A stretch of 64,000 nucleotides of DNA from Lophium mytilinum. Lineage: Eukaryota. The translations under genes and the position numbers were made by a program. Below, in pieces: positions 1-64,000 of the stretch (its first letter is position 1; each line of letters starts with the position of its first letter). The DNA lies in contig MU004187.1 of NCBI GenBank assembly GCA_010093605.1, positions 372,001 to 436,000 on the forward strand, in the 5' to 3' direction. The notes beneath the pieces were generated by a model, which was not told where the DNA came from, did no database searches, and saw nothing but the letters and a program-made list of their open reading frames with translations.

Positions 1-3000
1 CTATATTAAGTCTAATTACGCTTATACTATTATTTTTAGCTTAAAAGGTTCTTCTATAGCTATACTAATAAGTATAAATAGCCTATATAGGTTTTATAAT
101 ACATCTTCTTTCTATAAACCTTTATTTTTATAGTTTAAGACGCGTAGTACCGGGTAGTTTAAAAGAACTTTAGCTAGTAGTTTATAGAGGATATCTAAGG
201 TAAAGATTCTAGGTAGTTCTATTATAGATTTAACTAGGTTTCCGGGCCTATAATAGTCTAGCTTGCATCTAATTATAGAATTTAGCTATAGAGGTAGCTA
301 CCTAGGTACTTACCTAGGTAGTTACTGCAGTGGCTGCTATAGTAGTGCGGCCGGCCTTAATTATAGAGGTGCCTGCCTTAGTAGTAGTTATAGAGGTAGT
401 TGCATAGGTGCTTATTTTCTAGGCTAAGGTAAAGGTCTTACTTCTAGGCTTAGTAGTTAGCTATAGTTAGGTTAAATAGTTAATTTAGAGCCTTAATAAT
501 TAGAGTTATTTATATTATCTTAGTTAACTAATATATTATAGAGGGAATCTAGTAAGCGTACTTTAGCTAGTAATAGGTTTTAGCGCGTAGGTTATCTTTT
601 TACTTTAGGAGGTATAATAGTAAGTATTATATCTTCTTTTATTAGTTTAGTAGAAGGTTTAAGTTCCTCTATATTACTTATTAGTAATTAAGCGCGTTTT
701 TATTATTTAGATGGTGGAGGAACTACGCAAGATTCCCCTTCTTCTTCTATTATCTAATTGTCTAGAAAGGTAATATATAGTAGATATTCTATAAAGATAA
801 TATCTTTTACTATAATAATGCGGTTATTTTAGTTTAGTAGGCGGTAGTTTTATTCTCTAGAATATTCTACTAAAATACAGTCCTCTAAGCGGGAAAAATC
901 TAATTTCTTTTACTTAGCTTCTACTTTAAGAATGTAGCATCTACTGCCTATTACTTGCAACTAATTAAGATAAGAAATGTTGCCTATCTATGCTTTATAT
1001 AGAGTAGTAGGTATTACTAAGCTAGGGCTTTAATTTCTAATTGTAACGGCGGCTTATAATACCTTAGGCTAGTATATTTTTAAAAGGCTAGATTATATAA
1101 GTATAGGGTTTATTTTACTAAGAAGTATATAGTTAATTACTTTAGCTACGCCGTTTAACTAATGCTAGTCTTATCTAGTTATTTTAAGGAGGATACCTCT
1201 ATCTTTATAGAAGTTCTAAACTAATCTAGATGTATTTTCTCTAGCCTAATCTATTTATATCTAATAGATCTATTATTTATAGATTTTATATATATTAGCT
1301 AGAAGCTTTAAATAGAAGAAGAATTTACTTCTTATTTTTAGCGGCTATACCTAGAGTATCTAGATTTTATTATAGATAAAGGTAACCTAATACCTACATC
1401 TATTATATACTATTTTAAAGGGTCTAGATATATCTATATAGATAAATTTAAGGGGGAATTTACCTTATTTATTATACTAATTATAAGGTCCTGCTTTTAT
1501 TCTTTCTTAGATATATAGTTTGCATAAGCATCCTTTTAGCACTAGTTTTATTCTAGTTAATATTATTTTTAGCTTCTAGATTACTTAATTGCCTAGGTAG
1601 CCTAGCCGTTTATACTAGATTTAATTATTTTAATTACTAATTTAGTATACGGCTATACTAATCTATATTAGCTATTAAAGGTTTAGAATATAGACTCTAT
1701 TATATTTAGATGCTAGAAAAGTATTATCTCCTTAGGTAATATTAGCCCCGTTAAAATTAAAAGAGACACTAGTTCTAATTTAAAGGAGCTAAGAGATAGA
1801 AACTAGGTTATATTCTAGTATAGAAATATAGAGAGCATCTTTAAAAAGTAGTATAGTCTTCTTTCTATTACTATAGTACTTAAGCCTAATAGTTCTAATA
1901 GATTTAGGTTAGAGGTAAGATCCTCTAATGCCTCTAAGGCCCGGTTCTAAATAGCTGCGTAGCGTAGATAGTATAAAGGCGTTATAGAAACTAGAGTAGT
2001 GCGTTAAGTAGCCTATATCTAGTAGCTAGATATCTTAGAGGCTAGTAGTAGATTCTTTTACTATAGTTATAATATATAAGATCCCTTCCGGGAATTAAAA
2101 GGCTAGGGTAGCGGTGTAAGTAGTTTTAGTATTATTCTTAGCCTTCTTATTACTAGAAGATTTAGTTTTATCTTCTTTCTATTATTATTTCTAGGTTTTA
2201 AACGCGAGGCGTTGTTCTAGATATAGCTTAAAATAGTTTTCTGCGGTATAATATATTTTACTATAGTAGAAGCATTTCTTAAAGTTATTTTCTTTATATT
2301 TCTTAGGTGCCCCGGCACTCTTTAAGTAGGATTTGGCGGCTACTATAGCTATATTATCGCCCTTGCGGTTCTTTTAAAGTTTCTCTTTATAGATAGCAGC
2401 TTAGATAGTAGTTCTAAAAGTAACTAGTTCTTCTAGAATAACGCTATCTTTATCTTAGAGTAGAATAAGTATTTATTTTTAGCTAAACGCTATTTTAAAC
2501 ACGCGCTAGCTAGGTCTAAGTCCCTTAAGGAATTATATTAAGAGATAGACCTTATCTTACGTAAAGTGTGGGTCTAATATATATATTTTAGTAAATACTT
2601 TTTATAGTTTCTCTATATAGTTTTTAATTTCTTTATAGTTAGTAAAAGTAAAAGTAGTAAACTTCTTTCTAAGTAATATAAATTCCGCGCTTCTAGTAGA
2701 GCGGAAGCGGCGGTTAAGTATTACTAGAATATTATAGGTAGTATTAACTCTAGTAATTTTATTTTATATATTAGTTCTATATTAATTTTAAATAGAAGAG
2801 TATACTCTTTCTTATTTATCTTTCTATGTATCTAGTAAGGGTTAGAGGGTAATTATTACTTATTCTAGATTATCTTTAAAGAGTCGCGACTTATTTATAT
2901 ATACTATTTACTATACTACTATTAGATTTATACCTAGTTCTACTAGAGGGTTTACTCTTATTACTAACGTTAGTCTATACTAGTAGCAGTGTAGTAGAGA

Positions 3001-4264
3001 CCCGTAACTATTTATTATAATCTAGTTATAGATTTCCCTTTCCTATATATTCTATCTATTAGAAGACTCTAGCTTCTTAATTCTATTTACTCTGGCCGCA
3101 GCTATTATACTATCTTTAGTAGATATAGTAGAGAGATAGAGAAAGTATATAGCTTATAGTAGAGTTAAAAGAAATTTAAAGAATAGATATAGGTAGGTTA
3201 GAAACTAGCAACTAGTTTAATAGAGGTAATAGCGGTAGAGGAGAAGATATAGGCGTATTAATAGCTAATCTAGTAGATAAAGGGATTTTAATAGAAAGCC
3301 CCTAAATATCTATACTACTAGCGGTAGAGAGAGAGTTAGTAGTTATATAGCCTTTAGAGATAACTTTATCTAGTTTCTTTTTATAGATGTAGTTAGTATT
3401 ATTAATATTATCTTCTAGAAAAAGAGTATTATAATTATTAAAGACTTTAGATAGTCTAGAAAATTAAGTTTAATTAAGTATTTAATAGATATAAGTACAA
3501 GCGGGTTTAAAAGAACGCTTGCGTAGATTATATCTTATCTAAGAAGTAGATAACTTAAGAGTAGATTACTAAAGAGTTAATATCTTTATATTAAGGGAGA
3601 AAGGTTACCTTTTTAATGCTTTATCGCTAAGTAAGCGGCTAGCAATATAAGTAGAAAGTTAAGAGCAGCTTATATACTAATTTAGAATTAATATTATAAA
3701 AGTAGGTATAGTCTTATCTAGAGTTACTAGTTTTTACTAGTATTAATAGTAAAACTACCCCTTAGCCTAATTTTTAATTTTAAAATAAGGTGGCTGGGGG
3801 GTAGTTAGGTTCTAACTACCTTTTTTTTCCTAGCTTATATTTTAGTAAAGGGCTAAGAAGACCGGATAGAACTTATTAGAAAGTAAATATTAAGAAGGTT
3901 AGCTTAGCTTAGAGCTAACCCAGCCTTCTTAATTGTTTTCATCCGGAATGGGGCTGCGCAGCGGAGACAAATATTATTTATCGTTTTTAGCCCCTAATAA
4001 GGTTTCAGTAATTACGGGTTTTTAGCATTGGATGATACTTAGCTTATTGCAAACCCGGGCTTATAACCTGTTAAAAGGAATACTAAGTTGATTAATTGTT
4101 CTAGGTAGAGGGGGAATGGGGCTATCTATATATCTAACCCGAGCCTAATTTCTCTTATGTTGGAACACTAGTTAGCCTAAGCTAACTACTTCCAACATAT
4201 CTGACCCGAGCCTAATTTCTCTTATGTTGGAACACTAGTTAGCCTAAGCTAACTACTTCCAACA
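1..4264 (-). mobile_element. RIP-inactivated LTR retrotransposon relic, probably Ty3/gypsy; gag and start of pol, continuing beyond window start
   Basis: Very AT-rich, TpA-rich and CpA/TpG-poor, with no ORFs in the track. Minus strand 2274-2233 reads tgc ttc tac tat agt aaa ata tat tat acc gca gaa aac tat, which becomes C-x2-C-x4-H-x4-C (gag zinc knuckle) if RIP-type G>A and C>T changes are reversed. Minus ~2575-2490 reads DPHFT*DKVYLLI*FLKG...S*R, resembling the gag capsid KV..FL.G...W pattern. The minus strand at 4264 begins TGTTGG, like an LTR start. Confidence 0.8.
4131..4264. repeat. Tandem 67-bp direct repeat (2 copies), each containing a nested hairpin
   Basis: 4131-4197 and 4198-4264 are identical except tatctaa vs tatctga. 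Each copy contains tgttggaa...ttccaaca and tagttagc-ctaa-gctaacta inverted arms. Confidence 0.95.
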
Positions 4265-4373
4265 GACTTCTCTTATAAAGCTTCTAAAATAAGGAAACTT
4301 ACTTTCAGCCTACCGTATCCGCTTCAACATCATCACTTCATTCATTCATCGTGATACCTAGTTCTGCCACCAT

Positions 4374-6346
4374 CTATTTCGCCTTCTCCTGCTTACCCGT
4401 TGGGATCTGGAAGCACACAGCTGGCTCGCCATGTTTGAAAGCCTTGTCGACTCTGAAGTATCCCTTCCGATCGAATTGAATTATGTCGTCCTCCTTCAGC
4501 TCAGCCACATTGCAGTCAGCCAGCGTCTGCGAGCGGAACTCGGTTTTCGGCGATAAGAAGTCCTCCAACTGATCACCCTCCTCAAGTTTGTCCTTCGTGA
4601 TGAGGTAGTCGAAGTCGACGAGGTCGACCGGGATAAGCTCCTGATCGGTCGAGAGCCACGTGATCTTCTTGCTAGTCTTCTTGACATCACCTTGGAGATG
4701 TAGCTCAAGCTCGACGCCGGTGACGGTTTTCAGACCCGCAGGCGAGGCGAGCGGGTTGATAGAATGCGACACACTGCGCACAATGGCGTTGCCCCAAGCC
4801 ATAAGGGTGATCTCCTCGTCTTGGGCGAAGGAGGCGGCGTCAGCCTGCTCGATAATGATGGACTGACTGTAGACGACCTTCTTGGTCCCCACGTCTTTGT
4901 TCTTGGCGTGCTTGTCTTTCTCCTCGGTATATGGGGCGTCGCGCGCGCCGATGACTTTAACGGGGACTTTGCCCTCGGTGGAGATGGCGGTGAACCGGGG
5001 CGCGACTGGGTCGATGTACTTCTTGTTAGTAGCCCAGAAGGTCGTCCAATCGAGGTTTACGATGTTCTTGGAAGGACCCTGCTTGAGGATGAACTCTTGC
5101 AGGGCAGGAATCGTCATGCCACGGCGGCGAACACCACGGACAGTAGGCATGCGCGGGTCGTCCCAGCCCCAAACCACGCCAGTGTCTACAATACGGGTGA
5201 GCTTGCGCTTTGAGAGCAGGGTTCGGCGGAAGTTCATGCGGGCAAAGTCCCAGTTGTAGACGTTGCGAAGCTTGAGAGCTTTCAGGAACCATTGGTATTG
5301 AGCATCGCGGTCCTTGTACTCGGTGGTGCGGAGAGCGTGTGTCACTCCCTCAAGGGCATCGATGAGAGGGCAGCAGAAATCATAGGTCGGGTAGATCTTC
5401 CACTTGTCCCCTGTCCGGTGATGAACCTCAGGGCTGCAGCGATAGATCACCGGATCGCGCATGGCCTTATTTGGGTTGTCGACTGAGATCTTAGCCCGAA
5501 TACACCAACGGATGCCCTCAGCCGTGCCCTTCTTCATCTCCTCGAACCTAGCCAGATTGTCCTCGACGGTGGCATCCCGTCGCTCGCTGGCAATACCGTT
5601 CATGCGCTCGTCCCGCATCTTCTCCTGCAGCGTGTCGTCCGCGTAGGCGTTGCCGTCCTTGATAATCTGCACACAGTATTCGTATAGCTCTTGGAAGTAG
5701 TCACTCGTGTGAGATGTCTTGTCTGCCTTGATGCCCATAAGAGCCAGATCCTCCACAATTGCATCCTGGAACTCTTGTTTCTCTTTGATAGGGTTGGTGT
5801 CGTCGAAGCGGAGGAGGAGGATTCCCTTATACTTTTTGTGCGCGAAGAAGTCATTGAGAAGGGCGGCCTTCGCGTGCCCGATGTGGAGATAGCCTCTGAG
5901 ATGGTTGTTAGCACACAGCATGGGATTGGGTCTGTCTAGGTAACGTACGAAGGCTCAGGCGGGAATCGCGTGATGACGGTACCCTCGACCTCCTGGAGCC
6001 CAATGTCGAAGCTCCCACCCTCATCTTTGGCCTTCTCTTCTGCTGTCTTGGCTCCTTTCGCGGGGCGTATAGGCAGTGTCGCAGTCTCGGGGGATGTCTC
6101 CTCGATGTACTTGAACCATCTGGAGAGATTGGCCATGAGGCCCTGCTTGATGTAGGCATGAGCCACACGGTTCTCTCTTAGTGTTCTCCAGACGGTAGTA
6201 TCGGCATCGGTCAGGCTATATCCCACAATGTAACTTCGAAGGGTCAAGTGTGCGTCGAGTTCAGCGAGAGCAGGCTCAATGGCTTTCAGATTGAGGGCCT
6301 TGAGATCATCCGCGCGCGTCTGCCACTCCTTGATTTGGGCGTCCAT
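4374..6346 (-). CDS. GUS1: Cytoplasmic glutamyl-tRNA synthetase (2 exons: 6346-5949, 5895-4374)
   Basis: Splicing intron 5948-5896 (GTACGT..GCTAAC..CAG) gives RFPPEPSGYLHIGH (HIGH motif). Also RFDDTNP, LSKRKL (KMSKS-equivalent) and GWDDPRMPT, plus an N-terminal GST-C-like segment. Confidence 0.95.
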
Positions 6347-6727
6347 GGTGAGAAAGAGTTGTGATGGTGTGATGAGACTTCCGGCCGGGAACCGCAGGGC
6401 CAAGCGGTATTTATACCACGATGGTAGCCTATGAGTTAATGGCAGATTGTGGTGAGAGTGAACGGGTGACTGAAAGTTTAGAGAGGCAAAACAGAGAATA
6501 CCCCACCACCCCACTAGGTACTTTCGTATACCTAAAACACTCTTGCGACTCTCAGCCCACCACGACACTTGCTTAGAGTTACGAACGCGACGAGACCAAT
6601 TGCACTTTCACGCTACGATTGTTGCACGGTTTGAAACCGCTCGAAAGCAACCTTAAAGGTACAGGCACCGCAGGTCTTCTGCTTCATTTATAGTCTGACC
6701 TCTCAAGACACAAAACTTTCCCCCATC

Positions 6728-8422
6728 ATGGCCGACGCAGGACCCGCAGAGCCGTCGAAGAACGCGCTGAAGAAGGCAGCCAAGGACAAAGAGAAGGCCG
6801 AGAAGAAAGCCGCCGCGAAAGCTCGAGAACTGGCCGAGCGACAGAAGAAAGAGACCGACGATGCCAACGACGTCTCCGTTGACTCATATGGCGAACTTCC
6901 GCTATGCGGATCCACCGACTTCAAGCCTACCAACATACCCCGGGAATCGCTAGCCAGCATCGCCGAGCACGAAGACAAGACTATTGTGTTCCGCAGCTGG
7001 GTCGTGAACGCCCGTGTCCAGTCTGCAAAGCTGGCCTTCTTGAACCTGAGACAGGGGCTCCATACCGTTCAGGCTGTGGTGGCCGCGAGCGAGACGCTGA
7101 GCAAGCAGATGGTCAAGTTCTGCGGCAACATCTCCACCGAGTCAACGATTGTGGTGCATGGCTTGGTCAAAAAGACGAAGGAGCCGATCAATAGCGCAAC
7201 CATCAAGGACTACGAAATCCATATCCAGAAGCTATTCATCGAAGCCAAGGCCGAGGTGCCGCTACCTCTGCAGGTCGAGGATGCTGAACGCCCAATTCCA
7301 AGCGAAGGACTAGGAGATGAGGATGAAAAGGCTACTGAAGGAGGCGAGAAACCTATCGTGGGGCTAAATACAAGACTGAACAACAGGACCTTGGATTTGC
7401 GAGCAAAGACTAACCAAGCCATCTTCGTCGTCAAGAGCGGTGTTTGTGCTTTGTTCCAGGAGTTCCTCAGCCAGAAAGGTTTCATTCTCATCCAGACTCC
7501 CAAGATCCTAGGGGCTGCGTCAGAGGGCGGCGCGAATGTCTTCGAGGTCAAGTACTTCGACCGCCCTGCCTTTTTGGCCCAGAGTCCCCAATTCTACAAG
7601 CAGATGCTCATCGCTTCCCGTTTCCAGCGCGTTATGGAGATTGGTCCTGTTTTCCGTGCCGAAAATAGCAACACCGCACGCCATCTGACTGAGTTCACCG
7701 GGTTGGATATGGAGATGGAGTTCCAAGAGAACTACCACGAAGTCATGGGCATGCTCGAGGATCTGATGCTGTTCATCTTCAAGGAGCTGAATGCTAGGTA
7801 TAAGAAGGAAACCGACCTCGTCCGAAGTGCGTACCACGTCGAGGAGTTCAAGCTTCCCGAGTCAGGCAAGGTGCCCCGAATCCCATTCAAAGAGGGCATC
7901 AAGATGCTCCGAGAAGCTGGAGAAGAGCTAGGCGACTACGACGACCTGAGGTAAGCTCCACCCACTCCCCCTGCGTATCCTTCAGTCTAGCTGAAGCTAA
8001 TTCTCCTCAGCACACCCCAAGAGAAGCACCTCGGCCGACTCGTCCTCGAGAAGTACGGCACCGACTTCTACGTGCTTGACCAGTTTCCCCTCGCCATCCG
8101 CCCCTTCTACACCATGCCCTCGCCCGCCGACCCGCTACTTTCAAACTCATACGACATGTTCATGCGCGGCCAGGAGATCCTTTCCGGCGCTCAGCGTATA
8201 CATGACTCGAAGCTCCTCGACAAGCGCATGCGCGAGCACGACCCACCGGTCGACCCGGAAGGTGCAGGCACGAAAGACTACGTGCAATCGTTCAAGTATG
8301 GCTGCCCGCCGCATGGTGGCGGAGGATTCGGTTTGGAGCGTATCGTGCAATTCTGGCTGGGTCTGCCAAACATTCGGATGACTAGCTTGTTCCCGCGTGA
8401 CCCAATAAGGCTCATGCCGTAG
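6728..8422 (+). CDS. DPS1: Cytoplasmic aspartyl-tRNA synthetase (exons 6728-7950, 8011-8422)
   Basis: Class II motifs [57 protein letters not shown] and FPRDP. Intron 7951-8010 is GTAAGC..GCTAAT..CAG. Confidence 0.95.
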
Positions 8423-8703
8423 ATGGAGGAGATGCTTCGTAGGCACCGGACTCTAATTTTCTGTCGCATCGAGAATAAACCGTGCTTGTGGCAGCTATGT
8501 CTCATGGGAACGACACTAAAGATGAGGATGATTGAGACACAGCTCGAAATTCTATAGTCTAGAGACGGAGATAAAGTAGTCAATAGAGCATTGAAACCCA
8601 AGCCGCCAATACAAAAGCCTCTTGAAGCTCAAATCCAAACCCTTGCACCTGAACTCCTGATATAGAGCACACTGGCCACCTGCCCCTATGGATCTAACTC
8701 CGC

Positions 8704-9674
8704 CTATGCATCGCCCTCCATCTCCGCGTCCCCATTCGCCGCACCCGCCAGACACGCCTGTCGTGCTGCCTCGATGTCCTCGCGGGTCTCCTCCCACCAC
8801 AGAACCGGCCCCAAACCTGAGATAGTCATCGAACCCTGTCACCAGGAACCATTAGCTCACTGCCTTAATTTAGACACCATATCCAGCAAGTGGAGCTTAC
8901 TATTATCCGATACGGCGGCCTCTCTTCGTTCGTATCCCAGTGCTCGTTCTCGACGCGGAAGCGCACTGTCTCATTGTTGTCGTAGAACAGCTCGGAGTCA
9001 TCGGTATCCCAGACCCAAACCTTTTCAACGGCGTTGCTTGGGGACAGTTAGTGAGAGCGGGAAGATGAGAAACGGACCAGAGAGCGAGCAAGGAGACACA
9101 GGTTCGGGGCGGTTAGGAAAATGGGTAGCTTACTATCGAACGCCTTCGGGCATCAGCGCCTCTGGGATGTAGATGTCGTCGAAGAAGTCGAGGCTCACTG
9201 AGGGTAAGGTTGGTTAGCGACGGGATAGACGGGCACAGGGGTTACTTGCCGTATATTCCGGTAGGATCTGAGATCTTTATGTGCCCGATGATGATTTCGC
9301 CTTGGAAGGGGCGGAAAACTAGGAGGCGGAACTCGGCTAGGTGTCGGTGTTAATGGTGACGAGATGCATAGGTGGGGTGGAGGCTCTACCGTTCACGTTG
9401 ACGATGCCGGTACCGTGGCCGATGTTGCCTTCGGAGGATTTGGTGAGGTCGAAGAGGCAGATGCAGACGCCGACTTGCTGGATTACTTTATTCGCATACT
9501 TGGTGTTGATGCTGTCTTTGATGGCTTGGGCACTTGTTTTCCCAAACTCTTCGGGTTGGATTTGTATTAAATCTGAAATGGTAGTCTTGGAGATTGTAAG
9601 AACAAGAAATGGAATTGAAATTTAACGGCCCTGACAAATGGAAAGAAGATCAGGAAGCTTACGAGAATAAACAT
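8704..9674 (-). CDS. RPC25: RNA polymerase III subunit RPC25/RPC8 (6 exons; not recovered by ORF track)
   Basis: Spliced product reads MFIL-TTISDLIQIQPEEFGK..INTKYANKVIQQVGVCICLFDL..GTGIVNVN-AEFRLLVFRPFQGEII..-VSLDFFDDIYIP..-VWVW..LFYDNNETVRFRVENEHW..PYRII-GSMTISGLGPVLWW. Introns include 9662-9586, 9389-9337 and 9249-9198 (GC-AG). Confidence 0.93.
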
Positions 9675-9744
9675 GGTGGTGGTATTGATTGGGGAATATT
9701 CATTCTCTGGGTAGTTGGTGGGGATATCCTCAAGTCATGGATGT

Positions 9745-9785
9745 GGGTGAAATTTTGGTGCTGGCGAGGATGAGTCGATGAGTGA
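9745..9785. promoter_or_regulatory. RRPE-like (TGAAATTTT) and PAC-like (GATGAG x2) motifs between RPC25 and RRP36
   Basis: The sequence gtgaaattttggtg is followed by gatgagtcgatgag in the 381-bp divergent intergenic region. Both flanking genes belong to the yeast ribosome-biogenesis class. The motifs are short and may be chance. Confidence 0.4.
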
Positions 9786-10055
9786 GAACTCGATCACGAA
9801 GATATACTTCTGGAAAGACGCGATGGAGAGATGCAGCAAATTCAGTATCTGGACTCTCGATGGGCTCGTAGACGGTTATGGCATCATCATCATATTTATT
9901 GAAGATTTGGGTTGGAGAGTGAAAGGTGGAAGAATAGGTAGAATGCATAACGTTAGCGCGGGATCCACATTGCATAAATACGCTAAGCACAAAGGCTTGG
10001 CAAGCCCTGTCTTCGAAAAAGTTGCAGCTCTGCTCCACCAAACTCGCAAGCCACG

Positions 10056-11082
10056 ATGGTTCTTCAAAAGACGCTCAACCGCTCACTCCGAGCCCAGGAT
10101 GATGAATCAGATGATGAACAATACTCTGGCGCATCCGGAGGCTCTTCCCCTTCCGTCCTAGACACAGGCGACGCAGACGACATTAACATCGCAAGCTCTG
10201 AATCTGAGGATGAAGATCCCCAGGCAAAACTCAGCACAGTCTCTTTCGGAACCGTAGCTAAAGCACAAGATGAAATCCTGAAACAGGGAGGCGGCAGTCG
10301 GAAACGAAAGAGGGGTTCAGATGCAGAAGGGCAGAGCAGTCAATTGCAAGCGTTGCGAGAAAGACTACGGGAACTCAAGGCACAGAAAAGCAATTCCAAG
10401 GCAGATCCCATTCAGCAAAGCAGAGCTTCACGAGAAAAGGAAGAGGATTCGGAGGATTCGGACAGCGATTCATCGTCTTCTAATCAACCAACCCACGCTC
10501 GCTCCAGCAAACATGCCCCAGCAACTCAATCCAGCAAACGGACTGTGACCCGAAATCGCCAAGTTGTCGAGGTGAAGAAACCCGTTCCTCGCGATCCTCG
10601 TTTTGATCCCCTCACCGGCCCAAGCCCTGATGATTCCAAGTTCAAGAAAAGGTATGGTTTCTTAGACCAGTACAAGGCATCTGAAATGGCAGAGATGCGA
10701 GCCACTATCAAGAAGACCAAGAATGCGGCGGAGAAGGAGCAACTCAAGCGGGACCTTTTGGCCATGGAGAACCAGCAGAAGGCACAGGAATCCAAAGAGC
10801 AACGGCAGAAGATCATTAGCGAGCATAGGAAGAAGGAGAAGGAACTTGTCAAGGATGGCAAGAAGCCTTTCTTCCTGAAGAAATGTGAGTTCACTTCATT
10901 GTTTGCCATCTTGAGTTTGTGATCTTCTGACACTCTATACAGCGGAAACAAAGAAACTTGCGTTGGTCGATCGTTTTGCAAAGATGAAGAGTAAGGACCG
11001 TGAGCATCTCATCGAGCGCCGCCGTAAGAAGGCATCGCAGAAAGAGCGCAAGAATATGCCCGTCGATCGAAGAGGGGTGTAG
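10056..11082 (+). CDS. RRP36: rRNA biogenesis protein RRP36 (DUF947); exons 10056-10884, 10943-11082
   Basis: RSSKHAP..SSKR.V, PRDPRFD, YGFLDQY and KKPFFLKKS. The spliced tail reads ..LVDRFAKMKSKDREHLIERRRKKASQKERKNMP. Confidence 0.92.
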
Positions 11083-11508
11083 ACCTGAACCTCCTCTGTC
11101 AACATCAGTATGGGTCCCGGGGTTAGCAAGTACCCACGAGACTCACCAAATAAACTGTATGATCAGTTTGGACATACCAATCAGAGCATATTTGCAGTGT
11201 GGTAAGAGACAGCCACATCTTCTCGAAGAAAGATCACCAATCGGACTAGGAATGCAAGGATCCGGCACGAGGTTAGTGTCGTTGCCGCGCAATCGCTATT
11301 CCTGTTTCAAACTGTTTCAAGAATTGTGATCGCATATATGCATAATGATTTGTCTGATTATCGTTGTCTCTTCTCCCTAATATTATCCCTGGATAACATT
11401 GCTATGCTACAAGCTAAAAGATGACTCGCCTGAGCTACGCGACTAAAAGAAGAAGGAGACCTGGAGCTATTCTCTTAACTGATCTTGTCTGTTAGTTCCG
11501 CTCCCCAT

Positions 11509-11961
11509 CTACCTCCGTCCCACGGATCTCTCAGGAGGGCTAGGCGACGTATTGATAACGGCATCAAAGAAGTCCCGACACTCATCGCTTTCAGCCAGGA
11601 GCTCCGGATCCGCGTTATAGCCCTGGAACTCCGACTTCCGCATCACCTTGATCACCGTTTCCGTAGCCACCCGCCTTTCAGTGTTCGAATCCACTTCTTC
11701 CATCACCACAACGCTCCGGAACGGTTCATCGTGCCGCACATGGCTCCCTACTGCGTGTACGAAGCGGTGTCGCGCGATAGCAACGATCAAAGACATCTCG
11801 TACGCAGCGGCCGCGATATTAGCATCTAGGAGGGAGCTGTACTCTCTAGCGACTTGCTCAGTATAGATACGGTCGATGAGGACGCTATCTTGTGAGCTTC
11901 GCACTATCACGATCCACTTTTCTGCGTTGAAGACTAGGGTTGGGGTGTTCATTTCCATCAT
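11509..11961 (-). CDS. Hypothetical protein (~150 aa); 3' end uncertain
   Basis: Isolated ORF with protein-like composition and a TATA-like ataaaa upstream. No recognisable motif. Confidence 0.5.
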   Translation of the reverse strand: MMEMNTPTLVFNAEKWIVIVRSSQDSVLIDRIYTEQVAREYSSLLDANIAAAAYEMSLIVAIARHRFVHAVGSHVRHDEPFRSVVVMEEVDSNTERRVATETVIKVMRKSEFQGYNADPELLAESDECRDFFDAVINTSPSPPERSVGRR

Positions 11962-14900
11962 GGATATTTTGGGTAAAGGTGAAGAAGTAACGAGCGCCTG
12001 CGCGGAGTTTGGAATGAGGCATACTCAGGGGGATATTATTCGCTTTTATGTCTTCATCTCACGGTCCTAACCTACGACAGGCATAGACGTTCGAGACAGA
12101 TGTGCTGGTGTGCGCTGGCCTACAACGCAGTCCAATATGAAGATGATATGTCTAGAATGACACCTTCTCCCTTTAACATCATTATGATGCGGAGATGTGT
12201 TCACACATACGAATGAATAAATTGTCGTGGAGCGATATGATGGTGATTATTCATTTTTCGGGCGCAATCGGTCTGAATGACTAAGTTCAGTTTACTCCAC
12301 GCATTACTCTCGCCAACTCGTAACCGCTTGTTCCCAATCCCTTAGTCTGTCTAACTACAATCCTAGCATCATCTCTTCTACACATCATCAGTGAAATCGT
12401 TGGCCTAGGACCCCCCGTCACCCTCTCTATTCTCGTCATCTGCCAGCTTTCCCCCAGGTTTTCCGGCAGCTTTATCACCGACTAACACGCTCATGTTCTT
12501 CTCACATCTGACTGATCAACCTAGTCCGCCTTACAGAAGCCTCAGGTATAACACGACGCACAGACGTCTCGTCTCCGGCACGTGAGCGTCATGACAAGGG
12601 AGGTAGACTAACTAAGGGGGTCACGAATGTACAATTTTATATATGTAGTCGTAGGCACCCGTGCATAGCGCACCTGTATGCTAAAATTTGTCAGACTAAT
12701 TTCCAATGGGACGTGCGGAGGTTAAGAGGATCGCAGATGGTCGGTTAGTGGAAGGCTGGAGGAGTTTTTCCGAGATGTCAGTAGTATCGGATGCTCAGGT
12801 TGTCCTGGGGAAGGACATTGGCGGCTCACGTTTCTGAAGATGTTTTGGAGAAATCGAGAAAGGGACGAGCGGTCAGTATGCATTGGCTAGAGGGACAATA
12901 CTAGAGTACATTGAAGCTTTTGAGTTCGTTCTAAGTTGTGTAATGTTACTACGATCCTTAGGACTCCGTGGATCCCTCCAATTGCCACCTATTCTTCCTT
13001 CGAGAAAATGCGTTCTCGGACGGCTAACTGGGCAGTGGACAGGCAGAAAGGCTGAGTCTCTCACAGATTGGCCGAATCGTAGTGGGGAATCTTCCCCTTG
13101 AGGCCTCCGGAGGCTACGCTAGACATTTTTGAATAAGTTTCTTGAGAGAGATGTACCAAGATATCGTCCCCAGATTACCAAGGTCTGCCATGATCTCCCC
13201 AAGCAGTGGATTCTTCGCAATTCAGCCATTTGTAAATAGAGGGACCGTCAGATATCTGGGAGGCATCCTAGCTGCTCTAACTCGATCCGAAAGGCATTAG
13301 AGCCTACCGTGGGATCCATGTACCGTACTCTGCTGAGTTAAATCAATTCAATACGATCCAATACGCCGACACGGTATATCATTCATCTTGCCCGTATTCT
13401 CTCTCTCCTAGTCCCATCCTTGAGCTCCTCCGCCTTTCTCCTTGGTGATTACTCCGTTAAATAGTTCGTCGCTGTGGCCGAGAGGTCCAGGTAATGATCT
13501 TGGAACTTGTTGCCCAAGGTTGTCGCGCAATTGTTGGCCTTCAATGAGGGATGCCTATTTAGCGTCTGCTATCAGCAATCAACGGCAGAGCCAGCTTCGC
13601 GCGCCGGAACCCACGTTGAGCTGGTGTATATGCCGCCAGAGGCGTATGACCAGCGCGACAAGCACCACCCTCCACAGACCCCGGAGAAGCCTCCGCATCC
13701 TTTGTGATGCTCTGAATGTTCTTCGTGGTGTAGGGAAGGTGATTGCCTTCCAAAGTTGGGTTTGGTGGGCCGGCAGCGGCGACGGCGATTCCAGTGTTTC
13801 GCTAATGGGGAGGCATCATATCATAGCTGGCTTCTCAAGGCGGAAGACGTTCGGTACGATTGGTAGCTGGCTCGTCAAGGGGGTCGAAGAAGGGGGGATT
13901 CGAGATATGGATAGGTCTATGTGCGGTAGTGAGTGGTCTTTGCGGTAGAGGAGGTGAGCTAGCCGGGCGAGCTGGCAGATGTGGTGCGGAGTTTGCAGAA
14001 AAATGGCGTGAAGGCCGCCCACGGCGGAGTCGAGGGCTGCGAGGGCGGGGCCGAAGGAGAAAAGGAGTGGAATCATCGATCTGAATCTCGCTGTGATCCA
14101 GAAGGCTCGTGTTGTAGATCTGAGCGAGAACCTAGCTGATGTTGACGGGGAAGTGGATAAGGCGCGCTCTCGTGCTGCTGTGGAGAAAGGAGAGCACAAA
14201 AAGAACAGTTTGCCTACTACACGCCTCGAGGTCCTGCTTCATGATAGAATTCTTGCGTCTGGAGCATATGTGAGTGATTCTAGTTGATTGAGACCTGTCA
14301 TATCCGCAGAATGAGACGGTGCTGAGCCGCGGAAGCTGGATTGCCTTGAAAAAGGACAAAAAGAGATCGTGATACTCGCCACCACGGCGAATCGAACGTC
14401 GGCTCGGCCTACGCCCTCCCCCAAAACAAAACCACCAACAGCGACACCAAAAGGCAAAAAGGTTACCTCTCATGGTTACCACCTCAGGTTTCACCGACAG
14501 AAGGAGAGGTAGAGCCTTTACCAGTTACAGGTAGCGACCCCGTTAAGTCTGGCCGACAGTTGATTTTTGCGGCAGTGGTAATTGGAACCACCCTACCACT
14601 GAGCGAACCCTGCCTACCGTATGGCGGGGACTGTCAATTGGATACCGACAAAAATATTTCGAAATATAACCACTAAGAGAGATCTCACCTATGATATCTC
14701 ACATGTCCCCAGGCACAGCCGATGCCATCCTCCGAGCTGCCAATGCTGTCGCCGCCGTCTGCGAGATGGAGTTCCTTGATGCTGTCCGCGTCCAAAGGGG
14801 TGTTGGAGTCGGCCACGCCGCCCGTTCTGCGATGCTGAAGCCCGGGCCTCTCAACGCTTCCCATCACGCTCAACCGGAGTTCCACCGGCTCGATTTGTTG

Positions 14901-16281
14901 TTGGCTTTCTCAACAATGTCTTTCGCCTGCCTCTCGCGATGTTTTTTCTAGGTGTTTTCACATCTCACCCCTGGCCGACTTGGTGTCGCAGTCTTCCACA
15001 ACATCCTCCACCACAACAACCCACGTCTCAAAGCCTTCCGCCCCATCGCATCCACGGCAGATGGGCGAGGCGATAAATGAGCGAAGCAAGAACACAAGTG
15101 CGGACGCGGGCGGCGCCTTCTCACGATGCGATATCTTCCTTTTCTTGAAGTAACAGCAGCCGTACCTATTGTTGATCCCAATAGCTAACTCGTTCTTGTG
15201 TTCGCACATACAAATGCTGAGTTCGTCTCTGTCTGTCCAGCAAACTCTTTCTTTCTTCTTGAATATTATCCGGGGCGATAAAGCGGCGATGCAAGCCATC
15301 GGCGGGCAGCGACTTTGCGATAGATCCATCGAGACCTCAGCACCGGCGTGTCGCATCCATAGGATATTATACGGTTCTCTAGGGAAGTACCAGGGTATTG
15401 CAGCGGCCGAGGATTGAAGAGCATCGAAAAGAGGTCTCAACGAGATTCGAAATCCAATCGCGCAACTCTCCAGAGCCAACATGGCAGTGTGATCTTGTGC
15501 GACATCGCAGTGCCAACCCTCAGTCAGACCATACAGTCGTTAGAGCTGTATAGGAGACTGACAGTAGCTGGGGGGTGGTAGAGTGATGTAACTACAGGAA
15601 GACACAAGTTCATGCTGGCACAGAAGGCGAAAGGCCAGGGAAGCAGGCTCACAAATACAAGAGAGGTGAATGAATGGGAGTCCCACAATACCGGGGCTTC
15701 ATCTTAACGAAAGCCATCGAATCAAAGCCCCATGATTGAAAGAATCTGCTTTCGCACTCGCCAGCACCGATACGGCGTCGTAGTCTTTCGCAACATCCCA
15801 ACACATACCCACAAGATCCGCAAGCAAAGTATATCGGTAAGACATATATTGCAAGAGGAGACAGCAAGTAGGCGGTGCGCAGGGAGGTCACTGGAGGCAA
15901 TGGCACGGCATCAGGTCTGCGTCGAGGACTCAAAGCCGTGGGCCTGAGCTCCAAGATACCAGCAATGGGAATCAGAGAAATGTCCGAGAGCATGAAGCTC
16001 CAGAGGAAATCATCCTTCTAAGGAGATCAATAATCCAAAAGGTTGGGTATAAGAGATGATGGAAATAGTTCTTTTCTCGAGCAAGTGGAACCACAGGCAC
16101 AGTCAAAGAGAAAGATTCAAGTATAGTAGAAGATGCAAGTGGTCAAACCCTTTAGTACGCATGACCTACTTACACAGGCCACTTACAGGCCGGTTCAAAG
16201 CGATGATGATTCACCCAGAGCGCCAGCAATGCAAATACCCCATCTCTTAGCCCTCACTGCCACGTAGCTATGCACCCAACT

Positions 16282-16749
16282 CTACTCCTTAAGAAGGAAC
16301 TCCTCAATCTCAGCATCGCTCCCCTCAGCCTCATCTCTCAACCGCTGCTCCTCCCTCTCCAATGCCTCCCTGATATACTTCCTCTGCCTCAACCTCGCCT
16401 TTCGCCCGAAATCCATATCCGCACCCGTGTGTACCTCGTCCCCGCTATCATCCTCGTCACTTTCAACGCCCGGTATCTCGATCTTCGCGCCGCGCAGCTC
16501 GTTCGGGTTCATGAAGCCTGTATCCGCGCCGTCCTTCTCGTGTATCTGCATCTGTAATTTCGCGCCGAGTTTCATGATGTAGGGTCGAAGCAGGCAGTAG
16601 CCGCCGATGATGATGACGAGGCGGATGTAGTCTTTCAGGCGCAGGCTGGCGAAGGCGGACGACGTGTTGCGCGTTAGGTTTCCGGACCAGGTGCGTAGGA
16701 GTGTGGGGATGTCGGGAGCGACGGTCGCAGAGGGAAACGGAGAGTCCAT
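16282..16749 (-). CDS. PGA2: PGA2-like trafficking protein (DUF1531)
   Basis: From MDSPFPS: DYIRLVIIIGGYCLLRPY (TM segment), FGRKARLRQRKYIR and C-terminal SDAEIEEFL. Confidence 0.8.
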   Translation of the reverse strand: MDSPFPSATVAPDIPTLLRTWSGNLTRNTSSAFASLRLKDYIRLVIIIGGYCLLRPYIMKLGAKLQMQIHEKDGADTGFMNPNELRGAKIEIPGVESDEDDSGDEVHTGADMDFGRKARLRQRKYIREALEREEQRLRDEAEGSDAEIEEFLLKE

Positions 16750-17663
16750 TTTGGAAGGTACGATATTGATTGTAAGTGTGATGAGCGGTGCAATCGGGGA
16801 TAGGTGTCCTCGAAGCTGTTGGTCGTAGATATACGGTCGCAACTGGGAATGGTTGTGTCCAAGTGGAAGGCCTACTGTGAGGCCTCTAATCGTTGAAAGG
16901 GTCACTGTGACCTTTTCACGTGTGTAAATGTAACGAGTGACTTGTTTTGGGGCGTAGGGTTGATGGGTGTGTTTTTGAGGTCGACAGAAGTGAAAGATGT
17001 TGGTAGCGGGAGATCCACTCCCGAGCACTAAGAAAACGTGCACGTGACGTGCATGCTGAGCTATATTGTCACTTGCATTTTTGGGAGTAATTATGTTTTC
17101 AAGGCTCTATATTTAGTCTAGCTAGGCTGGATGATGGAATCAGTCCATGGCGAAGTTTGCAATATTTGATTTGCTCAGTCTAATTTGTGGTCGTGCATGG
17201 GGGCCTATCGAATCATAAATTCTATAGCTTATGGTAGCGAAGTGTACTGTTCCTCGGCTCAAATGGTTATGCCCATGCCAAAATCGAGGCACTCCCCTTC
17301 GAGAGGTTTCTTAAATTGTTCAATCACTAGGAATGTTTCTCTGGGATCGAGGGGATAGAATACAGAATAAAGGCTGTGTCAAAGGTCCTCCAATCCTTGC
17401 GAACAACTTATTGAACTCGAAGCACGGCATGTTGCTTGCCTGAGCATGTCTTCCATGGTACAGGCCTCAATGAACCATATGATCAGGCAGCTCCGCTGGC
17501 ACTCTGATTCGGACACGTGTCTAAAGTGTTTGCAAATTCTCGACACTGCGCTTCTCTTACACCCGAACCACTACATGTAAGAGCTCTTCCATACTGTCCC
17601 GAACTAGAACAAACACCAGAACAAAACACAGAACACCTGAAACAGCACACCCAAAACTTGAAG

Positions 17664-18974
17664 ATGGTTACGTTCAAAACCCTTCCCCAGGAGATGCAAG
17701 ATAGCGTCGCCCGCCACTTATCTGAACTCGAGGACGTAAAGAACTTCCGCCTGGTAGAAAAGGCCTGTGCCTACACTGGAGGCCGATTCCTACCCATGAA
17801 ACGTATCTATCTTTCGCCCCATTCCCGAGATATTGCAGCTTTCCAGGAGCTCATCCTACACCAACTGTACCGAGAAAAGATCACCGAGCTTGTGTGGGAT
17901 GACACGATATATCCCACAGTAGCAGCGAGAGAACGCTTGCAGAACAAAGGGGATCAAGCAGATGCAAGTGTCCTTAGGGATGCTCTGTGCCAGAACCTCT
18001 TACCAAACCTACGCCGGGTTACTTTTCCGCATATCAGCTTCCGGGAAAAGGAGTCTAATGTTCTCTACAAATCCCCAGAAAGGCGGCACTGGCTCAAGCA
18101 GTCAGTGGTGTATAACGGGGTTCCGCTCTCAAATCAGGCATGGTTGTACAACCAAATAGATTCTGAAGAGTGTGAAATGCACCGCGGCCTTTACATTGTT
18201 CGTCGGTGTTTTGAGTGGACACGACAGATACCAGAACTCAACTTCCATCTCACCATCCTCTCAACACGAAAGCTCGAAGGCTGTTTTCCACGATCAGGTC
18301 TATTAGTACAAGCTAGGAATTTTCAAAACTTCGCTTACATAGCCAAAGGATTACGTGTGTTAAAGATAAAGCTCGGCAAGGAGGATGGGATTTGCGGCCG
18401 AGCGGGGGGAGCATTTCAGCTGCATTCTCTCGTGGACTATGCCAAAAGCGCACTAAGTGTCGAGGAGCTGGCCATTACTGACCCAATTTGCCTTGCCAAA
18501 TTGCCCCCGGAGCACCTGAAGAAAATGCACTTCGAGAACCTCCGCAAGCTGACCTTCATTGGTCTCTGCTTGCCATTGGATGCCACAGAACAATTCCTGG
18601 CCAAGCACAAACAGCCACTGCGCGAGGTGTACCTGGTGCAATGCACGACCCCTACTATGTCGACATCATGGCCAATTGCCAAAAAATTGTCGCTTTGGTA
18701 TTGTTTCTTCCAGGATCTTGCAAAGCTGGGACTGATGTATGATGAGCTCCTTGTGTGCTATGTCAACAATAGTGCAGAAAAGCCTGATGAGACGGATGTT
18801 CGAATGCTGAATACTCAGCTGGTGACCAAGACCAAGACAACAACGGATCCGGACACCGGACTAACTGTTTCTCTACGGAAAGTGGCCAGGGAAGTTCCTC
18901 CGCTCTGGGACCCGATGGCCGCGCTGCTTCTTCAAGCGAATATGCGCAGCTCTGAATTTTGGGGCAAACTTTAG
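17664..18974 (+). CDS. Hypothetical F-box-like / LRR-like protein
   Basis: Long single ORF. The likely start MVTFKTLPQEMQDSVARHL..VKNFRLV resembles a fungal F-box motif, and later LPNLRRVTF, FENLRKLTF and LREVYL are LRR-like. Confidence 0.65.
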   Translation: MVTFKTLPQEMQDSVARHLSELEDVKNFRLVEKACAYTGGRFLPMKRIYLSPHSRDIAAFQELILHQLYREKITELVWDDTIYPTVAARERLQNKGDQADASVLRDALCQNLLPNLRRVTFPHISFREKESNVLYKSPERRHWLKQSVVYNGVPLSNQAWLYNQIDSEECEMHRGLYIVRRCFEWTRQIPELNFHLTILSTRKLEGCFPRSGLLVQARNFQNFAYIAKGLRVLKIKLGKEDGICGRAGGAFQLHSLVDYAKSALSVEELAITDPICLAKLPPEHLKKMHFENLRKLTFIGLCLPLDATEQFLAKHKQPLREVYLVQCTTPTMSTSWPIAKKLSLWYCFFQDLAKLGLMYDELLVCYVNNSAEKPDETDVRMLNTQLVTKTKTTTDPDTGLTVSLRKVAREVPPLWDPMAALLLQANMRSSEFWGKL

Positions 18975-19792
18975 ACTTGATGAGCACGTCGGTATGGAGG
19001 CTTCAGAAGCACATGGGTAGGGAGTACATTGAGCTCCGAAGCTATTCAGAGCTTCATCCAATCTGGCCGACGATTCTGTTGTCTTTAATTAGGAATAGAG
19101 CAGTCGGAGTTTGCTGTAATCTTCTCGGTTCTTTTTTTCTATATAGTAGGAGGGTGTAGCATGAAATAATGCAATAATCCTAATCTTGCACATATCCATC
19201 AGAGCGGATACGAAGGAATGCGATAGAGGACTCTTGGGGGTGAGATGTGAGTGACAAAAGGATGAAATCACGTGCTTAGAACGTAGGATGCCATGCTCGC
19301 AGTCTTTCTAACAGACGCGTATCCCTTTCGTAGCTTTCTGAAAAGTACGGGAAGAGAAACTTTAGTACAAGAACTGCCCGGAGTTCAGCTATGAAGCTTT
19401 CCCATTGCCATTATGTTGATCAAGATGCAGGAGGAAAGACCTCCTAACCTCGTACTGTGTCCTTTTGCGAATGCATTAATAGATTGAAGTCCTTCGAGAT
19501 AGTACACAGGTCTAAGGGCTACGCAGTAATTGCAATGGTTCTGCACGCGTTGAAGGCATTGGACTTGTTGCTACGTGGTGTTAAGGCAATGGATGGGACT
19601 GAGGGGTGGTCCGAAAGAAATTACCCCGGATTCTCTCTGCCTAGCGCACTTCTACCACTTTCCACATCCCACTTCGTTCACCTATTTCTCCTCTCCCTCC
19701 CAGCCCGCTTCTTGTACGGCAAAGCGCTGTATTTTGGAAGCTGAAAAACTCACCTCACCACCACACCGACTGCCTACCCTCCCACCAATACC

Positions 19793-21029
19793 ATGGATCT
19801 CGCTGCACGAGGAAAAGCTGCTTTGGCAGACGGGAAATTCGAGGAAGCAATCAAGCTCTACACGTCCGCACTCGCCGTGAACTCAAACGCCGTCGACTAC
19901 TACATCCAGCGATCGACTGCCCAGCAGCGAACCAAACCGCCAAACTATGAAGCTGCACTCGCCGACGCTGAAGTTGCTGTGGTCCTCGCCCACAAGCGCG
20001 CCAAACGCGAGCTCATAAAGGACTCACAACTACGACGAGCTATAGCTCTGTTCTTCCTCGAGAGGTACGCCGACGCGGAATACGTCTTCGCTATTGTGAA
20101 GAAACTCGACGAGAAGGAGAAGACGCTGGCGATCTGGGAATCCAAGGTTAAAACCAAGATGGCAGCGCTTCCCGAAGACGACGAGCGTCGAACGGCTACT
20201 GTGAAGGATATCCCTTCTGCAGAGGTCCCGAAAGCTGTCGCTCAGAGCTCTACTGCTAGCAAAGTCGCAGAGACTCCTGCAGCTGCCCCGAAGCCTATCC
20301 AGCCAACGCCTGCAGACAAGATCAAGCATGACTGGTACCAGAACACGGAGAATGTCTACTTCACTTTGCTAGCCAAGGGCGTGCCCAAGGACAAAGCGAA
20401 TATCGAGATTGAGAGAGACTCTGTGAGTTGACATTGTTGCGTCAGCTTGACTCTAAGCTAATCCACTACAGCTTTCCATCTCGTTCCCTATCCAAGACTC
20501 GTCCTCCTTCGACTATACCCTTGACCCATTCTTCGGTCCCGTCGACCCAAAAGAGTCTACATTCAACATCACAGCCCACAAAATCGAGATCACCTTGAAA
20601 AAAGACACACCCGGGAAGTGGTCGTCTCTGGAGGGTAGCTACGCGCCTCCTGCTACGTCAGATGGGGAGAAGTCGGAGATCCCCACGCATATCTTGAGGC
20701 AGGAGAATGTGCCGTCGTACCCAACATCCTCGAAGTCAGGCCCCAAGGACTGGGACAAGGTAGCCAAAGAGCTCACTACCAAAAAGATGAAGAAAGAAGG
20801 CGAAGAGGATGCTGACGTTCCAGACGATGATCTGGATGCCGATGAAGGCGATGAAACGACTCGCTTCTTCCGCACGCTCTTCAAGGGCGCGGATCCAGAT
20901 GCTCAGCGTGCCATGATGAAGAGCTACTCCGAGAGCGGTGGTACCGTTCTGAGCACCGACTGGTCTGACGTCGGCAAGAAAACTATAGTGCCACAACCTC
21001 CAGATGGAATGGAAGCAAAGAAGATGTAG
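19793..21029 (+). CDS. SGT1: SGT1 co-chaperone (TPR-CS-SGS); intron 20423-20471
   Basis: N-terminal TPRs, CS domain KIKHDWYQNTENV, and SGS domain YPTSSKSGPKDWDK..RAMMKSYSESGGTVLSTDWSDV..PPDGME. Confidence 0.95.
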
Positions 21030-21681
21030 ATCTTCATCAGCTATACAGCTCGATCTACGGGTGGCATTTTAGCGTGGCGTTAAGGGCGGTAAGTCCCGGT
21101 CTGGATCTGATGCATTTCGGTGGTGTCTAGGAAAGTTTGCTATCCTTGTTCTCCTACTTCCAGGGGATGAGATGGGTTAGGTGGTCTTCTTACTTGGTAG
21201 GGCTCTAGACTTGATGGAACACATCAGCTAGAGTGTTAAGTAGCGGACTATGCTAATCAAATGCCTGCATTCACGTGGACATGTTTATAGTACCGGTAAA
21301 CGACAACTATCCATGAAGAAGAGCGTGATAGGAGCGTTAATCTGCAGCATTACTAACATTTCGTGGATTATGCATCAAAGGCGTCTTCATTTTGCCGAAG
21401 GCCGAAGCATGTCAAACTCGTTGCCACCTAGACCAACTAACCCAACGTCATCCGCCATTTTCACCTAAATAACCCCATATCCCTCATCTGCACCCCGCGT
21501 TTATAAGTACGTCAGGAACTTATATATATTAGCTTCAAGTTCCTCCAATAACCATTTCCTCTCCCTAGATTCCCACGAAGGGTAAATGCTCTTAGGGCTG
21601 CCGCATCTACGGGGCGCCTTATACACACTAGCAACTTTTCCAACAACCCACTTCTCAACTTCACCATCTCAAATACGCATC

Positions 21682-23195
21682 ATGGCAACTTCGTCCGTTG
21701 TTAAGCTCTCTGCCTCCCAGCATCCCGAGTTCTCTGTATCTGGGATTACTGCAGAGTCGGCGGAAGCGACATCGAAGCTGTTGCAAGAAAACCATGACCA
21801 CCATCATATCTTGTCTAGTCAATCCGGATTCCACGTACGTTATTTGCAAGCTCTTTGATGCTTTTAGCGTCATGTAGATTAGAGGACAGGCTCTAATCTG
21901 TACTCATCAGAACCACATCGCACATCACCTGCTCACACTGTTCGCTCTTGGCGCTTCACCATCAATCATCAAAAAGCAATATGATCGCAACAAGATTTAC
22001 CAGCGACCTCCAGGGGCGCTTGAAGACTCCGTAGTCGACGATATGCATGGTCCAGAACGCTTCAAGTCCTACTTGGGAGATGAGAAGTATTACCGTGACT
22101 TCCTAGTATATTTCGAGAAAGAGATTGAGCAGAAAGGCTGGGAGAACGTCCTCAACGAGTACGTGTTCGCAGGCGACGAACGTGCAGAAGACTTGCTCGT
22201 CCGGATGCACGGAGGTGTGTTCGATTTGAAAATCTCACTACGGTCTTCCGCTGAATATCTCTAGGCTTTCTCCATCCTATGATCCATCTCGGCTTCGGAG
22301 TGGAATTCCAACAACCAGCAATAATCGCGGAGGCACTCGCACAAGCAGCTGTTCACGATGATTGGATAGGCACGTTTCTCCTGCCCGCTGAACAGGCAGC
22401 GAAGAAAAATCATCAGTCGAAGTCGAAGTCTCTCGTTGAACTACTTGAGGAAATTCGCGCCGACAAGAAACTGAGCACCGCCGCAGACTGGGACGACGGG
22501 AATAAGATCCGAGACGGGCTGCTAAAGCGTGCACCAGAAGAGACGATCAAGTATGCCAGCCAATATATCGTACAAGAATCCGAGTTGAACGAGAAGGTTG
22601 CGGAGATGACAAATGCTGCCAGTGAGTGGCATCTCACTAACCTCCACACGTGCACCAGACTGACTGCGCCCTAGTCTACTACACCAGCAGCGCCCAGAAT
22701 CCGAAAAAGCTGATTAAGCTTGATTTTTACTATATGCACTGCGTCAACTCCTCTATCTTTTACTCGGTCTTCCTGAAGCAAGCCTGGCTTAGCAATGCAA
22801 ATAAGGTCCGAATTCTGGAATGGAAAGGTCGAATGGACTTGGCCATGTACGCATCGCGGCGGTCTCCGGATCTGCTCATCGATGAAGTCACCAGCTACAA
22901 GCCGAAAATTGCGATCAAAAACGCGTCTGATTCATGGGCTAACGTTTTTGAAAGAGTTAGAAATTATAGCGATGACGGACATTCGGCAAAGCTTGTGCGT
23001 GCGGTGGCTCACGGGCAAACGATCTCTGAGCCGTATGAGGCAACAGACAGTTTCAGAGTCAAACAGGATATGTGGTTGAATTTGGGCAATATGGTAATAG
23101 ATTCAGTGGAAGCGGGCGAGCCGCGTTGGGTGAGGTCGGCTGGATTTCCCCAAGCGTGGGATAATGTTCCTGACCGTCTTGGGGCACATTTGTAA
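21682..23195 (+). CDS. Questin oxidase / AflY(HypA)-like oxidoreductase family protein (DUF4243); introns 21835-21910, 22215-22264, 22622-22674
   Basis: Spliced motifs GFH-NHIAHHLLTLFALGA, GFLHPMIHLGFGVEFQQP..AEALAQAAVH, DFYYMHCVNSS, LEWKGRMDL and DDGHSAKLVRA. Confidence 0.88.
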
Positions 23196-23319
23196 TTGAA
23201 CCTGTAAGTCTTTGCAGGTCTGTGTAAATGTATTTCTCTTATCAATGCAGAAATTTTATTACATGCATCTCCAACGTAGGATTTTTGTTGTGCATCGGAT
23301 TACTTCCCGCAGTCAAAAA

Positions 23320-24544
23320 CTACCCAATATATTCAGGGTCCTGGTCCCATCCTTCTTGATATAGCGGATGCGAAGCTGTTGGCTTATCTATGATCGCATT
23401 CGGACGTTTATACGAACAGGTCTTCAGATGTCGACGACAACCTTCATGCAAGGAATGCATTCCGCACGCGCAAGGCGTATTTCCTCTCCCGTATATGATC
23501 TTACACTCCCAGCAAAAGTTGATACCACAGGGGCCTGTTGAGTCGTGCACGTTAGCACTATCCGGGTAGCCATGTCGGTCTGTTACAGTTCAGTCACTTA
23601 CATTTCATATTAATGCAGCCTCCATTCTTCTCAATCTGGTTGCTACACCCCTTCTTCGGGCATTTCTTCGTAATCTGCAAAATCCGTCGCTCGTTTGCCT
23701 CACTGTCGCCCTGTCGGGCTTTGTAGGCATCGCACGTCTCATCTGGATGCCCGGGGCCTTTACAAGCGAAGCAATTTAGCTGATTGCACTTTATACAACG
23801 CCATCCCGCTGCGGTTGGACCCGAGCACAGCTGGCCCCAAGTGCAGGACTCCTGGCCATCGTTGATCCGCCCACAACACCAGCGAAAATTAGGATCTTGT
23901 GAAAGAGCTCGATTCGTTACGAACTCGTTGTACTCGCGGAATGTGTCTGCCGGCGTGCTGGCTTGGATGTCTTTCCCGTCGAGCTCCTCTTCGCAATCGT
24001 TAGAGGGGCATTTGATGTACTCCCATCGCCCGCCGGAGATCTGGGCAACCAGCATTGCGGTTACGCAGTCTGAGCATACGTTTGGGTCGTGCGTGCATTT
24101 GGTACTAGGTGGTCTCGACGGTGCTTCGGAGAGAGGGTAGTCGACCATGCAGACCGGGCACTCAAACGTCCTGTATTCTTCAAGAAGCCCGAGATATTTC
24201 TCGTACACCGACGCTACGACTCGAGGTTTGACTACTTCTTCTTTCACAACTAAGAGTCTCCGGCAGCCTTCCTGAAAGCATGCCTGCTTCCGTGTTGAGA
24301 TATTCAGGACGAGGTCCTGGTCACATGATGGACAAGCACCGACGGCTTCGATGTTTAGTTGGTTGTTGTGTCCTGCTGGACATTCTGCGGCAATGATGGG
24401 GAAGTTTGAGCGGTAGGATGGATTGGGTGATGTATGAGTGGTGTCGCAACCTAGACATTGCCACGTGCCGGCCTTGGTGAGGACTTGGAAGGATAGATTG
24501 ACGTTGAAGCAGAGTTTCCAGTTTTCGAAATCTTCGTCTGCCAT
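23320..24544 (-). CDS. RBR (RING1-IBR-RING2) E3 ubiquitin ligase with extra N-terminal Cys/His-rich domain; intron 23601-23535
   Basis: RING1 is CPVC..C.H..VCSDC..IKCPSNDC. IBR is DPNFRWC..C..CIKC..CFACK..H..TC. RING2 is TKKCPKKGC..IEKNGGCINMKC-PCGINFCWEC. Confidence 0.9.
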
Positions 24545-25119
24545 CGTCTGTGGGTTAAGTTGAAGGATTCAGTGGAAGTCGGAGGAAGGAGAAGCGTTTG
24601 AAAAAAGTGATACAAGTTTGTGGAGCCGCGAGCAGACGAACTTCGAAATAGGATTGGCCGATCTGTAAGCTCTACTAATTTGCATAGGTAGTAAGGCTCT
24701 GAAACGACAGATATCCATTCTCCCAGACATCATTTATCGGCGCAGCACTCCAGCTGGAGGCGCCAGCTCAGCCTCGCGTCAACACTTCAACCTTGCATGA
24801 AGACGAACGCCACAATGACCCCACCTGAGCAGCTCTGGCCCATCTATCCGCCCAGAATGAAATGGAACATGCCTCGCTTCTTGGTACTTCTCAGCCTTGG
24901 TCAATTTGCCCTGACGAGCACGATGCGTGATCTAATAGGGCGTTCAGGGCTACGCATGTCTCAGCCTTCCTTCACGCGTCACTTCTCTCTTCTCTGAAAA
25001 AATGCTCGAGTTTTCTCTCGTCCCCCGATTTCTGCCTCGAAGCACACTATCAATTCAGTTTTCTACACATATACATTCGCTTCTAGTATCTCAAATTCAC
25101 CCATATCTACATCTTTATT

Positions 25120-25855
25120 ATGTCCGAAATCAACGAGACCTACCACGCTCTCAAAGTGGAGGCCATCGATGGCTCCGAAGTCGTTAGCGTCACTGGAATG
25201 GCACGCTTTACCACTGTCAAGACCTTCAAGCGCATGCTCGCTACCAAGATCCGCTGTGACCCATCGGATCTTCGATTAATGGCTTTCGGAAGACCAATGG
25301 AAGACGGTAAGGCCGAGCTCAACCAACGCTTTCAGATACGTATCCTGTAATATTGATCCTTTGAAGCTTCCACCCTCGGCAACTGCGGCATTGAAGAAGA
25401 CACCATCATCACGCGCATCGTGACCGGCTCTGCGCCCTCGGACAACCCGTCCGCGTTCAAAGAACCCAAAGTCCGGCCCACTCCCACGACCCAAGCTACA
25501 GGCGCTCCATCAGATCACCCGTCCCAGCTTCGCGAGAAATACTCGGGCCCGCAGCTGAAAACCGTGTTCATCAAGAACCTCGACGGGAAGAGCTTGACGG
25601 TGCATGATATCCCGCTGCAGATGCCTGTGCGGGAGTTTGTGGTCTATTTTGCGCATGAGAAGGGGCTCGACTCGGAGGGGATACGATTGTTGTTTGGTGG
25701 AAAAGAGTTGAATGAGAAGAGCGAGCATATGCTTATGGATTATGGGATCATGAATGTGAGTGTGCTATGCCTTTGCAGGGAAATGGTAGTAAGAAGCTAA
25801 CATATGGTAGGGATCTGAGCTGAGGCTTGTATACCGACTAAAGGGAGGGCTTTGA
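25120..25855 (+). CDS. Two-domain ubiquitin-like protein ending in RLKGG-L (exons 25120-25306, 25367-25755, 25811-25855)
   Basis: Ubl1 is TVKTFKRMLATKI..DLRLMAFGRPMED-ASTLGNCGIEEDTII. Ubl2 is VFIKNLDGKSLTV..IRLLFGGKELNE..LMDYGIMN-GSELRLVYRLKGGL*. Both introns are GT..AG and keep frame; the second has a GCTAAC branch site. Confidence 0.85.
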
Positions 25856-26651
25856 TTGCTTTTAGTGGGAGTGACATGGTGCAAAGGGCTGTCGCTCTGC
25901 ATAATAGTATTTATGGAGGATTATATACGGCCGATCATCATATTTGATACTGTACACAATTTTGATATACGTAGCAATATCAATGAGTACTAAGCAACTT
26001 ATTCCTCATACCTTCGCTTCAACTGAGCTACGAACACATACAGCCTGCGCAAAGTGTTGATCACAATTCGAAACAGTAGTGTGGCACTGTGGCGCTCGCA
26101 CCGCCACGCAGCTGAAAACGACGCCAGGTTTCTCCCCTCGAACCTAGGTATCGCCTCCCCCTCCTTCACCATCGCGGCGCAACTCCTCGCTAACCCCATG
26201 ACCGCCTCGTTTCATCCCAATACTGTGCCAGAAAGGCACCTGAAACGTCTCTGGGCGACGGCTGCGGCCTTGCAGCTGTTCTGCTGCCACGAATTGGATG
26301 GCCACGGCCGAGACAATCTACTCGCCTGCAGCTGGGCGAGAAGATTGTAACAGACCTGCCGGGCGTACTCCGATGTCGTCGGCGGCGGAAGTGGTTAGAC
26401 TAGGCCGATGGGAGAGGGCGAGAAGGCAAGTACATTCTTTGCGGCGGCCTTGCATGAGCTGGCCTGAGGCGGGAGCCTCAGCCTTGCGAATGGGGGCTAG
26501 TAGGGTGGAGCTGTGAGTGATTTAGCGTTTCGGACTCTGAGTAATGTTGTTTGTCATGCTTCGCTTTTTCTTAGTACCATATCCTAGTCTTTCATCTGTC
26601 CAATTCCTATGCTTGCTGGTATTGTGTTCTCTCGAGTAGATTGAAGCCATC

Positions 26652-27566
26652 ATGCCTTTAATTTCTAGCAACCTTTTCCGCAGTTCCATCATATCTTCAA
26701 GGAATCAAAAGAACGACGCCAAAGGTTACGGGGAGACCAGCCAATCTCCCGATGAGACTATTCGAATTCTCCGGGCAGAAAACGAGATGTTGAAAGCTGT
26801 GCTTGCAAACCCTACGGAACCCACAGACGTACCGGACGCTCTTTCCAACGAGACAAAGCTCCTCATTACTGGCATCAAGATCCGATATCAAGTCCTAGAA
26901 ACCGAGATTGTGGAACTGAACCGGGAGTTGTTAGACGTCAAGGCCCAAAACGCAACACTACAACGAACGGTTGCCTCCGAACGATTCTACATCGAAGATG
27001 TTTCACGACAGCGTCTCGAGGTCCAAAGATTACATGGCATCGCCGAAGCACAAGTCCACCGACTTCGATCTTTCGAAGCGGAAGCCCTCCGGCTTGCACC
27101 ATACGAACAGGAAGCGGACCGGCTCCGGCCGCAAATTGGTCAGTTACGAGATACGATCCGGGAAACAGAGCGATCGAAACAAACCGCCGAGGACAAAGCA
27201 TCAAACCTCGAAGCCGAATCGAAGAAGCGAGCTCTTCGCTTTGCCCACGTCCAACAACTTCTCCTGGAAACGATGGCAATCGGCAAACATCACGCCTCTC
27301 CACAGCTACGGTCTCTCCAAGTACAACTGGCAGGGGCAAGGACCCAGTTAACTCGGCTAGCCACGTATAAGGCGAAGGCGGACCGTACGGGGCAAGTCAA
27401 TGTACAGCTTCGACAACGTCTGGAAAGTACGCAGCAAGAGCTGGACACAGCGAAGTCATTTGTGACTGCTTTACAGAAGCGGTTCCAGAATGATGCTTTC
27501 GATTCGGTTTTAAATGGAGCCAAACGATACAAAACAAATTTGTCCTCCCAGACTATCGATATCTGA
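26652..27566 (+). CDS. Coiled-coil protein, paralog family member 1
   Basis: 304-aa heptad-rich ORF containing LRPQIGQLRD..RFAHVQQLL. Confidence 0.75.
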   Translation: MPLISSNLFRSSIISSRNQKNDAKGYGETSQSPDETIRILRAENEMLKAVLANPTEPTDVPDALSNETKLLITGIKIRYQVLETEIVELNRELLDVKAQNATLQRTVASERFYIEDVSRQRLEVQRLHGIAEAQVHRLRSFEAEALRLAPYEQEADRLRPQIGQLRDTIRETERSKQTAEDKASNLEAESKKRALRFAHVQQLLLETMAIGKHHASPQLRSLQVQLAGARTQLTRLATYKAKADRTGQVNVQLRQRLESTQQELDTAKSFVTALQKRFQNDAFDSVLNGAKRYKTNLSSQTIDI

Positions 27567-28087
27567 GCTTAATGACAAGAAATTTGCAAGGCTCTCCGAC
27601 AAGGCTATCGCCAAGGTTGGCTGAGGGGATGGTGCAGCTGAAGGCTGAGGCTGAGGCTGAGTCCCCGCCACATTTACTTATCGACTGGGCACTGCCAAAC
27701 CCCGCCAAAACTTGGCTCGCATCGAGGCCACTCATTCTTGAAGATCCGTTGGACAGCTCATCCCGCGCGAGGCATCTATGCGTGTCCACGTCGGCACTTC
27801 TCGCACTGGCTGCCTGTCTATTGCTCTGCACTCAGCCTCGCATGCGAACCATTACTGCGCTTTTTCATTGCATCTTCTACCTTGAACCTCAGCCACGGTC
27901 GGCTCTGCGGTTTGCTAGTCAATTTGTATCCCGATTGTAGAAGTTTCTTGCAGTGACGACTTTCCTCCAACCTAGCGTTATCGCATCCTACTCTCAGCAT
28001 TCATGATAATACCGCCATCTCTGCGTCTATATAGCACCCACCCGTATTCTAGGCCCAGGTACCATATCCCTTGCCAAGTGGCCAAAA

Positions 28088-29572
28088 ATGCCATTCAATC
28101 TGCTCAAGTCGAGATCCTCGAAGAATCTCCAACTCGACCCTACAAATGTCGTAAAGAAGAAGTCAGAAATGGTCCGAAGCGCCCGATCTACCTCAAGCTC
28201 AAAACCCGCCATAGCCTCAACACCCTCCAACAGCGCTGTGAACGAGCTCGTACGATCGCGAGACGAAGCCCTAGCCGAGGTCCGGAAACGAGACGAAACG
28301 ATCCAGCAGCAAAACGAAACGGTCAAGGACTTTCAAAAACAATTAGAAACGCACCCGTCGGCGGTGCAGAATCTGCAGAATCTTACAGATGCGTTCCAGC
28401 GGCAACTCGTAACCCTTAAGGACGCGCAGCAGCAAGCAAGAGATCAACGAGCTGCCTATGAAAAGGAGCAGGAGGCTCACCATCACTCGCGAGTGTCGCT
28501 GCTCACGCAGGCACAGCGACACAAAGAGGAAGTGGACCAGCTGAAATCCCGGCTAGAGATCCAGTCAGCGCTGCTGAAGCGAGAGCGATCTGTCTCGCAG
28601 GCAAATATGGGCCTGTTGCGACAACAACGGGATGAACACGAGGAAGAACTGCGGAATAGGCATAAGGAGGTAGAAAGGCGCCTCAATATCGAGTTACGCG
28701 AAAGAGAGACGGCGTACAACACGGCGCGGAAAATGGTGACGAAGGCGCGAGTAGATGTCGATAATTATCGAAGCCAGCTCGTGGCGGCTGAGAAGCGGAG
28801 CAACGAGCTGACAAAGGAGCTTGCACTACAAGTGGGATTTTTCGAAGATGAGAAGGCGGTCTCTAAGGCCCTACAGCGTGAGCTCAAGGGCTGTGAAGCA
28901 AATGCGTTGGACCTAGCGGCTCGAGTTCACCGGGCTAGTGAGGAGAACGCGGAGTTGAGGGAACACTGCAGGACTGCGCTCGCAGAAGTGACGAGTTTAC
29001 TGCCGTTCAGGGGCGAGACAGAGATGCTACGGCCACAGATTGGTCAGCTAAGGGATAGACTTCGGGAATCTCAGCGCGCAAGACAAGAACTGGAGAATCA
29101 GCTCCGAGCATCAACAGCCCAGAATGCGGTAATCACACAGCGCTTCGCCTACGTCCAGCAAGTTTTGATATCAAGCACCGTCGAAGTCAAAGAACTTCAG
29201 CCCGTTCAAAATCAGCTAAAGAGTCTAAAGAAGGCGCTGACTGGAGCCGGCACACAGAACAAGGGTTTGAAGCTCCAGGTCGCGTCCCTCGAGGCGTGGA
29301 ACAAGCAGGCTCAGAAGGCGTTGACAGAACGCGAAAAGGAGGTCCACAGGATGCAATCTGACCGGGAAACTGTGGGAATGCTCCAGGAGCAGGCAAAGAC
29401 GCTTAACGAAGCATTGACAGGAAAAAGTGGCGAGATTGAACGGCTCCGTCACCGAGTCGAGGAGCTGAAGACAGTGCAAGAGCAAGCGAATGCGCTGAAG
29501 AAGGCGTTGGATCAGAGCAAGACAGAGAAGGAGACGCTAAGGCGGGATATTGAGAGGTTGTTTAGTCTTTAA
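28088..29572 (+). CDS. Coiled-coil protein, paralog family member 2
   Basis: 494-aa heptad-rich ORF containing LRPQIGQLRD..RFAYVQQVL. Confidence 0.8.
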   Translation: MPFNLLKSRSSKNLQLDPTNVVKKKSEMVRSARSTSSSKPAIASTPSNSAVNELVRSRDEALAEVRKRDETIQQQNETVKDFQKQLETHPSAVQNLQNLTDAFQRQLVTLKDAQQQARDQRAAYEKEQEAHHHSRVSLLTQAQRHKEEVDQLKSRLEIQSALLKRERSVSQANMGLLRQQRDEHEEELRNRHKEVERRLNIELRERETAYNTARKMVTKARVDVDNYRSQLVAAEKRSNELTKELALQVGFFEDEKAVSKALQRELKGCEANALDLAARVHRASEENAELREHCRTALAEVTSLLPFRGETEMLRPQIGQLRDRLRESQRARQELENQLRASTAQNAVITQRFAYVQQVLISSTVEVKELQPVQNQLKSLKKALTGAGTQNKGLKLQVASLEAWNKQAQKALTEREKEVHRMQSDRETVGMLQEQAKTLNEALTGKSGEIERLRHRVEELKTVQEQANALKKALDQSKTEKETLRRDIERLFSL

Positions 29573-29850
29573 AGGCACTCAAACAGCCATGAACCATTAC
29601 GTTCATTCTTGTACATTTATATCTTATAACAGGTAGTACGACTCCCCAATATGCACACAAGTACTTTCCTTTCCCGTTCAGGGAACTGATCTGCTCATGC
29701 TCTAGCCTGGGCTATGGCTGTGCTGGGGTGAGCGCATCCTGAGCTAGAACTAAGCAGCTCGTTGGAACCCAATTATGGGCCCTGTATTTGACATGGAGGG
29801 TTAAGACTGGGGTCTTTACCCTGCCTCGTGAGGCCCGTTTCAGGGGCCTA

Positions 29851-30035
29851 AGCCTCTGGCCGCATGACACGGTTAGAGAGGGTTTCCATGCCACATAAAG
29901 AAAGGCACAGAGAAGGGTTATTCTGCCCCCCAACGTTTGAGCCTGTTGTGTAACTGATGGCTTCCTCACAGGATCTTATTGGTTATATATCTTGGCTAAA
30001 GAAGCTCTCTAACCGTGTCAGGCGGCCAGAGGCTG
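29851..30035. mobile_element. Putative MITE (~185 bp) with 30-bp terminal inverted repeats, Tc1/mariner-like
   Basis: 29851-29880 agcctctggccgcatgacacggttagagag is the reverse complement of 30005-30034 ctctctaaccgtgtcaggcggccagaggct with 1 mismatch. There is TA on the left (29849-29850) and G-TA on the right. Confidence 0.7.
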
Positions 30036-30670
30036 TACAAGCGACTCAGCTCTTACTATAGAGCGGTTGCAGAGTGTACGAGACCCAAATCTCGACCAGC
30101 TCATGGAATGACAAACGGCCATGGACGTGGCGAACTCCTTTGGAAGGGCATTAGCACACAGCATCACCTTCTTTAAGCTTCATGCGTGCGCCTTTGACTT
30201 CTCCGCCGCCTTCAAACAAACTCATCCCAGGCAGCTAGCAACTTTAAGACGCCCTTGCCGCTTTCTTGCTGCTATACCTAGTTCTTGGCAGCCATCAGCG
30301 AGATCTTTCGGGGGAACTGCGGGCCGCCTCGGCCTTGGCTTTACGCTCAGCCTCAGCCCGCCCATCTCAACCACCATGTCCGAAATGAGCCGCGTCTCAC
30401 AAGGTCTGACTCGAGGTTGTTGGGGTAGTGAAATCGATCGTTGCTGTTTCGCCAAGTCCAAAGGCGAGCCGCCGTGGTGTTGTCATACCGGGCTGCTTCT
30501 TTTGGCACCGCGACAGTCTGTATCGGAGCATAGCGACTCAGCCACGTGGGATAGCACAATGGGCGGTTGAATGAGGGTGGTGGAAGTCTTGCCTACCTGG
30601 GCAGGTGGGAGTGCACAGACTTTTGTTCAGGTGTTGTACCCAGTTCCATCTTATTCTCTAATATAATCGT

Positions 30671-30710
30671 CTTCTTCTTCTTCTTCTTCTTCTACTACTA
30701 CTACTACTAC
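30671..30710. repeat. Compound microsatellite (CTT)7(CTA)6
   Basis: Read directly from the sequence; it lies downstream of the MFS gene stop. Confidence 0.95.
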
Positions 30711-30880
30711 CACATAACCGTCTTATTTTTCTCCCACAACATCGTGTTGGTTAGTGCGTCGTAGGCTACGGTTCATGCAGAAGCTGTTCCAGCCTCACCC
30801 GAGGAAGCGTAGGGCGAGAAGGTGATGTTCTCGTCTGTCCTGTTGGACAACCAAAATCTCCTGTTCTCCATCGGTTCTTC

Positions 30881-32608
30881 TCAGACCAAGTCTTGCTTTT
30901 CTTCATCTTGATTCTGCTGGGCGCGAGGCTCGTCATCGAGACTACTAGCGCGGCCAAGAGTGAGAGCCCAGAGCAACGAAAGTACTGCGACGACGGCTAG
31001 ATAGCACCACCAGACGATTCCAATCGCATTCTTCTCGACGCCCAGAGCAAGCAGGTAGCCTCCCACAACAGTTCCTATGGCCCGAGCCAGGTTCGCCATC
31101 ATATTTCCAGCACCATGGACAGTGCCCAAGACTGTTTTAGATGGTGCTGAGTCGTGTAGTAGTATGACCGATGAAGGGATCGCTATCGTCCGCGCCCATA
31201 CTTGCGCAAGGAGAACGACAGCGATTGCCGGCCAGCGCAGGACCGAATGGTGGGCCAGGAGCGAGAGGTAGGGCGCGAGGCAATACGCCAACGGAAATAC
31301 AGCCAGAGCGAGGCGGAAGCACCCACGAGTTCCAATGCGGGCTTGTAATCGTGGGTAAAGGAAGAGCTGAAGCAGAATGCCGCAAATGCCGATACCAGAT
31401 AGCCACAGGCCGATCAAAGGAGACGTAAGCCCTAGTCCACCAGTGAATGAGAAGGCACTAGGAGTGGAATCCGAGGATGAAGGTTGCATACTAAGATAGA
31501 CCGGAAAAATATGCATGAAGGCTGCGTTGTGTAGCGGAAGAAGTGCAAAAGATATCAGGTTGGCGACCACGTCTCGTGTCCAGATGGTGGAGAATGGAAC
31601 GCGACCTTGCAAAGGCTTAGTCTCAGCGCACGAGGCTGTAGTTTGTTCGGGGCCGACGAGAGTATATTCATGAACCTCACGGCCGAGACATCGGCTCATT
31701 AATTTCGTAAGAGAGAAAGCTGGATGAGGTCTTGAAGTGAGGTCGTTTTTTAGACTGGGTAAAGTCTCTCGCAGCCCGAACACGGTAAAAGCCAAGCTGA
31801 TTCCAAGGATCACGGCATTGAATAGTACAGGCAAGGCGTACGGATACCGAATGGCCCATTCAACACCATTTGGGGATCCGTAGAAGTTCACCAATCCATT
31901 TGGGCCAAAGAGCCCGGGGAGATTGACGACCGGATCAGCCAGACACCCACCCAAGGCCAACGCTAACACCATGCTTGACTTGAATAACAACGGCATCAAC
32001 AAGAATGCGCGTGTCTGGAACCGTCGCTCTTTCACGATTTCTGCTGTCATGGTCCGCATCACCCCAACGTTCCCATTCGCCATTCCCGCAATGATACGCC
32101 AGAATATGAGCGTGCCGAGACTCCTGGAAAACCCGAAGCATATGTTGGAGAGAATGCTCCCGGAAAGTCCGATAACAAGCATGGACTTGCGACCGTACAT
32201 GTCTGAAAGTCGGCCCCAGAGCAGACTAGTAGCGCACTGACCAAGTGGGTATACTGCTACGAGAAGACCAGAGGTTCGCGCAATCTCTTGCGCCATCGTG
32301 GCCTCGGCGGAAGGAGTTGTGATGGATTTAACGAGATAGAAAACGTAGGCCAGAAGCGATGCGCTTGAGAGCGGAGAGGAAAGCCTGCATGATGCTAGGA
32401 TGAGAAGCTGACACTTGTTAGGGAGAGCTCTCCAAGGGACAAGCTCCTTGTCCAGGCGAGCGGTCTTGGTGGTCCGTCGCGGGCTGGAAGGTGAAGTGGA
32501 AACATCTGTACAAACATGTCAGCGCGACAGAGACCGGGTCCAAACGTCGAGGGTCTTCCTACCTTGCATCAATCTCTCCTGCTCCTGTACATCTCCTCTG
32601 GGACCCAT
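30881..32608 (-). CDS. MFS transporter (DHA1/ZIFL/YCR023C-like), with a short first exon and one intron upstream of the tracked ORF
   Basis: WGRLSDMYGRK (MFS motif A), GMANGNVGVMRT, ALGGCLADP and ~12 hydrophobic segments. The upstream spliced N-terminus reads MGPRGDVQEQERLMQ-D..PWRALPNKCQLLILASCRLS. Confidence 0.88.
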
Positions 32609-33908
32609 TCTCGAAGGACACTTGCCAAGGCGTAGCTTCAAGACGAGATAATAGCTTCCGACGTGCTGGAAATCGAGAGTGAAGGGCCGAGGAAACACGG
32701 AAATGAAGCGCAGTCATATTAAACCTGGTCGTCACCGATCTATTGTTTCGGTAATTTGTGGCCTAATAAAGGGGGTTTGTGGCTAGTGCGGTCCGGAATG
32801 GGCTGGTGAACAGTGCGTTTGTGGCACTTTACGCGCCAGGGCGCCACAGTTCTATGCAAACAGCTCATGATGGTCTCCAGAGGCTCTTCATCCTGCAGGG
32901 CGCGATATGGCTGCCGTATGTGCGAGGCTGTCCGTGTATATACGCAGTGCTGTCTGCAAAACACTAGCATCTGGAGAATAGTGGAGATCTAGTACGCCGG
33001 TTAGTATTCTTCGGGTCTGGATTGGGCCCGCGTAAACGAGCAGCTTCGCCTGCAGGATCCGCCTAAAACCTGCCCAAGATCATTGGGCCTGACAGCTTGG
33101 CCAGAACATTAGCCAGGACGCCCCAATGCTTGCTGCCAGACCCTGTCCCGCTGTCCACCCCCGCAACACCTGCACCGCAACGTAGCGGCAAGGACCATAG
33201 ACCATAGAAAGAGGACGAAGGGTTTATAGAAGACAGGGTAAGAATTTGGATGAATGTTTGTCGAGGGCCACGTTTCGAGCTGCAGAAGGTGGGGCAGCCA
33301 ACCCTCAGACACCACACAGAGGCACACTTCAACAGCCCGGTGTCAATCTTTGCAAAGTTTCGGTAGAGTCAATGGATTTCATGAACACCCCGTTCGATTC
33401 GATCAGTGACAAGTCTCTCAGCCTAGAGCTCCTGGTCGATATGCAGATCACGATTGCCGGCCCAGAAAGAGTTTCACACTCGCTCCATCGACGCTCAGGA
33501 CGACCTTCTCTCAAGCCCCTCCTCCAAGCGATATCGCTGCATGCACCATATCTTCACTCCTCTAGTGCCCAATGGCAGTGTGCCTTTGGCTGCTCCGCTG
33601 CGCTAATCCCGAAGATGCGCTCCACCCTGTTACATTAGCGCCGCATAGTCACAACTCTCTTTTGGCCAGACTGCATTGCTGCTATCTCCGTCTTTGCGCA
33701 GAGCGAGCGCGTCGAGACGTCCTGAAAGCTGGACTGCACCAGCTCATTCGCACCCGGCATGCGTGCAGCAAGCCGCCTCGCGCCACTGCAGTGAAGCGGG
33801 AGAACTTGGGTACTAGGGAATCTATAAGTCTTCCCTAACAGCCCCAGATTGAAGTTACGCAGAGCGTTGTGCGCCATTTGCATCCCATCTTGCTGATACA
33901 CATAAAGG

Positions 33909-35852
33909 ATGACTTCTCTCAAACTGCATGTACTACCATCTAGAGCCAGTTTCCGCCTCCATGTCCTATGCGCGTTCTTTGCTTTGGCGTCTTTCGTTTG
34001 GGGGTCAGTCCGAACTCTCTCCTTCTTGTTTGTTTGTTCATTCGCAGAAGGAGTTGTGAAAATACTCAACAGCGTCTACTGACAGCATCGTATGGAAGAT
34101 ATAATATTGGCATTCTAGCAACAGTATTTGTGAATCCAGGCTTCAAGAAAGCTCTTCACTATCCCACTGCCTCGCAAAAGGGGCTCATCACTGCCATATA
34201 CTATCTAGGAACCTGGATCAGCTACCTTTTTCTCTCACACCCCGCATCCGATTATCTGGGTCGAAGATGGGCGGCTGCTGTTGGTATCTTGGTGTCTGCC
34301 GTGGGGACTGCACTTCAAGCAGGCGCAGGAGGGTCTGGAGCGTATGCGATGATGATCGTTGGCCGGATTATCTGCGGAATAGGGATTGCACTTGTCTCTA
34401 CGTCTGTGCCGCTGTATCAGAGGTATGCGATCAGAGATTGCTCCTCGATATCTTCTGACGCGTAAATCACAGTGAGGTCGCGCCTGCACTACAGCGGGGA
34501 CGCTACGTGGTTATGAATCACATTGGTCTGGTAGTGGGTCTTGCTGGAGCCTTCTGGTATGTCTCCTCTTCCTGATGTTATTTTTGAACTTTTGTTTCAC
34601 GGCTGACACCGAACAGGGTGGGATATGGGATGACGTTCTGGGAAAGTGACGAGGGAGAGCGGAATGGATGGCGGGTCTCTATCGCATTGCAATACATACC
34701 ATCTTTGATCCTTGTCATTGGCCTGCCTTTCTGTCCGGAGACGTACGTATATCCGTTCGCTGGCATATCTCTTCAGACGTCTTAGAAGCTAATGACGGTA
34801 GACCTCGATGGCTCATGGAAAAAGGATATACTGATCGTGCGATATCGTCTCTTTCCTACTTACGGGACGCCGATCCATCGGACGACATCATTCGCAATGA
34901 ACTCGACCAAATTCAGACGAGTGTCGAGGCGCACAGAGCGTCGACGAAAACTTCCTGGACCGTTCTATTCACGCACCGTCCCCTCTTCGAAAGATTATGG
35001 CGGGCAGCAGTCCTGCAATTCATGGCTCAAATGTGTGGTAATACCGCGATGAAGTATTACTTACCGTCAATCTTCATCACCCTCGGACTGGGGCGAAGAA
35101 TGTCGCTCATGATTGGAGGAATCGAGAGCACTCTCAAGATTGGGTGCACAATCATAGAGATGTTAATCATAGATCGAGTTGGGAGGCGGTTCACCCTCAT
35201 ACTAGGGTGTTCAGTCATGGCACTGGCTCTGCTAGTATGACACCTTAAAAACCTTCGGAGACTTCCAGCTGACCAATTGACAAGATCAATGGCGCCCTGC
35301 CTCAGGCGTACCCGAATAACATCAATCACGCTGCCGACTACGCGTGCGTCGTATTCATCTTCTTCTACACATTTGGCTACTCCCTTGGCTTTGGGCCCGC
35401 AGCGTGGGTCTACGGCTCTGAGGTTAGTTGCCCAATCCTAGCTCACCTGCAATCCTAATATACTGACGGTATGGCCGTTTAGATATTCCCAACCAATCTC
35501 CGGGCGCGCGGCCTCAACCTTGCCGCGTCTGGAGGTTCTATCGGCTCCATAATTGCGTCTCAGGTGTGGCCAGTTGGTATCCAGAACATTGGATCGCGGA
35601 CCTACTTCTTTTTCATGGCCATCAACCTGGCTTCTATAGTGGTAAGTTGAAGTCTGAAACCCACACTCTAGTCATCGTCTCATGTTGCCATAGATTATCT
35701 ACTTCTTCTTTCCCGAGACTAAGCAGCTTGCTTTGGAGGATATTGATCCGCTCTTCGGCGACGCGCAGTCGCCTCCGCTAGTCGAGAATGGAGGTGAAGG
35801 TGGCGGGGAATTTGGGAAGGATTTGGTACGTCCGAAAGCGCAGCCAGTCTGA
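33909..35852 (+). CDS. MFS sugar porter family transporter (multi-exon)
   Basis: FVWG-YNIGI, SDYLGRR, GRIICGIG..VPLYQ-SEVAP, PET-PRWL, QFMAQMCGNTAMKYY, IDRVGRR, WVYGSE-IFP..RARG and FFPETK. Confidence 0.9.
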
Positions 35853-36550
35853 GCAGGGTCGCACGTACGCGGATTATCTGGATCTATTCGAACATATAAG
35901 GCGTAGTAGGCGACTTTGCATTAGAGTGGAGTCTGATAGACTTGTATGCACCTTGAATCAGTCGATGACGAAGTGTTCTCAATACTAACGAAATAACACG
36001 CGTTCATATTTCAAAGCATGTTGAAGCACACCAAGCACTTGTAGACTTGAGTGCACAAACTTTTGTCGCGGTATTTGAACGAAAGAGCCCAGAAGTGATA
36101 GATAACGTGATTGGTCAAGGCCTGTTGCACGATAAGATGTAGCCCGCTAGAAGCGGGGTGGCATACGGCTTGGGAAAGTCATCCAGGTACCCGCTCACCG
36201 CGATCGTGTCTACAGCGTCTGTTCTTAAATGCGTGCTTCCGCGAGATATAACTTCCTTCTCGCAAGCATAGTATCGCAATCGGGTTGGCAGTATTGCAAG
36301 AACCGACCGCTGACTTCATGATCCGCTGAGGCTCTCGTTAGCTACTTTTCATTCTTCAATCTTGTCGAAGAACTTGCATCATTAGCTAATTCTCTTCTCA
36401 ATCTCTCCGTCCTTGTCCTTTCTGGTATTATTCTCCTTTACAACATATGCTTCACGAGTCCATTGGCGTCTACGATTCTCAGGCATCACTATCCCATCCC
36501 GTCACGGCTAGATGAGTAGCCTCTAAACTGCACTGCACCACTCACCTTCC

Positions 36551-37465
36551 ATGGCCATCCCATCCCCCGAACCCCTCCCCTTCCCCTTCATCCACGTCCC
36601 CGCCCTCTCCAACTTCCGCGACATCGGCGGCTGGCCCATCCAACCCCCTCCCTCAACCTTCCCGGTCTCAACGTCCCCTCCTCCGCCCCTCCGCCGCGTG
36701 CGTACCACCCTCCTCTACCGCTCCCCCGACCCCATCACCCTCACCCCAGCCGGTGAGGCCACCCTGCACGCGCTACGCATCACAACCCTCTTCGACCTGC
36801 GCGCCTCGCCCCAGATCGCGCGCCTGGGCGTTCGCGAGCTCCCCGGCATCGCGCGCGTCTGGCTGCCTGTGTTTGGCGAGCACGCGTACTCGCCTGAGCG
36901 CGCGGCGCAGCGCTACCTGGCGTACTCGAGCGAGGGGACGGTGGGGATAGTGGGGGCGTTTGAAGAGATTCTGGAGGCGGGCACGGCAGTGTTTGCGGGG
37001 TTGGTGAGGCATTTAGTAGGGATGGGGGACGCGGAAGGAGAGGGAGGGGAAGAGGGGGGAAGAGAAGGAGGGGGGGCAGGAGGAGAAGCTTGCATGGTGC
37101 ACTGCACAACGGGGAACAATCGCACCGGTGTGTTTGTCGGTGTCTTGCTAAGGCTGTTGGGTGTTGGCGTGCACCATGTGGCGGCTGAGTATGCGCTGAG
37201 TAATGTCGGGCTTGCGTCGAGCCGGGATGCGATTGTGGAGAGGTTGATGAAGAATCCAGTGTTTGCTGGGGAAGGGGGCAGGGCGCGGGCGGAGCGGATG
37301 ATCGGGGCGAGGGAGGAGAGCATGGTTGCGATGTTGGATATGGTGGAGAAGAGGTGGGGCGGACCGGAGGGGTATGCGATGGATGCTTGTGGGTTGAGTG
37401 AAGTGGAGATTGTGGCTCTGCGACGGTGCATGGTTGAGGTGGTTGAGGACACTGCATCAAGTTGA
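36551..37465 (+). CDS. Tyrosine/dual-specificity phosphatase, Y_phosphatase3 (PtpB/LipA-like) family
   Basis: NFRDIGG, LYRS, FDLR, P-loop VHCTTGNNRTG and EYALS. Confidence 0.88.
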   Translation: MAIPSPEPLPFPFIHVPALSNFRDIGGWPIQPPPSTFPVSTSPPPPLRRVRTTLLYRSPDPITLTPAGEATLHALRITTLFDLRASPQIARLGVRELPGIARVWLPVFGEHAYSPERAAQRYLAYSSEGTVGIVGAFEEILEAGTAVFAGLVRHLVGMGDAEGEGGEEGGREGGGAGGEACMVHCTTGNNRTGVFVGVLLRLLGVGVHHVAAEYALSNVGLASSRDAIVERLMKNPVFAGEGGRARAERMIGAREESMVAMLDMVEKRWGGPEGYAMDACGLSEVEIVALRRCMVEVVEDTASS

Positions 37466-37548
37466 TCGATGTTCGTATTTTCTTTGCTTCTACAACAACG
37501 ATCCGCCAGACATGCAGAAAACTGAGTTAAGCGGTCATCATTCATCCA

Positions 37549-38769
37549 TCAGCTCAAACCCCCCTGCACCACCAACTCCACCACCGGCACAACCGCCCAA
37601 ACCGCCGTAATCTTCCCCAAGACACCCGCTTCCACGCAAAACGATTCTGGATCCAACGTCATAGCCCCGTTCCAAATCAAGAACCCTACAACCACCCTCG
37701 CAAGATTAAACACCCCCGATGCCACCGCCACGAAAGAAACCCTGCGCTTCGGGCTCTCCCGATGTCGCCGCCACACCCCCATCCCAATCCACACCGCTCC
37801 GAGCAAACACAGACACCATAGCGCCAGCCCCGCGATCGCGCCGCCTTGGACCAGCCGGTACCCCCTCCGTATCGGGCCAGCGGGCAGCGTCCGGGAGAGG
37901 TAGTCCGTGGGACTCATATGTCGCGCGAGCACGGCATACGGACCAATGGCTATGAGCCCGTACACTGCCTCTGCGATCTGCTGCATCGCCGCGCTGCGGA
38001 CGTAGATGGAGGGCGAGATGAGCGCGACGACTGAGACGGCGGTTGCGGGTAAGGGGCGGATGAACCACGCCATCATTACGCGCCATAGCTGCGGAGGGGA
38101 GGCGCTTGAGGGGACCGAGCCGCGGAGGAGGATGGCGGTGAGGACGGTCATGGAGACGTGGAGGGAGGCGCTGAAGAGGGTGGAGAGGAGAGGACGGGAA
38201 AGAGGGTGGTGGGCGAGGAGGCGGGGGGTGCGGAGGAGGGATTGGAGGTCGCGTGAGCCGAGGATTAGGGTCCAGAGGCAGGGGAAGATCCAGAGGGAGA
38301 GCAGCCAGAGGGAGAGGGAGGTGGGTGTGTGACATTCGCCGTTGGTTTGGTGGATTTGCCAGAAGAGGTTTTGGGTGATTGCTGAGGTTGAACCGGTGGG
38401 GATCGGAGTTTTGAAGGGGGTCGTGGGTGTGGAAGTTGCTGTGAGTGAGGCTGAGATTGAGAATGATGGGTTCGTCGTAGGGGGCAATGTTGTTGATGAG
38501 AGAGTAGTTTGCACTATGATGCTTGGAGTTGTAGTTGGTGAACCTTCTAAGACTCCAACGCAGTAGGCGTATCCTACCAAAAGTCCCGCGCAGCTGTCCT
38601 GGAGTGATGGGTTCCATTGATAGAATTGCTGGAGCGTTACGCCGGCTTGGTTCGCGATGACTTCGCAGGAGTTTCCATCGGATATTGTAACATAATTGGT
38701 GCAATTCGATGCTATTCCCTGGGAAGTTGGGCCTTCTGGTGTTGTTGAGCGGGCTAAAAGCAATGCCAT
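37549..38769 (-). CDS. LysM-domain multi-pass (~7 TM) membrane protein
   Basis: Fungal Cys-type LysM (CTNYVTISDGNSCEVIA..FYQWNPSL..C..L..GYAYCV), then a Ser/Thr/Pro-rich stalk, then about 7 hydrophobic segments. An unseen 5' exon cannot be excluded. Confidence 0.8.
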   Translation of the reverse strand: MALLLARSTTPEGPTSQGIASNCTNYVTISDGNSCEVIANQAGVTLQQFYQWNPSLQDSCAGLLVGYAYCVGVLEGSPTTTPSIIVQTTLSSTTLPPTTNPSFSISASLTATSTPTTPFKTPIPTGSTSAITQNLFWQIHQTNGECHTPTSLSLWLLSLWIFPCLWTLILGSRDLQSLLRTPRLLAHHPLSRPLLSTLFSASLHVSMTVLTAILLRGSVPSSASPPQLWRVMMAWFIRPLPATAVSVVALISPSIYVRSAAMQQIAEAVYGLIAIGPYAVLARHMSPTDYLSRTLPAGPIRRGYRLVQGGAIAGLALWCLCLLGAVWIGMGVWRRHRESPKRRVSFVAVASGVFNLARVVVGFLIWNGAMTLDPESFCVEAGVLGKITAVWAVVPVVELVVQGGLS

Positions 38770-39394
38770 TTCATAAAATGTATTTCGTCTCTTTCATGAA
38801 AACTGATCTTTAATATCGAGGGTCGCGGTTCATACAGCACTTAGCTTCCAAACATGGCTGACGCATCTTTCCGGATTATAACTTACGTGTAGGATCACTC
38901 CAGGCCTTCGCTGCCTATATGTCTTGTCAGGCAGTTTCAAAGTTCTTCAGCCTTGCCTTAGCTACCTCGATACGGCTTCCCGGGTTGGCGTTGTTGTTCG
39001 ACTCAGCCTTTGTGGCGTCTGCGCCAAATATTGAGCGTGACCATAATCGGGAAGCAGGCGGCAAGGTTGTCTTGCTGAGTGGAAGTGGCTTCAGAGAGGC
39101 TGTGCTGAATAAAATCCGAAGCATGCGCGTCGCGCGTCATAGGGAGGCCGCAAACAATTCAGCAATGAGTGCCTTGTCCTCCTTTAGACTGCAAAAAGGT
39201 TGAATGACTGAATTTGGTGTTGGTGTTCATCAGAAGAGTTTGTTATTATGATTGTTGTGTTGATGTCTCTGGAGAGGAGGAACCACCATATAAATTCTTT
39301 GTTGGAAGTAGGCTGATCAAGTTGTGAGTATTGTGGTTCGGCGAAGAGAAGATACGAGAAAGAACAAAGCTAATGTTAATACTCAGAGCTCGAA

Positions 39395-40039
39395 ATGGCA
39401 CCACTCCCTCATTTGAAACCTCCGCACGCAGTGACTGGACAGGAACGACTTGATCTCCTCTGGATGAGCTTTGGAATCCTACTTGGTCTCCTCTCTGTTG
39501 CAGCTATATCAGCAGCCCGCATCCATTTCGTCGGCGATCCAGTAAAGAAATATAGTCAGCATGTCAAACAACTACAAGATCGGGATAGCAAGAACCAAAG
39601 CTTGCAGCAGCAAGTGGACAATAAAGACCACACCATTGCAACTCTCACTGCACGGGTTGCACGTCACGAAGGAACGATTGACGCACAAGTACGAAACATC
39701 GAGGCTTTAAATGACGAGATTGATGACAAGCGGAATCGGATACAAGAGCTGGAGGTGGGAGCGATACCCCTACGGCGGCTTCAAGCACAGGAACCGGAGC
39801 TGAGACGCCACATAGCCGGGATGGAATCGGAGCTGGTGCGATTGCGAGCCATTCGAAGCGAACTTGAAGATTTAAGACCAAGAGTGGGAGAGATGAGGGA
39901 TCGGGACCGGACATTGAGGAGGCAGGTCCAGGAGAAGGATACTGAGCTCCAAGAATCCACATCCAGGAACGAAGTATTGGTCCAAAGGATGGCATATATG
40001 CAACAGAGGCTTGCAGCGACGGGACACAATGGGCGTTGA
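39395..40039 (+). CDS. TM-anchored coiled-coil protein, paralog family member 3
   Basis: N-terminal hydrophobic helix LLWMSFGILLGLLSVAAISAA, a coiled coil, and LRPRVGEMRD..RMAYMQQRL. Confidence 0.75.
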   Translation: MAPLPHLKPPHAVTGQERLDLLWMSFGILLGLLSVAAISAARIHFVGDPVKKYSQHVKQLQDRDSKNQSLQQQVDNKDHTIATLTARVARHEGTIDAQVRNIEALNDEIDDKRNRIQELEVGAIPLRRLQAQEPELRRHIAGMESELVRLRAIRSELEDLRPRVGEMRDRDRTLRRQVQEKDTELQESTSRNEVLVQRMAYMQQRLAATGHNGR

Positions 40040-40665
40040 AGTTGACCGGTAGCTAGGATAGCTATTGATGGAAGAAAGACTCCGGTGATGGAACAGCTCT
40101 TCGTTGTTGGCCACTGGTCAACTTTGCGGCTTCCAATTGAATCACTTGAGAGCTCCGCTTCTTGAGAACTGAGATAAGACTTGTGCGAAAAGGAGGTACG
40201 AGGAGATGCTCTCCTGGCTCTTCCGCTCTTCTTGTGGGTGCAGTGTGACTAGACGGAGGTCTGACTTGCAGATTTCCCAGCGCAAAAAAAACCGAAGCAT
40301 CCCCTGTACCATAAGTTCAGCTTTGGATAGCTACTGTATATTAAAAGGACATCTACGAACATTGATTTCTATTCTTATTCATGAACCGATCGAGGTGTTT
40401 TAGGGGTGTGGCTCTGCAGTCGAGCCAGAACACGAGGTGAGGCCGTTTGAACAACAAGATCCTGGTGTACATTGGACTGTATTCATCTTTTAATAAAGAG
40501 CGATGGTGTGGTGAATTTGAGAGAAAACTAGAATTCACGTGTTGCCGTGTACGTTTCGGGTTTCCTTAGCGCCGATCTTTAATCAACAAACATCCCCGGA
40601 CCTCCAACCTCGACCGCGCAATTGCTATATCCCCCACCACCCATTATTCTCGCGCAGACACCACC

Positions 40666-43203
40666 ATGCCGCGCTCTCACGCTTCCACAGGCAGGAGTCG
40701 AAGCCGGAGTCCTTCGCGACGCGCACCCACCCGGACTGCATCCCGACGCGCCCCATCTACCACCTCTACGAAGTACGAAGTGGACTTTGACGCGTTGCGT
40801 GGGCCGGATTCTACAGGACAAGATACATCTGATGTTGAAGACGATGGCTTGCGGAAGTTCGATACGATACGCAGCGACGACATTGATGGACCGGAGGACT
40901 TCACGCTAAACATGGAGTATTGGATGAAGACGCCTCTTCCACTTCTCTTAAAGCAGCCAGAAGTCAGAGTGCAGGAGGCTACAGAGGAACTAGACGACGA
41001 TGCTACTCGGGAAGGAGATCGGGCGATTTCGAATGTGTACGACGAGGAAGAGCCGGGAAAGGTGGATTCACGATCACCAACACTGCGCGCTCCTGCGATT
41101 GGCAGCGAGGACGAGAGGCCAACAGACATAGATGAGAGCACCATGGAGCAGGATGAGAAAGTCATGAGCTATTTGGATGCGCTACCCGACACGGATATTG
41201 GTGATGCCGTTGCATCGACCCCACATTACAAGGCAGGGACGTTGCGCCGCCAACGACCCCAACAGACCCTCCCACATTCACCTTCGCCCGCCCCACAGAA
41301 GACCCGATCACTACAACCGACGGTCGAAGACTCTACCGACACACCGAGGAAGGTCACCCAGGAGACTGTGGTACACTACCAAACCGAGCAGGAACAGAGC
41401 GCCACCAACAACTCAATCTTCCGAGACATTGCGGACCTGGAGGCCCGACTCAAGGACCAAGAGTCGGCCGCCCAGAATCGCATCGCCGAACTCGAGACTA
41501 TCATCACTTACACACGTTCCGAAATGGAGACAATTCGGGATCAGAACTTCAAGAAATCCGAGGAGATCAACGAGCTCAAAGACCTCAATGAGATGCTAGG
41601 CCAGAGTGTCAAAGCGTCCAGCGCGGACACAAACAACCGGTTGGACGCGCTGCGAGAGGAGTATGAGAAGAGGATACAGAGCATCAATGCTGAGCACGTG
41701 AAAGAGAATGATAGACAGGTGGAAGAGGTGAATGAGGCGTGGCGTCGTAAGCTGAAGAAAGAAAACGAGACTTATGCCAAGGCTAAAGATGAAGAATTCG
41801 TCCGTAGGGAGACACATCTAAAGGGCGAATGCGACACTCAATTGAGGGCACTCAGAGAAGAAAAGGACAGCATGAGCAAAGAGTTGCGTGTTCGAGATCA
41901 ACAAATCACGGAACTGCAACATGAGCTGAGCCAATCGCGGAATGATACGTCGGTTGAGATGGCCAAAGTCATGGAGGAGCAGAAGTCGCAGTTCGACGGG
42001 GCAAAGGTCGAATTGAACGAAAAGATCACGACGCTGGAGTCCAGGATCGAGAAGCTCATATCCGATCTCAAAGCTGCTACAGACGACGCCACCAAAACCC
42101 GGCTAGAGACCAACGACTACGCCACTCTACAAGAAACGTCAAAAACCCAAGCGGCCAAGATCACACTCCTAGAATCTCGTCTCCAGACTCTTCAAACCCA
42201 ACTCGATTCGTCTCGCGCAGACGTCTCGACGAAAGACCAAGAAATCTTGCGCAGCATCACTGAACAAGAACGAATGGATAAACGCTTCACTGACACTCAA
42301 GCTCGCATCTCAGACCTCGAGAAGACGATCTCAACCCTTCGCCAAGACCTCACCCAAAGTCGTACCGAGACCGATGGAGCACGGAAAGAGATTCAGCGCG
42401 CACATGAGGGCACAAGAGTCGTCCGCGAAAGTCTCCGAGAAGCTCGCGCCGAGACTGAGGCCAACGCGCACGAATTCGAGGAGCAGATCAAGACATTGGA
42501 GATGCACAAGAGGGACGTCGGACGTATGCTCGAGAATGCGCAGAACGAGCGAGATTCGCTAGCATCTAGTCAAAAGTCTCAACTTTCCGAGATGCGCACC
42601 AAAGCTGAGGAAGCAGTGCGCAAGGTCGGCGTGATGCTCGACGCTGAGCGGGTGGAGAGGAAGAAAGCTGCGAAAGAGGCGAAGGCGCTGAAAGTAGAGC
42701 TAGAGCAGCTGCGAGGGCAGGCCCAGGAGAAGAAAGCTAGGTCAGAGAAGCCAAGCCCAGAAGCAGTCCATCCAGACGGTGTCTACTCGACAGAAGCCAT
42801 GTCAGAACTAGAGACGCTGAGGGAGATCATCCGCAAGCAGAATGTCACCAACAAAGCTGCAAAGGCGGAAGCCCAGGCTGCGAGGGCGGAGCTGGAGAGT
42901 TTGAAGGCAGATATGGACGCCCGGACAGACGAGTTCCTGGGCGCAAACGGAGATATGAACGAGCGATTCGCCGCACTACTTAAGCCGCTGATGAGGGAGA
43001 AGACGAAGAGCGCGATGGAGACGAGGGATGGGAAGTGGATAGAGCGCCTCGGGAAGTTGCAGGCTGAGCGGGAACTAATGGGAAAGGTGCTGATGAGGGA
43101 ATGGGGAAAGCAAGAGTGTGGGAGAGCGAAGAAGGATGAACTGCAATATTATCGGTATCATTATGATGTGCGGCAGAAGCAGCGGAGGGGTGAGGGTAAT
43201 TAG
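40666..43203 (+). CDS. Large coiled-coil protein, probably spindle-pole-body associated (SnaD-like)
   Basis: 845-aa ORF with an acidic N-terminus containing DGPEDFTLNM, a long coiled coil and C-terminal MGKVLMREWGKQECG..QYYRYHY. The family assignment is from memory of these motifs. Confidence 0.7.
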   Translation: MPRSHASTGRSRSRSPSRRAPTRTASRRAPSTTSTKYEVDFDALRGPDSTGQDTSDVEDDGLRKFDTIRSDDIDGPEDFTLNMEYWMKTPLPLLLKQPEVRVQEATEELDDDATREGDRAISNVYDEEEPGKVDSRSPTLRAPAIGSEDERPTDIDESTMEQDEKVMSYLDALPDTDIGDAVASTPHYKAGTLRRQRPQQTLPHSPSPAPQKTRSLQPTVEDSTDTPRKVTQETVVHYQTEQEQSATNNSIFRDIADLEARLKDQESAAQNRIAELETIITYTRSEMETIRDQNFKKSEEINELKDLNEMLGQSVKASSADTNNRLDALREEYEKRIQSINAEHVKENDRQVEEVNEAWRRKLKKENETYAKAKDEEFVRRETHLKGECDTQLRALREEKDSMSKELRVRDQQITELQHELSQSRNDTSVEMAKVMEEQKSQFDGAKVELNEKITTLESRIEKLISDLKAATDDATKTRLETNDYATLQETSKTQAAKITLLESRLQTLQTQLDSSRADVSTKDQEILRSITEQERMDKRFTDTQARISDLEKTISTLRQDLTQSRTETDGARKEIQRAHEGTRVVRESLREARAETEANAHEFEEQIKTLEMHKRDVGRMLENAQNERDSLASSQKSQLSEMRTKAEEAVRKVGVMLDAERVERKKAAKEAKALKVELEQLRGQAQEKKARSEKPSPEAVHPDGVYSTEAMSELETLREIIRKQNVTNKAAKAEAQAARAELESLKADMDARTDEFLGANGDMNERFAALLKPLMREKTKSAMETRDGKWIERLGKLQAERELMGKVLMREWGKQECGRAKKDELQYYRYHYDVRQKQRRGEGN

Positions 43204-43771
43204 GGCAAAAAGCTTTGATGTTTCTGGGGTCTTTGGGAGTTCGTTCGGGAGGTTTTTTGCTTCCCTTAGGTCTGGTGACGTTTCAGCGTCGGGGTTCTGG
43301 CGTTGCATATAGCAGTGCTGAGTGGTAATGAGTAACGTATCTGCGTAAGCATACGCATTTGACATGAATAGTACCGTGCCTGCTGTAAACGCTCGTGGTG
43401 ATATGTACAGCGCTACAGCGCCTTGCTAAAAGCCTTTGCATTTTGCGTACCACTGTCTGAGGTGCTTCATCGCAGTATAAGGAACAGAAACATGTTGTAC
43501 AATTCTAGGCAGTACAAATCGGAGCGAATCCAAACCCGTTCATAAATCCATCTCGCCGCCGTTCAGGGTGGCTCCGCACACCATAGAGACTCTGGAAATA
43601 ATCTCAATAAAGAGCACACAAATCGATGTGTCTGCGCTGTACTCGCCGCTCCATAACGCCCGTCATTTTGATAATAGAACCCATCTCATAATGTACAGTA
43701 CACCTCACACACTCTTGCTAGGATTTCGTAATTGCCGCTGAACAACCCTCCACTTATCGTCTTCACATGGC

Positions 43772-44309
43772 TTATAGCAGCCCCTTTCGCGCCAACTCAA
43801 TCTTCCTTGCTGTTTCGCCCTCTTTATACCCGCCTTTACTGGCGCATATGGCGATCCCATCGCCGAGCTCGACTTTATCCTCGACGTCCCAGGCGCAAGG
43901 GCAGTGGTGGGGGAAGTGCACACAGGAGAGAGTTCCAGGGCAGAGGTAGTTCGAGCAATGCGCTATTCAGTATATCAGCATAAGTTCCAAGTCTATGAAT
44001 GCGGACGATGTGTTGGAAGTAGGTCAAGTGGACTCCAAGAGATATTTATAGAGTAGCTTTGAATGATATATCGTATGGAGCTTATCTTGCAGGTTTTGAT
44101 ATATTGTGAAAGAGTGGGTGAGAATTGGAAGACTAACCGGCATTATAGTTCTCCTGATACCACTGGCTATCGCTCCTCACATTCTGCGGCTGGTGTTGTT
44201 GCTGCTGGCCACCGCCGCCGTTGAACATTTGGTCGAAGAAGCCGAATTGGGCGTTGGATGAAACGGTGAAAAGAGAGCAGGCGATGAGGAGAAGATCGAG
44301 GATGTTCAT
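43772..44309 (-). CDS. LCL2: Long chronological lifespan protein 2 (secreted/ER); exons 44309-44138, 43962-43772; missed by ORF track
   Basis: Signal peptide, then [82 protein letters not shown]. Confidence 0.92.
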
Positions 44310-44633
44310 CTTGAATGTATAGATTTTTTGACACTTCGGATTAGGCTAGAGTGTCGTAGATGAGTTCGGGGATGACGATGGAGTGGTTGAGTGGCCTTTT
44401 GGAATAGACCCGTTGAGCAGTTTGTCTGTGTCCGGCGCTAGTGAAAAAGGCGCTTTGGTCTTGCGGAGAAAATGAAAACTTCGGGGGTCTCGTTTCGCAC
44501 AACGACGTTGGAGCTCCGACTTTGCGACCTACCTTTCTACCCACCGTATATACAATTAACAGTCATCCACAATCACTCAAGTACGTCGGCTCGTCTTCTC
44601 CCTTGTGATTATACGGACTGATTTCCTGGCAGC

Positions 44634-44892
44634 ATGCATCTCATGTACACCCTCGACGCCTCAGGCAAACGCGCCTACACTCTCAAGAAAGTCATCCACG
44701 GCGAGGTCTCAAAGTCCGCCCACCCGGCCCGCTTCTCGCCAGACGATAAGTACTCCCGTCACCGGGTCACGCTGAAGAGGAGATATGGACTGCTTATGAC
44801 GCAGCAGAGTACGTGATTCTGAAGTATGGGAAGAGATTTTAAGGACAGTATGCTGATGAAACGTAGAGGACAAGCATGCGCTAGGGACCTAG
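44634..44892 (+). CDS. NOP10: H/ACA snoRNP subunit Nop10; intron 44809-44866
   Basis: [40 protein letters not shown]. Confidence 0.96.
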
Positions 44893-45133
44893 ATCTGGAA
44901 AGCTGAACGGGGAGAGTGTGATCTCAGGAACAAACAGATCAAAATGGGTTCTGACGGTTGAACCCGGCGTTCATGGAGTCCGGGCGAAATTTTGTGATAC
45001 CTCCAACAGGCGAAGGTCGAGACGAAAATCATAAAGTGTCGCGAGCGATGGATTCGGCTATAGTTACGCCTCTATTTACAGGCTCTATAGGCATTACCCA
45101 TTGTCTAGTACTATACGAAAGAACGCTCTAATG

Positions 45134-46740
45134 CTACAAACGGGCCTTTCCGTCATTCTCTTTCTCCCTCAAGTATTCGTTGAAATCAAACCCCACCTCT
45201 TCCAAAGCCCGCACACTCCCCCTCGCATCTCCCTTAGCCACAAACGCTCTCCGAATTGCCGGGAAGTTCTCTCTGCACCAATATTCCCACCTCCCCCACA
45301 CAGGCGGTACCTTTCCGCGCCCATCATTCTCTAACCCTTCCTTCACTGGCGCGCTCAGCGCCCACTTCGAAAGTTCATTGATGTACTCCGCGTCCTTTGG
45401 AAACGGGAGCAAGTGAAAGTTACGCCCTGCTCCTACCTCTGCGACTCGGTCTTTCTCCCATTTCTGCATCTCCTCTTTTGAAGGTAAAGGTAGGCGCCCA
45501 GAATATACACGTGCCAGTACCGAGCTCTGTGCTTCAGCGACTGGGAAGGGGATGACGCGCTGTGGCAGTGCTAGCAGCGAAAGAGTCGGGTTCGGCGCGT
45601 AGAAGAGATGCTTATACGTATGTTCGACACGACTCCCATCGATGATCAGTGGCGGCGACACGCTGGTCAAAAAGGGCAGCGAGTAGAAGTAGCCGGTGCA
45701 GAAGACGATAGCGTCGATGTCTGATTCAACATGGCCGTTCTCGAAGCGTACAGAGCGGGATTCGGGAATGAAGGCTGCGATAGGAGGGAGATCGAGCTTG
45801 GCAGGATCGGGAGCTGGCTGCAGATGAGGACTGGATTGTTGTGACCAGAGGAGAGGTGGAACGCAAAGAGGGGCGATCTGGGAGCTGATGTCGAGACCGG
45901 AAGCGGAGTTTCCGACGACAATTGTTTTCTGAAGGGCATTAATGGATGATCGAACTATTAAAAGAGAAGGAGAGGGAAGCACACCTTTTCCGCAAAGTCG
46001 TCTGGTTTTCGGAAGTATTTCGAATGCGATACTATCCCCGGATACTTCTCATTCCACGCTTTCAACCCTTCAATCTCGGGAACGTACGGCACGATGAAAT
46101 GACCGTTTGCAACAATAACAACGTCGAAGGTTTCTTCTTGCTCAGTCTTACTCCTTATGTTAACAGATTTGACTACCCAGCTGTTGTCCGTAGCGGATCG
46201 AACATCGACGACCTGGGTTTCGAGCCGAACGAGATTCTCGATGTCATTTCCGTACTGCTGGATATAAGCTAGAGCGGTATAATGCTTCGGGAACAGCTGC
46301 GAGTCTTGAGGCCAATTGAGATCAGAGAAACCCATGAGCGATCGAGGGATGTTGGTCTCGAGGCGCTCATACAACGGAGATATGAATGAAGGCACTTTGG
46401 TGTCTGATCTGTTGGTGTCGTGATCGGTCTTCAGGCTTTCGTTTTCTCTAGGAGTACGCCAAATGGGCTTGTCAATGCTTCCAGCTGGACTGGTTTGGGG
46501 GACGGTGAAGATTTCTTCGGTGGTTTGATCGGGTGTGTAGTTCCATATTCCGCCGGTTGAGCTTCTTTGCTCGAATACGACAATCTTGTCAAATGCTTTC
46601 TCGGCTGAGAGGTATCTGATCATACAGTTTCAGTGAAGAACAATGGAGAGACAATTGGGAACATACTTTGCGGCAACTAATCCAGATGGGCCACCGCCAA
46701 TGATTGCAATAGATCTCGCTCTAATGTAAGTAGAAGCCAT
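45134..46740 (-). CDS. FMO1: Flavin-containing (thiol-specific) monooxygenase, FMO1-like, 3 exons
   Basis: FAD-binding IAIIGGGPSG, GGIWNY, LYERLETN, VANGHF..P, FMO motif PGIVSHSKYF, VVGNSASGLDI and CTGY. Confidence 0.9.
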
Positions 46741-47265
46741 GACTTTTATGCTGAGATTCTGAATGCAAGATGAATAAATATCTAGATGAAATTTGATAGA
46801 GAAGATGTGACTTGAGAAACTTTATAAGAGGATAATTCTGGGTGTCAGTAGTCTACTATATTCCAACATCTATTCCGGCGTTCCCGCTGCAAGGAAACAT
46901 TCTTTCAATAATCCTAGGATGACACGAGCTTTCTCTGAATAAAAGTCTCTAGGGCGCACGCCCTTAGGATATCACTCCACAGGCCCACATGCCGACATCG
47001 CGCTGATAGGGAGCAAAATGACGATATCCGCTCCGCCCTCTTGGCTTCCACCCCTCCAACCACCACCCGGGGTTGCATTGATCGTCCCGCCCGTCATCTA
47101 CCATCCTCCAGGCGTCCACTCAATTGCATAGCGACACATATTCCAATTCTTTCCTTTTTCCTATTCCCTCATTCCTTCGCTCTCTATGCGCTTTCCACGT
47201 CCATATACCCCTCGCGTTGTTCATAAGTCTTAAACCCTAGCATTCGACAATCCGCATACCTCAGC

Positions 47266-48384
47266 ATGCTCCGCACCCTCCTCCCCCATTCTCTCCCTCG
47301 CGCACACCCACTCCTCCAACGCGCCTTCTCAACCTCAAGAACAATGGCCGAGCAACTACGCATAGGCTTCGTACCTGGTACACCCCCCTAAACCGTCCCT
47401 CTCATAACTCAATTCTGTGACTGACGCCCAGCTAGAACACTTCTCCACCCCCCTCCACTTCGCCTCCACCCACCACGCCCTCGCGGCCTCTCTCCTCCCC
47501 TTCCCCTCCGGTACCGGCCACATGGTGCAAGCACTCCAAGCCGGCGAGATCGACATAGGCGTCGGCCTGACCGAAGGGTGGGTCGCGGCGCTCGGGAAAG
47601 CGCAGACCGCGAAGCAAGACGCTGGGTTCAAGGTCGTGGGGACGTATGTCGAGACGCCGCTTTGCTGGGCGATAAGTACGGGTGCGAAGCGGGAGATTGA
47701 GGGGGTGGAGGGGCTGAGGGGGAAGAAGATGGGGGTTAGTAGGATTGGGAGGTGGGTTCTTGACCTGGGATTCAATGTCGTGGGCATGCGTAGCTAATAG
47801 TTGAGTCTAGTGGTTCATACGTTATGGGCTTCGTGCTCGCCGATCAACAAGGCTGGCTTGGATCGGCCAAAGGAGGAGAGGCGCCATTCGAGGTCATTCC
47901 TCTGAATACGTTCGCGCAACTCCGCGACGGAGTTAATGACGGCACGGCTGACTTCTTCATGTGGGAGCATTTCACATCAAAGAAGTACTATGATAATAGG
48001 GAGATCAAGCGAATTGGGGAGATCTATACACCGTGGAGCTCGTGGAAGATTGTGGCTTCTAATAAGCTTCTCTCGCCGTCGTCGCCTTCGAAGGTAACGC
48101 CGGAGTTTACAGCGGTGCTGGAATCGATCAATAAGGGTGTCAGGCATTTTGAGTCGAACAAAGAGGAAGCTGTCGAGTATATCTATACAAGTTTGGATTA
48201 CTCGGAAGAAGATGCGCGGGAGTGGCTTAAGACGGTGCGGTTTGCGCAGGACGTGAGGGGTGTTGATGCAAGTGTGCTGGAGAAGACAGTGGACGTCTTG
48301 GCGAAGGCCGGGGTATTGGAGAAAGACGTTACAGCGAGAAATATGGCGGGGATGCTGAGGAGTGAGGCTGTCAAATGGATATGA
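47266..48384 (+). CDS. NMT1/THI5-like periplasmic-binding-fold protein (Ca3427-like); 3 exons, two in-frame ATGs (47266, 47344)
   Basis: LRIGFVP-EHFSTPL, PSGTGHM..EIDIGVGLTEG, YVETPLCWAISTG, GVSRIG-SGSYVMGFV and ADFFMWEHFTSKKYYD..IGEIYTPW. Confidence 0.88.
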
Positions 48385-48784
48385 GGAGTGAATCAAGGTA
48401 ATTAGGGCCTGGATTTGGTAAGGACTTTGGATTGGCGCATCTAGTGCATGGCATGGCGTTGTGAACGTTCACAGCATTCGAACATATGTTCAGAGGGGCT
48501 CGGTCTTACTTTGCCTTCATCGGGCTTTCCCTAGGCCGCATGTGTTTTTCATAGCTCGCATAGATGCACCAGCGAGAGGAGAAATTGAAGAGCAATTTGC
48601 TACACAGAGACTCCAAGCTTCATATAATATGATTGCAGAAGCTATGCGTATCTCAACCGTCCTAGGAGGACAAGGCGAAATTCGTCGCTACTTCATAGCC
48701 GTCATGATAAACGCCGTTTCGAATGGCACCCTTTTCAACCCATTGCAACACCCAACATACTGAAACGTTGCCCCTTTTCTCTCC

Positions 48785-49717
48785 TTAAACCTCTACACTT
48801 TGCTCCTTCTTCTTCCCGCCCCCTGCAATCATATCCAAAAAGCCCTGCTTCGTCATCTCGCTCACCCTCTCCTCCCGTTTCGCTATCCCGACTACGCCTT
48901 CTTTCCGCGCACTCTTCGCCGCCTCTTCACCCTTCACCTGCGCCGCCCTAAACGCATTGAACATATGAATCACACCTCTCTGCGCCGTCTTCATCAGCCT
49001 CTTGTCATCCTCCAACACCTTGCCCGTGTCCACTTCCACCGCACTTACACCTAACACGTCCTTTACCCTGCCCTTCTCCTTAGCCACCCGCTTATCCTCG
49101 CGCATTTTCGACCGCGCTTTCGCTTCTAGCCGGGACTCGTTGAGCGACCGGGATGTCTCTGCCGCTGCAGCGGAACGAGAGAGTAAGGGGTCAGCGCGCT
49201 TGGCGTGACTGAGTTTCGAACTGAGGATGTGGGACATGGAATTCGCAAAGGCGGAGGGGTCGTTGCGTTTGGACTTTTGCTTCTGAGGACGCGCTGTCCC
49301 GTTTTCTTCTCCTTCTGAGTCTGAGGCTTCTTCAGATTCGCCATCTTGTTCTTCTTCGTCGAAGGAGTCGTTCAGGTCGAGGTCGTTGAGGTCGGCTTCT
49401 GAGGCGGAGGATGGGATTGAGCCTTCGAGGTCTTCGTCCGAGCCTTCTTCCTCTTCTTGGTCGTGTGGAGCGGTGACAGGCGGGGCGTCGATTGCTTTGA
49501 GTATTGGTTTTGGCTTTCGGGTTGTCGATTGTGGGATTGAATTGACGTCGGAAACTTCTGAAGGTTTTGCGACTTCGTTGTTGGAATTGGCGTCGCCTTC
49601 ATCTTCCGAGCTGGAGCTGTGGTATTCAAGCTGGCGCTTTACTTTCTTTGACTTCTTGGGCGTCCTCCCGCGCATGCCGTCCTCGGTCCATCGTCGCTTG
49701 AGCGTTGTTGAAGGCAT
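48785..49717 (-). CDS. RRP15: Ribosomal RNA-processing protein RRP15
   Basis: Acidic N-half, then KRNDPSAFANSMSHIL..DPLLSRS, KTAQRGVIHMFNAFRAAQ and EMTKQGFLDMI. The likely start is MPSTTLKR. Confidence 0.88.
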   Translation of the reverse strand: MPSTTLKRRWTEDGMRGRTPKKSKKVKRQLEYHSSSSEDEGDANSNNEVAKPSEVSDVNSIPQSTTRKPKPILKAIDAPPVTAPHDQEEEEGSDEDLEGSIPSSASEADLNDLDLNDSFDEEEQDGESEEASDSEGEENGTARPQKQKSKRNDPSAFANSMSHILSSKLSHAKRADPLLSRSAAAAETSRSLNESRLEAKARSKMREDKRVAKEKGRVKDVLGVSAVEVDTGKVLEDDKRLMKTAQRGVIHMFNAFRAAQVKGEEAAKSARKEGVVGIAKREERVSEMTKQGFLDMIAGGGKKKEQSVEV

Positions 49718-49923
49718 TTCGTGGGAATTGTTGGTTCTTGACTTTGGGTTAAAATATTTCGAAGAGAAAATCGAAGAGAGGTCAAAATTTGGCGCTTGGG
49801 CCACCTCCGACTCCCCGCATCGCATCAGCACCACCATTTACACCACAAAATCCACCCCCGGACTACTGATACACCAGTGCAACACCCTCTATCGCCCGTA
49901 TCTCCGAATAACACTGCCCTAAG

Positions 49924-51638
<1,715 letters not shown>

Positions 51639-53919
51639 GCAGCGTCCTGCAAGTTTAACTGGTTTGAGGTTTCCATTCGATCGAATTTATGCATAGCTAT
51701 GGCGTTAGGGGGCCAGCCGGAACCTTGTAGGTTGGGTGTGCACATGTTTCAAGATATATCCTCAAGTGCTGATCTTAGAATGATGCTTATATGCATACGA
51801 GAACATTCTAAAGGACTTCAGCATGCTCTTAGGGGCCTGTCACGTGGCTGCCAGGTAATGCTTGCCAGAGTAGATATACAAGCGTCTCCGTTGCTTCCTC
51901 CAGCTCCAATACTGCAAAGAGTAAGACCCTTGTTATGCGAATTCCAAGCAACAATACCATTATACCGCGACCAATGATGTCTGGGGGATGCGGATCAGCA
52001 AAAAGTGTTGATGGACGAAATGTTCTGCGGCTGCGAGAACAGTGTCGGGCTTCCCACACTCATATTTCCCTCACTGCTCATCACAAGACTGTGATAATGC
52101 TCTTCTTCATTGTTTCACGAGCATGCTTTCAATTGCCGGTTTCTCAAATCTTTTCTGTCGTTGTCGCCTCCTCGCCATTATGATCGACATTGTCCGACAC
52201 TGTCCTGCATCATCAACTTCAGAATCTTCAGCCAACACGCTCATTCCCGTCAACTCCACTGAGATAGGCGATGGTGACAGTTTTTGAGCCACCCCCAACT
52301 CCTTTTGCTACTCCATGACTGGAAATCAGGTTGGGTTTTGACCAGAACCCACCAGCGACCATTTCCCAACGTCCAAACTGCTTTGAACACCGCGTAGCTC
52401 CCTCTCCCGCACAGCCACTAGTCATCTTGAGTGGTAAGGTTTATCAGAGTCCCACGACAGCCATGAATCGGTTTCGGGTGCACTGTTGAACCCCTTCCGA
52501 TTCCCTCCTTCTCCCATAATAGGTGTGGTGGTTGAGTTCTACCCAGAACCCAACGCCGACCATGATGTCTTAACTTGCCGGCTTTTTATATGAAAAACCC
52601 CAACCTTTTCCTGAAGAACGGAATGTGTGGTGGCAGTCGTGAGATTTATAGAGGATTTTGTAGCGCCAAGAGGGGCGCACGTGATGGGCATGTAATGGTG
52701 CAGTTGATTTTGGAGCTTGATATAGGCGAAGCTGCGGGAGATTCATGTTATGATCATGATAGACGCAATTCATGCTAGTATAGTTTTGGAAAAGCCGGGG
52801 AGGCGGTGGCAGCTTGCTCGCGTTATAGAAGATTTGGTGTATATGCATGGGGCTTGTGAATGAAGTGGATTTTTGAAGCCTTACGAACCGGCCTATTGCA
52901 TCTATTGCATCTGTATGAACTGGGGCGCGTCAAAGATTTAGTATGGGTAAGTGCTATTCGCAAATTTTGTATGTTCACCCTTGATTACGGGGTGTCCCGT
53001 TTCTTACGAGTGGTGCTCTTCTTAGGGGTTATCCTATTTTACGGGAAACTCCTAGGACTCCAGAGAAGCCGGATTGTGTCTCCTGTAAGGGTGTGTAGTG
53101 TAGTATGATGTGTGAAATTCAGTAGCATGAGTAGATGATGCGGACTGCAGAAGGGCAGGGGGACCTCGAAAGTATAGTCCAAGCGCTTTACAAAAGCGGC
53201 AAGGGCTGCTAACCTAGTCCAGCTTAACGCTCCTACAGAGTTCATTTTAACTTTGACATCGCCCTCCATCCTGAACGATTTTGTAAAGTCCTTACTCCCC
53301 ATGATTATCAATACCCTCAGTTCCTTCGCACTTTATGGTGTCTTTTCGAACTGCCGGGTTTCCGTCCCTGGGTTGCTCTAGAATAGGGGATTTCCTAGGG
53401 TCTATCATTAGAACTAAGAGAAAGCCCCTCTCATAAAATACCCTTGTTGCTATTATTTCTCATTGGGTGCTTCATATACGATCGAAGACGATGTAGCTCC
53501 ACACAGGATGCAAGATTCCGTCTAGGAAGCGGATCAGCTCTCGAGGCTGAGAATACAGCGACATATGTGTGTAACGTAGCGGCCCAATCCGATTCCACAG
53601 ATATTCCTCAGCCGCTTCTATACGAGATCATGCAGGAGGCGCAATGTCGCTAGAGAACTCCTACCCAATGGCTTGAATTGTTGTCCATTGGTCTGACAAG
53701 TATTCGACGAGGCTGAAGCTTCCGGGAGGCACTGTTCCCCGCTCCCGGTCTCTTCGAACTTCTGCCACTGCATCATTCAGTGCTCATCACAGATATCATT
53801 CCCGCTGCTTCATTATCGTTGTTGCCGCAAATTTGTGCGATTTATTGATCAGAAAGTCACGCTAGCTATTCAGCCGCCTATCGTGCCATCGCGTCATTCC
53901 TGAGCCTTCATCGGTTGAG

Positions 53920-56900
53920 ATGGCTCCGCCTGGGGGCTCAGAGGTGAGGGCCACAGGGTTCACGACCCTCTATGAGCCGGGGCCAGGACTGGCAAAGGTA
54001 GAGTAAGTACCAAATATCGCCCCTCGATCTGACGGAAGTTGAGTATCGTAATGACAGCATCATCTTTGTCCACGGACTTGGAGGCCATCCTCGTACCACC
54101 TGGGCGACCTCGAACAAATTGATAGGGAAGGGGAAGGCCAAGCAAGAGGAAAAGAAGGCGAGCAAGAAAGAGAGGAAGAAGGGAATATCACGTATTGGCG
54201 GTCTCTTCAAAAGGTCGCCGAGTCGTCGTAAGGATAACGATGCGCAAGAAATTAGCGCGACCGATAAATTCACCGATGCAACAAGACATGACGGATCCGA
54301 TGCGGGGGTAACGGTACCTTCTGATGACCAAGAGATTGAGAGAAAGGAGCGGGAGCATAGGAAGGCAGTTTCGACAACGGTGTTCTGGCCGAAGGACCTG
54401 CTGCCTAAAGTGTGCAATAATGCACGCATTCTGACTTGGGGCTACGACGCGCAAGTAACGAAAGGCTGGTGGTCTGCTGGAGCTAACAAGAACACCGTCT
54501 ACCAGCATGGAGAATCTCTTGTCAATGACCTTCCACGACACCGAGATCTCGAAAGGCCAATCATATGGATTGCACACTCTTTGGGAGGTATTGTCGTCAA
54601 AGAGGTAGGAGCGCCTCTCATTTCTTATTTCTCCTCGATTCTCTGGACACTTGATAACCATATATGCAGGCCCTTACTCTGTCGGATGCTGCCGACAAAG
54701 TAGATGAGCGTAGATTGAAGAACATTGTCATTTCTACGGCCGCAGTCGTGTTTATGGGTACTCCTCACAGAGGAGGTAACTCAGAACATGTTAGCTTGGG
54801 CGAAATAGCTCGCAAAGCCGCTAGCGCAGTCGGAATAGACACGAATCCGGCCTTGTTAGATGCTCTTGGGCTAAAAACTGCGGATCTTGAAAGACTTCAA
54901 AATTCTTTCTCTCGTCTTTGGAAATCATACAACTTTAGGGTCAAGACATTCCGGGAATCAACTGGATTTTCAAAAGTGAATATACGATCCGCTAATGACA
55001 AGGTAGTTCTATCCCCGTCCGTAGAGCGCGATGTCGCCATGTGCCAATACCATTGACCGTCTACTAAACATTGCGAGTTTTAGGTTGTCCCTGATATTTC
55101 GGCAAGCCTAGGAGATCCGAGAGAGCATGCCGAGATGCTGGACGGAAATCACACCGAAATCTGTCGCATGTCAGAGTCCGACACAAATTGGGGGAAGGTC
55201 TCTGGCGAACTGAAAGAGCTGTGTAGGGAAGCCGAAATACTGGCGGCAGCAAAGGCCAGGGTGGCTCCTAAAATCCTCGACAACCTTGACAAAGGTGTGG
55301 AAACCCAAACCCTCTAGCCTTCATCTTCGCTTATGGTCCGTCAAGAATGTCTTCGTTCTCTGTTCTTCCCCGAGATGAACGCCCGATCAAACGCAATTGC
55401 TGGGCCTGCCAATAATACGACCAATTGGATTCAGCAGGACAGTCGTTTCAACGCCTGGCATAATTGGGATGAAACTGCCCAACCCAATGCCCTCCTTTGG
55501 ATTAAAGGCAAACCTGGATCCGGAAAGTCGACAGTCATGAAGTCAATGATGAAGCAAATTGTTATTGACGACCGTGGCAGGGCTGATAACAGCATCAACT
55601 TGGTCATCTCATTTTTCTTTAGCGCCAAGGGAGTTCCACTGCAAAGGTCGTCGATCGGACTCTATCGGTCCTTGGTCTATCAGCTTGTGAATACGAATTC
55701 ACACATTCGAGAGGCTTTCTTACCACTTTGGCGAGAAAAGGTCCAAGATCTCGAATACATTGACGGTCAGCGAGTGACTGCGTGTCAGTGGCAAGAGACC
55801 GAGTTGAAATCATTCCTCGAGGAAGTTTACCGAAACAGACTCCCTGATAAAGTAAGGACAATCATATTTGTCGATGCTCTGGACGAATGCCAGGATGCTC
55901 ACGATACCGAGGTCATCTCAAATGAGGCACGCGACGTTGTCTTTTTCCTCCAAGAACTCTCAAGAATTGCCCGAAGCAACGGTCTGGCTTTAGATGTCTG
56001 CTTATCCAGCAGGTCTTCATTCACAGCCGGCACAAAGAATGTTCGTGAGATTATCGTAGACCAGTGCAATTTGAAAGATATATCAACCTACGTCAACGCA
56101 CGTCTTATAGCGATCGATAGTCGTGAGCCCGATAGTTTATGGAAGCTAGGCCAAGATATCGTGGAGAGATCCTCTGGCATTTTTCTGTGGGCGAAACTCG
56201 TCGTGGATATGCTACTTGACGATGCCGATGGTGGACGAAACATGGCGTATCTCCGGAAAAGACTCTCTACCCTGCCCCGAAACTTGGAGCAGATATACAA
56301 GGACATGTTGGAAAGTAGACGTGGAGAAGATGATAGCCAAGGGCTTACTGTTAAGTTCTTCCAATGGGCCATCTTCAGTGTCAAGCCTTTGCAGCTCCGA
56401 GAATGGCACCTCATTTTCGCTTTTATTCAATTTCCGCCGCCCAAGTCTCTAAGCGAATGGCAGTCATCTGAGAACTTCATCGCTGATAACGACGAACTGG
56501 AAAAGACAATTAGGCGGATTTCAAGAGGACTGGTTGAGGTGACGACAGGCCAAGAGTTGGAAATGTCGGATGAAGACTCAACGAAAGCAGGCGCTGGTTC
56601 TCTTGATCTTGAGATTGGAGATACACGTACAGTTCAAGTCATTCACGAGTCTGTTCGGGAGTTCTTCCGCTTTCGCGGTGGATTTGCCGTTTTGGACGAT
56701 CGATTCAATGGACCGGAATCGACGGCTGCTGAAGCACATTCGACCATTGTCGAATGCTGTCTCAACTACCTGAACATTAAGGAGTTTGATGATTGGATAG
56801 AGGCTAAACGCATCCATGATAATGATAGTTTATATGCCGTATCGCTACGGAGCCGAGCCGTTGGAGATTCTACCAGCATCTTTCGGCGAGCAAGTGTAGG

Positions 56901-58941
56901 AAGCTTTTGTTCCGCAAGCTCTCAATCATCTGATTATGGTAGGCCTGCTAAGACAGTGCCATCAATTTCTCACCTAAATTTAGATTCGGAAGGTCTCACA
57001 GGGAAGGACAAAGCGCTGCAAGATTTTTTGCTTGTGCAGCGTGAGCAGTATTTGTTTGCTGGGGAAGCAGCTTCGAAGACCGACACGTGCTGTATTCAAC
57101 CTCCGGATAATGCAACTTATCCTCATATCATTCCGAGTCCTGGAACCAGCTCTGAGAGTAGCATCATAAACGAATCGAGTAGCATTAGGTCATCACAAGA
57201 ACTGCAGATCTTAGGATCGGGAGCCAGAGACATATTAGCGCTCCGTGACTACGCGTTATACGAAGTGCTTACCCATGCAAAAGTCGCTCAGATTCCGGAT
57301 ATACCCCCGTTTGGTGTGGTTGGCCGATTCGTAAACACGTGGGAGCGCTTCCTACTCCTACGTGAGGATCTCAAGCGCGGAACGAGTTGTATTCAGTTTT
57401 GTCTCGGGATGAATATGATCCCGTACATCATACCGGCATTAGAGCTTCGAGTAGAACCACTCATCAATGCATTTTGCCTAGCTTCAGACTTGGACAACGA
57501 AGCAGCGATGAGGTGCATGGTGAGGAACCAGTGGGAGGTATACTCTGGTCTGAAAAGTACTTCCTTGGGCTCACAATGGAAGGACCTCTCGGAAAACATA
57601 GTAAGAAGGAACCATACATACGCACTCACACACTGGAGGCAGCAATGTGAACGACTACTCTGTGACGAGGGTATTTCGAACGACTGGATCCTGAACATTT
57701 TAGAAGGACGAGGACTAGAAAGACGAACGCCTCTGTTGTTAGTAGCCTGCGAACACGGTGCTGTTATGATGATCCAGATTTTGCTCGAAATGGGGGCAGA
57801 TCCGACGCAAGCCAGAGAAGAACTGAATGTCAAACAAACGCCTCTCGACTATGTATGTGAACACCACGAGGATTTTCACGATACTCTATATGAGCTCGTT
57901 GCGAGCCTCGTCCTTCACGGAGCAGTTGTAAACTCTGTTGGGAGGCTGTCCAATACACCCTTACATTGGCTTTGCAGTGCGTTCGCGGCAGCAGATACCT
58001 TTGACATGTCCAAGGTAGTCGAGCACCTCCTCGTAAACGGCGGCGACTTAGATGCTAAAAACGAGAGTGGCATGACAGCGCTGCACCTGTTCTGCTCATC
58101 GTACAAGGGCGAAACGACAAGCGATTTCACGAGCGTTTTGTCTAGATTAGTCGAATACGGGGGAGATATAAACACAAAAAACAATGTTGGGTACACACCG
58201 CTACACGATTTATGCTCCCGTCACTATTTCTATCGACAACCCTCGAGAATCAAGGAGTTGCTGAAGCTTGGCGGCGATCCCAACATGCAAGACCCATGCG
58301 GCCGAACACCGCTGCACCACAGTTGCACTTCTGGATCAAGTTCAGCAGCACCTTTTGTTCAGATGTTAATTTCTTTTGGTGCTGAGATCAATACCAGGGA
58401 CGTCGAAGGAAGAACCGCGTTGCATGTATATTGTGCCGCATACGACATCACCTCTAGTGTCGAAGTCGTCGCAACCCTTTTGGGCTTTGGTGCTGATGCC
58501 TCTGTCCAGGACTGCCACGGGCATACCCCTTTATCTACCATCGTCAAAACTTCACGGCGAGAGTCGGGTTACGACTTATGTCGTGATATCGCGAGACTAT
58601 TGCTCGAGAGAATGGCCGATATGGACGCTGCCGATCACATTGGAAAAACAGCGTTGCACGAAGCAGTCGATAATCACGATGGCTTGATGGTGGATATTCT
58701 CTTGGAACATCGCGCTAACGTAGATGTACAAGATGAATGCGGTAACACCCCTCTCCATTTAGCGGCCACAGGATTGACCATTGGTGGCCCAGTTGACACT
58801 CCGAGAAGACGGTGTGTGGCTGCGCTGCTGAAAGCAGGAGCAAACTCTGACTTAAAGAATTCCAAGGGTCAGGCCCCACCAGCGGACATCATTGCGGAAA
58901 TAACAGCGGCAAGCGCTTTACAAGTGCCGAAGCGTGGTTGA
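53920..58941 (+). CDS. Fungal NLR-like protein: N-terminal alpha/beta-hydrolase (SesB/DUF676-like) + NACHT + ankyrin repeats; introns ~54003-54057, 54605-54669, 55003-55083, 55295-55345
   Basis: Hydrolase motifs DIIFVHGLGGHPRTTW, FWPKDLLP..ARILTWGYD, AHSLGGIVVKE, FMGTPHRG and GNHTEICRM. NACHT motifs LLWIKGKPGSGKST, IFVDALDEC, GIFLWAKLV and IHESVREFF. About 9-10 G.TPLH ankyrin repeats follow. Confidence 0.9.
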
Positions 58942-59087
58942 CTTGAGTGTCTGTCACCCGAAGAAAGGCTAAGCACAGCTGAACTGTCGAATTCAAGAAA
59001 TATGGTGAAGGACTCCACGATTGGCAATCGCATGGTAAAGAAGACGTATCGTATAATCTTGCGTCTCAACTCAAGTTGGTTTCCTAC

Positions 59088-60437
59088 CTATAACTCTTCA
59101 TCGACATCACAATCCACAGAAACATACCGCTCCTCAACCTCCCTTCTAATCCCCGGAAACCGATTCTCAAAATACGCCGCACATTTCAAGAACGCCGCCA
59201 TCCACTTCGTAGCTTCTCGCTGCTCTTTCTCCTCTTCCGTCTCGACTTCCTCATCATCGTCGAGCTCCTCTCCCATCTCGCCGATGTTTTTCGGGTCCCA
59301 AGGCACGCTTCTTGTGGAGACTCGTTTGTCGGCTTCTCTGAGGCCTGATATCGGAGCATTTATACCTAGACCGTTGATGAAGGTGTAGAAGAATGTAGCC
59401 GGGTATTCGCTATAAGGACATTGCTCGCGACCCGAGGCGCATCCGTCGCGGTCGAAATAGAGGCGAGCAAAATCACGGCTGGATGAGTTGGCATCTGCTG
59501 GTACAGGTGGTCTTGCGGTTGGGTCGGATCCCAAGAGTGGAGAGAGCGTGAGGGGTGTCTGGACAAGTAAGACGACCAGTGTGTCATACGGCAGTGAAGT
59601 CTCCAAATAGAAAGGGTCCCCTGGGACAGTACTTGGTCGAAGTATGGGGCGATGTAGACAGTCCTTTATTTGACGCTGTACAAATGCTATCAGAGGCTGC
59701 AGGCTTTTCCGGGGTGTTTCCTCCGCAGCTACCATGACGCTAATCTCTTCCTTACATTCTTCGTGCGCTCCAGCCATAACGCCAACCTCTTCCATGCACT
59801 TCTCTAGCAACGCAGCGAGTTTGCATAGATTGGTCGACTCAAGCAAGTTCTTCCTTCTTTGAGCAATCTTGAATGAATCAAGAAACACCCGGAACCTCTC
59901 GACTTCAAAACCACTCTTGACGCTGTCATCAGACCCTCGATTCCAGGATGGCCATTTGGCACGAGATTTGGACAGCTGCGACTGCTCTTTCTTGCCTTTC
60001 CTAGCTGAGGGGGAATCCAGCGCCCTGAGTCTTGAGGTGAAAGCAAGCGCTCGCAACGCACCCACCACACACTCTTCCATTTGCGTGAACAAGTCGATGA
60101 CCGGGTCCATGCGGCGCATCCATTTGCGCACCGCATACCAACGATATGTGAGAGTGAGCTCGGGTGAGGTTTTCCATTCGCCGTGGACGAAAGGCGTGGG
60201 ACAGTAGAGGGTGTGGATATCAAGAATCAGATAGTAAAGCTTTTGAAACAGCTCCAGGCGGGTGGAGGATGTGAAGAGAGGGCGCCAGGTTGGGCTTGAT
60301 AAAAGTCTAGAGGAAGCTCGGGAGCTCTGAATCGATAGTTCAAGGACACATGAGAGGGGGAGGAAGTCTAAGATTGCGTGGGTCATTTCCACAGGAAGGG
60401 CGCAGATGCGGGGGTTTAGGGTGTTGGACGACATCAT
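59088..60437 (-). CDS. Hypothetical protein with N-terminal F-box-like motif
   Basis: 449-aa ORF with ICALPVEMTHAILDFLPLSCVLEL near the N-terminus. Confidence 0.7.
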   Translation of the reverse strand: MMSSNTLNPRICALPVEMTHAILDFLPLSCVLELSIQSSRASSRLLSSPTWRPLFTSSTRLELFQKLYYLILDIHTLYCPTPFVHGEWKTSPELTLTYRWYAVRKWMRRMDPVIDLFTQMEECVVGALRALAFTSRLRALDSPSARKGKKEQSQLSKSRAKWPSWNRGSDDSVKSGFEVERFRVFLDSFKIAQRRKNLLESTNLCKLAALLEKCMEEVGVMAGAHEECKEEISVMVAAEETPRKSLQPLIAFVQRQIKDCLHRPILRPSTVPGDPFYLETSLPYDTLVVLLVQTPLTLSPLLGSDPTARPPVPADANSSSRDFARLYFDRDGCASGREQCPYSEYPATFFYTFINGLGINAPISGLREADKRVSTRSVPWDPKNIGEMGEELDDDEEVETEEEKEQREATKWMAAFLKCAAYFENRFPGIRREVEERYVSVDCDVDEEL

Positions 60438-61020
60438 GGCGAATTGTAGGGAAGAGTGCGATGGATTATGTGAGAAACGAGGTTAAGGGAGTTGAAGTGG
60501 AGATATAACAGTTGAGAGTGGGATATGCTCTATATTGTTGTTTGTGACTAGAAGATGTAAAGCTGTGGAGAGGCTGAGGTCCAGTACCTTGGCTCAGCCC
60601 TGTAGGCAACGAGATAAGTCTTGGAACTAGAAGTATAATGCAAATCTCCGTCAGCACTCTAAATGCTGCAAAAAAAATTCGACAAGACATTTAAGAGAAT
60701 GTAAAGTGTTTCTCGAGACCGATGGCGGAAGTGGGGATCAAGCTTTTTGTTACCGTCCCTGACTGTCTTCCGTATTCTAGAATAGAGGCCTGTTCTCTCT
60801 AAGCCATGCTTCGTTTTAACACATGAGCTCAGGGAGTCCGAGTAGAATGTCAATCTAGGAGCGTATACAGCTGGTCCTCGACGTGAGTTGAGGTAAGGTT
60901 CGATGAAAGTTCCCAGCACTTTAGATGTAGCACTATCCTAAGCCGCATCGGGACCTAGCGCCATTTCACGCTTCACGCGTCTCCCTTCAACACCAAACGC
61001 CTATCCAAAGTGACTGGATA

Positions 61021-62805
61021 ATGGACTCGCCAGCCTCTTCTACTAATTCCCTCAAAAGTCTGCTCGCCGAGCACCTTCCCAAAGATGTGCCCTTCACTTT
61101 TTACCACATCTCCACGCCGCCTTCCAAATCGCCTGCCCTCTTCTCCGCGCCGCCGCAATCCAAGCCTGAGCGAACTTATTGCGAATCCCACTTCCTCACC
61201 GTTTCGGTAACGCCTACGAGCACCGATTCCCACACTGAGCTCAGCAATGGCGGCGAGATGCTCATTCTGGCCATTGAGGTCTTGATCTACTCGACCAAGA
61301 AGCTCACTACTGTCTTTGTCTCAAAAGCCGACTCCACGGGCTGCATATCCGCTTTGAATCTGCCTAGAGCGCAGGCTGGGAGCCCGTTGAAGGCAATAAC
61401 AGGCGCATTTGTGGAATGGCTGGTCCATGAGAGGCAGAGGGCTGGCAAGAGGCTGGTGGTCAGCTTATTCGCGCGGGCGCAGGACCAGTATCTCTTCCCT
61501 GGAAGCGTGGAGAATGCGGAGAAGCATGTGCTGGACGATCGAGGGCTGATACGGTGGTGGTGTCGAGTGCTAGATCCACTTGTGAAGAGCTATGCGCCCG
61601 AGGCGGAGAAGAAGAGTTTGGGGCAGAAGCTGGCCGAGAGTGCTGGTACAAATGGGTATGCTGCGAATTCCAAGCTGGCGAGGAAGGAGCAAGACAAGAC
61701 GACAGCAAAGGGGTACCTTATCATCCCCGGTTTCGATGTCCATGAGACAATGCGCCATACTCCTTCCGCCTCGCAACAACCGCCACGCTGGACACCCTCC
61801 CATCCACTCCTACAACTCGCGCCGAACCCAGCGGCACCACCGCGTTGTTTAATACCACACTTTCCAGACGACCCCAAATCCCGCTTCTTAGATGAGCTGG
61901 ACGAGGAGCTTCCCGACCATGGCAGCGGCGCCATGAGTGAGCCTGGCGGGACACCCAGTCGCAGCAACGGCATGTGGAAAAGCGTCAAGAGTTTGGAACA
62001 GTTTTGGGACATGATGACATACAGACAGGAGTGCTCTTCTGGGCGCTGCGTAGGCTTTATATGGGTGGTTATCACGCCGCCACAGCCGTCGATCCCTGAA
62101 GACGATGAGGAACAAGAGGGAGAGTCGCAGTCGCAATCTCAGTCTCAATCCCAGTCCCAAAACGACTCCCAAAGCACCCTCTTATCCCCCAAGAAGCCTT
62201 CAAAGTCGCGCCGTCGAATATCCACCCGCTCTGGCCCAATCCCTCCCCGGCTCCCTCGCATAAAATCTGCCGTTTCCTCCCTCTCTAACCTCTCGTCATC
62301 ATCGTCCGCTTCGAATGGCCAATCCCAATCTCGCCTTCCTCCTGAATCAACGCCATTCTATCACTGGCCCGCCACCTCGCGTGGCGACCTCCTCTTCTCG
62401 CAAAAAGACTACGCCCGCGCCCTTGAAGTCCTTCTCCAGCAGAATCTCTCAACCCGCGCAGCGGCCGTACGGAGCTCCGGGGCATGGGTTAGGGAAGTAG
62501 GCGTATTGGCGGGTGTAGGCGCAGATGGATGGGGGTGGCGCGTCGTGGGGCGCAAGGAAGGGAGTAGCACTGCAAACGGAGCTACAGGAGGTGCTGTGAA
62601 CGTGCTGGGAGTGAGGAAGAAGAGGAGAGTAGATGAGGGTGGCGACAAGGGCGCAAAGAACGAGGAGGGAGAGGCAAACATCTTGGGCAGCGGTTTGGTG
62701 CGGAAGAAAGTCAAGGTAATGGAAGATGGAGAGACGAGCGGAAGTGCTGCTGGAGTCGATGTTCTTTCCGCGGGGCTAGTCAGGAAGAAAGCCAGACCAG
62801 CTTGA
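61021..62805 (+). CDS. RTT109: Histone H3K56 acetyltransferase Rtt109
   Basis: FVSKADSTG, SLFARAQDQYLFPGS..KHVLDDRGLIRWW, IPHFPDDPKSRFL and FWDMMTYRQEC. Confidence 0.93.
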   Translation: MDSPASSTNSLKSLLAEHLPKDVPFTFYHISTPPSKSPALFSAPPQSKPERTYCESHFLTVSVTPTSTDSHTELSNGGEMLILAIEVLIYSTKKLTTVFVSKADSTGCISALNLPRAQAGSPLKAITGAFVEWLVHERQRAGKRLVVSLFARAQDQYLFPGSVENAEKHVLDDRGLIRWWCRVLDPLVKSYAPEAEKKSLGQKLAESAGTNGYAANSKLARKEQDKTTAKGYLIIPGFDVHETMRHTPSASQQPPRWTPSHPLLQLAPNPAAPPRCLIPHFPDDPKSRFLDELDEELPDHGSGAMSEPGGTPSRSNGMWKSVKSLEQFWDMMTYRQECSSGRCVGFIWVVITPPQPSIPEDDEEQEGESQSQSQSQSQSQNDSQSTLLSPKKPSKSRRRISTRSGPIPPRLPRIKSAVSSLSNLSSSSSASNGQSQSRLPPESTPFYHWPATSRGDLLFSQKDYARALEVLLQQNLSTRAAAVRSSGAWVREVGVLAGVGADGWGWRVVGRKEGSSTANGATGGAVNVLGVRKKRRVDEGGDKGAKNEEGEANILGSGLVRKKVKVMEDGETSGSAAGVDVLSAGLVRKKARPA

Positions 62806-63875
62806 TAATATGGAAGAGAGGCGTATGGCTTTGGGCTTCAATTTCGCATCGATTTGAATTGAAAGGGAAGCTTGCATAGGGTTTGCACAGGATTTGCATA
62901 AGCCTCTGGGTTGCACGTCTTCTCCAATTGGGAGATGTTGACTGGATGCTAGTAATAACGACCTAATAAGAAAAGATTGTTTCTACGCAAAGCCCTCCCT
63001 GGATCTAAGATGCACATCCAAGTTGTTGTGATTCCCCTGAACAGTGATTGTTTCATCACGTGTTCGATATGAAGGCCCGTGCATTTGTGATATCGCGCTA
63101 TCATCCAACGGCAACTTCACTGATCAGCTTCTCTGAGTGGCGCTTGTAAACATCCCATAAACGCCGCCGAGCGGCTCGTGATGTTCTGCGGTCCTTCAAT
63201 CACTGGCCGCTGTCTTCAAAGCACCACTGCCGCAACCCGGGCTTGGCCAAAGCACTGGCCGATCTAGACATTCACGATCTCGATTCACGAACTGCACTCT
63301 CGATCACAGGCAACTTCTGCGGCCAAGGAATAGAGCGTCGCACTATGGCTAACAACGGCATTCTCAGGTGAGCAGAGAGGAGCTTGGTTTGCTCTCAAGG
63401 AAATGATATTCATAAATTCTCTCTATCAAAACGTTTGAAATGCGGATACCGCCAATGCTTGACTCTTTTTGGGAGGGTTTTTCTCCGTCAAATTCACTAC
63501 CAAGACTTAAGCCGTTGTCTAAGGCCGCTCGTTGCTATGCCGTCATCGCCGTGCAATTTCGTCCTCGCAGCCGGCGACTGCTCGAAGACGAAATATTCAC
63601 TGGCCACTGGGGCCCGCCGGAGCTGCTCTCGCGCCTCGAGTGGCCACCGCCATTGAATGCTCTTCGCGTCCCCCTCGCATATAAATACCACCTCCTCCTC
63701 TAACGAAGACACACTTTCACATCAACAACTACGCCTACCCCCAAATCAGTTTCCACCGCCAGCTGCCCCCAAGCAGCCAACAACCTCAAAACTGTCCTGA
63801 CCGTCACACTACTTGGTTTTGGCTGCTCGCGCCACCTTCGCCTATCCTTCAGCCAGCTGGAAGATCGCTTCCGTC

Positions 63876-64000
63876 ATGGCACCTTCCTACGGTACTATGA
63901 AACCTGTTGAGTTACGGTCTCGACTACGACAGCGCGGCCTTCCGGAATACGGGCGCAAGAAAGACATGGTGGAGAGACTGATGGGCTCAGATCTTGATCC
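63876..64000 (+). CDS. 5' part of a SAP-domain protein (truncated by window end)
   Basis: MAPSYGTMKPVELRSRLRQRGLPEYGRKKDMVERL matches the SAP pattern L+..L..RGL...G.K..L+.RL. A TATA-like catataaata lies at ~63678. Confidence 0.7.
   Translation, partial: MAPSYGTMKPVELRSRLRQRGLPEYGRKKDMVERLMGSDLD

Follow-up and report, generated by a model that had tools for sequence, protein, structure and literature searches.

To our knowledge, ISG15 and FAT10, which serve immunity in vertebrates, are the only known tandem ubiquitin-like (Ubl) modifiers. The fungal modifier set includes ubiquitin, Rub1, Smt3, Urm1, Atg8/12 and Hub1, and we know of no UBA7-type E1 in fungi. The Rad60/Esc2/NIP45 proteins, which also contain tandem Ubls, are larger and have no C-terminal Gly-Gly (GG). 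According to a review, ISG15 is known from vertebrates only (PMC9722776), and the RBR ligase ARIH1 is reported to catalyze mono-ISGylation of cGAS (PMC9551088). FAT10 is described as two Ubl domains with a flexible linker and a free C-terminal GG (PMC6102260), and Parkin has been named among the FAT10 E3 ligases (PMC10424871). FAT10 is also reported to be made without a tail and to use UBA6/USE1. No published account of a fungal tandem Ubl, or of the locus tags concerned here, was found in open-access full text.

The locus described here comes from Lophium mytilinum (Dothideomycetes), a fungus of wood; "the window" denotes the whole analyzed stretch of 64 kb. An RBR gene on the minus strand (24544-23320, ATG at 24544, two exons, 385 aa) and a gene for a protein with two Ubl domains, the di-Ubl, on the plus strand (25120-25855, ATG at 25120, three exons, 206-aa product) stand head to head, with 575 bp between them (24545-25119). 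The features are given below, where X1 denotes spliced contigs of one public run, and L001 and L002 are metagenome contigs of one related organism.

23320-23534, minus strand: RBR exon 2, with the end of RING2 (CGINFCWEC...) and the C-terminal tail; stop at 23320-23322
23535-23601, minus strand: RBR intron, 67 nt, GT..AG, with a CTAAC branch site; the X1 contig joins 23533 to 23601
23602-24544, minus strand: RBR exon 1, with the Cys-rich N-terminal region (aa 1-125), RING1 (about aa 129-184), IBR (about aa 204-271) and the start of RING2
23615-23617, minus strand: codon of the predicted RBR active-site Cys310, in the motif IEKNGGC-I-N-M
24545-25119, no strand: divergent intergenic region, 575 bp, with only patchy conservation against L001 and L002
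25120-25306, plus strand: di-Ubl exon 1, with most of the proximal Ubl; ubiquitin family match weak (E 0.022)
25307-25366, plus strand: di-Ubl intron 1, 60 nt, GT..AG; skipped in X1
25367-25755, plus strand: di-Ubl exon 2, with the end of Ubl1, the disordered linker and most of the distal Ubl; Pfam ubiquitin match (E 1.2e-07)
25756-25810, plus strand: di-Ubl intron 2, 55 nt, GT..AG, with a CTAAC branch site; skipped in X1
25811-25855, plus strand: di-Ubl exon 3, GSELRLVYRLKGG-L and the stop, identical to P0001
25844-25849, plus strand: GG codons of the di-Ubl, in exon 3
25850-25852, plus strand: codon of the tail Leu of the di-Ubl, in exon 3

The first-pass annotation had placed both genes at these positions, head to head and 575 bp apart, and the gene models agree. 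It had also proposed that the di-Ubl is split by introns and ends in GG-L. This was borne out, since the spliced product is identical, letter for letter, to the public L. mytilinum model (P0001); exon 3 translates as GSELRLVYRLKGGL followed by the stop, and the protein ends in RLKGG-L. The X1 contigs match the window without differences apart from three skipped stretches, 23534-23600, 25306-25365 (cut +1) and 25756-25810; all three introns of the two genes are thus missing from the spliced contigs of this one run, and the GG-L tail is present in the spliced form. The RNA nature of X1 is a guess; the run seems RNA-like because four canonical introns are lost with no other differences, as cDNA gives. 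Within the intergenic region, the X1 contigs stop at 24741 and resume at 24911. Alignment of this region with L001 and L002 showed short common blocks only, and no defensible motif.

The di-Ubl matched the Pfam ubiquitin model PF00240 in two stretches (E 9.2e-19; score 67.4 bits, curated cut-off 25.4). Its tandem Ubls and a match to Rad60-SLD (E 2.9e-10) recall the Rad60/Esc2/NIP45 proteins; however, the ubiquitin model scores higher. The AF2 model (mean pLDDT 74.7) contains two beta-grasp domains with pLDDT of about 80-93, and a linker of about 32-45 disordered residues, in which residues 84-115 of the model fall below 50. In Foldseek, linear di-ubiquitin (20-21% identity) and ISG15 (16-18%) ranked first, with E values from 1e-14 to 1e-10 and a probability of 1.00. 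The distal domain of the Lophium protein shares 36% identity with ubiquitin, and the proximal domain 18%. The Lophium protein ends in YRLKGG before the tail, and the corresponding Sporothrix sequence is ARLRGG.

Like the di-Ubl, ISG15, a top structural match, has two ubiquitin folds per chain and a precursor with residues after R-L-(R/K)-G-G; whereas its identity in the structural alignment is below that of di-ubiquitin, and the distal domain of the di-Ubl is nearest to ubiquitin itself. ISG15 also has a short hinge and an LRLRGG end, whereas the linker of the di-Ubl is long and disordered. No orthology to ISG15 was found, the closest relatives of the fungal di-Ubl being ubiquitin and polyubiquitin. 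FAT10 shares the tandem Ubls, the flexible linker and the GG, and an RBR is among its E3s; but FAT10 has no tail, and its kinship with the di-Ubl is limited to the ubiquitin fold. The best matches in both sequence and structure are polyubiquitin and linear di-ubiquitin, which have head-to-tail folds and a capped GG; for example, the polyubiquitins P0073 and P0107, found in the same search, end in GG and one residue. The di-Ubl differs from them in its linker of about 40 residues, in the loss of K27, K29 and K63 (in all 12 aligned rows), and in its proximal domain, which lacks a GG and therefore cannot be released as a monomer.

The di-Ubl family comprises 16 proteins at E<=1e-5, with named members from Lophium, Mytilinidion, Glonium, four Sporothrix species and Ophiostoma. 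This small family spans the Mytilinidiales, Gloniales and Ophiostomatales, in two classes of Pezizomycotina, and its range is narrow and patchy. The relatives L003-L005 (31-34% identity) are intronless; their contigs measure 1.0-1.9 kb and extend only 23-101 bp beyond the match on the upstream side. The Gly-Gly is invariant in the 12 full-length members (25-93% identity) and is followed by one to five unconserved residues (L, L, L, GCL, SE, DRITI, RQV, HQM, HDSA, Q, HDSA and WT). Models reading into an intron, or fragments, were left out of this count (P0003, P0005, P0077, P0080, P0087, P0129 and P0165); two more C-termini, P0162 and P0108, also carry the GG. Its invariance across the family places the GG-plus-tail end beyond chance, and the invariant GG with a short variable tail is the pattern expected of a modifier that would be processed and conjugated.

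At the ubiquitin positions, K11, K48 and G75-G76 are kept in 12 of the 12 rows, and R42, R72 and L73 in 11 of 12; position 72 is Ser in P0075, and R42 is missing in O. piceae. The identity of the distal domain to ubiquitin is 34-42% over these rows, and the family profile gives single ubiquitin chains about 68 bits. The suggestion that this is a new fungal Ubl, produced as a GG-x precursor, is well supported by the family comparison, in which the GG was constant and the tail residues themselves varied; the two beta-grasp folds, the purifying selection described below and the spliced transcript agree with it.

These data suggest that the di-Ubl is the precursor of a ubiquitin-derived tandem modifier conjugated via its GG, with the RBR as a candidate partner; a probability of roughly 0.55 is given to this reading as a whole. 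The precursor would consist of a proximal ubiquitin fold that has diverged strongly, about 40 residues of disordered linker, and a distal diverged ubiquitin ending in Gly-Gly and Leu. A general ubiquitin C-terminal hydrolase may remove the tail, and the exposed Gly-Gly might then be activated; the ubiquitin E1 is the likeliest enzyme for this step, given that R42, R72 and L73, which face the E1, are kept and there is no private E1 nearby. The entire two-domain unit would then be joined to substrate lysines, as happens with ISG15 and FAT10 in vertebrates. It counts against this reading that Pfam scans of 15 and 21 chosen ORFs of the 64-kb window revealed no E1, E2, DUB or Ulp gene. The di-Ubl is thus probably attached to other proteins, and we infer that it works like ISG15 or FAT10 and arose from ubiquitin independently of both.

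The neighboring RBR is a real, intact-looking and expressed gene for a predicted Cys-relay E3. The Pfam IBR model matched the Mytilinidion orthologue P0006 (385 aa) in two stretches (E 4.9e-11), with IBR_1 at 292-334, and exon 1 of the window gene (E 9.1e-07). The RING1 pattern C-x2-C-x17-C-x-H-x4-C-x2-C-x18-C-x4-C was recognized by eye on P0006, and RING1 had no RING match in Pfam. The RBR shares 96% identity with P0006 and 75% with L001. The IEKNGGC motif is invariant in the four aligned RBR rows, and aligns with GGC-N-H-M of the Ariadne-1 RING2 (1wd2) at the motif level only (E 1.7). In RBR ligases, the His of the C-x-H motif that begins with the active-site Cys has a catalytic role; in all four rows this C-x-H His is absent, and Asn is found instead (C-I-N-M). 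A search against PDB sequences gave no chain at E<=0.01, the ESM Atlas matches were generic RBR clusters only, and the AF2 model, based on a four-row alignment, was discarded (mean pLDDT 30.1). Two candidates for the N-terminal Cys-rich region were rejected: an RPA1 zinc ribbon, for which the profile match was insignificant (E 0.34), and an NZF/RanBP2 finger, since the C-x2-C-x21-C-x3-H spacing does not fit that motif.

The RBR resembles the Ariadne/ARIH1-type enzymes in the RING1-IBR-RING2 order and in the IEKxGGC and FCWxC motifs; whereas it differs from them in the Asn, in having no significant match to a solved chain, and in that no Ariadne domain was detected, nor a UBA-like region or further Pfam domain. 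Parkin also offers a parallel, since here too a Ubl might cooperate with an RBR. However, Parkin carries its Ubl in cis, whereas in the window the two are encoded separately and on opposite strands, and the Ubl has a GG end and is accompanied by another Ubl domain; the homology is at the level of domain class only.

The two genes might form a dedicated pair, in which the RBR would be the specific E3, an E2 would hand the modifier to Cys310 of RING2 for transfer to substrates, and a bidirectional promoter would make both proteins together. The pair also stands head to head in L001 (573 bp apart) and in L002, the synteny with L001 stops right after the di-Ubl and leaves the pair unsplit, and in Mytilinidion the orthologues of both genes are carried by a 546,695-bp contig. 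One library (X1) also has spliced contigs of both genes, although its contig depths can neither rank nor correlate the two and do not measure co-expression. Moreover, RBR ligases acting with tandem Ubls have precedents in Parkin with FAT10 (PMC10424871) and ARIH1 with ISG15 (PMC9551088). This evidence is nevertheless wholly positional and from one clade, and adjoining housekeeping genes are kept in the same block: because L001 retains SGT1, a questin-oxidase-like gene, the RBR and the di-Ubl as one whole, the pairing cannot be separated from simple synteny. Divergent orientation is frequent in compact fungal genomes and alone is not beyond chance. In addition, only three of 283 candidates were RBR relatives, all from the close clade and none from Glonium or Ophiostomatales, in a search less sensitive than those for the di-Ubl. 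A dedicated pair is therefore rather doubtful. The claim of a modifier "with its own E3" stood in so far as the head-to-head arrangement is conserved in L001 and L002, which are both from one related organism; the ownership itself was left with position inside a conserved block. The conserved position weakly suggests the RBR as a candidate partner of the di-Ubl, either as E3 or as a Ubl-regulated enzyme.

Alternatively, the di-Ubl might be a non-conjugated protein, serving as a trans-acting activator or inhibitor at an allosteric ubiquitin site of the RBR, as a proteasome adaptor, or as an Rsp5/NEDD4 adaptor via a PPxY in the linker, with the GG kept for binding or as a relic. Allosteric control by ubiquitin or a Ubl is established for parkin, HOIP and ARIH1, and the hydrophobic surface L8 / I44-like / V70, which suits ubiquitin-binding domains, is largely kept (L8 in 9 of 12 rows, I or L at position 44 in 11 of 12). 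Members from Sporothrix, Ophiostoma and Glonium, as well as P0075, have a PPPY or PPY motif in the linker, but the motif is missing in the Lophium clade. Retention of the GG could in principle be a relic; however, ends lying one to five residues past an invariant GG in all 12 rows, with no conservation of the tail, fit a cleaved precursor and not a binding module, which makes a purely non-conjugated role unlikely. A decaying or neutral polyubiquitin duplicate with no function of its own, next to the RBR by accident, would agree with the nearest sequences being ubiquitin and polyubiquitins, and with the patchy range. It is highly improbable, since both domains, and their arrangement in one chain, have been retained in two classes of Pezizomycotina, with intact frames, correct splicing and presence in transcript contigs. 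Against L001, dN is 0.29 and dS is saturated (>1.9) in both domains; a dS that is saturated or undefined supports only a dN far below dS, and on these estimates both domains are under purifying selection.

The conjugated tandem modifier remains the preferred reading, and the di-Ubl is a testable candidate for a fungal modifier, with a putative ligase partnership. In a wider and quite speculative scheme, a subset of the Pezizomycotina would have its own ISG15/FAT10-like modifier, evolved from ubiquitin, for which the Mytilinidiales might use a private head-to-head RBR, the two genes forming a conjugation module that borrows the ubiquitin E1 and E2; elsewhere, the PPxY of the linker might recruit Rsp5-type HECT ligases. 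If the preferred reading is true, a polyubiquitin copy would have become a distinct signal, apparently still with the E1 determinants of ubiquitin. The di-Ubl would then be an independently evolved fungal counterpart of the vertebrate proteins and a new addition to the fungal modifier set. Sporothrix species also carry members of this family, and its function there could be of interest to medical mycology.

The di-Ubl gene, which encodes two ubiquitin-like domains (proximal Ubl1 and distal Ubl2), and the adjoining RBR E3 ligase gene are located head to head, with 575 bp between them. Rereading of the region and splice models built by a script locating splice signals placed and oriented both genes as the first-pass annotation had described:

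Gene models of the pair in the window
25120-25306, 25367-25755 and 25811-25855, plus strand: di-Ubl, ATG at 25120, introns of 60 and 55 nt, 206 aa
24544-23602 and 23534-23320, minus strand: RBR, ATG at 24544, one 67-nt intron, 385 aa

All three introns have GT..AG borders, and two of the three contain a CTAAC branch site. The exon 3 translation of the di-Ubl is GSELRLVYRLKGGL followed by the stop codon, and the spliced 206-aa product matches the public Lophium mytilinum protein P0001 at every residue. This fungus is placed in the Mytilinidiales (Dothideomycetes). The surroundings of the pair consist of housekeeping genes (two tRNA synthetases, RRP36, SGT1, SRP54, Rrp15, and a KAT11-type acetyltransferase), and also include transporters and one NACHT-ankyrin gene. 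The latter (55318-58938, plus strand) lies about 30 kb from the pair and is a long, fungal NLR-like ORF in which an NTPase domain of the NPHP3_N/NACHT type is combined with many ankyrin repeats.

One public sequencing run (X1; library type guessed to be RNA) contains 82% of the sampled words from 23100-26100. Two of its contigs on the region skip exactly the three predicted introns and otherwise show zero differences; one stops at 24741 and the other starts at 24911, which are contig limits and do not fix transcript ends or expression levels. A fourth skipped intron (47 nt, GT..AG, 23204-23250, plus strand) is located just 3' of the upstream plus-strand questin-oxidase-like gene, whose stop codon is at 23193-23195. 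The absence of four canonical introns is a cDNA pattern, and therefore both genes were taken as transcribed and spliced as modelled. Retention of the second intron, the chief ground on which the first-pass reading could have failed, is not seen: the X1 contigs lack this intron, and the GG-L tail of the di-Ubl is present in the spliced product. The X1 contig with the fourth intron removed also continues through the convergent RBR, and the 3' ends of the questin-oxidase-like gene and the RBR are within ~125 bp or overlap.

The Pfam ubiquitin family was matched twice in the di-Ubl (E 9.2e-19). The AlphaFold2 model, based on a 12-row family alignment (mean pLDDT 74.7), folds into two beta-grasp domains and is disordered over residues 84-115; the best PDB matches by Foldseek were linear di-ubiquitin (20-21% identity) and ISG15 (16-18%). 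Across the 12 full-length rows, which share 25-93% identity with the first of them, only 14 columns are invariant, the Gly-Gly accounting for two; seven models that were fragments or wrongly spliced (P0003, P0005, P0077, P0080, P0087, P0129, and P0165) were excluded from this count. GG is found in 12/12 rows, followed by L, L, L, GCL, SE, DRITI, RQV, HQM, HDSA, Q, HDSA, and WT, and also in two more C-termini (P0162 and P0108). Polyubiquitins from the same search end alike (P0073 in RGGN, P0107 in RGGY). An invariant GG that is followed, right at the C-terminus, by a short stretch of variable residues is, as judged from these sequences, the signature of a precursor trimmed to expose GG.

When the 12 rows were mapped onto ubiquitin positions, the distal domain (34-42% identity to ubiquitin) was found to retain K11 and K48 in 12/12, and R42, R72, L73 and an I or L at position 44 each in 11/12; K27, K29 and K63 have been lost (kept in 0/12). 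The proximal domain shares 14-25% identity with ubiquitin and is without GG. The ubiquitin E1 discriminates between ubiquitin and NEDD8 mainly through R72, and retention of this residue suggests that the di-Ubl would be activated by the ubiquitin E1. Comparison with the relative at metagenome contig locus L001 gave an overall dN of 0.29 (Ubl1 0.23, Ubl2 0.28, linker 0.44); with dS saturated, the domain values indicate purifying selection on both Ubl domains. The linker has a PPPY or PPY motif (columns ~125-135 of family alignment A3) in Sporothrix, Ophiostoma, Glonium and P0075 (P0109, P0158-P0161, P0164, P0163, and P0075), which is missing in the Lophium/Mytilinidion clade. Rsp5/NEDD4 ligases classically bind PPxY through their WW domains.

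HMMER, run in full against 1.84 billion representatives, returned the Mytilinidion orthologue first, then many polyubiquitins (33-35% to the distal domain) and a few true two-domain relatives (P0075, 32%; P0109, 39%). The profile search gave 16 family members at E<=1e-5. The named members are Lophium, Mytilinidion and Glonium stellatum (Gloniales), and Sporothrix stenoceras, S. schenckii, S. eucalyptigena, S. brasiliensis and Ophiostoma piceae in the Ophiostomatales. As found by these searches, which could not prove absence elsewhere, the family range appears narrow and patchy, and covers two classes.

The RBR shares 96% identity over exon 1 with its Mytilinidion orthologue P0006 (385 aa). Pfam matched IBR twice (E 4.9e-11), with IBR_1 over 292-334, and the Cys/His pattern of RING1, the IBR and a RING2 containing IEKNGGC...FCWEC could be made out by eye. 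Residues 1-125 are Cys-rich. The GGC aligns with that of Ariadne-1 RING2, a match at motif level only. Residues 310-312 (23615-23609, minus strand) read C-I-N-M vs C-N-H-M in Ariadne-1, and Asn replaces the usual His of C-x-H in 4/4 aligned rows. No solved structure was detectably similar by sequence, AlphaFold2 gave no confident fold (pLDDT 30), and the ESM Atlas placed the RBR among generic RBR clusters only, mostly of Ascomycota. The exon 1 search found the Mytilinidion orthologue and no Lophium protein, whereas the di-Ubl search did return one; the RBR may be absent from, or differently modelled in, the public Lophium protein set.

The first-pass annotation had proposed that the two genes may form a co-regulated conjugation pair. 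Scanning metagenome contigs with the family profile revealed five loci (L001-L005), of which L003-L005 are too short for gene context. L002 starts within the first 11 codons of an opposite-strand RBR, and was counted once with L001 because they come from nearly the same organism. The pair in L001 is as follows:

Gene pair on the 34-kb contig of L001
6427-5134, minus strand: RBR orthologue, 71-78% identity per segment
7001-7767, plus strand: di-Ubl, 52-58% identity, 573 bp from the RBR

Upstream, L001 shares SGT1 and the questin-oxidase-like gene with the window in matching order; its sequence downstream of the di-Ubl has no match in the window. The head-to-head pairing is thus kept in this one organism, but only within a four-gene block (SGT1/questin-oxidase-like/RBR/di-Ubl) of a fairly close relative, and argues weakly for a module. 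Both Mytilinidion orthologues come from a 546,695-bp contig. None of the 3 RBR relatives found among 283 candidates in a single-sequence, word-seeded search came from Glonium or Ophiostomatales, and a Pfam scan of 36 selected ORFs of the window detected no E1, E2, DUB or Ulp domain. L001 seemingly has one intron more in each gene than Lophium: a gap between RBR tblastn segments (6012-6076) at residue 116, and a GT..AG stretch (7577-7639) inside the distal Ubl. Beyond the end of synteny, 12001-14000 of L001 is strongly AT-rich (GC 0.28-0.33 vs ~0.45-0.50 elsewhere), and the ORFs in between matched no Pfam family.

That the RBR is the dedicated E3 of the di-Ubl, a reading drawn from gene position, seems unlikely. 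A partnership is possible; RBR ligases acting with tandem Ubls are known from Parkin-FAT10 (PMC10424871) and ARIH1-ISG15 (PMC9551088). The listings and abstracts of the open-access literature gave no description of the di-Ubl family. The di-Ubl may work in the manner of ISG15 or FAT10, but it falls outside both families: it is most closely related to ubiquitins, has a long, disordered linker, and is fungal. The preferred reading of its gene is that it encodes the precursor of a ubiquitin-derived tandem modifier, with a probability of about 0.55-0.6.
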